A stretch of 64,000 bases of DNA from Chlorokybus atmophyticus (GCA_009103225.1 RHPI01003753.1:148610-212609); one strand, 5' to 3'. Counted from the stretch's first letter, positions 1 through 64,000 are shown. The notes: generated by a model from the letters alone, not told the origin. Translations and numbers: made by a program.

Positions 1-305
1 CACATTTACAGGTGAATATCGAGCACATGACGGCTATCAGCACGACAGTATCTTGTAATTTGTAAGCTTGTAACTTACAAGTTGTTGGCCCAACACCACA
101 TGTCATGATGTACATCATGACATGAGCCGACAACGAGAACTTGAAGTTTACACCCAAGACGCTGGCGTTAAAGTGTAGAGTAGCCGGGCCGGTAAAGTGT
201 AGAGCCGCCAGCCAAGCCGTCAAAGCTCAGGCTGGGCGGGCGGGCGTTGCAAGTGACACACACGCACACATGCCCTCACGCACGCACGCGCGCGCCTCAG
301 ATCAG

Positions 306-690
306 GTCATGCAAGAGCAACATAAAGTGCTTACTTTGACCATCAACGTAAGCACTTTATGTTTCGTTGGCAACGAAAAAGGGAGTGCAATAACCACACT
401 TGGAGTTGCAATAGTGATGGCCTGTAGCAGCCAAAGCATGTGAGAAACGAACCAAGCATAAGACACACACATGCACACAATACGGATGCAAGGCGTCCAT
501 GTGCAACTAACCCTTAAGGCGTACACGCACGAGCGCCTAGGATGAAGTCATGCAAGAGCATCATAAAGTGCTTACCTAGACAAGGAAAGAGGGAGGTGCA
601 ATAACCACACTTGGAGTTGCAATAGTAATAGCGCCTGTAGCAGCAAAAGCACGTGAGAACAGAACCAAATACAAGGACACACCTGCACAC
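306..690. repeat. Imperfect direct duplication, period about 240 bp
   Basis: gtcatgcaagagca(a/t)cataaagtgcttac ... gtgcaataaccacacttggagttgcaatagt ... cctgtagcagc occurs at about 306-480 and again at about 547-690. Confidence 0.8.
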
Positions 691-747
691 AATGCTATCA
701 GCTACACGCGCACGCACACGCGGCAAGCACATGTGCGCAAATGCGGG

Positions 748-750
<3 letters not shown>

Positions 751-780
<30 letters not shown>
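751..780. repeat. (AG)15 microsatellite
   Basis: Directly visible in the sequence. Confidence 0.95.
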
Positions 781-783
<3 letters not shown>

Positions 784-3700
784 CACGCAGAGACATGCAG
801 ACAAGCGTGTGCACGCACACACAAAGTTGGGCACACATGTGCTGAGCTGCCGCCAGCAAACAGATACACCAAATCAGACACGTAGCATATCCGCCAACTG
901 CGCTTGCCCGGCCACTCACACACACAAACCACTCTGTTCATATACACAAGCACACAGCCGCTGCAGGCTGCAACCCGCAGCTTGCAGCGGCAGCACATGC
1001 ACGCACGCATGCACACTTGGTCAGCGCCGTCAACCATACTCACCTACGAGAGACGAGGGGAGTTATTGAGGGGCGCCCCTGATGTGGCTGCTGCCACCGT
1101 TGGCCTCTTTGCCGCCGCCATCGCCGCCGCTGATGCCTGTTTTAAAACGGTTGCAGGCTAATGCGGTGGTCATAAGCAAACTCCCATCATCAAATGGACA
1201 CCCGATAATTATGAAACAATTTGGATAAAATTATGAGCGGTCCGAAGTTTTGAGCGGGATAAACGGCACGCGCATACTGTGCGCACTGTGCGGCCTAGCA
1301 CATCATGTAGAATTTTTTGTTTAATTAACTTGATCGGTACATCATTAGAACTGCATATTCCATAACGCATGCTCCCGCAAGAGTTTATGTTTAAACCATC
1401 GCATTTAGGACTTAAGCATTAGATTGTTAAGTATACAAAACTGGACATAACCCAAATGTTGTATGCTTTTTGTGACAGTATCAGTAGTAGTACAAGTAGT
1501 AGAGGTTATTTAGGGACAGTTATTGGCAAGTGTAATGTGGGGTGGATGTTTGGATGTTCTTAAAATTTACCCACGTTTATTGCAGCAATTGTATCAACAA
1601 AAAAGCAAAATGTACTAAACAATTGTATAGTTCCATTTCTCTCAATGCTTGCTTGTGTTCCGCCACGGTTACATCATACTTTTGCATAATTTTAGTACAA
1701 CCACTATTCTTCACGTTCATTAACAGCTTTATTGCGCAGCACCACATCAGCTCTCCGACATGTATAAACAGTATCAATGATGTGCATGTGAGTGCAATAT
1801 TAGAGTGTTATGGTGCACCTTGATTGTATGTCTATTACGCGACGAATCAAGTACACACTGATTGATCAATGCATGCACTTATTAAAGAGAGTGTTACATG
1901 TCAACGTCATGTTGACATACAACACTTATTATCATTTGCATGAACTGTTGTCTCGATAGTGCATGCAGCAAATAAGAAGTGTCGCTCATTACCTGCATGT
2001 TTGCTTCCATAATTGATGTTAATATCGCATATATTATATATGCGATGTGTTTCAAATATACTTATTAAACATGCATGTTAGAAAAAAGGAATTGTACAGG
2101 ATTGTTATAACACATATGATTACACATAATCCCCATAACAATGCCATGCACATTGCACGCTGTTACATGATTTGCATTTGGTCATCAATAATGTCTCACA
2201 ATTCACCTGCAATTGCTGAACTATCTGTGACCACCAACTTGCCGGGCTAGCCACTCTCCCATGTGGAGCGAGTGTTCAGGGAAACCAAAGCTTGCAATTG
2301 CAGCATCATCTCTGCCTATTGCAGGCTGATTTGTTTGCAGCGGTACTGGTGGAAGCCTTCCACTGGAAGGGGACATTCTCGCCGATGCGGGCTCCTTTCA
2401 ATGGTGATTACGCAAGGTATCCCAGCAGGCCCGTACGTTGTGAGAAAACGACACTGGGCATGAGGGGCGTGATCACTGATCACGCTCGTCGCGCGTGACC
2501 GATTGCTTTATTTCGCAACAGCCGGTCAGTTCACGTGTACGTCAGCGTAACTTATCCGTTCGCGCGGCGCGGCGCCTCGCTCTTCTGCTGTGTGCGGCAG
2601 CCCTGCTCTGCGAGTCGCAGACTGCGACGGTCCGGCGGTGACACTGGTGGCAATGATTGTCCGCGAGCGAGTTCTTGTCACTTCCACATCAGCCGCTTAT
2701 GCCGCGCATTGACTAATTGGCCCCGAACAGACACACTCTGCGGGCCGACGTTGCACCAGTCGTGTCCGCCAGTTCTGACCGACCCGGGTAGTGTCATCCG
2801 AGTGACGTGCCCCAAAGCTGAGTCAGCGCCGCTGAGCGCGAGTTACGGCACTTGCGGGCCGGATCGATCGCGATGACTAGACCTACCGCAGGCGTAACCC
2901 CAACACCCCAATCCGCGCCGGGATAAGACAGGGCGCGTGCAATCAGGTGCGCCAGACCGAAGCCATGCCGGCCGTAGACCTCGTCCCCGCTTCCCGGCTA
3001 CTTGCGGCCAGGAAGGTCGTCTCGACAAAAGATTGTCTCTAGAACCCAAACCAAACCAAAACCCGGGTGGTTGCTGGCTTCAAACACACTCATTTGAGCA
3101 GTTCTCATCCACTCTGCTTCTGCAGCCACAAGTGGCCACCCCGGCCTTGCAGAGATTGTCTTTAGAACTGAAACTGCCCATCTTGTCGCCCTCACTGAAG
3201 GGTCCCTCAGGGTAGAGGGCCTCACTCGCGGCCTCAAGCTTGCCCAAACCGCGGTTAAGCCTCCATCAGTACCAATAACCGGACTTACAGCCAATACTCC
3301 TCTCGTGTTGGAAGGAAACGCTTCTGAACCGAGCCAAGTAGCAACTGATATCGGTAGCAGCTCTAGATACGCTGGTTGCTTCACAGTTACGAAGAGGACG
3401 GCGCTGCGTGATCCCCGCGATCTGCAATCATGGATGACGGTCAGTCGCGATGCAGCCGGTGGCCACACAATTCCTGTCCAGTAACGGAGCCCGGATGAGG
3501 AGGAGTTAGGAGGCCGTACCACGGGTTGTGCGCGAGTGCGGTACGGGCTCTGGCCTCTGCAGTTACGAGTTATCAACAGCAGTGCTTAGGGTCATCCACG
3601 TGTGCAGCTGTGGGCTTGGCGGCAAAGGCGGTGGCGGTGGCGGAGGCGGAGGCGGAGGCGGCGCTAGTTGAGGGGGCGGACGGGCTGGCTGAGATCCAAG

Positions 3701-3839
3701 GGTTGGCGCTGAAGCTGGGGTTGAACAGGTTGAGCTGTGAGTAGGTTCCGCCGGGCAGGGTTCCCCGGGCGCCTGAGATCTTCCACAAGGTTGTTGTCCT
3801 GATGGGCTAGGTCCAGGAGGTTAGCGGTAGAGATCCTTG

Positions 3840-6144
3840 ATGGCTGCGGCGGTAGCTATCCCCATGGCTGCTACCTGGATGGCTCCCAGGGCAGTTTCAA
3901 GGTCAGCCTCGCCTTCATCCACTTGCGGTGGCTGCGGGATGCCGAGGATAGATGCCGGGTCTTTGGACTGCCGTTCCACATCTTTCATGCGCTCATCGTC
4001 ATCAGGCTCCGCTACTTCGCCCTCGTATTCATCATCATGGACATCATCAGAAGTCTCTCTGCCGTTCAGGCGGCTTCGCCGCCAGCGACCACGCGCGTCG
4101 ACGACTGCCACATGTAGCGTACAGACCCAGTATGAGAACAGCTGCCTTGACGGTGTTTGCCCCGTAGAGTTTACGGCCCCCTCACGAAAACCACTGCACG
4201 ACAGCAGTGTTGTGCGAAGCAATGATGGCAAGATCCACCCTCCAGTAAGTCTCGTTGCCTTAATCGCTTGGTTGATATCGATTTGTGCTGTTTGTTTGTG
4301 CACCGTGCTCTAGATGGAACTGCAAGGTTTACTCGCGTTAGGTCTGCCGCATGATGCTGTCCAGGCTTGCTTCTCAGCAGACTGCTTGGAATGTGTTTCG
4401 GTGGTACATTTTGTCTATTGTAGCGTCAGCTTTTTTGTCACCTTGACACCTTGCTGTTTGCGGCAATGGCTTCTTACTCCAAGCATCTGCCTGCGCAGCT
4501 TGCGCCTGTTGTTCCTGTGTACGTGATGCTACCGCTGGACACAATTACTTTGATAAACACCGTCAATCGGCCTAACGCTTTGAGGGCGGGTTTCATGGCG
4601 CTAAAGAGCATTGGGGTAGAGGGGGTTATGGTCGACGTCTGGTGGGGCATTGTTGAGGTAACGTCCGTGCTTCTGAGTCCATTGCACATTGCCGTACATT
4701 GTGTCCGCACCCCCCACATAGCTGAACCTGTCCAACCTGCAGGGTGACAAACCAAAGCAGTACGAGTGGGAGGCGTATAGGGAGCTGTTGGATATGATTA
4801 GGGACGCTGGTCTAAAGTGTCAGGCAGTTATGTCTTTCCATTCCTGCGGCGGCAATGTTGGTGACTGCTGTTCAGTATCGCTACCAAGGTTCGCAGCTTA
4901 CTATGATGGCCGTTTGCTGCAAGTTGTTTGCAGCCTGTGGCGTTGATGGTCGGCTTACTTTTCGTTGTATGCACAGGTGGGTAATGGACGTGGCAGAAGA
5001 GAGTCCTGATGTATTTTATACAGATAGAGCTGGTTGGCGCAATGGCGAATATCTGTCACTAAGTGTTGATAATATTCGCATCCTGCACGGTCGCACACCC
5101 ATTGAGGCCTACAGGGACTTCATGGCTAGTTTTAGGAACGAGTTTGCAGATTACATGGGTTGCGTTATCACGGAGGTGGAGGTTGGATTAGGTCCTGCTG
5201 GGGAGCTTAGGTATCCATCGTATCCTGAAGGCGATGGCCGCTGGTGCTTTCCCGGGATCGGAGAGTTTCAATGCTACGATAAGTATATGCTGGCCAACCT
5301 CAAGGCACATGCCGAGGCTGCGGGGCAGCCCCGGTGGGGTGTGGGTGGGCCACACGATTCTGGCCATTACAAGCAGTGGCCGGAGGAAACCGGCTTTTTT
5401 CGCACATATGGAGGTTCCTGGGATACAGATTATGGGCGATTCTTTCTCGAGGTACGGGCGCTTGTCGCCACACCAGATGATTGCCATCTCTTTTTGTGTT
5501 ATGTGCGCAAAGCTGAATCAGTCTCCTTTGTGCAGTGGTACAGCAACAATCTCGTCCAGCATGGGAGCCGCGTGTTGGCAGCAGCGGAGGAGGTGTTTAA
5601 GGGCACGAATGTACAGTTGGCTGCCAAGGTTTCTGGCATCCACTGGTGGTACAATACGCACTCACATGCGAGCGAGCTGACAGCGGGTTACTATAACACC
5701 ATACAAAGAGACGGCTATCAGGACATAGCTGAGATGCTGGCAAAGCATGGTGCAGTCCTGAACTTCACGTGTGCTGAGATGAGGGACAAGGAGCAGCCCC
5801 CCGCAGCGTTGTGCAGCCCTGAAGGCTTGTTGCGCCAGGCTCGCGCTGCGGCTTACCGAGCAGGCATTACCTTTGCGGGGGAAAATGCTTTGCCAAGATT
5901 CGACAGGGTTGCCCACGAACAGATCTGTGCCAATGCCATGCCGGCCATGTTCGGCAAGGAGTGTGACAGGCACCATCCGCATGCTTTGGACAACATGGCG
6001 ACATTCACCTTCCTGCGCATGGGTGAAGCTCTTTTCCGCCCAAACAACTGGAACGCCTTTACGCAGTTTGTGAAGCGGATGAACAGGACGTCGTTGGTGG
6101 AAGCTCCTAACAAGGGAGGCCGAGTGGCGGAGCTCGTGTATTGA
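3840..6144 (+). CDS. BAM: Chloroplast beta-amylase (GH14, BAM1/BAM3-like), 5 exons
   Basis: Exons 3840-4244 (Ser/Arg-rich transit peptide, gtaagt donor), 4499-4657, 4743-4888, 4977-5451 and 5536-6144. Motifs [67 protein letters not shown] and [10 protein letters not shown]. Confidence 0.95.
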
Positions 6145-7337
6145 CAGCTGTATCACCGACCTTCAGCTAGACAATTACAGCACTTTGGAGGTTTAGACTA
6201 TGTCAGGCGAGCGCACGCGCACAGCATTGGTCAACTTGGAACTGCACCATGGCTGCAAGTCTCATTTGAAGATGCTGTGCATACAGCAAGCCCTATCAAG
6301 TCGCCACAGGAACCTAGTTGCACCTGCGCGCAGTTTTGTGGGTTGAGGCACAGTTTTAGTTTGTAGTGCACGTTTGTAGTGGTAGCTACCGAGGTCAATC
6401 GATGCACGCTTAGTCTAGGTTAGAGTAGTGAGGCCGCACCCTTGTGATATATGCCAATTGTAAAAAGAGTTGCACAATCTGTACATGGCGGTGTTGGATA
6501 CTTGGTGAACAGTGTCTCAATGTGTGAAAGTTTATGGTCTCGCCAGCACAGCCCCTGGTTGTGGCTGAAATACTGGTCTGCAATGTTGAAATCGCCACCT
6601 GAGTCTGCGCGGTTCGCCACTTATCACAACGACAGCAGAAGAGCGTTGATTCACGAAATCACAGTGAACAAAGGGGTGTCAGTAGTAGCTCCACATCACG
6701 CTAATAGCAACCAACTATGTGTGCGGTTGTGGTGTAGCAGCAGATGACAAATGAACGCTTGCAGGTTTAGTATATTAGCTAGAGAGACAATGTAGAACAC
6801 CAGAACTATACCACCTTGGCATATACAAAGACCGTGGCAAGACTGTCACCACACACAGCAGCAGCAATACAGCAAGCACACTACTCTAGCGGCAAGCAAA
6901 ACACCTGTTCGGAAGGATTCGCAGCTGGGCTGTTATACACATTGCCAAGTCAGCGTTCAGTACACAATGGCAACAATAGCATGCGCAAGTGCAAATATCT
7001 GTCAACATCACATGGCCATGGCAAATGCCATTGAGAATGAATAGCACGAGTTAATTCTCCTCAGGTGCGCACTGCCTCTTGTGCTTGGGCATTCACATGC
7101 TCATCCTTACTGCCTAGAACATGCAATGTCCTCTTGCATGGCTGTCATTTGCAAGTGTGTGCAGCACTGCCTAAGCCTAGCATAGGCCAATGAAGATTAC
7201 TACAAGCGGGAGTGCATAATCGTGTCAAGAGCAGAAGCGCTGATAGCTAGCAGTGAAATGTCAGCTGGCAAGCAATCTGTGGGTGAGTATCGTAGAAATG
7301 CCAGGAGCTCGTGTTGAACACCGACAGCTACTGCATC

Positions 7338-9051
7338 CTATCTGAGAGTGGCAAACTGCGCATACTCTGATGTTACAAACTGCAAGGGGTGCCCGAGAGC
7401 CCAAGCAATATTTCTGCAGCACAAAGTGAAACATTAGTAAGCAACATAAGTACTCATCCATACCTGTGGCACATCCAAGGACACCTACTGGCGAGGCCCG
7501 AATATTTTGATTTGCCGGATGTGTGTATCCCTTCCATTTTGGTGGTTGCTCAGCACAGCAACTTGCACCAAGTAGGCCCGCAGATACTCCCTGCAAGAAG
7601 GACGTTGCACTTGCTATACATACATACATAGCTATACCCTACACAATGATATGGAAATTGGCTCCTGTAACGCTGCACCTGGAGTTTGTAGGACAGAGCG
7701 ATATTTGCACCCAACCGCTTGGCTCATTCAGCTCAACCTGTTGAACATGGCCACGGTTCATGTTTTATTTTGGTCACCCAATCATCAGCTCAAGCACATA
7801 CATGCCTCAACAGCCCTCGCTGAGAAATTGCATCAAAATGTACATTCACATGTGTGCGTTCCTGTGAAAAGATGAGCGCCACTGCGCAGAAGCAGCGCAT
7901 GTTGGATGATGCCATGCAACAAAAATGTGCGCATGAACCTGAGTAATGTCTTTGAGTTCGCCAGCACAGTTGCCAGCTCGGACAGCAATGCGCTGTGGCG
8001 TGTATGACTCGTCCTGCTTATAGTCGAGGTACAGCGCAAGGCACACTAGCGCCGTCTTCTGCTGGAAGTGCGCCGACACCACATGCGGCTGTGCACCATC
8101 CGACTGCCAATATGTCTCTATGCTGCCATCACGTAACTACAACGCAACACACGAGTTAAATCTGTGTCCGCTCTCTTGCGTCCACATTTATGTGTTCACT
8201 TCATATGATATTGAAGGTCGCAGTATGCACGGATAAGCATGCTGCTGGTTGCTGTGATGCACATGCAGTCCCGCACTCACAACGCAACAAGCCAGGCTGA
8301 ATCGCATGCTGAGGCCATGCTGAGGCCATCCGTGAGAACGGTGACCATGACTGTGAAGCAACGCTCCGGTCACAGCATATGTGTCCCACGACGCCGTACT
8401 TGACTGTTGTACTGGCTGCATGTGTGCGACAGTGACATGCATGTGCCAAGCAACTGGTTCAGCAAAGGCACCTGAATGCATCCCGCAGGTCACACGAGCT
8501 CGCACATGCACACACGTGCAAACCACTGTTTGTGTGTGTGTGTGTGTGTGTACTCGCGAAGTGGTTTCTCTGTCCGCATGTCAAGGCTTGTGTGCTATTC
8601 TTGTCAGCATTGAAAGGTGCTCGGTTACATTATACATTCTGATTAACAATCCGACCCCAGCCCAATCTTTGGCATATTAAGCCTTGCAACTGACTCCTTT
8701 GAGAAGCAATGCACCGCGGTATACGCTCACACAATGTGTTGCTGAGCGCTTGAAATTCAGTTTTACGCTGATAGCCTGCATAGAGCAAGGAGGGTTATAA
8801 CACACTGATACCTAAGTTGCCTGCTGCAAAAAACGGTAACTGGGGAGAATGAATTGCAATCCAACTGGGCATTGCAGTCAGCTTACAAAATGGACACCAT
8901 TGCCAGGCTTTGCGGAAGTCACGCTCCAGACAGCCTGGCGGCCAACTTCTCGGCCGGCCTCTGTAACGGCTGAATCGTCACCGAGTCCCAGCTGTTGGTC
9001 CTCCTCCTCCGGATCGCCGCCGCTTGCCACCGCCGCAACCGCCACACTCAT
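7338..9051 (-). CDS. APC10: Anaphase-promoting complex subunit 10 (DOC domain), 5 exons
   Basis: Exons 9051-8887, 8136-7939, 7737-7679, 7590-7489 and 7413-7338 splice in frame. They give [62 protein letters not shown] and [13 protein letters not shown]. Confidence 0.95.
8530..8551. repeat. (TG)n microsatellite in APC10 intron 1
   Basis: Directly visible in the sequence. Confidence 0.9.
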
Positions 9052-9135
9052 GCCAACAACCAGGGTGAGAGTTAGGGTTGGGGCCAGGGTTAGGAATATT
9101 AGGGCTTGCAGTCCAAGTTGGCGCTGTGCGCCATC
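9052..9135. promoter_or_regulatory. 84-nt spacer between the divergent APC10 and FtsHi start codons, with telo-box-like TTAGGG motifs
   Basis: gttagggtt (9071-9079), agggttagg, ttaggg (9099-9104) and five G3/G4 tracts lie between ATG 9051(-) and ATG 9136(+). Confidence 0.55.
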
Positions 9136-12100
9136 ATGGCGGCGGCGGCGGCGGTGGCGTCGTCCGCCTGCTGCGCGGCGTCAAGGCCTTGGAGAAGGGT
9201 TTCAAGCTCCTGCGAGGCGTCTTCCTCGTCGTCTTGGGCTGGGACGGCAGTCAGACCGGGCACGTGTGCGCTGCCGTTGGTGCTGGGAGCGCCGCCGGTA
9301 GGGAGGAGGAGATGGGCGCTGCGGTGCAGGCGGAGGGCTTCGACGATCAGGGGCGAAGCTGGCCGGCAGCCCGAGGTCTCGGTGTCTGCGCAGGCTCATC
9401 CCAACCTGGATGGCAGGAGGGAACAAGGGGATGGCTGGATGCGGGTTCTGCGGAAAGCTGTGCCTGCATGCTTGCAGGTGCGTTGTTCTGGGCTGCAGCT
9501 ACACGCAATACGTGTTTATAAGGTTGTCTGTTGTGAAAGTATGGTATCTTACTTACACCATCGTTTCCAGGCAGACCTCTATTTGAAAAAGATGCAAAAG
9601 CACTAGAGCACCTTTTTCATACCTTTGTTTGTATGAGGTTGTCTACTGAAAGTATGATTATACACATTGTTTTCACCATTGTTTACAGTACACCTCGTTT
9701 AAAGAAGGTGCTCTAGTGCGTTTGCACCTTCTTTGAATGGAGAGGTCGAATCACGTTCGCGCAATGCGTTAGGCCATCACCCACTTTTGTTATGCTTGAG
9801 GCATATGTACTGGTTTGCCATGACGCACAGGTTATTCCAGTAAAAGTCTGCCACTTGAACCCGCTATATGTTGCAGTTATGCAGCACGCATTGTGATGCC
9901 CAAAGCTTCTCCACATGCATTCGCTTTGCGCATTGCTTCCTGCGATTACTTCATCATGCATGTCTAGATCGCGTCGCAACAAGCAGCTGGCTGCAGTCAG
10001 GCCCTCCTCCTCCTTCATGAGCTCAGTAGTGCGACCATGCAGCCGTACTCAGCGTGTCACTGCAGTTTGATGTAGTGATACTACCGACCCCGTTTCAGCA
10101 GCGACTGGCAGTCTGTTCTGTAATTCTCGGTTGTGTACAGATGGCATTCGTTGCTGCAGCATTCGCAATAGCAGCAGTAGCGGCGCCGGCCATTGCCGCA
10201 TCCGCTGCCACCGCCACCAAGCCCACTACCTCCAGCACAGCAAAAACCCTTCCCTTGCCGCAGCGCATTACGTACGATTTGCGCAAACTTGCAAACGGCG
10301 GTGTGGATCTTGCTCCTGAGAAAAGCTTCGCTGATTTCTGGAAGGCGGTCGCAAACAAAGAGGTGAGCCGATATGGAATCAGTCGTGTTGCGTTTCGCGA
10401 TTACACCATCAGTGTTCAGGTTGCATAAGGATACTGGTGACTTGACACTTGCTGCATACAGGTGGACACTGCCTACTTCCTCGACACTCAGTGCCATCTG
10501 CTTGCCATCATGAAAGATGGCAAGGAGTTTGTAGTTGCTCTCCCTGCCGACCCAGACCTGTTGTCTCATTTGACCACGCATGGCGTTAGCATTGCTGGGG
10601 AGCCCCGCGGCAAGATTCAGCCTGTGGTGTTTGGTTTCATGAGGTCCCTGTTCCCCGTTGTGATGCTCATTGCCATGACCGAGGCGTACTTTCGCGTGAA
10701 CGAGCGCGAGCCTGATGCGAGGTGGAAGGGTGATGATGATGTCACAGATTTGTACTCAACACGCGGCGTTTCTCAGGATCGGCTTTCAGCACTGTTGTGG
10801 CGGAAGCCTGCACCAAAGCCTCCTAAGAGGGTTACTCTTGACAATGTCGCTGGCATTGACCCGATTATGGATGACCTGAAGGAGCTGCTCTGGATGATGA
10901 ACAACACCAAGCAGGTGCTGGAGTTGGGAGTCTCAAAGATTCCTACGGGTGTGCTGCTTGTAGGCAAGCCTGGCACCGGCAAAACACTGCTTGCGCGCGC
11001 GATTGCTGGGGAGACCAACCGCTCTTTCATCACAGCTGCTGGGACACAGTTCACTGATGTCTTCATGGGTTCGGGTGCTGCGCGAGTGTCGGCCCTTTTT
11101 GCCAAAGCACGATACTATGCACCTTGCACGGTGTTCATAGATGAATTTGACGCTCTCGCGCAACGGCGTGGTACGAGCATGGCACGAGATGCTGGCACGC
11201 AGGAGAGGGAAGCCACAGTCAACCAGCTACTGGTGGAGCTCGATGGCTTTCAGGACAGGTCGGATGTAGTGGTGCTGGCTGCCACCAACAGACCATCTGT
11301 GTTGGATCCTGCCATCGTCCGACCCGGGCGCATTGACAAGATCATAGAGATTCCCTTGCCTGACAGCAAAGGCCGTGAGGACATCCTCAAAGTGCACGCG
11401 CGCAACAAGACCACTGCGCCTGAGGTCGACTGGCGTGAGGTTGCATATCGGACAGGCGGCATGTCGGGTGCCGACCTCGCAAACTTGCTGAACGAGGCTG
11501 GTTTTGATGCAGTGCGCCTCGGCTCTCCTTCAATTACCACGACCAATTTGCTCAACGCGCTGGACAAAGTGCGAGGCATGTTTACAGAGGATCAGCCCCA
11601 GCTGCCAGTGGCTGATTCAGTAGAGGAGCAACTGTTGGTACAGACAGTAACACCGCGGGAGAAGCGCATCCTTGCAGCGTACTCTGCAGGCAAAGCTCTC
11701 ATGGGCTGCTTGTTTGACGATTATGAGGACCTGTCAAAGATTGTTGTCGCCCCCAACAACACAGCCACTGGGCACGTTGTCTTCCTCCCGCAAGAGAAGT
11801 ATCAAAATGTGATGAGCAGCATCACCAGGCGGTATCTGGAGCAACGCATGGCCGTTGCGCTCGGTGGGCGCGTTGCAGAGATGGCCATTGTGGGCCCGGA
11901 TCAAGTTACATTCGCTGCTGGAGACCTTGAGCTCGTCTCCAACTATGCGCGTGAATATGTGATGGTTTCAGGGTTCAGCCCGCGGGTGGGACCCCTGGTT
12001 CTCATACGGGAAAAGGGTGACAGGTTCCTGTCGGGCGATTTTGAGTGGGAGTTTGGGGAGGTGTCACCTCGGTTAATGGAGGTTGCGGATCGGGAAGTGC

Positions 12101-12729
12101 GCAGGGTACGTGCTGCATGTGCCAAAACGGTTTGCTGCTGCACGCAGGGCGCTCGCGGTTGTACAATCATAAGACCTTCGTTGCCTTTGCAGGTAGTGCA
12201 GCAAGCTTATGAGGTTGCTTTGAGGGGGCTGTCGAGGAATCGGCACGTGTTGGAGGCTTTGGTAGATTTGCTTGTAGAGCAGGGCACTGTTTTAGGAACG
12301 GTAAGTGCACTGCAAACGTTTTGGGCCTCAGCCCTCAGCGTTACGCAGAGTTGATTCTGGTCTGGTCACGGCCCAAACCCACAGAACTGCAACATGCCAC
12401 ATGTGGGCCGTTCAGTGACTTAACAGTCCTCTGCACAATGTGAGCAGGAAGTGCGGGAGTTGATGGTGCGATTGGGTGCCGAGAAGTTTAAGGAAGAGGA
12501 CAATATCCTACCGTTTGATTTCCAGGTGGGTGTACTATTCTCAGCTCAGCTGCCCTCTGCATGCGCCCTGTGTGTGCCCTCAATGAGCCGCTTGGTTTGA
12601 GCCGTTCGGTCGCAATGCGTGCAGGGGACTTCCACGGGTGCACCTGTGGCAGAGAATGTTCCCGTCGGCATTGGTGGTGATGTGGACGAGTTTCTACAAA
12701 GAATCCGGCTGCAAAGACCGCCTTCATAG
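9136..12729 (+). CDS. FTSHI: Plastid FtsH-like AAA+ ATPase lacking the HEXXH zinc motif (FtsHi type)
   Basis: A transit-like first exon starts at 9136 (splicing between 9136 and 10141 is uncertain). Further exons are 10141-10362, 10462-12105, 12193-12300, about 12448-12526 and about 12628-12729. It has Walker A GKPGTGKT, Walker B VFIDEFD, SRH ATNRPSVLDPAIVRPGRID and VALGGRVAE. AAYSAGKALMG stands where AYHEAGHALV is expected. Confidence 0.9.
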
Positions 12730-13396
12730 CACTAGTAGTGTAGGATATGGTGCGCTTTTTGGCGCTGTGTTGTAACTACTGAAGACCTGCATGGTTTGCT
12801 AGTATGTTGTGCACAGTTGCCTGCTGCCGCTGGCAAACAGGCTGAAACATAACCATGTGTTGGGTGAACACTTCTGATGTCTGCGCTCGCAATTGCAATA
12901 ACAATTAGTAGATATCAGTCTGAACTTAAGTAGTATTGAAAGAAAAATCCATGTTTCAGTGCGATAAACAACCCTGGTTTATTTTCTCTTACCAATGCAT
13001 AAACATGGGGCTGACCACCAATCGTGGATCTGTGTGCAGCATTATTGCTGTATGCTGTGGTACATGCACCAGAACGTGCAGCAACACTGTGAGGTGAAAA
13101 TTTTTGTGTAAGCAAGCAATTGCGAGGTTTAGTTGGCATGTTCATTTGCCACGAGTTGCAACTTGCAAGCTGCAACACTGGCTGCTATCACCTTTGCAGT
13201 ACTTCGCAGTAGGCCTAGAACCGAAAGTGGGTAGCTAGTGTGCCACCCTGCACTGGGCCTCTATTCTGGCTCTCAGCTGCCATGTTCCCGCGCTTTGAAG
13301 TGGCCAGCGGCGGTGGCGGCGGCGATGTCGGGCCCGACATGCGCTGCCACGCCGCCGGTGTAAGCTGGCGTTGGGGAAGGCGACTGCTGAGCTGAC

Positions 13397-16300
13397 ATGG
13401 CCTTTTCCTTCGGCCAGAGCACGCCCAGCCTGGGCTTGTTCGGCCAGGCAGCCTCATCGCCTAGCCTGGGCGCCTTTGGGCAGAGCACGCCTGCCTTGGG
13501 GTCAGGCTTCGGGGCGGCGGCGGCATCTACGCCATCGTTGGGGGTGTTCGGGTCGTCCACGCCAGCATTCGGAGCGTCCACACCAGCGTTTGGAGCATCC
13601 ACACCATCGCTGGGGACCTTCGGGGCGTCTACGCCGGCGCTGGGCACGGGGTTGTTCGGACAGCCGGCGCCAGCGTCAACGCCCAGCCTGGGCTTTGGGG
13701 CGACGCCCGCGTTTGGGGCTCAAAGCACACCCAGCTTAGGTTTTGGTCTGGCCAGCAGCACGCCAGCTTTCGGGGCGTTTGGCGGTGCATTTGGTCAGAG
13801 CACAACTCCAACAGCTGTCGGTGGGATTGCTGGTGGTGCTCAGCTGCCTCAGCAGCCAGCTGGACTGCAGGTGCGCCTGCTCACTAAAGACGATGGCACC
13901 AAGAAGGGCATGCCTGCTGCTCACAGCACCAGATGGGACGACCTCGCACCCGACACACAGGTGTTGCTCTCAGGGGTTACAATAGCATCCGCTTGCTAGA
14001 ATTTGCTTTGCACATGTTGCATTTGTTTTGGTGTTCTTGCAAACTTTTGTAGGCAGAAAAATCTTTGCATGCGGTCCATCGACCATGTTGCTAACCAATG
14101 TCATGCTCCTGCACAAGCATCGCGCATGCACACACAATGCCGGGCTTGCCTCCGAGTATCTAGTGTCCACATCTGTGTTGCGCCACTGTCACGATCACCT
14201 ATGAGGCCCTATCATATGCAGTGTTCAGTGGCATGCATTGTGTGAATACGGCTCGTTTGTCAGTTGCTCACAAGCTTGTATAAATCTGCTCGCAGAAGGA
14301 GCTCCTTGCCATTGAGACCATTATCCTGGAGGCTCGTGATTTGAGCCGGCAACTTGATCAGCACCCGCGATTGCATGACACAGCAGCGTTGCAAGATGGC
14401 ATTGAAGATGAGATTTGGGAGCTCACACAGGTGATGGGCCCTCCACTGTGGCCTGCGCGCTTTTGGTTTGGGTATACATTCTGCGATTGCTGCCATGCCA
14501 TGGTCACGTAGAGCACCTTGCTTGGTACATGTAGTCAGCTTCCAATTGGCTTTCTATCAAAGTTGTATTGCTTGCAGACTGTCAAGAGTTTAACCAATGC
14601 TATGAGGGCAGAAGTTGAGGCTGCACAGCACTTGCGGCAAGATGTGCTCAAGCTGCTGCGCAACACCGAGGTAAGCACTGTTGTGCTGCAAGGGCCCTCA
14701 CCTCTACAAAAATTGACCGCCGCATCAGTGTTGCTAAGAAATGCACCTGGGCGTACAGGCTGCATTGCGAACGTTCGAGCGGGTGCGTCACAGGTTGCAA
14801 AGGTTCTCTGCTCCATCCACTATGGCAGCAACGACAACATCACAGATGGCAGACTATCTTGTTGGCCCTCCAACCTTTCCTTCCTTGTTTTTCCGGGAGG
14901 CGGTTGCAGACTTGCAGGAGACACTGACCAAATACAAGAAGCACGTCGCAGACTTGGAGCTCGCCCTTGCTCCAGTGGACACCCCGATGCAGAATGGAGA
15001 CAGCGACGACCGCGAGTATTCAGTAGTACAAACCTTGCCAACCATATTCAACAACTTGCACGACTATCTGATACATGTCGCAGCCAAGGTATTGCCCATT
15101 GATATGATGATGATGATTGGATAGTGCAACTGCATGGAGTCTCCTATGTGTCTCTGGGTCTGCAGACCCTGACACGCATAACGGGCATTGGTGCCATTGC
15201 GTTGCTCAGATTATTAGACTTGTGGTTAATGAATGCGTCATTCCATATAGGTTGAAGAGTTGCACAGCCGTGTCACATCTGCAAAGGAGGCATACCTCAT
15301 GGCTCTGCAGCGCAGCGGTGATCACCGCAATCCGTTTGTGGAAGCTGAGCGCCGAGAACAAGCCAAGGCAGCGGCCGCAGCGGCCCCTGTATCTTCGCAG
15401 GTGACACCCGCAGTTATGGCTGGCGTTGCAGCGACACCCTCTGTAGCTACCACTCCAGCCCCATCACTGTTTGGTAAAGACACTCCCCGCACGCGCTGAT
15501 GCACACTACCTTCAAGAATAATCTCACCTGGTTGTACAGGTGGTAGCACACCTGCTCTTGGCAGCACTACCCCCAGCCTGTTTGGAGCAATGAGCACGCC
15601 CACTTTGGGCTTAGCACAATCCACTCCCAGCCTGTTTGGTGGGGCCACAAGCACAGCGACAACAAGCACGCCTGCATTCTCATTTGCACCGGCCTCCACC
15701 TCTGCATTTGGTGGCGCCACAGGATCATCATTTTTTGGTACCTTTGGTGCCTGCCAATTGCTGCAAGCTGCAGTGCATGTCCCCAGCTGACGTGCTTGGT
15801 ATGCAGGTGCATCCACACCCGCATTTGCCAGCACGCCAAGCCTGTTCGGAGGTCAATCCACGCCAAGCTTGTTTGGCGCCAGCACACCAGCATTTGGTAG
15901 ATAGCAAACTGCGATAGGTTCGCACACATAATGTCGTGTTTGCTTGTGTGCCGTGACTGCCATTGTATGTGCAATTATCAATTCTGTGTCACCTGAGTCA
16001 TGTCACGGAGAACTCAGCCATGATGATGCAGGTGCCACCACACCTGCCGCAGGCTCTTCATCCGCACCAAGCCTGTTTGGAGCAGCCAGCACTACGGCAT
16101 TTGGTGCGCCTGTCTGGTGACATGCTTGCACCCTTGTGCGTTGTGGCAACATGCTGAGCTTTGCTACATGTAACACACGTGATGTGTTCAGGAGCGCCTG
16201 CAGCAACTCCCACACCAGCAACCAACCTCTTTGCCGGCTTCCAAACCTCCACACTGGTACAGCACGCATGTTCAGTGGGGCTTCAGCACAAACCCATGCA

Positions 16301-16407
16301 TGCAACTGTGCAACCCGTTGTTTAAGCTTGGTGTTCTGCAGGGTCAAGCACCTGCAACTACAGCACCCAAGCCGAGAACCAAAAGCAGCAGTCGCGCCCG
16401 CAGATAA
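13397..16407 (+). CDS. NUP58: FG-repeat nucleoporin Nup58, 10 exons
   Basis: Exons 13397-13960, 14296-14430, 14578-14670, 14759-15088, 15251-15473, 15540-15737, 15807-15896, 16032-16103, 16192-16256 and 16342-16407. N- and C-terminal STP(S/A)LFG/FG repeats flank a coiled core beginning HSTRWDDLAPDTQKELLAIE, and the C-terminus is basic (KPRTKSSSRARR*), as in plant Nup58. Confidence 0.85.
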
Positions 16408-17472
16408 CGTTGGTAGAATCGCACTCTATACCATCTTGGTCCTTTATGTTGGTTGCACTACTCCAGCGCAGGCAGCGGCAAGCGGCCCAGGCCTTTCTGC
16501 AAAGGGTGCTATCCATGCACGCATTCTCTCCACAGTGGCCGCCTGCTGCAGTACCATCAGCAAGGCAGTACATAGGTTATTGTATGCAGCACTGGACAGT
16601 AGTCTACATAGCCATACCCTATGGACAGTACGGCCTGCTGCTGTGATGTTACCCCTGGTGGGTACCCAACATTACCCTGTGAGACAGATGCCATGGCACT
16701 CAACAGGTTACGGTGATGATTATCTGTTGCGCTTGCTTATAAAGTGGCTTGCGCTCTGTCAAGCAACTTGCCGAGTGCAAAGTAGGCAGCTACGGATGTG
16801 AGAGTGTTTTGCAAGTTGCAATGTCTGTGAAGCTCGCGAACATAGCACCAACCGGTTAGGCAAGGCTATAAGAATCCACCATATACCAGCTTCCAGGGAT
16901 TGGTAACCGCCAACCGCTTTGTCAAACAACCCATTGGCCTTCGCTGCATATGATGTCCAGGCACCGACATCTAGATTGTTGCTGAGGAGCCGAAGCTGTT
17001 ATCAAAATTGGTGGAGAGCATGTACAATGCGAAACAGCAATGCACATGCATAATGGCATGCACAGTCAGCAGCATGCAGAGCGACATAGCGCATACCAAC
17101 AACACCATTGTCAGGTTGATCACCGGGTTCATGTGTTTGAAAGTGCCATGCTGTGGTAGTCTAGACTAGAGTAGCGCCCCTGTAGGCTGTAGGTGGTGGT
17201 GTGTGAATAAAGTGTTGTGCTCTAGGTGTTTTGATTGTGTTTTTGAGCTTGGCATAGAGTGTTGCATGATGTTTCCCCATACCCTATGCTGATGATGTGT
17301 TGGCTGCCTACCTGATGTGCTGTATGCCCACACAGTCAAAGTTAGTCTGCATGGAGTTTTATACCGACTAGTATGCAACATCGTCACACCAAGCTACGTA
17401 CTGTCATCCCTGCCTATCACTGCACAAGCATACTCACACGCATGCCAGCGGTATGCCAGCACGCCTACACAA

Positions 17473-17825
17473 CTACACTGCTGCACCCGCCAGCGCAGCG
17501 TCCGCTTCCGCCGTTGGCGCCGCCGTCTGGACCGGACCCCAGCCTGGTACTGCCGCTACGACTGCCGCCCCCCGCTCCAGGATGGTGATGCCCTGGGCAC
17601 GCTGCAGCGCGCAAGACACGCGCTGCCGGTACAGAGCCAAGTAGCCCAATAGCCTGCTCACTGGCAGGTCACGTGCAGCCAGTGCCCTCCTAGCGCATGT
17701 GTCGATGACGTCGTGAAAACTCTGGCCCAGGGTGCTGTGCGTCTCGGCGGTGAGGGGATGGAATGTGTCGGCGGCGGGGTGATCGTGGTATTTCCGCCGC
17801 TTCGCCTGCTCCGCCGCCATGAAGT
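17473..17825 (-). mobile_element. 5'-truncated non-LTR retrotransposon fragment (CRE/RLE type, C-terminal restriction-like endonuclease region)
   Basis: AEQAKRRKY..FHPLTAETHSTLG..CARR..YRQRVSCALQRAQG matches the K..KY / F.P.A.ET.G.LG / QRLS.ALQR pattern at the end of RLE-encoding LINE ORFs. It is an intron-less GC-rich island in intergenic DNA. Confidence 0.65.
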
Positions 17826-18319
17826 ACATAGGACGCAAAACATGCATGCGCAAGCATACGATATGCATTGAGGCAACAGCATTACATCACACGCATGGCG
17901 TACATCAACTCAAGTCCAGTTCGCTATCGGGCTACTCTACAACACAACTACTCTACTGCCCCTACACCGCTAGTCATGCAGTGGCATGCATGCGGTTATG
18001 ATCACCTGCACCGCGGCTGTGTGCTGCCTCAATCTCCAGCCAGCATTGCAGGCATAGCCTTCAACAACATATATGACTGAACAGGGAACCAACTAGTGTA
18101 AAAGAACAACATCGTGACTGACACGGGGCTTGGCGAACTCAGGCTGCAATGCACAGAGCATTCACCTCATGCACACAGTTGGTGCAAGCTATACACAAAG
18201 ATACTTGTACAAGATATCAAGTGGACTAGGCAATGTATAGCATATCATGCAGCTAGCGTGGCTATATACAAAGCAGAAGGCGAGCGCACAAGCAACATGC
18301 AAAATTGTCCAGTACCTGG

Positions 18320-19406
18320 TCAGTTGTTAACCTGACCCTGCGCAAGTCCATCTACGAGCGCTGACACGCGTGCATCGTAAGTGCGACTAGCAATGCGTGA
18401 GCCCGCCACATAAAAGGGGTTGGAGATCGCGTCCACGGTGAGGCTGTGCAGCTTTCGGAAGAAAGGCTTGAAGTCCGGGTCCACTGCAGTGCCGTTGTTG
18501 GCGTTGGGGGAAGAACCCGACACCAACACCAGCTTGTGACGGGAACTTGTCAAGTAGCCGTACACGCGATAGTCCTCTGTTGGATACAGCAGCCCTAGAT
18601 AAGGGTCCTGCAACACCACACACACACAACCAGTGCACGATGAGCATATGAGGTGCAAAAAGGAAACTTGATGCACACTCAACCAGTAGTTTTGGGTTGA
18701 CAACAGAAATTGGGAATGGCTTCAGCAGATAACGCATTGAAACGTCACGCAGAGTTCGAAGACGTTGATTTCTCAGCTTTCCAGCGTGTTCTCTACGTAT
18801 GTGAACATCACAATGCATGCACGTTGTGCTGACACACATGCTGACCAACGCTTCACTCACTTACAGAGCAACTTTTAGCACCAATTCAGAAGTGGCACAT
18901 CACGCTTCACTGCATTTATTGTATTTATGGCAGCATTGCCAAGCCTGTGTTCGCTTCAGATTGCAAACCACTGCTGCTGCTGCTCACGTGTACGGCGGGG
19001 TTGGCAGACTTGGCGGCTTTCTGCTGCGCAACCCTCGACTCGACAACGTCCAGAGCGCAGTGAACAATGTAGTGGAACCGCAGCGACCCCAAACCCTCGT
19101 CACCCAGGCCGCCGCCGCCGCTGCCCTCCCCGAAACACTTGATCCAGATCGGGTTGTTCTGTGAGTGAGGGAAAGACAGAGAGTTCAAACAAGGGTTTCA
19201 GGAGTGCTATATATGAGTGAGTTCCTTGCAAAACCAAAAACAAGTACAAGTGCAAGCATTCTCAGCATGAGGCTAGCGAGAAACAACGCTAGGCCGACAG
19301 TTTCCGACGCTATGCATGGGTGACATTATGGTGATGAGGCATGTCCTCAAGTTACAAACGCAATCTCTCTTACAGCAGGGCCAATAACCGCCACGCATAC
19401 TATCAT
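18320..19406 (-). CDS. TRAPPC2L: TRAPP complex subunit 2-like (sedlin family), 3 exons
   Basis: Exons 19406-19374, 19158-18994 and 18607-18320 give MIVCVAVIGPANNPIWI, LRFHYIVHCALDVVE, YLGLLYPTEDYRVYGYLT and FFRKLHSLTVDAISNPFY. Confidence 0.93.
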
Positions 19407-20872
19407 TGCCACCGCCGCCGCCGCCGCTACCGCCTTGCCCACAGCGCCAACGACTGGGGTTGGCAAAAACGCTGCGCATGTGAGTGCACTGCACGTAGTC
19501 TTCCCTGGATAAGTGCATATCCACTCTCACAGCAGATGTCATGTCACACAGTGACTGCAACTTGTCCGTGTAATTCGGCAGCATGGGATATGTTTTTGGG
19601 AATCCACCACAGGGACAAGTTGTGCTGAGAACAACACACACCAGCAGAGGTCAAGACTTGCAGCTCTTCGACTACCATAGTTAATGGTGACCACATCAAG
19701 CACGACACCAATGGTTCGTGATGCTGGTCCCAATGTAAATTGCATGGATTGTAGGCATTCGTAACAACATTATGTGCGCAACGTTAAAAGCAAAACACCC
19801 ACATCACTGTACAGTGTTGTGACATCACCATCACTACTGGCATATAATGGCTATGCTCTACGCGCAAGCATGCAATCGAAGGCAGATATCAGTATTCGAG
19901 TGTCCAGCATTGCTTGCAGGCTTCGCGTACGAAAGCAGCAATTGTAGCAAGGTAAGCAATAACTTTAATTACGTATGATACATGTATAATGCCGATAACA
20001 ACTCATATGACATAAATAATACCATATACAACATGAAAACTTATATGCCTTCATTGTAACGCAAATCACTTACTTATATGTACTTGGGCGTCACATTTGT
20101 GCACACATAAGAACTTTGTTACAACATACCACGGTGCAGCACCTTAATGAAGAAATGCCTAGTATCGCATCAGAAAGCAGAAGATGCACGGCGATTGCTG
20201 TACTCAGATCACACAATCCCAAGCACACCCCACATACGTGTGAATTTGTCACAAACACCCCACAAAAAATGAGAGGGAAAGCCCCTTGAACAACCACACT
20301 GGCACTACACACACAAGAGTCGAGTATGCACATGCAAAGCTGCCTCGACACTTGTTGAGGCCGTTCATATACCCCTTCTTTATGCTCTCGACGTTGAACA
20401 TCCAAGGCTATTTGCCTTTGTCATGGCTGCGTCGACCAACTTCTGCGTTGGGGCTGCACATCAGCCCTTAGACATCCTTTTAATGCCTCGGACTGATTAC
20501 ACATCTGCCTCGATCACCGTGAACACCCAACTTAGATGCCTTGAAAGCTGGTCGCATGAGCCTATTCTAGGCCCTTGAACATTAATGATATGCATATACA
20601 TGGGGGCAAATGCATATGCATGCATATGCGGAGATATCTCGCTATATCTCCGCTTATGAACTCATCTGCAGACACATGCATACACATGCGGACATGGAAC
20701 ACTGACTAGCCGCTAGGGCTTATGCTAGCTTGTGGATAGTGCATATGTGTAGCTATAGTGCCCTTGCACACCAATTGCACAAGATCTAGAACCAGCTTTA
20801 TGAGCACGTATGCTAAGTACCACACAACTTGATTACACAGAATCCTTACTTACTCCTTTATACTTATTGCAT

Positions 20873-20925
20873 AAGTTGCTTACATAGGTAAGCAAGTTGT
20901 TTACATAGGTAAGCAAGTTGCTTAC
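20873..20925. repeat. 21-bp tandem repeat, 2.5 copies, each with a 6-bp internal hairpin
   Basis: The unit is aagttg(c/t)ttacataggtaagc and contains gcttac-atag-gtaagc. Confidence 0.85.
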
Positions 20926-22065
20926 TTATGTACGCAACGTTAAAGTGACTTTCGCTTGCCTTTGGGCGTGACATATATGGCATGTACGCATTTTTTTTGT
21001 AAAGTATTGATATACATCAATGAAAGTCACTTACACGGAAGCAACGCAATGTTCTTAACAACTCGCGTGCACAAAGACAATTACGTTAACGCGATCAAAT
21101 CACGTGTGCATGAGGCAAATGTAAATATGCACACGGTGATTGAATGCATGTACCTTATTTAATTTATATCATATAATTTATATCATTAAACTTGTAAGAT
21201 ATATGTGTCTATAATGTGCCATATATTCATGAGCTATTTGCTACAACTTGCAACAATACGTACATGTCAAAGATGAAAAACACTAGCATTCAAATGTTTT
21301 GAAATATGTACACACATATACATCTGAACACTTCTCACAATTTGTTATAATTATGCAATACTACTGTAGTGCAGGTATTAAATGGTTCGGAATTTCACGT
21401 ACGATATTATAACTTTCCAATTTGGGATGCAGATTGTGACAAAAACCATAATATATATGCACGAAGAACTTGCATTAACAAGCGTGACGCGAGTATTATA
21501 TTAATGAATTCATCTAATGAGTCGGTTTAATCTTGTTCATACATTGCGACAATCATTAAACAGTAGCGTGTATGGCGAAGTGATGCGAGAATGTTATAAA
21601 GTTAAATATGTGTGGCTATAACAACTTGTCATGCACGCAACAGCATTGTTGTTGATAACAAATTTAACACGTGTCATAAATCATAGCATATACTTTGCAA
21701 ATATTTATCATACTGCAAGCTTGTGGGGCAATTGTTTATGTCAACTTGATATACATATGATTGTGATTTACAATTACAATGCAACATACAATTGCGGTGC
21801 AATCAAATTTATTGTTATCAGAGCAAGCCGGCAAAGCTATATTGTATATAGCAATGATGCTGTAACAATGTTGAGCAAATATGTAAGCCATGGTTGCGCA
21901 ACTCATATACAAATGATGTTTTAATGTAAAACAAAAATGTCATACATAACTTGGTTAATACCTTATACAACGACTTATTGTTACTACAGCAAAACATTCG
22001 TCTCTTCAACAGCTATACGCTATTGACTATAGCATATAGCTGTTTAAGAGACGATTGTTTATTTG

Positions 22066-22148
22066 TTTACGAGCATAAAGGATATGCTTTTTACACATGA
22101 CTATAGGCTATAGTCATGTGTAAAAAGCATATCTTTTATGCTCGTAAA
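22066..22148. repeat. 83-bp near-perfect palindrome (41+1+41)
   Basis: tttacgagcataaaggatatgctttttacacatgactatag-g-ctatagtcatgtgtaaaaagcatatcttttatgctcgtaaa, with one G-T mismatch. The last 10 bp (tgctcgtaaa) are duplicated at 22149-22158. Confidence 0.95.
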
Positions 22149-22789
22149 TGCTCGTAAATGACTACGAACAGTCCTTGACGCATTGGTATGAAGCTTTGAG
22201 GTCAACATGGAATTGGCAAGAAAAGGCAACCCGCACATGCATTTCTGAGACATCCTGCCAGGCTGGCAGTGTGGGCGCGAGCGCGCAGCTATTCGACCTA
22301 AAAAGCTCGCGCGCGGACCCAAACCGGCGACTGACCCTCTGTTTTCCATATCCGTTCTCCGCCGCACGCGTCCTCGTGCGCCGCTGTGCGTCCTTGTGCT
22401 GGGCGTGTGCGCACCGCCCGGCTGGCATCATCCCGTCGGCGCCACGACCGCCACGTCGCCCCGCTGCGCAAAGGTCTATCGCAAGCATATGCCCAAAAAG
22501 TGTTCCCGGTTACCAGCAGGATGTCGGCCTTCGATGCCCGAAAGTCGAGTATATCCATACCAGCAAGCAAATATCTGTCTAGTGTGACCGAGGATTGCCA
22601 GTTAAGACGGGGAGCAAGCTAGACACAATGTACTAACGTAACTGCGGACATAATCACATTGAGGCAGCTAGTGGCGGCGGCGGCGACAGCGGCGGCGGCG
22701 GGAGTGGTGCTGGTAGACTACCAGTGGTATTGTTGAAGTGGTGTTGTAGCCGGTGAAGGAGTTGAGGCTTGAGTGTGACACTGAGCGCA

Positions 22790-25466
22790 ATGACTGCTGC
22801 GATGGCAGCGACAGCGGCGCGAGCTTTGGGAGCTACCTCGCTGCTACCAGAGTCTACTGCAGCGGTGGCTGCTCGGAGGAGGGTGTCGCCGGCGGCGTCG
22901 GTGGGAGGAGCGGTATCCTCCTCCGTCGCCGCCACCGAGCTGGGCTCTGTGCAAAGGCGTGATGTAGCTGCGCTGAGGTGCGGCCCAGAAGCTGCCGGTG
23001 CAGTGCCTGCCTCCACCCAGGCCAGCAGGACGTCCAGGCGGCGCCAGGCGGTCGCCGCCCTAGCTGTCGAGGCGCCCTCCGCCGACGATGCCGCCGCCCC
23101 TGGTGATGTCTACCAGCAGAACCGCGTCGCTCGCGATGGCGTCCGCAACATCGCCATTATTGCTCATGTCGACCACGGCAAAACCACCCTTGTTGATGGC
23201 ATGCTGCGACAAGCCAAGGTGAGAAGTTGCGACTGGCATTGCCTGTGCTCCCCAAGCACAATGTGCATTGGCAATTTTGTTGACTTTTCAAGCTACCAGT
23301 GCAGAGTTTGAGCTGCTAGCACCACACTTGTGCTCATGCTTGTGCTTGTTTGGTGCTTACCAGCTTGCTGACGTCGAGCGCAATTTTCTTTCGAGCAGGT
23401 GTTTCGCGACAACCAGAAGGTTGCTGAGCGCATCATGGACAGCAATGACATTGAGCGCGAGCGCGGCATCACCATTTTGAGTAAGAACACAGCCATCACC
23501 TTCAAGGGCACCAAGATTAACATCATCGACACCCCCGGGCACGCTGACTTTGGTGGTGAGGTTGAGCGCATCCTCAACATGGTTGACGGGGTGTTGCTCC
23601 TTATCGATTCTGTTGAGGGCCCAATGCCTCAGACGCGCTTTGTTCTCAAGAAAGCTTTGGAGCTGGGTCATCGTGTAGTGCTTGTTGTCAACAAGGTGGG
23701 TTGCATGGCATTGTCTCTCCACCGCGTGAAAAACGGTAGTCAATGCTTACTGCACTGTATCTGAGTCAGCGAATCGGGTGTGCTTTGCAGGTTGACAGGC
23801 CGCAAGCGCGATGTGAGTTCGTGACAAACGCCGCTTTCGACTTGTTTTTGGAGTTGAATGCCAGTGAGGAGCAGTGCGAGTTTCCCATTGTTTACGCTTC
23901 AGGCGTTCAGGTACGACTTCTACCAACAATCTTGCACTGGACGATAGCTTGACAGTGCTTACCTCATTTGCTTACTTGTGGTAACTATGTTTACAGGGCA
24001 TCGCTGGCCTGTCATTGGACTCTATGGCGACAGATCTGCAGCCATTGTTTGAGACCATCATCGCCTCCGTTCCGCCGCCAATGGTTGATGTCAATGCGCC
24101 GATGCAGCTGCTGATCACCAACCTTGACTATGACGACCATAAGGGCAGGATTGCCATAGGCCGCGTGCATGCGGGCAGTGTGTCCAAGGGCCAGGATATC
24201 AAGATTGTCAAGCCAGGAGCTCCCCCCAGGTCGGGCAGAATCAGCGAGCTGTTTGTGTACAGCAACTTCAGCCGCGTGCCTGTTGACAGGGTCGAGGCCG
24301 GTGATATCTGTGCAATGACGGTGAGGATTGCTGCTTGTGTGACGCAAGGTCTCAGCTGCAACCACACGAGTGTGTTGTAACCGTGTGCCCTGGAGGCAAT
24401 GTTAAAATGGAGTTGTTGTTGCAGGGTCTCAGTGATGTCATGATTGGAGAAACTGTGGCAGACAAGCAGAACGCTGTTGCCCTCCCCACCATCACAGTTG
24501 AGGAGCCTACAGTGCGCATGACCTTCTGCATCAACACCTCCCCTTTTGCCGGTTAGTCTCCCATTCTAGTTCACGGGTGGTTAGTCCAGCATCTACAACA
24601 TCATTCTGAGTCATTGTTTTGGGATCTCAGGCCAAGAGGGCAAGTTCGTCACATCAAGGAACCTGCGTGAGCGGTTGTACAGGGAGCTCGAGAGAAATCT
24701 TGCCATGAAGATTGAGGATGGTGATACAGCTGATACCTTCATTGTGTCCGGACGTGGCACGCTCCACATTGGCATCCTCATTGAGAACATGAGGAGAGAA
24801 GGGTATGAGTTCTGCATTGGCCCGCCTCAGGTCATTACCAAGGAGGTGAACGGTAAGGTCCAGGAGCCATATGAAGAGGCGGTTGTGGAAGTCCCAGAGG
24901 AGTATGTGGGCCCTGTCGTGGACCTGTTGGGCCAGAGGAAGGGTGAGATGATCGACATGGCCCCGTGCACAACAGACGGCGCGTGCGTGGTGAAGTATCG
25001 CATCCCAACACGAGGGCTCCTTGGCCTGAGGAATGCCATGCTTACCGCCACACGCGGCACGGCCATCCTCAACACGGTGTTCTCACATTATGGTCCTTGG
25101 TGCGGTGACATCATCCTCAGGGAGAATGGCAGTCTCGTTGCCTTTGAGACAGGACAGACCACCTCATATGCCCTCTTGTCTGCGCAAGAGCGCGGCGCAC
25201 TGTTCTGTGGTCCTGGTCTTGACGTGTACAAGGGCCAGATTGTGGGCATTCACCAGCGGCAGGGTGATCTCGCCATCAACGTGTGCAAGAAGAAGCAGAT
25301 GACTAACATCCGCTCCAACAAGGAAGGCACGGTGACGCTAGCCGCAACCAGGAACTACTCCCTTGATGACGCCATCGAGTACATCAGCAACGACGAGATG
25401 GTGGAAGTCACGCCCAAGTCCATCCGCATGAAGAAGGTTGAGAAGGTCAACCCTAAGGCTCGGTAA
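22790..25466 (+). CDS. typA: Chloroplast TypA/BipA translational GTPase (SVR3-like), 6 exons
   Basis: Exons 22790-23218, 23399-23695, 23791-23910, 23997-24320, 24425-24551 and 24631-25466. Motifs [66 protein letters not shown] and EVTPKSIRM, plus a transit peptide. Confidence 0.97.
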
Positions 25467-27020
25467 TTTTAGATTGAAGTTGTATAAGTATACGCATGCA
25501 TTGGTGGTCTGTGCAGTTTGGGCACAGCCCGTTGTAATAGACTAGTATGGTATGGTATCAACTTAGCATGTCTCTCATGCCTGCAAAAGGCACACTTGAT
25601 GGTGTATGGCCGCAGCATCACTTGTCAGCACTAGCTGTGTATGAGGTGATTGGTGGAGATCATGCAAGCCTTTTTGTACCCCGCACACATGTGAAAGCAT
25701 CAAAAATACATCACAGTACTAGCAGCACACACCGGATAAGGAGACCCAGTTCAAGTCACTTGATTAGGCAACTAAAGTGGGAGGTGTTGCGCTCAGCAAT
25801 GCAGCCTTTGGCAGTGCTGAGCTGGAGTTGAAAGGAGCCGGCAGATGAATGGTGGAGGCGTGAATGTTGTGCAGACGAGTGGAAAAGGCAGTCAGTCTGC
25901 CTTGCCATAACAATGGTATGGTGAAGGTTGCTGACTAACGATCTGCACACGCAGGTATTTGCAATTGTGTATGACAAGCGGCATTGGGCAGTAGTGGTAG
26001 TAGTAATGATAATGGCAATGTGTTGTCGCGAGTGGTGAACATGTGTCTGCTCAAGTAGTAGCCGATCAAGCCTTGCTACCGTTCTCTTCGTGTGGGCCCT
26101 GGTGTGTAACCGCTCGTTGTGCCTCAGTGAGATGTACATATGAACGATTCGCCATGTTCCAATCAAGCAGGGGCAAAAACTCAGGAAGTCCGGGCTGCAA
26201 AGCACCAAAGACCTCCAAAATCGGCGTACGGAGGAAGCCCATTCTCCACTCGCCGTTGATTGATGTCACTGAGGTAATGGTGCGCTGTGTTTTGTATCAG
26301 AACACACAGCGCAACAGGATCATTGTCCCAAGTGGGTCGCGTCGGTTGATTATTCCTCTCCGCCCAGGCAGATTGCAAGCTCTGGAGCAATGAGCTATTG
26401 CCAACCTCGCAAGGACTGTTGCATGAAGTGGGCCAATATGTTTGCTATCATACAGCATGGTAGAAGGTTCACAGCATCTTCACATCTGTTACGCTTTTAG
26501 TGCATACCGCAGGTGCTGAATTTCTGTACACACATGTGACATGCCACTGCATCAACACAACCGGTGATGCTATAGAAGAGATCAACAGGCCACATGTTGT
26601 TATAAACTACCTCTGTGCACAGCATACCCGTACCTCACCCAGTCAGAAACCACTCCATGTAGCGTGTACCTGCAAGTGCCAGGAAGTACAAGCCATAGGT
26701 GCATTTAGCACCACAGTCAGCAGCTACAGAAGGCCTTTTTTCATCCCTCCCACATCCTCTAGGGTAGTAGCGTTGCTGTGATGTAGTAACTGTAGTAGCG
26801 TATACCGCCTGCTTGCAATTGGAGAGACGGCTGACAGAACTGACAGGAGCAAGGCCCATGTTGGCAGCATGGGGCCAGCACGGAAGGCACCTGGCAGGAG
26901 TAGTGTGGAAGGCGCTTGCAGTGTGCCTCTATTGCGCTCTGTACACAGGCATGCACGGTGCTGTATACACAACAGGTTACTGCATACCAATCTGACGAAC
27001 TCAAACATACCGCTACGCGG

Positions 27021-27721
27021 TTAACCAATGGCACCATACTGTTCTCGCACACTGCTCGACTGACACTTCTGCAAAAACTCAGCCTCAAACTGTTGTCTGA
27101 GCGCAAGAGCCTGTGCATAGGCGCTCAGATCCAGTCCATCGCACCGGCGCACAACTCTCGCCCACACCGCACCGTCTTTCACCTCCCCAATGACCTGGGC
27201 CACATGCATGATCAGGCATTGTACATGCCCAGTGGCGTGCCTCATACGTTATATGTATGGGATGGTTGGCAATGCATCGGACTTACGCCCGATGTAGATT
27301 GTTTAAACGTACATGTGTTGACTCCGCTTGCCCTCACCTGTGCTGTGGCGCCATCCCGTAGCGTTGCAAGCATGCCAGCGCCGACGTGGTCCAGCCTCAG
27401 CTTCACGCGTGCCGCCGGGGCGTTGCGAGCCCTTGCGGCAAACTAAGGATCGACAAAGTAAGCGCTGATGATGTCATGGTCAAGGATTCCAGCAGCAACG
27501 ACAAAAAGGAGGAGGAGCAGGACAACGACAACGGCGACGCCTACCTCGTCTTCCACAAGCTCCGCAGCCAGGTCGTGCGCAGGTGCGTTAGCAACGGCGG
27601 CGGCAGGAACAGCCCAGCGGAAGATGCCCGTCACGCGGAAAGAACAGACCTCGTCCGGCGCCCCGCTCGCCGCCGCTGCTGCCGCCGCCGCCACCGACAC
27701 GCAGGCGCCTGCCGCCAGCAT
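27021..27721 (-). CDS. TEN1: CST complex subunit TEN1 (OB fold), 3 exons
   Basis: Exons 27721-27545, 27442-27338 and 27194-27021. SFRVTG, LRDGATAQVIGEV and WARVVRRCDGLDLSAYAQALALRQQF align with plant TEN1 as I recall it (SLRVT, FRVGSIYQFIGEL, QARTGRNVDGIDMNLYRKTIELLRQF). The 3' end may splice further. Confidence 0.75.
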
Positions 27722-29456
27722 TGGGCGCCTCGGTGACAGACTTGGCGGGAAGCTTTGAATGGCAAGCGCCCTCTGCGCAGGTGTGTGAGGTGACTCTGTA
27801 AGGTGACACCAAGCCTAAAAGGAGCAAACATGAAGGGACAAACGATGCCGTGGATACTGCATTAGAGTCCCCCCTTTCGACACAGACTACACACATGGTC
27901 TTTGCTCCGCCTCCTATAAGTAAGGAATGCTTTCAATGGTGGCAGACCATGCTCAAAACTCTATGAAATAAAACATCATACCGCAAATGAAAGGGTAATA
28001 CACATATCGAAAGTACCGAAATCCCTAACAATGGAACACATGCGTGCACATATTTGCACATTTATGCTCACAAAAACAACACGAGTTGAAGGATACGCAC
28101 AATGCTTAGTGGAGTTGAATTCAGCCGCAACATTGGTCATGTCTTATAACATCATCCCAACAATTGAACACTTTCAACCATAAAAATATGACCTGATTAT
28201 CTGTCAATAGATGCCTTTTCAAATCAACACCAACGCGATAACAACAGATGTTGAAGTGTTTATATCATCAAGCTTGGCAGAAGTGTAACGTAGCAAGTGC
28301 AGAGGATGGCTCATGACATATATTGTTAGCTATTTTTAACCTATGACATTATGCGCAATGGTAGCTGTGCGGCATATTTATAATTATTACTTTCATGATC
28401 AACGGATTAGGCGTTTGGTTGTTACGGTAGCGGAGTATAGGAAAAATGTAGCACACATGTTTCACATTGAATTGTTTACTTTCGCTTTGCATCCAGATCT
28501 TAACACGCAAGAGTTGAATATAGCAAGCTCTCGTCAGAAAGGAATGTAAGAGTGCCTATGCAAATTAGAGGTGAAGCAAGCAAGCAAGCAAGCGCATAAG
28601 CATGACACCACGTGGGGGGCAAGGCAAAGTTTAACACGATACACGAAGGCAATTAGGCAATTAAGACCACTAGTCGTGTAAACCCTCAAGCAGCAGCATT
28701 TTGGGACGCAGCAAGCACATAGTAAGGGCAAGGACAACCTGCAGAGCGCAAGGGATCTGGAAGAGGCAAGGAGAGGTTGGGCCCGAGCTTAAGCTTAGCA
28801 GCGGCAAGCACAACATGGTCGTGGACGGACGGACGCCTAGACGGCCTGTCTCCTACGCCGCCTTGGTCGCATCCCACGTCTTATGGTGACAGATTCATTC
28901 ACTATTGGTATATGCATGGCAAAATACTCAATTTCATAAATTTGCTTAACGGTCTCAAGGTAAAGATAGTACTATCGTTAAAGAATGTGCTCTCATTCAT
29001 CACATCAAAAAAACATGCATTTCGAACCATGATATTGTTGGCGATTACTTGCCAAGTCAATAAGTTAAGAAACGCATACGAAGCAATGCAGACAGACATT
29101 GCACGCCACATTGTATGTACACAACACGCTGTTACATGGCACCTAGTACCGCTACAACCGCTGCACGGACATTTGATTGGCACGCGACCCCTCATGCATG
29201 ATTCTTGGAGCACACAAGTCCCCGATGCGTTGCTTGAACGGTTGACGGTTGCTCCGGCATAAGGCCTGATACAGCACTTCACATACCCTATACACACTCA
29301 TGAAAGCAGGTGCTTGCAGCAAGACAACTGCAGCAACTCAAACCGGAAGCAGTCGAAAACAGATTCAGCAGCATGATGCGACCGCAGTCGCAGAATTTAC
29401 CAATCGCAACTATATGACTTTGGTACAATTACAGAAACACAATAATAGCTGGCACA

Positions 29457-31755
29457 CTAAACCCTGGCGTGATCAGCAGTGGTTCCATGGTCTGGGCCAC
29501 CAACACGATACGCTAGTAGATAGTCGATGTTGATGCCTGCCATCCTGCGCGGTTCAAGTCCCAGATCTTTGAAGCCAAGAGCTGCAAGACATGTGCATTG
29601 TGAGCCCATAATTCTGCGTAAGCAATTGATATCCACGAGCATTGCAATACATGGATGCCTAAGCTGCAACGGTGAGTATGAAGCCCCAACTGCACTTGAG
29701 TACCACCTACCATCAGGGCTGACGACATGATCCACTTTAAGGGTGTCCATGTAATCCTTGAGAAGCAGAAGTGGGGCGTTGATGGGAAACGGCACTCTCG
29801 CTTGCGCCCATTCTCGTGGGGCAGCAAGCCACTGCCAGGACACATGTGTCAGTTCACTGCTGCTGGGGCTAACCCTATTCCCTGGCAGCATTGACAGCTC
29901 AAACACAGCTGCAGCATACTGTGTCATTTTACAAACCACTCAACAGCCAACGACACCTGCTACCCAACACACCTGGGCAAGCTCAATGGGAAGGTTCAGC
30001 ATGACAGGCTTCTCGCGAATTGTCTCAAAGGTAATGTTCACCTGCATAGACGATCATCACTACTACTCCAGACCATCAACAGAGGCCTCATAGACTGCAG
30101 GGCAAGCACGCGTACCAAGTCCTTGATTGTGAATGTTTCCGGACCTCCTAGTTCGTAAGTCTGCCCGACTGACGCCTCTGTGCCAAGCATCCCCATCACA
30201 GCAGCTGCAACGTCTCGCGCATGCACTGGCTGCATTCTGTGTGGACACGTCATAAGGATCCGCCAGCCAACAGAGCAAGTTTCACGGCCACACTACCAAA
30301 GTTACCCACTTTGTCCACCCTCCGTTGTAGATAGGGACAACGCCTAACTTCTTGAAGAAGATGGCAAATGCATTCAATAGCCGGTCCTCAACACCAAACA
30401 TATGAGCAGGCTTGAGAATTGTTGCCTGCATACACGGAGTCAGCAGCTGCTTGCAGCAGGGTGCGCAGTGGAACCGCACATCAGCTGGCTTCCAACAATT
30501 AATGTGACAGCGATGGCCAAATGCTCCCCGCAGAACCCCGGGAAGGCGGGGGGGGGGGGATAACAACCACAAGTTTAGATTGAGGCATGGTATTGTCGTG
30601 CAGACATACCCGTGGAAAATGGGACAAGACAGCCTGCTCTCCCTTTGCCTTGGTAACAAGTGATTGTGCTGGAGCATCCAGTGAGGCCTTCAGACAGGAG
30701 ACGTGCATCAACCTGTCAATGTTGCCGTGGCCTGCGCACATTCTGGCAATGCGCTCTGCAACCTCCACATGGACAGTCTGTGCAGAGCGACTTTCAGCTA
30801 CTACAACTCAACAGCGTACCATGAACATGCAATCCAACTGGGATTCACCTCAAAGGGGTAGTTCTTAGTTGGAAAATCGCGACCTATGCAGTTGATAACC
30901 ACATTGCTTGTTTTTATGGTGCGCCTGATAGACTCGTCACTGTGACAAGCACATTGTAATCAGGGTGACAGGTGATTTCAAAACTATTTTCTTGATGTTG
31001 CGCTTGTGGCATGCCGCATAGCGTCACAATGTGACACATCACTCACAAACACTTCGCTTTAGCTGGCAGTGTTACTGAGGTATTGAACATGTGATTCCTA
31101 ACACCGCACCAACGAGTACATGCCAGCCACTTTGTGCGCAATTAGAGTAATGGTTCGAAGCCGGCATTAGTCTATTGAGCAGAAGACATGGCGATAACCA
31201 CAGCGTCTGAATTAGTGTGCTCACAGTCGGAAGTTCGTTACAAACCACCAGTTTACTTGTTGACATGTAACGTTCAAGAAATAGCATCAAACCTTTTAGG
31301 GTTGAAATGTACAGGCACAATCTGTCCCAGATCGCCCATAAGCTTGAGGTGGCGCACTTCTTCATCGTTACCACGATACGGCACCAACACGCGAGTACCG
31401 CGGGTTGCCAACTCGTTCACAACGTACCTGCCCCACGCGCAAAATCGTTTCATTGTTAGCAAGCAGTAAGCGAAAAAGCGAGCAGAAGCAGACCACAATA
31501 CCTGCAATATACCATTATGTCTTACCTGCCCAAAAATCCCGTGCAGCCAAACACCGTCGCCTCTACCCCGGAAATGGACGAGCGCCCCCCAGGCCCTGAC
31601 CTAATGGGGTTGACGCCCCGGACGGCAAGTGTAGCGTGCGTCCGCAAGGAAGAAGGCAATGCGGCGGAGGTGGAAGAGGTAGAGGCGCAAGGCGCAACCT
31701 CCCCCACCCCCCTCCACGCCGCTGCCGCCGCCGCGGCGGCACCCCGCCTCCACAT
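29457..31755 (-). CDS. NDUFA9: Mitochondrial complex I 39-kDa subunit (SDR family), 9 exons
   Basis: [76 protein letters not shown] and YELGGPE. All junctions are GT-AG in frame from ATG 31755 to TAG 29457. Confidence 0.95.
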
Positions 31756-32248
31756 CGCCCAGGACCTCCTCAATGTCTTTCACAACCCTAACTTCACCAA
31801 TCAAGCCCTAAGTCCACGAACCGACCACCGACAGTCTGCGGTCGCATCTCCATGCGCCGAATGTCGGCGCTCAACCCGCGCCTCGCTTTCCAGGTCAGCG
31901 CAAGCTGGACGAACGGGGCGCTGCCGGCCGTGCGTTGCGGCTGAATCACCATCCTACGGCCGATGTTCCACTCACTTGCGCGAGGAATTCCTCACTTCGG
32001 ACGTCGATCTCTGCCCTCAACGTGATTTCAACCGTCGGATCAGGTCCATAAAACAGCTTGCTGACGCTAGCAAACAAGCTGCAGGCCACCCGTGATCTCT
32101 CGCCGTTTGCTGTCGGCGGTGGTTGCAAGGCTGCCGGAAGTACCTCAGGTTTGCACCGGTGGGGCTACATCAGCAACCGGTTTGATCAAGTGTTGCGACC
32201 GGGTGGGCGAGTCAGCTGCCGGCAGCGTTGGTGGCATTGGTGGCGGCA

Positions 32249-35200
32249 ATGGCGGGCATGGCGGCGGTGGCGGCGACGTCCTGTCCGTTCAGCTTGTCGT
32301 TCCGATCGTCGTCTTTGTGCGGGACGTCTCTGAGAGCGTCGTCTTCTCCCCGCCGCTCGCAACCGCGCCCTGCTGCTCAGTGGCGAGGAGCACGTGCGGA
32401 GGCTTTCAAGAAGGTGCAGCATGCATGCGTGCTGAGGCTCAAGCGCTGGTTGTGCGTTACTGACCGCTGGTCATCTCACTTCCGCTTGCAGGTGTTGATT
32501 GCTAACAGAGGGGAGATTGCTGTGAGGGTCATTCGCACTTGCAAGGAGCTCGGGTTGGAGACTGTTGCAGTGCATTCCACAGCGGACGCGCAGTCTTTGC
32601 ACGTGCAGCTTGCAGATGAGGCCGTCTGCATAGGTATTGCACAATGATATGTTATGTACACATTGGATGTCTTGGTAATTGCAGTCAACACGCTTGTCAG
32701 CCTTGATTGGCGTCACAATGCAACAAAGTCACGGTGCTCGCTCAGAATCACTGCAGTACGTGGTTATGAGAGAATCATGCTTGCCCGTACTCTGCTCGGT
32801 GTTTGTGACGTCATAACATCTTAACGACAATGCATTCTCGTCTTCACAGGCGGTGCCGCCTCCTCGGAATCGTACCTCAACATCCCCAACATCATCGCTG
32901 CGGCCATCTCTCGTGGAGCTCAAGTGGGTGCCCTTTGCAATGCAATTGCGCACACAGCATGGTCGTATACTGCTTCACATTGCTGGGCTCGTTCTTGAGT
33001 ACCGCACATGACACGCATGCTGTTGTATGGCGTGCATTCCAATGTGGTGGAGCAAAGTGGGCTCATTGCAGGCTGTTGTGACTGCAGGCACTTCACCCTG
33101 GCTATGGCTTCCTTTCTGAGAATGCCACATTCGTCGACATCTGCAACGACCACGGCATCGCCTTCATCGGCCCGAAGGTGCTGAGGACAGTGGATTCAAT
33201 GCATGTGTTGCAATGAGGGAGTGCATGTTGCATCTCTGTATTATCAACTCTCCATGTCAATGCATGTTTCAAGCTGCACGTGAGAGGCATGCATGCGGTT
33301 TGAGCTTCCAAAATTCAATCATTAACTGTTGCAACATTGCTGGCAGGCAAACAGCATTCGTGTGATGGGTGATAAGGCAACTGCACGTGAGACAATGAAG
33401 GCAGCCAATGTGCCCACCGTCCCGGGTACTGACGGTCTCATCCAATCCCAGGTGACAATCTGCGATTCCAATTGTGAGTACAGCAGTACCAATTGAAAAT
33501 CACGTGCAATACTATAGCTGTCAGCATGCATATAACAACAGGTGTATGCCTCTATTTGGGTTCTGTCAATTCTGCCTTGCACTTTGCAGGTGTCCACGGG
33601 TTGCTACCCAGACTAATATGCAGCTTCTGTGTTGTTATGACAACACAGGCGGATGCCTTGCGCTGGTCCGAGAAGATAGGCTTCCCCATCATGATCAAAG
33701 CCACTGCTGGTGGCGGTGGAAGGGGTATGAGGCTCTGTGAGGACCCGAAGGATTTCCTAAAACTGCTGCAGGTATACCATTCGCTCGTTCAGAAAATACA
33801 GTTAGTTTCATCACACAAGACGTGGGTTGTGCTTGTACTGAAAGTGGTTGTTTGTGTGTGTTGTGCCTTGATTGTCGTTGGCAGTGTGTTTTCGTTGTTG
33901 TTGTCGTCGTTGCTGTTGTTGTGTGTTGTGGTGGTGGTTGGTGGTCTGGTCTTTCTCTGCATCTGCATGCAGTGATGTTGGTGTACATAGGCTGCATCAG
34001 GCGAGGCGGAAGCGGCCTTTGGCAATGGTGGCGTTTACCTGGAACGCTATGTGAAGAACCCCCGCCATATTGAGTTCCAAGTATGTGACCCACACTGGCT
34101 GCGCCAGTGTGGGCAAGGCACTTTTGTTAACTACAAGTAGTGTATGACTTGTACATTGATTTTAACAAAAGCTGTGCATGTTGAGTCTTGATGGAGTGTG
34201 CAAGCCGCCATGCTTGTGTGCACTGATACAAGCATGTCTGTCGATGCAACAGGTGTTGGCGGACATGCATGGCAACTGCGTTCATCTTGGCGAGCGCGAT
34301 TGCTCGATTCAGCGCCGCAACCAGAAGCTGCTAGAGGAGGCACCATCACCTGCGCTCACACAGGAGTTGAGAGACGCCATGGGTGACGTAAGTAGTTTAA
34401 CCTCATCAGGACAACCTTGCAGTGGACATGCACGCAGCAACAACACTTTGCAATGCGGCAGTCATATTGGTGTTTGATTACAATATCAGCTGTTAGGGCT
34501 GCCATGTTCCACTGATTGACTTGTACGTTCAGGCTGCAGTGGCTGCAGCAAAGTCTATCGGTTACATCGGTGTTGGCACCATCGAGTTCTTGCTGTCTGA
34601 AAACGGCGAGTTCTTTTTTATGGAGATGAACACTCGTATTCAGGTGAGACCCAATGCAGGCATGAATAAAATGGTTCTCAGCCTTTTTCCTGGTTCAATT
34701 GAAGCAACCGCTTGCAGGTGGAGCACCCTGTTACAGAGATGATTGCATCAGTAGACTTGATAGAGGAGCAGATTCGCGTTGCACAGGTCAGTGTTGGTTT
34801 CCATGCATTGCACACAATGCGATGTGGTTGTCTGGATGCGTGCATCTGCAGCCCCGTGCAAGTGCTCCCATATCAAGCGTGCTAGGACGAACTCTGATTT
34901 TCTGAGTGTCACGCAGGGGCACCCTCTGAGGTTTAAGCAGGAGGACATCCAGCTGCGGGGTCATGCAATCGAGTGCCGTATCAACGCTGAGGATGCATTC
35001 AAGAACTTCAGGTGAGCAACACGTCGTCTGATAAATGGTAACCTGTTAACACGTTCTGCTCGCCTTGCACATGTTTTACTCGCCTTGCACATGGTAAGAT
35101 GTCCTGTTAAAATTGGGTTGCACGCCCGGCTGATTATACCTGTCCTTCTGTAACGCAGGCCGGGGCCAGGCAGAATAGTGGGTTACCTTCCACCAGGTGG

Positions 35201-36016
35201 CCCATATACGCGCATGGACTCACATGTGTATCCCGACTACCTTGTGCCTCCCAACTATGACTCGCTTCTTGGCAAGGTGAGCCTGGTACCAGTGCAGGAC
35301 GGGCATGTTTGCGAGGTGTTTTGTACATCAGCTGACTGTCAGCATGCACTTGTGTGTCTGTGCGTTTTAAAATAATGCATCCAGGAACATACATGGACGT
35401 ACACGCAGTGAAAGCAGCTTACCGTAGTCTTACCAGGCTTAACTGGTTTGTCGTGTGTACTCCAGCTGATTGTGTGGGGTAAGGATAGGCCAACTGCCAT
35501 TGAGCGCATGAAGAGGGCTTTGAACGAGACGGTCATCACTGGTATGTTTGCTACATGGCGCAGCTTAGTGCTGACTTCAATCGCGCAGTTGCCATGAATC
35601 TCATGGTTGGCACTTGTCAGGTGTCCCAACCACAATCGACTATCACAAGTTGATCCTGGACAACAAGGTAAGCAGGCAAATTAAGAACAATCAAAGGGTT
35701 ACAGTAGTAATTTGTCACAGGGGATAGCATAGGACAAATTCATAACCTGGTAACACTTGCAGGACTTCCGTGATGGCATTGTGGACACCGGCTTTATTGC
35801 TAAGCATGCGGACGAGCTATCAACGGTATGTATTGTTGTAGCGATGTGGGTGTCTGCGTGTGCTTAGAAACATGGCGGACTATATGTGCGGAGTCGTGTA
35901 ATTGTGTTGTCACAATGTCATCTTGTTGACACTGGGTACTGCAGCCGCCTGTGACCAAGCCAACCAGGAAGAAGATTGTGGAGAAGGCTGCAACGGCTGC
36001 TGCGCGCAGGCGATGA
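32249..36016 (+). CDS. accC: Biotin carboxylase subunit of plastid heteromeric acetyl-CoA carboxylase, 16 exons
   Basis: Transit exon 32249-32413, then [89 protein letters not shown] and YDSLLGKLIVWG. The stop is at 36014-36016. Confidence 0.97.
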
Positions 36017-37169
36017 GCTGTGCTATCTTAGCGTTATGATACATACAGCGTGTTCTGAGTAAGCAATAAACGTTGAGCAGTAATGGTATCTACCGATGTG
36101 GCAAAGCAAAGCATGCCTGTCGGCTACTAGCCTTGTTTGCTACCTGTGCCGTGTCAGTTGCAGCCAATAGCCCATGTGGCCTCGAAGTGTTGTGTCCTAT
36201 TCCTGCCACATCCATGTCGGTGTGGTGGCTGTGGTGGTATAGTACTGTGCTTGCTGTTGACTGGGTTTTGGTTTGTTGTGTTGGCTGTATAAGCTGTTGT
36301 AGACTGATTGTTGAGATTGTATACAGCCACGATTATGTGAATACTATCCAGTTTGCCGGTTTGATTGGTATCACAATCTCGAAACGATCTTGTGACAATG
36401 GGCAATTGAATGCATACCAACAATGGCGCACGCATATTTGCACCAGGCTGAGCATATAAGCTGATATGTACAGCAAATGCAAGACATGTTCATTGACAGT
36501 AGCGAATTCACAACGCTGTGAAGGTAGGAGCATATTAGGGCTATATGCTGTCGCTAAGTGCATGCAAGTGAGGTGGAGGGTGGGGCAGTCGTACAGTGGG
36601 CTGTTGTCAGGGTGGAGGTTGATGAGGTGCAAACTGAGTAGGAAACAGGTCACATCAAGCAGGCAGGTAGGGCGAAGTGGTAGGTGGCCATGTGTACATA
36701 CTGCGGGGAATATATATGATGTACAGCATGTGAAGCTTGCTGGCTAGGTTTGGGTGTGCAAGTAAGCTGTGCCACACATGATTGGGCATGTCTGGCACAG
36801 CGTATTTGATAGATGTAAGCCACATGGTTACAAACTGAATTATAATATCCTGAGCCAGTGAAGGTACATCCTTAAACTATCGCGTAGTTTCTCACTGCCA
36901 GTGCGTGCTAACAAACACCCAGAGCAGCGCTAGTGCCTGGGCAGCACATGAGATGCCAGAAGAATGCACTCAACCCATGGGATGAAAAGACAAGTAGCCA
37001 CAAAGACGGTGTTGTGTGAGCATGTGCAGCTCAGCATGTTAGACAAGGAAATGGGGACACGGGCTGGTGGAGACTTGGACCTTTTCTTAGCCATTGTAAT
37101 TACTACGGATATACAGCGCCACAGTTGATATCACACTGAAGTCAGTACGATCGTAACACAGTTGGTCCT

Positions 37170-39995
<2,826 letters not shown>

Positions 39996-40055
39996 GGCGA
40001 CAACCACGACAACAACTACGAGCAGGTGCGCAAGCATAAGCGCAGCAAAACCCTA
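39996..40055. promoter_or_regulatory. 60-nt spacer between the divergent UBA5 and GatC start codons, with a telo-box
   Basis: AAACCCTA at 40048-40055 abuts the GatC ATG (40056). The UBA5 ATG, in a GCCATGG context, is at 39995. Confidence 0.55.
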
Positions 40056-41004
40056 ATGGCGGCGACGGTGGTGGCGGCGTTGGGGTTGTCGTGCAGGTCG
40101 TCAGAAGATGAGTCGTCGTCAGGGCGAACTTCAGCATGGCCTGCCAGGCCTGGCCGGCCATGTCGACGGGTCGTCTGCCCGGTAAGGGCGTCAGGCAGCT
40201 CAGCAGCAGCAGCGAGTCAGCTGCCGCCACCTGACGTGAGGAAGCTAGCGAGCCTGTCCAGGCTGCATGTGAGCGAGGAAGAGGCAGAGGAGCTCGGCCC
40301 TCAGATTGCCGGCGTTGTGGCCTGGTTTGGGCAGCTTCAAGCCATTGACGTTGAAGGCGTGCCCCCGGCCACGCGTGCAGGTGAGAAGCCGAAGTGCTAG
40401 TGAGTGATTACTTCACAATGGACGTGGACATAGTTCTTTTTATATTTAGCGGTGCTTGAAGGCAGTCCGAGTCTATACAGACTACGTGGTAGATGACATA
40501 CAGCTTGCTTATCAGTAAGCATCCCACAGCCTCAGCAGCAATCGTTGGTGTACTTAGTGGTTACAAGACTCCAACTTACATCAAGCATGTGATAATGTAA
40601 GCATGCTATCTGTTACTGTGCAGGCGACGGGTATGAAGCAGAGACTGGCCCAAATGTACTTCGGGAAGATAAGCCAGTTGCGTTTGACAACAGGTGCGAT
40701 CTGCGGTGCGGTCACTTAGCACGTGCATGTATGCATGCGTTTGATTGTCGCTCACAATCGGTCAGGCAACCTTGCACAGCATGTTTCACGTGCATGCTTT
40801 TCATCTTGTAAACCTGTACCAAAGCGAGAAGCAGTGTTCCTGTGCAAGGCAATGCGCCTTGCACAATCTAGAGGATGCAGTCAAAGAAGGTGACCATCTT
40901 GACTGCTATGTCTATGTTGCGACAGGGAGGCAATGCTGTCGGCTGTTCCCGACATGGAGGGGCCTTACATACGCGTGCCGCAAATCTTAGCTACAGAAGA
41001 ATGA
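40056..41004 (+). CDS. gatC: Organellar Glu-tRNA(Gln) amidotransferase subunit C, 3 exons
   Basis: Exons 40056-40380, 40624-40693 and 40926-41004. A transit peptide is followed by PDVRKLASLSRLHVSEEEAEELGPQI..WFGQLQAIDVEGVPP, LREDKP and EAMLSAVPDMEGPYIRVPQI. Confidence 0.92.
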
Positions 41005-42167
41005 CATGGTTGCGCTTCACTTCTGCTGCCACACAGCGGTGTGACTGCCTGCGCAAGCTGTCCCACCATCACATTGTTACCGACATTGCTGAAGGTCAAT
41101 CTGAAGTTGACACGCCATTGGACTGCTTGCAACTGCAGCGCACGTCCAGTTGAGAGGCTGTGCTGACAGATGACAATGAGCACAGTGCCATGGTCATGGA
41201 GTGTGTTTCCATGATGGCTGATGTGACTGCACCTGCCAGCGCACCACCAAGGCTTGAATCCCAGCTGCTGGGTTCATATTGACTGGACGGTGCACTTTAA
41301 GTGGCTTGAGGCATGTTCAATGTCACATTACTTTGCTTGCTGTGCGTGTATAGCACAAGCTGCGAACCAGGTGGTCGTGCATCGGTTGTGTAGACGATGT
41401 TGCTTCCTTTCATTGCACTGACCAAGCACCTTTTGCTGAGAGTCTATCTCAGCAGCAGGTGTACACAAGATGCAAGAGGCAGTTCGTGTGTGCCACTCAG
41501 CTCTTCGTGCTATGCTATTGCCAAGTAGCACTCGGTTTGTGTAAGCGTCGCATGCATTCGGTGCTGACGGTGCTGTCAGACTTTATATTGCTCATCAAGA
41601 TTTAACCCACGACAGCAGGCTGGCGTGAGACGCAGCAATAGCAGCCTGTGTCCTCCATCTGCACAGCAGCGGCGCATCATGAAAGCGGGTGCAGAATAAG
41701 ATTTCATAACACACTTCGCGAACACATAGTGGCAGCAATGCAAGTTTGCATACCCACTGCGGAATTGCTACAGGCATATGCGCAAAAGTTACCAGTTAAC
41801 ACATGATGCATGCATGTGTTAACTGACGGGGTAAGGGCAGTAGCGAAGCTAGCTACCTAGGTTGTATAGGCAGCCTGGTGGTGAAATAGGTTGCTGCCAT
41901 GTTGGAGTGCTTGTGCTGGCGTATTTGCATGGCCAGTGCAATGGTGAGTCACATGCACAGCATTGCATATTTTCTACATTATACATGTGCCATACATGCG
42001 CTTCATGTACACTTTGACATTGAATCAACATGGTGGCTATGTGGTGGCCGTCACCCACTGGGTGTGAGCAAAAGTAGTGTGTCGACATGTATTGCAACAC
42101 TCTGCGTTCGCACCCCAGCCGACACTTCCTATGTACACCGTCTACGCTCACACTCCGCGGAGCAGCA

Positions 42168-44924
42168 ATGGCGGCGGCGGTGGCGGCGACGGCGTTGTGG
42201 TCGGCTTCTCCGTCGCTGCCTCAGTCGCCAGCTGCAGCGCCACCTCGCCGCCCTAACGCCGCTCCCCTCCGCATCGTGTGCGCCGACAACAACCGCGGAT
42301 TTCGCAAGCGCAGGGTGAGCAGCATGCAAGCATGCTCCTCCTTGGCCTGGGTCTGGGGTAGCCTGGCACATTGCAATGGTTGAGTGCTTTGAGCTGTAGG
42401 AAAGGGTTCGGAAGAAGCCGGAGAGGCGGGAAGAGCAAACGTTTGCCGAGGACTTTGTGGTGGCTCCACCAAGGGGCGACGAACGAGACCAAGACGACGG
42501 CGGCGGTAGTGGCGTGGGTGACGAGTTTGAGCAGCGACTGTCGGCGTTTCGCCAGTCTGTTCCGCAAGGTAACTCAACCAAAAAGCAAAATCCAAAGAAC
42601 AGCACCTATGTTTTCGTTTGCACAGTCGCATGCTGCATTGTGAACAACAGTGTTTTGTCATGTACCCGATTTGGGATTCAACCATGTCAGCCATTTACAA
42701 CAATATATGTACAACAGTTCGTCTTGTGAGGCCAGGTCTTGGACACTGCAGTTGCGCGATATAAGAGGGGGGGAAGGGGAGGCCCAGGGGAACGGGGTTG
42801 CATGCGTTTCTCATCAGTGGTCATGTTTGATGGTGTCACCTGGACGCATGGATTGGATTGGGACTGCATGCAGCTTGCGTCATGTGTGAATATTGCAATG
42901 CAGCTCGTGAGAGTTGTTAAGATTCTGAGTAATTGCTTTGATGAGTGGTGTGGTGACTGTGATTATGACTAACTTATGCACACAGTCACAGTCATGACCA
43001 CAAAGCTTGTATTCTGTGTTAGATTCGTTAGCAGCACAAGGAACACAAATAAACCTTTTTGGCCATACACAGCCACTACATCCAGGGGCCCCTCGGCGCC
43101 AACCTCAAGCCCCTTCACTGGCGGCATTAACTACGACGCTCCCGCCAACACCAACAATGATGACACCAACAAGAAGCCTTTCGGGTGGTTGTTGCCTTCC
43201 GGGGCCGCGGGTGTGGCGGCATTGTTCGTGGCCGTGTCCACGTTTGATGGCTGGGGGGGGCTGTTTGCGGGTGGGGGAGACGCGGATGTGGAATCCGCTG
43301 CGCAAGCGCAGCTCTCACAGGAACAGAAAGACTACTATACAAAGGAGATTGCTGGATTTGAAGCGCTCGTGAAGGAGGACCCCAGCAATTCCCAAGCGAT
43401 AGAGGTCAGCTCCATCACGCATGCTGTCGTTACATCCTTGTGCTGTAATTGACCAGTAAGTGTGTTCATGTGTACATGTGCAACCTGACTAGCTGTGTAC
43501 GGTGGGTAATTGCGCAGTGTACATATATGCGTGTACTCACACTGCCTGCAACCCAAATACGCACTGTAGCACACAGGCGCACATGAATGCATGCACACAC
43601 ATGCACGCGCTCGCATCTATATGTGTACACTTCTATATCAACAGCACAACGAAGTTAGGCTTGTTACTGAAACCCAAGTGTCAATGTATAAGAGGAATAG
43701 CACGACAGACCTCCCATTGAACTGAACGCATGTCCACCATTGCCTTGCATGAGGACATGACACGGAACATGTTCGCAGTCATGCCGGCAGTGTGGATGAC
43801 CGTGGTCTCCATCCTCACTGGTTTGTCTATCAAAACAGGCTTTAGCAGTCAATTTGGCCGAGTTGGGCGATTATCCTGCGGCAGCCATGCAGCTTGAGAA
43901 GTTGACGGCCGCAAAGCCCAACGACATCGACGCGCTGCGCTTACTCGGCGAGGTGGGGAATCCCAATATCGATTGCTCTGATCTCACAGTGTGATACTGC
44001 CACACTGTACCACAGAGCCCAGCAAACATTGGTGTCTTGGTTCCCAGGTGCGCATTCAGGAAGGTGAGTACCCAAAAGCTGTCACGGCTTTACGAGCCGC
44101 GCTCAAAGCAAGTGGAGGCGTTCCAAGCATTGAGGTGCTGAGGCTGCTATCAGAGGCACTCATAAGCGATGGTAAACCAGGAGAGGTGCGTGGCATTCTG
44201 CAAGGTTGTCAGTTGCATGACTTGTCCATGCTACTGTGGCACTGTTGGGTTGGATGCGCAACATGCAAAAGAGTGTCACTCTCATCTACATGCCATTGTT
44301 ATCGGGACAGGCTGTTGACGTGTTGGAGGGTGTAAGGATAGCGCTCAGCAGTGCAAAGGCTGCATCAGACGCGCCACCCAACACACCTGATCCCGTGCAG
44401 GTATATGATGCATGTATTAGCAAGGAAGCGTCTGCAATGGTTATGTTGGGTTATGAAAACATATGATGGTCATACAAAGTCTAATACGTGTAAGCTGTGC
44501 TATGTACACTTATGGCACAGCATGGTATTATGTGCACTACTTTGTGATCCTATAAGCACGCATGCGCGCACATATGCACGCACAGTTGCATGCTGTTGCT
44601 ATGCATTCGTAGATATACGTGTACACACTTTGTGCTTTCAATTTCTGTTAATGCACATATGGCTTCCAACAGGTGAGTCTGCTACTTGGCAAGGCGTACG
44701 CGGCGTGGTCAAAGCCGGCGGAGGCCGCGCGCGCGTATGACGCACTCATCGACGCGAACCCAACGGACTTCCGAGGCTACCTCGCGCGCGCGGTGCTGGA
44801 GCGCCAGCAGGGCCGCAAGGGCGAGGCCGAGAAGGACTTTGTCGCCGCCCGACTACGCGCCCCCAACCCCGGCGCCAAAGCTATCGTGGACAGGGTCGCC
44901 GCCAGGAACGGGGCTGCTATCTAG
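42168..44924 (+). CDS. Plastid-targeted single-TM tetratricopeptide-repeat protein, 7 exons
   Basis: Exons 42168-42314, 42400-42568, 43073-43404, 43839-43952, 44048-44185, 44311-44400 and 44673-44924. It has a transit peptide, a hydrophobic segment (AAGVAALFVAV) and TPR helices. The C-terminus YDALIDANPTDFRGYLARAVL..GEAEKDFVAARLRAP resembles a conserved plant thylakoid TPR family (At1g78915-like, from memory). Confidence 0.8.
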
Positions 44925-45672
44925 GGGCAGCTCAGCTGCTGTCAGTTTTGAGATAGTCTGTGATAGTCAACTGGAGTTGTTAGTGGTAGCGGCGGCATGA
45001 CGGTTGTGGACATTGCCCACTTGAGAGTGGCACAAGTGGCACAAGCCAGTGTATGTAAGTGTGCTGCATGACACGCGGCTGTCCCTCGTTTTGCATACAG
45101 TTCATATTGCGCACATAATGTGATGGTTATGCCGGTGGCTTGCATTATTGATGATTGGAGCCCTTACTACCTGATGTGCACGAGACGTCTCACCTGCATG
45201 ACTTGCCTTCTGGTTTGCAGCTGTGTGTACAGTTGACGTACAAAACATCAGTGCAACGTGCTGTCCAATGTACTATTGTACTATTGTTCACAGAATATTG
45301 TGACGCACAGTCCGTGAGTAATGTGAGCTCATCTGCAGCCTGATTCCCAGCATATTCACAAGTCCTTGATTCCGGCATGGATGGCTTTTGTGTACACAAG
45401 ATGCCACGGGGATGTCATGCATGCATGTGCCTGTGTTGCTCGAGGGTCCCTGTCAGGGCTCACGGAGTGTCTGTGCCAGCATGCAATTCCTCATCATAAT
45501 CAACTGTCTCTTGAAAATACTTTCGCTCTCCCGTGCAAATGCACTGCCTTCACAGGCGCTCTGGGAGAGTGTCTGGGAGACTGACGTGGAGTTGGATGTG
45601 CAGGTGGCTGTTGTGGGTAAAGTCACGCACAGTGTCGTACATAACATCGTGCAGCCGGCGGCGGCGGCGGCG

Positions 45673-47076
45673 ATGCCTTTTGGTTCGCCAACATCACCAT
45701 TCCGCTGGGCGCCGCTGCTGTCCTGCTGCTTGCGGCTGCTGGTCAGGCCTGTGAGCGGCGGCGCCGCTGCTGTTGAGGGTAGAAGGCGGCAGCTGGGCCT
45801 GGACATACACAGCAGGAGGAGAAGGAAGAGGAGCATGGATACACAGCAAGCCACCCTGGCCATGCGCTCCTCCTCCTCCGCCCCCCTGCCAGGACCCCAC
45901 GTGCTTGGCCTGGACGATGGGCCCTGCCGCCGGGGGCAGACGGGCCCTGTGCCTGTCGTCGGCGTCGTCATGGAGGGTGCCAAGGTGGGCTACCCCTGTG
46001 TTGAGGAGACCGTTGACTTGCCTTTGGCACCCATGCAACTGCCACCCATGCAACTGATGTGCACGCCAGACGGCAATTGTGTCTACATGGGTGTTAATGT
46101 GTGCGTGTATGCGTGTATGTGTTGCATGTGCGTACGTGTTTGTGGTTGTGTGCGTGTGGTACTGATAGGACCAAGGGAATATCAATAAGAAGTTCGTACC
46201 TGGGTTGACATTGCGTGCATGCAATGCCAAAGGCCGAGCGTAAAAGATGTTTGTGGTGCTGAGGCTGTCACACATGCACACGCATATGACGCTGCGTCGT
46301 GTGTGTTGCGTACTGTACGCAGCACAAGTGGCCGGTTGCTGCTACGTTTGCTTCATGAGTATGTGTGCGTGACACAGCACAGCACATGGAGTACGTAGCT
46401 CGCACAGAGTTCCCTTTTGACGGTGCCAACGCCACAGAATTTCTATCCTCTTGGATCACGAGCCTGAGACTGTACCCTTCTCTTCAGGCAGGTTGATACA
46501 CCCTTTTGTTCAAATGTATGGTTTTAGAGAGCACTACACTCTAACAACTGAGTAACAACATGGCAGGCTGTTGTCATTGGAGGCGTGACCATTGCTGGGC
46601 TGGGCCTCATTGACATAGTGCAGGTGAGGCTGCAATCAGTGTTGTACATTACAAGGTTGGGAAGCTGCTTAATGAGTGGTGATGCGATCTGCCCAATCTC
46701 TTGACAGCTGGCATCATCAACAAAGCTTCCCGTGCTAGCCGTATCAAGACGCGACCCGGCAAATCATCGACTGGAACCCGCGCTGATCAAAGCCGGCCTC
46801 ATTGACAGGCTGCCTATATTATCAGCATTGCCGCAGCGGTTTGAGGCTCTTCCAGGCAAGTGCGAAAAGGTCGTTGGTTGTATTGCAATTATTGAATGTG
46901 TGGATACTTGACATGTGTCTGTAGGGTTGTATTGCCAATGCGCGGGGTGTGATGAAGCCAAGGCGCGCGCTCTGCTGGCGGCGTGCACGCTCAAGTCCAA
47001 CATGCCGGAGCCTTTGCGGGCGGCGCACATGATCGCGAGCGCTTTTGTCTTGGGAGAATCGCATGGGCGAGTGTGA
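45673..47076 (+). CDS. DUF99 / COG1628 (UPF0215, Endonuclease V-related RNase H-fold) nuclease with an N-terminal transit-like extension, 5 exons
   Basis: Exons 45673(or 45835/45862)-45984, 46383-46487, 46567-46623, 46708-46855 and 46925-47076 splice in frame. The product reads HVLGLDDGP..VPVVGVVMEGAKHMEYVARTEFPFDGANAT..AVVIGGVTIAGLGLIDI..LPVLAVSRRDP..LYCQCAG..KSNMPEPLRAAHMIASAFVLGESHGRV*. This follows the DUF99 motif order GIDDG / GVVMRG / DG.DAT / G..G.N.VD / PVI.V.R..P / PEPLR.AH.IASA..GES.GR. Introns 2 and 4 are GC-AG. Confidence 0.85.
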
Positions 47077-48280
47077 CACGCCCATGTGAGGCTTTTTGTG
47101 GGTACATGTCGTCAAGAGCTCGCATTCATACACGGCACCCAAGTCAACCACTAAACCCAAGTATCGGTTGGTGTCGGTAAGCATGTATCAACATTCTAGT
47201 AGCAAGCAGGTAGATAGTTGACATGTTTTGCCGCGTGCACGTGCCATTCACAACACTAACACAATTGACACGTCAAAACAAGCATGTTGCTATGTTCTGC
47301 ACATGACCGTCATTGATACAAACAAGGGTAAGGCCCTTATTTGTTCGCTAGCTAGGTGACCTGGTCAACATGCATAGGAACTACAAATCCAACAATCAAG
47401 CCCGCGGCATGTGCGTGCGACCCAAACCGTGCAAGGCACAAACTTGCCATGGTCAATAACCACTGCAAACTCGTACGCATAGACAGAGAAGCTATACCCC
47501 CTGCCTTACATAACTACTTGCTGTCTTTCGCTGTTCTGCTTATTAGTAGCCATAGCTACTTTGTAAGATCTGAGGTGTGGAGTTGGTCGATGAGCATGTC
47601 TCACAACTCAGAGACATATGTACGACTCAAATCATTGCTGCCAACAACCGATTCAAGCGAAGCTTATGTAACAGGCCTGTACAACCACTCCCCGCAAACA
47701 GTCAACCTTATGCACATGCATTCTGCTTCATTGCCGGAGTCCACTACATGTGCCGCCAAATGCTTGCAGATAGCCTGGTGACCTGTACACATGTACACAA
47801 GTCCAAAGAACTACTGTGTGCCGAATATGAAACGACGTTGGCTTGCATGGGAAAGCGTGCATACGAGCGAGGATACTCGACAGCATAGTGATGCATGTGT
47901 ACTAGATACTCAGCTACACATGCGCGCGCGCTATGCCGCATGGGTGTACGGAAGTATTCGGAAGTAAAGAATGGATTGCAGTGCTGGGTTCATTACACCA
48001 CCGTGCAATCATGTGTACAAAAGAACATTGTCTTACATCTAGCATCAAATGCTGTAGCTGGTTTCTCAATCTGCGCGCATACACGGTAACTCCACACCAT
48101 GGTTTCGCGTATCACAATGTGTATCATTTACCATTGGAAGAATACTAACAAACTACTAACAAACTAAAATAGCACTTGACTAAAGACAGCTTCTGACAAA
48201 CTGCACTCAACTAAGGACACTTCTGCTAATTTGTACATCAATGTGGTCACAACAAACAATGGCATCTAAGCACAACCACA

Positions 48281-49908
48281 CTACGCCACGGAGGTCACAT
48301 TGGCAAAAACGGCCATGATCAGCTGCACACATAACCAGATGGATTAGGGTTGATGTCATATTGGCATCCAGCAGGCAACCCAAGGTAACCTTCAAGACCA
48401 GCATCAAGACCAACAACACATAACAATTGTTGGTGTTGGTGGCAACTGACCTGTATGATTGTACTGCGCGTGGTGTCCATAAACGGCACCAAGTCATTGA
48501 TGAAATACGCCAATCGCGTCACCGCGAGGGGCAACAACACCGCACGCGCCTTGCTGGAGGTTGTGAGTCGTTGTGTATATGCACATATGAGGAAAAGAAT
48601 ACATGTTGCAGTGTTTATTGGTACCTGAAGAAGTGCGCAACCTCAGTAAAGGCCTCATGACGCAAATTGTCTTGCTCCTCCCACGACAGACCCGCGTGCT
48701 TCTTCACAAACGCACTCACGGGCTTGCACGCGTGGAACAAAAACACTGCCATCGTGTACCCGTCCACCGCCTGTGCATGCATGGGTGCAATGAGGCACGC
48801 AACTCAGCCATGGCATGCATGGCGGAAACTTTTCTCTCACTCGGATTAACTCAACATCACTGTCCGAACGCAATTGCTAGATGCACATGTACCAATGTGC
48901 ATGTGTAAGCAGACATGCAGACATACATGTGCATACTTGTAAGAGTACACAAGTGCATGATTTGCTATGAATTCAACCATGCCTGTATGCACACGTTTCC
49001 ATAGATGCTCGTGTCCATAGTCTGTACGCCCACATGCTCGTATAATCAAAGACCACTACACGTATAGCTGTCTGCGGGCAGGTGTGTCGGTGCACGCGCG
49101 CAGGTGCATTCACAAACATCAAGTGTATGCGCCTGTGCGTGCACACGCAGTAACTCGTCCACATGCATCGATGCATATCCTCTCAAGCACATAAAAAAGG
49201 CTTTATAGTTGTACATGCATGCATAGACAAGCATTTATACAGTAATAAATGAAAAAACTCAACTTGTGGCTGCGACCATGATTACGCGGGCATGTGCATG
49301 TGGCTCGTTGAATAGTACTGTGCATGTACATTGCAGCTGTGCAGTCGCTGCTTACCCCAAGCAGTTCGGTAAGTTTCCACCAGTCGATAGCGCGGGATTT
49401 GGCGGCGACGACGAAGACGCCATGCAGAGTGCGCACTGCGTTGACGCTCGCCAGCAAGAAGAATGCCAAACCCAGCTGCCTCATGGCTTTTATCAGCGCG
49501 TTCAGCGCATCCAAGTTGCGGTCAGAAAGCTGCGAATCAAACCAGACAGCATGTCTGCATGTGTACGCATGAAAGAGTGGGCAATCCTGTGTGCTCACTG
49601 CCACATGCCTGTGCTGGGGCGTGGGTTGGGGTGTTGGGAAATCGTGAGGCGGCGGCAGAGGTGGAGGGCTTCAGAGCTTCCTCGTCGTTGTCGTCGCTAT
49701 CGTGCATGTGGGCGGGCGTGACGGCGGCGGTCTGCGCGTAGACGTGCCATGAACGCCGCCCTCGCCCTCGCCTCATGGCCTGAGCCCTGAGCACTTCTCT
49801 CCTCCTTAGCTGAGCAACAGGACCGCAGACAAACTGGGACGACAGGCTGGCAGCGACCTGGCCTGTACTAAGGAGAGCAACAGGGGCAGTAACGACGGCC
49901 GCAGCCAT
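48281..49908 (-). CDS. Putative plastid-targeted membrane protein of unknown function, 5 exons
   Basis: Exons 49908-49609, 49529-49356, 48770-48625, 48553-48451 and 48322-48281 splice in frame, with intron 1 GC-AG (gcatgt). It has a transit-like N-terminus and hydrophobic helices (LGLAFFLLASVNAV, YTMAVFLFHA, AVLLPLAVTRLAYFI). I do not recognise the family. Confidence 0.65.
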
Positions 49909-50056
49909 GCGCCCGGAGAGGAGGAATCCACCGCCAACACCGCCGCCGTCGCCCGCAGCACGTACGGCGCTCAATCACTGCTGACGTGGCAGTGATTGAA
50001 CGCAGATCGTCAATCAACAATGACCAACGGGGTCGATGTCACGACGATCAGATTTC

Positions 50057-50123
50057 TGAATTCAAGCGCCAAGCCATTCCTGTGGCGTTCAAGCCCTCAG
50101 GAATGGCTTGGCGGTTGAATTCA
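50057..50123. repeat. Inverted repeat / hairpin (9 bp + 1 mismatch + 16 bp stem, 15-nt loop)
   Basis: tgaattcaa-g-cgccaagccattcctg pairs with caggaatggcttggcg-g-ttgaattca. Confidence 0.9.
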
Positions 50124-51390
50124 AAAGTTCCTTGGTGGCTTGAACGCACAGTGTAATATATTCCTCTCGTTGTAGGGTAGAATATCAGCAGACACATTGG
50201 TGGTAATCAGGATGTCCATCATGATTACATTTATCATTGTAAACGATCCAACCATATTAATGGGTTGAGGAGTGAGATAATACACACGTCCACAGTGTTC
50301 AATTGCAAGTCTTTCGTAGATTATGTCACATATTAATACTATCTCGAAACACTTATGTATGGTCATATAGTGAGGTGCGTCATGCACCGTGCATGCATAT
50401 AAGAAAACAACACTTATAACAAGCTCTTGCTATTTGTCACAGTGTGTCATCATTGAGAAAGGCTTTTACTTAGACTACATAATCACAGTGACAAGAAGGC
50501 AACTTTCAACTGCAAGTTGAGTGATTGGGGTGGGAATGTACAATGCGTTATGTGTGCAGGTCATTCCATCGGACATGTCATAAGTAATGGTCGTCAACTT
50601 GCATGCGCCATGATACAATTGCAATGCAACATCGTCCTATATGCGACATACATGCTTGTAATATAAATAGTCCAGACACGATAGCTTAGACATTGAGGGA
50701 CACTTGCAAGAAGATATGATGCACATTAACAATTGTAATCTCGTGTTGGCTGCCAATTGTTGAATAATTCAAGATGCTGCAATGGCAGTGGCGTCAACAT
50801 TTGGTGGACACACACTGGCGCGCTTCGCTTGATGCCTTGCATAAGCATAACTGATGCAAGTATGGTAAACTTAATGCCAATGTGTATGCGATTGCTTGCA
50901 AGTGACCGTCATGTGCTATGTCTGCTTGTAGCTTAGGCCTCGTTATTTCTCCTACGCAACAAACCATTAGCAGCGCAATGCCAATGAATGCTCTTGATCT
51001 TGTAGTGTCACGTGTTACATGCTGTGGACTTTGGGCATGAATTGATGCAATCCTCTCCGCAGTAAACCTATTGGACGCAGTTGAGAACACGGACATAAGC
51101 AAGGATGGTGGCATTGCTAGATCCCCTTCAATATAGCACCGGAACGCCAGTGCTATCTGCAGCGCCGGCACCTGCGACATGTGTACCCAACTGTGCAGCA
51201 TGTACAGCAGCCCATTCATTGTGTGTTCAATCACTCGTAAAAGTGATGACATTCCCAATGATAGACTGCACTCTGCCAATTGTCTTTCCTCAACAAAATG
51301 TGACAAGCTTGCAGACAAGCAGTGCTAAGGGAGAATAGTCCAGTGAATTGCGTGCGGAAGTGTCATAGTATGCAACAAAGTAGTTGCATA

Positions 51391-52700
51391 TCAGATGCGA
51401 CTGAACTTGGGCGACTGCTCGCGCAAGTAATAGAGCTTCGCACGGCGCACTTTCCGTCTTTCTAGTATGTTAATGGAAAGCACGTGCGGAGAGTATCTGC
51501 ACACAATTGTGCCGATTAGTGGCATACTTAGGAACAGTATACAATTATTGGACAACAACAGACTGGCAAGTTATGCCAAAACTTACAAAGGGAGCGTGCG
51601 CTCAATAGGGAAACCTCCAACAATGTTCCTGATGGTGAATGATGTAGCCAGGCCTTTGTTCATACGAGCAATGCAGATGCCTTTCACAGTGTACTCTCGT
51701 CGTCTATTTTCTGGCACAATCTGCATGCAGCAACTCATGAGTGGACAGCAACGGAAGTGGCAGACTGGCTGGCTCAAGCCTTCAACATAAGAACTTGATG
51801 AGAAACAAACAAGCAACGATATCACATCATGCGCCTCTACAAGTGCCTTCCAGTCAATTTCATGCCAAACGCACAGGGTGCTTGCAGGGGACAACCACTT
51901 ACTATTCTGACTTCTAAGACGTCGCCTGCCTTGAAGTCAGGGTACTGCCGCTGCGCTTGCGATCGCCCCACCCACTCATTATGCAGAGTCTGCACGACGC
52001 AGTGATGATATGACTACTGATCACAACGTACAGCATGCAACGAGCAGTGGAATGCACGCTTACGTTCATAAGATGCTTCACCCTCTTGGTCATCCTCTTG
52101 CCTTTGCCATTGGTTGCCAGTGCAGAAAAAGCCGGGGTCCAGTTTTCTGAAACAAGTATCTTATGCGTAAGAGATAAGTTATGGCAAACACGAATCCACA
52201 TGCCAATGTGTCAGCGACAACACGCTTCACATGCATCTTGCACACTTCTTTTCTCAGATCGCATGTCGCCTAAATGCCAGACATATAGTTTGAGAGTCAA
52301 ACTGTAAGTGATTGCGCAGACAATTTGTTGATTAGCATGCAAAACAGTGCGGCAAAAATGCACGCTTACGTACTCATTGTAATGCCAACTGCCTTTGCGC
52401 AATAACTCGGTGCAAAGCCAAGCCCATCACTCCCTGCGTTGCAAGCAAACCTGAGAGGGGGCTGCTAGACGCCTGTGGCGCGGCAGAAGTGGCCGGCGAC
52501 GAGGTGTCGGCGGCGGCGGGCGTGGGGGAGGACGAAGATGATGATGAGGTGGCTGCGCAGCGCCACGACCAGCCCGCCGCAGCTACGGCCTGCGGCAAGC
52601 AGCCTCTGAACGCAATGCTCTCAGCCAGAGCTTGCCCCTGAGGCCTCCCCGGCACCCCGGCCGCCGCGCAGCGCCATGCAGCGCTCGCCACGCGGAGCAT
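51391..52700 (-). CDS. RPL19: Mitochondrial ribosomal protein bL19, 5 exons
   Basis: Exons 52700-52451, 52146-52064, 51989-51903, 51720-51586 and 51496-51391. An Arg/Ala/Ser presequence precedes PDFKAGDVLEVRIIVPENRRR..KGICIARMNKGLATSFTIRNIVGGFPIERTLPLYSPHV..RRKVRRAKLYYLRE. Confidence 0.93.
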
Positions 52701-53746
52701 TGTTGACAACGACAAGGATAAGGGCGCCAGGAGCCTTGCCGCCCCGCCGTCTACCACTCAGGAGGCGGCGACGGCGACGATGTCATCCGTAGCATTGTTG
52801 ATGGCAGCGAGGTTAAAGGGCACGCCGCTGGAGACATGTACATACGGTAACAAGTTCATATAATGTTGATGTATGTGATCAGCATGCTGAAGTACATGAT
52901 GGCCATGGCTGTTTGATGGAGCATCTACTTGTTCCTGAATGCCACCATCTTGATACTATTTGTATGAAAATTGTGCATATATGCGAATGTTTGTAAGAAT
53001 TAAGCAAGTGCACAATATGATTAAATTATATATATAGAGAGAGATATTACCATCTTTCAACATGTGTGGGCGTGAGGCTATTAGCATTGTGTTACGAACA
53101 CCGGCGTATAACGTGGTCGGCACTCAAGAAGCCTTTACATGTAGATATTTTATTATATTAACTTAAAAGGCATCATGCAGCACAATCATGAAGGTCTTAC
53201 ATTCGGAGTTGGCAAACCGTCTGATGAGTTGGTTATACACACATAACAAGTATTGATATTTTTATTATGCTTATATTAAGCCCCGCATACTTGATTGCTT
53301 TCATAATCGCCTTTGTGAATGCATGCTGTGACAATTGTGCACACATATATAATACATCAGATTTACTTATTCATGCATGCTATTACTTACATGGCCATAG
53401 TCATCAAATTATAATGGATACCGTTGCATTTTAAGCAACATAATGATGCCATTTCGGATTCTTTTGCTACCTAGAGTTCAGGACGGCATTCTTCAGGCTC
53501 CGAGTACCGTATTCACCCGTATAGAAGCCCCCCCCCCTAATTCAAACACCCCCAGCAAAAAAGGGTGGGGGGCTTGTGTAAATACTTACAAGCCCCCCCG
53601 ACTGTTTACAAGCCCCCCTTTACACATTAGTGTCTTTGTTCGACATGTGAATGGTACACAAACATCATTTCATGACATACATATCATTAACCGGGTCATA
53701 TCAACATGAATGCAATGCAGAATAAGCATCACATCATGTGCATGTC

Positions 53747-55979
53747 CTACACCTCCTCACCATCTGAATCAGTTAGGCTCTCACTATCACTACTACTGAT
53801 CTCATGCACTAGAGCACTACACCCAGCATGTGATGCTGACTTGGAGGCCGGCCTCTGCTTCTCGATATGCTCTGCGCGCTCGTTCTCCCCATCCTCAAGG
53901 GCTTGCTGCTCTTCAAGGGGCAACTCATCACGAGTCAGAAGCTCATCACCATTCTGCTCACCACCCGCAGCGATATGCTCTTCGACAATGTCGTCCTCGC
54001 TGCCGTCCATGGCATGGCTCAGTCCACACTTGACAAATGCTTGCTTGATGAGGTCAACTGGTATCTTCTCCCAACTTCTGCGCACCCAGTCGCACAGCTG
54101 TCTTTCAGTTGGATGGCGTTGATGTCCAGCCGGAGTGAAGGTGTGCTGGCTAGGGTCAGCCATCCACATGGTGAACTGCACAATGCCCATGTCAACACTG
54201 CAACTGTACAATGCATACACTGTCAACACAACATGTTAAGCAACCCACCTCAGCACGCATCAGAGCCTTGAAGGGCTTGTTGATTGACACGTCCAGCGGC
54301 TGAACGATTGAAGTTAGTCCACCAGGAATGACCGCCATGTCAATGCGCGCGTGAAGAGCATCCGCCTTCACGCTGTCACACAAATGGGCACCAAAGCTAT
54401 CCCACACCAGCAGCGCGCGCTGACCGAACACCTAAAAATACACACGCATGCATGCGTGTGAACATTGATATGAAACATGTATCACCGAGCAGACATGTAA
54501 GCAACCAGTACCGACCTGTTTAGAGCGTGTTCTCAACACCTCTTAAACATACAGCCGCGACAAGTCTTCGTTCATCCACCCCTTTGGATTGGCCCACACA
54601 ATGACTCCTACCGGCTTGAGATCCCGTGGCACGGCTGCACGCTTGAAGATAATGACTAGAGGCAACTTCGAACTATCGGCCGCACACCCAAGCACAACTG
54701 TCATGTTCTTCTTTTCATGACCAGTCCCCTTCACATGCACATCTCTACTACCGCATTGGTTGATCGTGGTGCCCGCCATGAGGTTGTATGGCATGGGCGT
54801 TTCGTCCACGTTCAAGATGGTTGGCAATGCGTACTTCTTCGAAGCGCGCATGATTGTGACATAGCACCGACAAGCATCTACCTTTTCAACGCAGTCTTTG
54901 GGCAGGCACTGGGCAACTTTGGTGCGTCTTCTCGTCACCAAGTCATGCCGTTTCATGAAGCGGCGGAGCCACCCCAACGATGTCGTCATGTTGACGTGCT
55001 CCGCTGTAGCATGCTCCTCATTCTAGCGTTTGTGCAGCTTGCACGCATGCTCCTGTCAAGCATAGCATGCACTAGGGCATTGCATTTAATGCACAACAAA
55101 CAACAAGCAGTCACGCAACCAACTTGTGTGCGGACCCGAACCAAAGGCGCGGTGACAGCTAATCCTTTTGTGCGTTGATTCATTACAAAGTTCATGCACT
55201 CCTCGTCAGTCTCAGAAGCTAAAACTGCCATGTTTCCACCTTTCAACAGAAACCGCACTTGAAAAGTGCCTGCAATGTCAACTTTATTCTCTACCCATCT
55301 ATGCAAGCTTTGTGTGGAGACGCCTGTCTTGCGTGATACTTCTTTCTTTGTCCACCCTTGTTCCAGTAGTCGCAACACTTTTTGCTACACGCAAACACAA
55401 AGGGTGGGTTTGTGCAGTCAGAGGTGAGGAGAGAGTGAAAGGTGAGAGAGTGGGAGATGTATGTGCAGATGAGCAGGTATTGATGAGATAAAGGGTGGAG
55501 AGTGAAAGGTGAGAGAGGAGGAGATGAACGTGCAAATGAGCAGGTGTTGCTGAGAGGGTGGAGAGTAAGAAAGGGAGAAGGCAAACTAGAGTGCAAGTGT
55601 CGACGTTAATGCAGTACACGTGCATAGAAGCAGAACAGAGGAGCAAGAGAGCAGATGATCACAAGTACAGGTGAGTAGTAATGCAGCACAAGTGCATTGC
55701 AGTGCAGACACGTACTTTTTGCCAATTCGTAAACTGGTTGCGCAAGTCTCGCTTCCCTTTCTGCGCTCCACGCTCTGGATGGAGCTCTTTGCGACCAACG
55801 CCAGCAGGGCGCTCACCGCCAGCATGGCAAGCTGCCACATCCGCCTCACATGCGGCTGCAGCGGCAGCAGATGCAGCGGCGGCAGCAGCAGCGGCGGCAG
55901 TTGCTGCGGCCGCGGCTGCTTGCGCCTCCTCAGCTAGCTTAGCCGCTGCTCTCCTCGCCTCCTGCCTCAAGCCGGCCAT
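53747..55979 (-). pseudogene. Intron-containing pogo transposase (HTH + CENP-B HTH + DDE_1, DD35D) with two in-frame stops
   Basis: Spliced segments include RNQFTNWQK|QKVLRLL..GVSTQSLHRWV, SLGWLRRFMKRHDL, NVDETP, KLPLVIIFK, KGWMNE and WDSFGAH-(D35D)-QPLDVSINKPFK, then WEKIPVDLIKQAFVKCGL. There is an in-frame TAG at 55023-55025 and an in-frame TAA at 54543-54545. Confidence 0.85.
55428..55568. repeat. Purine-rich tandem repeat of about 65 bp (2+ copies) in transposase intron 1
   Basis: ggagagtgaaaggtgagagag..ggagatg..(t/c)gtgca(g/a)atgagcaggt.ttg.tgaga..gggt is repeated. Confidence 0.75.
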
Positions 55980-56197
55980 GCCAACCACGCCGCCGCCGCC
56001 GTGATTTTGGCCTGGGCCGCCCAGGCTGGGCGCAGTTAGCGCCGCCACACGTAACTGAGTGACGAGCGCGCGAGTTATGTCACTCGCAAGCACATCTGCT
56101 GGTCAATTACAAGCCCCCCCATACCATGAAAAGCCCCCCTATTACGAGCCTCCCTGGCAAGAAAGGGTGGGGGGCTTCCATAAAAGGGGGGGCTTCT

Positions 56198-56802
56198 CAC
56201 ATGGCGTCTGCAGTGCGTGCCGTTCACGGCACAAGCAGTCAACTTCTTCAGCGCAGACGGCACAACCAGGCTGTGCCGTCGGGACTTCCTGGTTGAAAAA
56301 GCCGTCCGCGGTCGGTACGCAGACTACAGTCTTGTGCCGACATCGGCGCCTTTGCTGCCTTGTGCCATTGACGACACAAAACAGTTCAAGCTGAAGTCAG
56401 CACATCAGAGCTGCCGCCGTGATTGGTACAAGGTTCCAAATCCCGATCACGGCACGAGACCAGCGATCCATTGACGGTTCGCGACTCATTGTGCCGCTAC
56501 CGGTGCAAAAAAGTTTTGCCGAGAGCGGCTTAGTGGACTTGTACCGTAGCAAAGCAGCAGCCTTCTCTCCTCCTGCGCTGTGACCGGCAGCGGATTACAG
56601 CAGTGGCTTGGTCGGTACGAGTGTGTTGTGCCGAGAACGGCACAACACACTCGTACCGACCAGCAGCCTTGGAGCTGAGCTGAGTTGGGCCGGAGCTCAA
56701 GCTGAGCTGCAAGCTTGGAGGAAGAGAAGGAGGCGGCGGCGTGAGCTGCTGCTGCTGAGTTACTTGGAGAAGCCTGTGGCGTGAGCTGGTGCTGCTGCTG
56801 CT
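56198..56802. mobile_element. Unidentified element end with an array of GTGCCG/CGGCAC hairpins, interrupted by the copia LTR
   Basis: It starts exactly where the pogo terminus breaks, with CACATGG (CAGTG at 56211). About 7 short inverted-repeat units follow, plus a perfect 25-bp hairpin at 56609-56662. Confidence 0.5.
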
Positions 56803-57227
56803 TGTTGAAGGACTAGCATGCACATGTAGTTAAGGCAAGCATAGACACACAGAGACAGAGCTACCGCCACCAGAGCATACACAAGTCACATCACATTCAT
56901 CTATTACAAGTTGTCCGCTGGTTCTTATACCAGCCAGTTACACACACGTCTACGTTTGCAATCACTGCGTAAGCTATACTCAGCCTTTTGACGCGCTCTA
57001 AGCTGCGTTGTCTTTCTTACAACCAGAGCTTTCCAACAAGCTTATACACGCCCAATATGAGTAAGTATACGCGGAGATACGAAGCAGTTAGTAAGGCTTC
57101 TGTCTGGAGTCCGGAGTCTGGTCCGACGACGCCATCTTGCTAAGTCCGGACCTAGTGCTCGTCCTTACGACCTTCTACTCCTGTGTGGAGGGTTGATACT
57201 GATCGTATGTAGGAATGACTCTCAACA
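56803..57227 (-). repeat. Copia LTR (3' LTR of unit 1), 425 bp
   Basis: TGTTGA...TCAACA termini. It is preceded on the minus strand by a short purine tract (GTGGGAG) and is nearly identical to 61285-61708. Confidence 0.97.
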
Positions 57228-57269
57228 CTCCCACGCGAGCAGCTTGACCTCCAACGCTTGCTCCTGTAG

Positions 57270-60200
57270 TCAAACACAAATGCCAAGTCCTGCGCAACAA
57301 GTCTTGAACTTGAGCGGTGACAATGGCTTTGTCATGAAGTCCGCCAGCATGCCCTCAGTGTTGCAGTACTGGAACTCCACCTCCGTCCTTGTGACTCTGT
57401 CACGCATAAAGTGATGCATGACATCAATGTGCTTCGTCCTTGCCGAGGCGATAGGGTGCTTCAACAACTTGATGGCTCCTTGGTTGTCACAGTTGATGAC
57501 GATGCACGCCATGGGGTGCTCCAAGTCTGCCATGAGCTTGCGAAGCCAGAGTGCCTCCTTCACTGCTGCTGCCGCTGCCATGTACTCAGCCTCTGATGTA
57601 GATGCTGCTGTTGTTGGCTGCAGCCTGCTGTTCCAGCTCACCACGCCTCCGTTCAGCTTGAAGACGTAGCCTGTAGTGGACCTCCTGCTGTTGAGGTCAC
57701 CAGCAAAGTCCGAGTCGCAGTAGCCCTCCAACTCAGTGCTCCCGCTCCCAAACTTGATGCCAACTGTTGCGCTCCCAGCAACATAGCGTAGTACTCCCTT
57801 TGCTGCTCTCCAGTGCTCCATGCTCGGTGCAGACATGTAGCGAGCAAGTACTCCCACAGCATGTGCAACATCGGGACGTGTGCACACTGCCAGATAGAGC
57901 ATGCTGCCTACCAGCTCACCATATGGATACTGAGCCTTGTCGAGTACCTCCTCATCCTTTGCCTTGATGAGGGCAGTGCCAAGTGCCAACGGTGTGGTCT
58001 TGGTCTTCGCTTCAGTGAGCCCAAACTTGGTGACGAGTCTTCTCACCATCTGCTCCTGACTGATCTTGATTGTGCGAGCCGCCCTGTCGCGCTCAATCAC
58101 CATGCCAAGGAACCACTTGGCCTCTCCAAGATCACGAACTGAGAATGCTTGCTGTAGAGCAAGTTTCGTCTCCTGCAGGTGGTGCACCTGCCTGGCGGTG
58201 ATGATGATATCATCAACATACACGAGCAGCCAGACCTTGTTGTCTGCATGGATGAAGAGCCCAGGGTCTGCAGAGGATGCGGTGAAGCCAAGTGCCTCCA
58301 GCTCCTTGGTGAGCTTGATGTGCCACATACGCGGTGCCTGTCGCAGCCCGTACAGTGCCTTGATCAGCTTGCACGCTGTGCCTCTCTCCCCTTCTTCATA
58401 TCCAGGTGGTTGCTCGATGAAGATCTCCTCCTCCAGCTCTCCGTAGAGGAAGGCAGTCTTCACATCCAGGTGATGCAGCTCTAGGTCTTCAGCAGCAACC
58501 ATAGCTAGCAGTGCACGGAAGGTGGTATGCTTACTTGCAGGTGCAAACACTTCGTTGAAGTCCACACCTTCCTGCTGCAAGAAGCCCTTTGCCACCAGTC
58601 TTGCCTTGTAGCGCTCAATGTTGCCCTGACCATCACGCTTCACCTTGAAGACCCATTTCACTGGAATGGTCTTCACTCCTTGCGGTAACTGCTCCAGTGA
58701 CCAAGTGTTGTTGGCATGGAGTGACGCAATCTCCTCGTCCATAGCACGCTGCCATTGCTCCGCATCTGGTGCTAACAATGCCTCCTCGTAGGTGCTTGGC
58801 TCCTCATTCTGCACACTGGCGACGTGTGCCTTGTGTAGGAAGTCAGGTGCCTTTCTCTCCCTCACTGGGTATCTCCGAGCTGCGTGCTCCTGCTGCAGGT
58901 GCGACTGCTTGTCTGCTACAGTGGAGTCCTGCTCACCCTTATCGTCGATGATGGCCTTGCCTGTAGCCTCCACTGTTTCAGGATGCTCCGGCTGTGCTTC
59001 ATCTTCAGGAAAGAAGCCTGCTTCTGGTTGTGATAATCCCTCGTGGAAAACCACCTCTCTGCTCACGATGATCTTCTGAGTGTCCTCGAGCAAGATCCTG
59101 TAAGCCTTGGAACCCGGTTCATAGCCAACGAAGATGCCCTTCTTGCTGACCGGCTCCAGCTTGTGCCTGAGCTGTTTAGGCACTAGTGCATATGCCGTGC
59201 ATCCAAACACACGCATACCACTCACATCTGGTGTGGCTCCATAGAAGTGCTCCCACGGAGTCTTCTGCTCTGAGCTCACCGGAGACCTGTTGCGGATGTA
59301 GTTGGCAGTGAGTACCGCCTCCTTCCACAAACTGTCTTCCATCTTTGTGTCGTTGAGCATGGCTCGAACACGCTCCAAGAGTGTCCTGTTGAGGCGTTCA
59401 GCTGCTCCATTCTGCTGCGGGGTGTAGGGTGCCGTTGTCTCGTGGCGTATGCCCTTGCTGGCGAAGAACTCCTTCAACTCCTTGTTGATGTACTCCCCTC
59501 CTCGATCACTCCTCATTGCCTTCATCTTGTTGCCAGACTGCGTCTCCAACAAGGCCACAACTGTGCGCACAGCTCCAGCAACTTCTGACTTGAGCGTCAA
59601 TGGAAAGATGATGGACAGCTTGCTGTAGTCGTCGAGGAATGTAGCAAAGTACCTGGCCCCTCCCTTCGCCACAATGCGCATAGGGCCACAGACATCCATG
59701 TGCACAAGCTCGCAAGGATGCTGACTGCTAGAAGAGGATGATGGGAATGGCATAGCATGCTGCTTTGCAACCAGGCATGGTTCACAAAGTGCACCTGATG
59801 CTGTCTTGAGTTCTTCTGTGCTGAGATGGATGCCCTTGACCATCTTCTCAGCGACAAGGCGAGTGAGGTTGACGTAGCTGAGATGCCCGAACCTTCGATG
59901 CCACAATGTTGGCGACTCCTTGTCCTTCACCACCATGGCTTGAATGTCTCTGTCTTGAGGCTGCTCCACGTGGTAGAGCCCTCCCGGATCAGCGATTCCA
60001 ACCATGTGCACGACCCCATCAAGGATGACTGAGCAGCCACCCTTCCGAAATAGGATCTCCGCGCCTAAGCGCTCCGCAACCCTCACAGAGAATAGACTCG
60101 CAATAGCCTTAGGAACATGCAGGACGTTGCGTAACAACACCTCGCGTAGTGTGTTACCAACCTTGCACTGGAGTCGCACGTTGCCAACTCCCTCAGCCAC

Positions 60201-61157
60201 CAGTACTTCGCCACCGAAGCCCGCCACCTTGATTGTGGACGTCAGCTTCCTGTAGCCCTCCATCACCTCCTTGTTTGGTGTGAGATGACGATCGCAGCCA
60301 GAGTCCACCACCCAGAAAGCTGTGCCCGCCCTCGAACTGGATGCAGTGAAGGCGACATGTTTCTCCTTGTGTTGGTGCTCGTTGCCGCTGTTGCTGGTGC
60401 TTGCTCTAGGTTGCCCCTGTTGTTTCCTCCTACAGTCCTTCACAATGTGCCCCTTCCAACCACACCAGTGGCATGTGAGGTCTTTGTGACGAGGATTGCC
60501 TGGCTTGTTGCCCTTGTACTTCTCTTCATGGTTGCTCTTCTTTGCGTGCTTGCCGGTGTAGAAGGCGACGGCATCAGCTTGCTCGTCCTTCTTCACAACC
60601 CTCTGCTCCACGGTGAGCAGCTTCGGTAGCACATCGTCCAACGTCAACTCCGATGATGACGTCTCCAGCAGGGTTGCGACGACCTCGTACTCTGCTGGTA
60701 GCCCTGCAACAATGGCCAGCACTACCTCCGTCTCCCCCATGTTGTGGCCGACGTTGATGAGGTCCGCCCACAGCTCTCTCGCGCGCGCAACATACTTTGT
60801 GATGGGTTCTGCTGCCTCCTTCCTGAGTGCGCTGAGCTGCTTGCGTAGATGCAACTTTCTGGCATTGTTCTTGGCTCTGAAAACGGCTGATAGCTTTTCC
60901 CAAGCTTGTCTACCATCTTCACATGCAGTGAGCATGGGAAAGTGATGCGGTTTGCTGTTCAACACAAGCAAAGAGTGTGCTTCTGCTGAATGCTCTGACC
61001 ACACAGTGTTCGCTCCTGGTGTTGGTGGTGGTGCCTTCGGATCAACGTACTTCCACACCTTCTTGTGGATGAGCAAGGCCTTCATCTCCACGCACCATGT
61101 GTTGTAGTTGTCGGTGTCCAGCTTTGCAATCTGCCCCTTGTCGTAGGTCGCCTCCAT
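57270..61157 (-). CDS. Copia Gag-Pol polyprotein (Gag, CCHC knuckle, protease, integrase, RT, RNase H)
   Basis: A single open frame with the likely ATG at 61157 (MEATYDKGQIAKLD). Motifs CHWCGWKGHIVKDC, VVDSGCDRH, WHRRFGH..CEPC, HMDVCGP/RSDRGGEY/NGAAERLN, YKARLVAKG, HLDVKTAFL, LYGLRQAP, YVDD and CDSDFAG/EAEY/CDNQGA. Confidence 0.97.
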   Translation of the reverse strand: MEATYDKGQIAKLDTDNYNTWCVEMKALLIHKKVWKYVDPKAPPPTPGANTVWSEHSAEAHSLLVLNSKPHHFPMLTACEDGRQAWEKLSAVFRAKNNARKLHLRKQLSALRKEAAEPITKYVARARELWADLINVGHNMGETEVVLAIVAGLPAEYEVVATLLETSSSELTLDDVLPKLLTVEQRVVKKDEQADAVAFYTGKHAKKSNHEEKYKGNKPGNPRHKDLTCHWCGWKGHIVKDCRRKQQGQPRASTSNSGNEHQHKEKHVAFTASSSRAGTAFWVVDSGCDRHLTPNKEVMEGYRKLTSTIKVAGFGGEVLVAEGVGNVRLQCKVGNTLREVLLRNVLHVPKAIASLFSVRVAERLGAEILFRKGGCSVILDGVVHMVGIADPGGLYHVEQPQDRDIQAMVVKDKESPTLWHRRFGHLSYVNLTRLVAEKMVKGIHLSTEELKTASGALCEPCLVAKQHAMPFPSSSSSSQHPCELVHMDVCGPMRIVAKGGARYFATFLDDYSKLSIIFPLTLKSEVAGAVRTVVALLETQSGNKMKAMRSDRGGEYINKELKEFFASKGIRHETTAPYTPQQNGAAERLNRTLLERVRAMLNDTKMEDSLWKEAVLTANYIRNRSPVSSEQKTPWEHFYGATPDVSGMRVFGCTAYALVPKQLRHKLEPVSKKGIFVGYEPGSKAYRILLEDTQKIIVSREVVFHEGLSQPEAGFFPEDEAQPEHPETVEATGKAIIDDKGEQDSTVADKQSHLQQEHAARRYPVRERKAPDFLHKAHVASVQNEEPSTYEEALLAPDAEQWQRAMDEEIASLHANNTWSLEQLPQGVKTIPVKWVFKVKRDGQGNIERYKARLVAKGFLQQEGVDFNEVFAPASKHTTFRALLAMVAAEDLELHHLDVKTAFLYGELEEEIFIEQPPGYEEGERGTACKLIKALYGLRQAPRMWHIKLTKELEALGFTASSADPGLFIHADNKVWLLVYVDDIIITARQVHHLQETKLALQQAFSVRDLGEAKWFLGMVIERDRAARTIKISQEQMVRRLVTKFGLTEAKTKTTPLALGTALIKAKDEEVLDKAQYPYGELVGSMLYLAVCTRPDVAHAVGVLARYMSAPSMEHWRAAKGVLRYVAGSATVGIKFGSGSTELEGYCDSDFAGDLNSRRSTTGYVFKLNGGVVSWNSRLQPTTAASTSEAEYMAAAAAVKEALWLRKLMADLEHPMACIVINCDNQGAIKLLKHPIASARTKHIDVMHHFMRDRVTRTEVEFQYCNTEGMLADFMTKPLSPLKFKTCCAGLGICV

Positions 61158-61284
61158 TTCTGTCGAGCCTGCCTTTCTTGCAGTTGACACCCAAGGCTCT
61201 GCTACCAACAAGCTACCGTAGTGTAGAACTACTATGCACACAAGCTAGTCTCACACTCCTCAAGCGTAGTGTGGGCCCATAACC

Positions 61285-61708
61285 TGTTGAAGGACTAGCA
61301 TGCACATGTAGTTGAGGCAAGCATAGATACACAGAGACAGAGCTACCGCCACCAGAGCATACACAAGTCACATCACATTCATCTATTACAAGTTGTCCGC
61401 TGGTTCTTATACCAGCCAGTTACACACACGTCTACGTTTGCAAGCACTGCGTAAGCTATACTCAGCCTTTTGACGCGCTCTAAGCTGCGTTGTCTTTCTT
61501 ACAACCAGAGCTTTCCAACAAGCTCTTACACGCCTAATATGAGTAAGTATACGCGGAGATACGAAGCAGTTAGTAAGGCTCCAGTCTGGAGTCCGGAGTC
61601 TGGTCCGACGATGCCATCTTGCTAAGTCCGGACCTAGTGCTCGTCCTTACGACCTTCTACTCCTGTGTGGAGGGTCGATGCTGATCGTATGTAGGAATAC
61701 TCTCAACA
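61285..61708 (-). repeat. Shared central copia LTR (5' LTR of unit 1 and 3' LTR of unit 2), 424 bp
   Basis: It is flanked by the PBS of unit 1 on one side and the PPT and RNase H end of unit 2 on the other. By eye it has 11 substitutions and 1 indel relative to 56803-57227. Confidence 0.97.
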
Positions 61709-64000
61709 CTCCCACGCGAGCAGCTTGACCTCCAACGCTTGCTCCTGTAGTCAAACACAGATGCCAAGTCCTGCACAACAAGTCTTGAACTTGAGTGGTG
61801 ACAATGGCTTTGTCATGAAGTCCGCCAGCATGCCCTCGGTGTTGCAGTACTGGAACTCCACCTCCTTCCTTGTGACTCTGTCACGCACAAAGTGATGCAT
61901 GACATCAATGTGCTTCGTCCTTGCCGAGGCGATAGGGTGCTTCAACAACTTGATGGCTCCTTGGTTGTCACAGTTGATGACGATGCACGCCATGGGGTGC
62001 TCCAAGTCTGCCATGAGCTTGCGAAGCCAGAGTGCCTCCTTCACTGCTGCTGCCGCTGCCATGTACTCAGCCTCTGATGTAGATGCTGCTGTTGTTGGCT
62101 GCAGCCTGCTGTTCCAGCTCACCACGCCTCCGTTCAGCTTGAAGACGTAGCCTGTAGTGGACCTCCTGCTGTTGAGGTCACCAGCAAAGTCCGAGTCGCA
62201 GTAGCCCTCCAACTCAGTGCTCCCGCTCCCAAACTTGATGCCAACTGTTGCGCTCCCAGCAACATAGCGTAGTACTCCCTTTGCTGCTCTCCAGTGCTCC
62301 ATGCTCGGTGCAGACATGTAGCGAGCAAGTACTCCCACAGCATGTGCAACATCGGGACGTGTGCACACTGCCAGATAGAGCATGCTGCCTACCAGCTCAC
62401 CATATGGATACTGAGCCTTGTCGAGTACCTCCTCATCCTTTGCCTTGATGAGGGCAGTGCCAAGTGCCAACGGTGTGGTCTTGGTCTTCGCTTCAGTGAG
62501 CCCAAACTTGGTGACGAGTCTTCTCACCATCTGCTCCTGACTGATCTTGATTGTGCGAGCCGCCCTGTCGCGCTCAATCACCATGCCAAGGAACCACTTG
62601 GCCTCTCCAAGATCACGAACTGAGAATGCTTGCTGTAGAGCAAGTTTCGTCTCCTGCAGGTGGTGCACCTGCCTGGCGGTGATGATGATATCATCAACAT
62701 ACACGAGCAGCCAGACCTTGTTGTCTGCATGGATGAAGAGCCCAGGGTCTGCAGAGGATGCGGTGAAGCCAAGTGCCTCCAGCTCCTTGGTGAGCTTGAT
62801 GTGCCACATACGCGGTGCCTGTCGCAGCCCGTACAGTGCCTTGATCAGCTTGCACGCTGTGCCTCTCTCCCCTTCTTCATATCCAGGTGGTTGCTCGATG
62901 AAGATCTCCTCCTCCAGCTCTCCGTAGAGGAAGGCAGTCTTCACATCCAGGTGATGCAGCTCTAGGTCTTCAGCAGCAACCATAGCTAGCAGTGCACGGA
63001 AGGTGGTATGCTTACTTGCAGGTGCAAACACTTCGTTGAAGTCCACACCTTCCTGCTGCAAGAAGCCCTTTGCCACCAGTCTTGCCTTGTAGCGCTCAAT
63101 GTTGCCCTGACCATCACGCTTCACCTTGAAGACCCATTTCACTGGAATGGTCTTCACTCCTTGCGGTAACTGCTCCAGTGACCAAGTGTTGTTGGCATGG
63201 AGTGACGCAATCTCCTCGTCCATAGCACGCTGCCATTGCTCCGCATCTGGTGCTAACAATGCCTCCTCGTAGGTGCTTGGCTCCTCATTCTGCACACTGG
63301 CGACGTGTGCCTTGTGTAGGAAGTCAGGTGCCTTTCTCTCCCTCACTGGGTATCTCCGAGCTGCGTGCTCCTGCTGCAGGTGCGACTGCTTGTCTGCTAC
63401 AGTGGAGTCCTGCTCACCCTTATCGTCGATGATGGCCTTGCCTGTAGCCTCCACTGTTTCAGGATGCTCCGGCTGTGCTTCATCTTCAGGAAAGAAGCCT
63501 GCTTCTGGTTGTGATAATCCCTCGTGGAAAACCACCTCTCTGCTCACGATGATCTTCTGAGTGTCCTCGAGCAAGATCCTGTAAGCCTTGGAACCCGGTT
63601 CATAGCCAACGAAGATGCCCTTCTTGCTGACCGGCTCCAGCTTGTGCCTGAGCTGTTTAGGCACTAGTGCATATGCCGTGCATCCAAACACACGCATACC
63701 ACTCACATCTGGTGTGGCTCCATAGAAGTGCTCCCACGGAGTCTTCTGCTCTGAGCTCACCGGAGACCTGTTGCGGATGTAGTTGGCAGTGAGTACCGCC
63801 TCCTTCCACAAACTGTCTTCCATCTTTGTGTCGTTGAGCATGGCTCGAAAACGCTCAAAGAGTGTCCTGTCGAGGCGTTCAGCTGCTCCATTCTGCTGCG
63901 GGGTGTAGGGTGCCCTTGTCTCGTGGCGTATGCCCTTGCTGGCGAAGAACTCCTTCAACTCCTTGTTGATATACTCCCCTCCTCGATCACTCCTCATTGC
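61709..64000 (-). mobile_element. Second copia unit in tandem (integrase core to RNase H, continuing beyond the window)
   Basis: ORF 61751-63997 is the same pol sequence at an offset of 4481 bp, with 6 amino-acid differences. Confidence 0.96.

Follow-up and report, generated by a model that had tools for sequence, protein, structure and literature searches.

Endonuclease V is directed at inosine, with incision at the second bond on the 3′ side of the damaged base. The closest described systems for the gene treated here belong to another enzyme family, Endo_dU, which was recognised only in 2024 and was reported to be almost purely prokaryotic (Li et al., 2024; PMC11585767). DUF99 proteins of five members of this family, from Archaeoglobus, a Halobacterium, Loki- and Thorarchaeota and a gammaproteobacterium, were studied, and DUF99 proteins were found to cut 3′ of deoxyuridine both in single-stranded DNA and in the dU-containing strand of duplexes, and to leave dI-containing, AP-site and undamaged DNA uncleaved (Li et al., 2024; PMC11585767). 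In the two enzymes studied in detail, RNA was left uncut and metal ions were not needed, and a D10A/H166A double mutant of the Archaeoglobus protein lost most of its activity (PMC11585767). Eukaryotic homologues numbered only two, both from Rhodophyta and both clustering near the bacterial group (PMC11585767). Cleavage at deoxyuridine, which a preliminary description of the locus presented below had named as a property of archaeal members, is thus borne out by published biochemistry. To call such a gene undescribed in eukaryotes would be an overstatement in view of these two red-algal homologues (PMC11585767).

The locus lies in Chlorokybus atmophyticus, a streptophyte alga, within the window analysed here, i.e., the whole stretch of 64,000 nucleotides taken from RHPI01003753.1. 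On its + strand, positions 45673-47076 hold what is probably a nuclear algal gene derived from a bacterial Endo_dU by old horizontal transfer, with two alternative acceptors for its first intron, the downstream one of which would lead to the enzyme. The interval contains five open segments in two reading frames, and both these coding segments and the motif series quoted in the preliminary description were found at the coordinates that it gave. Joined under the guidance of the nearest full-length relatives, the five exons form a 774-nt CDS that translates into 257 residues. The four spliceosomal introns proposed from the sequence are likewise real, the gene being spliced in runs labelled RNA: a 1054-nt contig from run X1 (labelled “RNA?”) covers 45563-47241 with all four introns removed, zero mismatch and a depth of 123, and further contigs come from run X2; the gene is also present in the RNA runs X3 and X5. 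The features are as follows, each with the evidence on which it is placed.

45563-45672, + strand: 5′ leader of the transcript (start of RNA contig X1 at 45563)
45673-45984, + strand: coding part of exon 1, residues 1-104 (Pfam match, homology, RNA contig)
45985-46382 (frame-preserving) or 45985-46377 (RNA contig), + strand: intron 1, GT-AG (contig joint; frame arithmetic and homology)
46373-46382, + strand: tandem CACAG-CACAG with two candidate acceptor AGs 5 nt apart (sequence, RNA contig)
46383-46487, + strand: exon 2, residues 105-139 (HMEYVARTEFPFDGANATEFLSSWITSLRLYPSLQ; motif III with N120) (homology; the RNA contig starts at 46378)
46488-46566, + strand: intron 2, 79 nt, GC-AG (contig joint 46484>46564)
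46567-46623, + strand: exon 3, residues 140-158 (AVVIGGVTIAGLGLIDIVQ) (homology, RNA contig)
46624-46707, + strand: intron 3, 84 nt, GT-AG (RNA contig)
46708-46855, + strand: exon 4, residues 159-207 plus one base (LPVLAVSRRDPANHRL...RFEALP) (Pfam match, RNA contig)
46856-46924, + strand: intron 4, 69 nt, GC-AG (cag|GCAAGT), phase 1 (joint in runs X1 and X2)
46925-47076, + strand: coding part of exon 5, residues 208-257 and the TGA stop (PEPLRAAHMIASA..GESHGRV, H242) (Pfam, PDB 2qh9, RNA)
47077-47309, + strand: 3′ untranslated region, at least 233 nt (RNA contigs end at 47241 in X1 and 47309 in X2)

The ATG at 45673 is the earliest in-frame ATG on the transcript. Exon 1 encodes an N-terminal extension of ~70 residues, after which come the initial domain strands (PHVLGLDDGP...VVGVVMEGAK), including the acidic pair D81/D82. 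The transcribed leader also contains an out-of-frame upstream ATG at 45596, which opens a 52-codon uORF that runs to 45754 and overlaps the main start at 45673. Two of the four introns, introns 2 and 4, are of the GC-AG type, and both are removed in the RNA contig; the joint of intron 2 has five ambiguous letters, and only the +3 placement combines a known splice type with a preserved frame. An imperfect GT/TG-rich run of low complexity (gtgtgcgtgtatgcgtgtatgtgttgcatgtgcg...) occupies 46085-46165 within intron 1. Unspliced pieces of the locus, introns included, that are 100% identical to the window over 45400-47400 occur in run X4, which carries a different organism label; these pieces probably come from DNA of the same strain, or of the same species, that was filed under a second name.

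Membership in the Endo_dU family (Pfam PF01949, formerly DUF99, UPF0215 or COG1628), which had been proposed from motifs alone, was confirmed by profile searches. When the exons were scanned separately, PF01949 was matched in collinear order, exon 1 (residues 76-102) falling on profile positions 4-31, exon 4 on 87-131 and exon 5 on 142-181. Exon 5 by itself scores 43.6 bits against a gathering score of 32.7, exons 1 and 4 being weaker; it also matches the NCBIfam models PRK00766 and EndoDuHalo, under their full-length cutoffs, and retrieves PDB entry 2qh9 (the UPF0215 protein AF_1433) with an E value of 4e-9. Exon 1 alone, a piece too short for this purpose, gave no match among solved structures. 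An HMM of eight bacterial family members (PF01949), built without the algal sequence, gives the joined 257-aa model a score of 242.8 bits (E 1e-76), and 2qh9 is matched over its full length with 117 bits by a profile composed mainly of three bacterial relatives and the algal exon pieces. BLASTP aligns the algal protein with its bacterial relatives over 183 residues without a gap and at 52-58% identity. Endonuclease V (PF04493) was considered as an alternative assignment and rejected: exon 5 is the only exon to match it, with 12 bits against a cutoff of 23.4 and an E value of 0.17, and with a match so far below threshold the algal protein is not an Endonuclease V.

Conservation of the algal protein was gauged against 172 members of the bacterial clade. 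Of the columns in which conservation among these members is 95% or higher, all 40 carry the same residue in the alga (8, 7, 6, 6 and 13 of them in exons 1 to 5, respectively), and the alga agrees at 58 of the 63 columns conserved at 90% or more. No internal stop or frame defect is present in the in-frame CDS of exons 1-5 apart from junction 1, discussed below. Residues D81/D82 and H242 align with D10/D11 and H166 of the Archaeoglobus protein, if D13 and H169 of the 2qh9 chain are taken to be the native D10 and H166, shifted by a presumed tag of three residues. In the Gly-Asp-Thr of motif III, the algal protein retains G118 and T122, and the Asp is replaced by Asn120. This residue and the GLG triplet had been presented in the preliminary description as substitutions that may alter specificity, a suggestion that finds no support in comparison with the bacterial clade (n = 172), in which both are normal, so that they are clade traits and not changes peculiar to the alga: the motif III Asp position, which is not a defining one in this clade, is held by G in 72 members, D in 64, E in 15, A in 9, H in 3 and N in 3, GLG or GLA is universal, and one bacterial protein, P0099, has an identical FPxDGANATEFL.

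The transcript evidence divides the earlier claim that the exons “splice into a complete protein.” On the one hand, introns 2, 3 and 4 of the X1 contig are exactly the junctions required by the frame and by homology, so that these three joins stand; the bacterial sequences are contiguous over the algal junctions (...PALQAVVLGG...), and the fragment P0064 reads ...AFEALPGLF... across intron 4. On the other hand, the join of exons 1 and 2 is out of frame in the same contig, a problem that the preliminary description had overlooked. The contig removes 45985-46377 as intron 1 (joint 45982>46376, cut +2), with an acceptor 5 nt upstream of the expected one, and exon 2 accordingly begins at 46378 and not at 46383. 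Intron 1 closes with two perfect tandem copies of CACAG, CACAGCACAG, and the X1 mRNA uses the upstream (first) AG, which breaks the frame, while the second CAG of the tandem (46381-46382) is the acceptor needed to keep it. The extra CACAG retained in exon 2 shifts the frame and thereby brings in a stop, TAG at 46396-46398, six codons on. On the X1 mRNA, the ORF that starts at ATG 45673 therefore reads ...EGAKHSTWST and then stops, for a length of 110 codons, and the remaining part of the domain lies in another frame, as a 152-codon ORF from an ATG at 46386, 9 nt into exon 2. A complete spliced protein would be produced only if the second acceptor (46381-46382) is also used, and we infer that such a productive isoform is made. 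This in-frame isoform is absent from the assembled contigs, among which the X1 contig is the only one that crosses junction 1 fully, and assembled contigs keep the majority path and lose minor isoforms. A contig of run X2 crosses the exon 1 junction and ends exactly 4 letters on, where the sequences of the two isoforms begin to differ (CACA|G versus CACA|T), which fits a branch in the assembly graph and gives a weak hint that both acceptors are used.

These observations bear on the possibility that the locus is a nascent or strain-specific pseudogene, in which splicing was captured by an upstream acceptor that had arisen through a recent 5-nt duplication of CACAG, with loss of the enzyme. The tandem looks like a slippage duplication, and the perfection of CACAGCACAG, the use of the upstream AG by the full-length X1 contig at a depth of 123, with the stop six codons into exon 2, the upstream ATG in the leader and the absence of an intact protein from public protein collections would all agree with such a history. 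However, all 40 of the clade-invariant residues are intact, including the 8 encoded by exon 1, and there is no other frame defect. Since the invariant columns have remained intact despite an overall divergence of ~45% and a terminal branch of about one change per site, neutral decay is excluded for nearly all of the history of the gene, exon 1 included; the in-frame isoform must be made unless the frame problem arose very recently, and any inactivation must likewise be very recent. Moreover, an in-frame form could easily be missed in assembled contigs, which lose minor isoforms, and the break of the X2 contig 4 nt after the junction fits a branch between two isoforms. Loss of the enzyme is an unlikely reading.

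The relatives of the algal protein point to a bacterial origin. The closest are encoded by metagenome-assembled genomes (MAGs) of Myxococcota, Gemmatimonadota, Rhodothermota and Spirochaetota. An exhaustive search with exon 5 among 1.84 billion cluster representatives returned 68 proteins, the best at 62% identity, all of them of prokaryotic length (~185-190 aa) or fragments, with no close orthologue. In GTDB, which was searched with one genome per prokaryotic species and a profile of the nearest relatives, all 62 loci found (62/62) were bacterial, mostly from MAGs of Myxococcota or “Deltaproteobacteria,” with others from Gemmatimonadota, Rhodothermales, Spirochaetales, Binatia and Desulfobacterales. 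Two profile searches of a 5.8-billion-protein collection gave at least 120 matches each; the 120 best in each case are prokaryotic and, in the second list, 181-233 aa long throughout, and weaker eukaryotic relatives may rank below them. The in-frame algal protein scores 326.5 bits against the profile of the second search and would rank fifth among the matches listed, yet it is not among them, which shows that the intact algal protein is absent from that collection; the 152-aa ORF scores 269.8 bits against the same profile, just below the lowest listed score. No eukaryote-length relative is found among the best matches listed in the exon 5 search and the searches of the 5.8-billion-protein collection, and the stop-free ORF around exon 1, used as a query for algal or orthologous proteins, retrieved nothing at E <= 0.01. 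A metagenome scan with exon 5 gave one locus at 53% identity, and a query of the ESM Atlas with P0099 gave archaeal and bacterial Endo_dU clusters only.

The best full-length relative, P0003, is bacterial and sits in an operon-like context with adjoining ABC-type permease genes. The start of its Endo_dU gene is overlapped over 4 nt by a cyclophilin-like gene (PF04126; L001:207-1159), an arrangement that suggests co-translation. This PF04126 pairing is not general, as no neighbour recurs in more than 12 of the 61 loci compared, a count that is noisy owing to spurious ORFs in high-GC DNA; the neighbourhoods thus offer no hint of function.

In a maximum-likelihood tree of 134 rows, a branch with 100/100 support and a length of 1.32 unites the alga with 77 bacterial-type rows against 56 others, the named members of which are Nanoarchaeota and Woesearchaeota. 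The algal terminal branch is long (0.99, versus a median of 0.35), and the data do not reject a topology in which the alga is the sister group of the 77 bacterial-type rows as a whole (p-AU 0.51), so that its placement may be nested or sister. Base composition agrees with long residence in the algal genome: the CDS has a GC3 of 0.66, with a GC content of 0.49 in the introns and 0.52 in the window, versus GC3 values of 0.78-0.96 in the bacterial genes, and this lowered GC3 shows amelioration. The old horizontal acquisition put forward in the preliminary description is thereby upheld by the phylogeny and by the lowered GC3; the donor-type clade is bacterial and mostly Myxococcota-like, not archaeal. 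Taken together, the placement in the bacterial-type clade, the fact that the intact protein is unlisted and the restriction of known eukaryotic homologues to two red-algal ones make transfer from a bacterium to the alga, followed by long residence, a well-supported reading of the sequence data.

The same data allow a deeper variant of this history, namely one ancient acquisition in Archaeplastida, common to the red-algal homologues and lost nearly everywhere else, in which case the algal Endo_dU gene might be a relic shared with red algae. The two Rhodophyta homologues likewise fall near the bacterial group (PMC11585767), and the long algal branch attaches close to where the bacterial-type clade begins, and a sister relationship to all sampled bacteria is not rejected. 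Such a scenario would nevertheless require many independent losses, and no eukaryote-length relative appeared among the best matches listed in three large searches (whose listings, of at most 120 matches, were filled by bacteria), so that we consider it rather improbable. It is very improbable that the observed mRNA is itself functional, through the 152-residue ORF (ATG 46386, exons 2-5) acting alone or through two halves that assemble: this ORF does begin 9 nt into exon 2, in the frame of the domain and on the observed mRNA, but it is the fourth ATG-initiated ORF listed on that mRNA, it lacks two strands at the start of the domain as well as D81, which corresponds to D10 (loss of D10 and H166 removes most activity; PMC11585767), and exon 1, read in its own frame, still shows perfect conservation of its domain residues. 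Bacterial contamination of the assembly, for which one could invoke only that the nearest relatives are all bacterial, is excluded for practical purposes by the four introns spliced out in RNA, and is further contradicted by the position of the locus within a 64-kb eukaryotic window, a GC3 far under that of the bacterial genes and a best identity of only 58%.

Under the preferred reading, that of a captured bacterial gene with two acceptors for intron 1, a bacterial Endo_dU gene (PF01949) would have been taken up by the alga long ago and would since have acquired four spliceosomal introns, a lower GC3 and the N-terminal extension of ~70 residues. Its frame-preserving mRNA would be translated into 257 residues, among them all those that are strongly conserved in the bacterial clade; judging by homology, this protein would nick DNA 3′ of deoxyuridine and start an alternative uracil excision repair. 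A dU-specific nicking endonuclease, acting as the starter of such a pathway, is thus the most likely function of the algal protein; among the assayed enzymes, none was identified in the Myxococcota-type subclade sampled, the published bacterial enzyme being from Gammaproteobacteria. Intron 1 would be spliced at either of two CAG acceptors, which lie 5 nt apart. Use of the upstream acceptor, dominant in the X1 contig, would lead to a truncated 110-aa product, and use of the downstream one, which presumably also occurs, to the enzyme. With both acceptors in use, much of the transcript would be unproductive.

The N-terminal extension is absent from all bacterial relatives. Its composition is biased: of 72 residues, 12 are R, 10 S, 9 L and 7 A. 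Acidic residues do not occur before position 35, and an RRRRKR patch at residues 49-54 is directly followed by a second Met at 55. These features would suit an organellar presequence but no less a signal for nuclear import or translation from an alternative start, so that organelle targeting of the algal Endo_dU is a plausible hypothesis. One may go further and speculate that the in-frame isoform is made, that the extension sends the enzyme to the plastid or mitochondrion, that uracil in the organelle DNA of this early-diverging streptophyte is repaired there by the bacterial type of nick 3′ of dU and that the output of the enzyme is set by acceptor choice; as a whole, this chain of suppositions is rather unlikely to hold. 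To our knowledge, no plant or algal organelle has been described as using a bacterial pathway that nicks 3′ of dU, and an organellar Endo_dU, provided that the protein is made, would represent a uracil repair route so far unconsidered in plant organelle biology.

Gene transfers from bacteria to algae are common, and the capture of an Endo_dU gene, solid as it is, will not surprise a specialist; the biochemistry attributed to its product is a prediction from homology. The gene is nonetheless a clean and datable case of the capture of a bacterial DNA-repair gene. As an expressed, intron-bearing Endo_dU with its conserved residues intact in a streptophyte alga, it extends the family to the eukaryotes of the green lineage, and this green-lineage member is new since Li et al. 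found two eukaryotic homologues only, both from Rhodophyta (PMC11585767). A search of the literature on DUF99, UPF0215 and Endo_dU found no paper devoted to algae. The 5-nt tandem acceptor adds a small natural test, in which unproductive splicing either throttles a captured gene or marks the first step of its loss.

Among known systems, Endonuclease V has a related RNase H-like fold and nicks near a deaminated base, as is predicted for the algal protein, and differs in that Endo_dU proteins left dI substrates uncut (PMC11585767). The archaeal Endo_dU of known structure (AF_1433, 2qh9) shares with the algal protein the same domain over its full length, the same motif series and the equivalents of D10/D11 and H166. 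In contrast to archaeal-type Endo_dU, however, the algal gene is eukaryotic and nuclear, carries four introns and a ~70-residue N-terminal extension and has an Asn at the Asp of motif III, and its product is only ~30% identical to the archaeal-type members sampled. It also differs from described Endo_dU genes in that its dominant assembled mRNA is out of frame, and its activity is predicted from theirs. The two DUF99 homologues of Rhodophyta are alike in being eukaryotic and near the bacterial group, although they belong to another algal lineage (PMC11585767). The closest counterpart is the bacterial Endo_dU clade of Myxococcota, Gemmatimonadota, Rhodothermota, Spirochaetota and Binatia MAGs (P0099, P0156, P0003; L003-L062). 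Unlike the algal gene, the genes of this clade are intronless, code for 185-190 aa without an N-terminal extension and have a GC3 of 0.78-0.96, and the alga joins them on a long branch that may be nested in the clade or sister to it. Nevertheless, the alga and the clade are 52-58% identical in a gapless alignment, have 40 invariant residues in common and share the signatures RPHxLGxDDGP, VGVVMEG, FPxDGxxATxFL, GGxTIAGLG, RRDPxxHRL and AFEAxPGLY.
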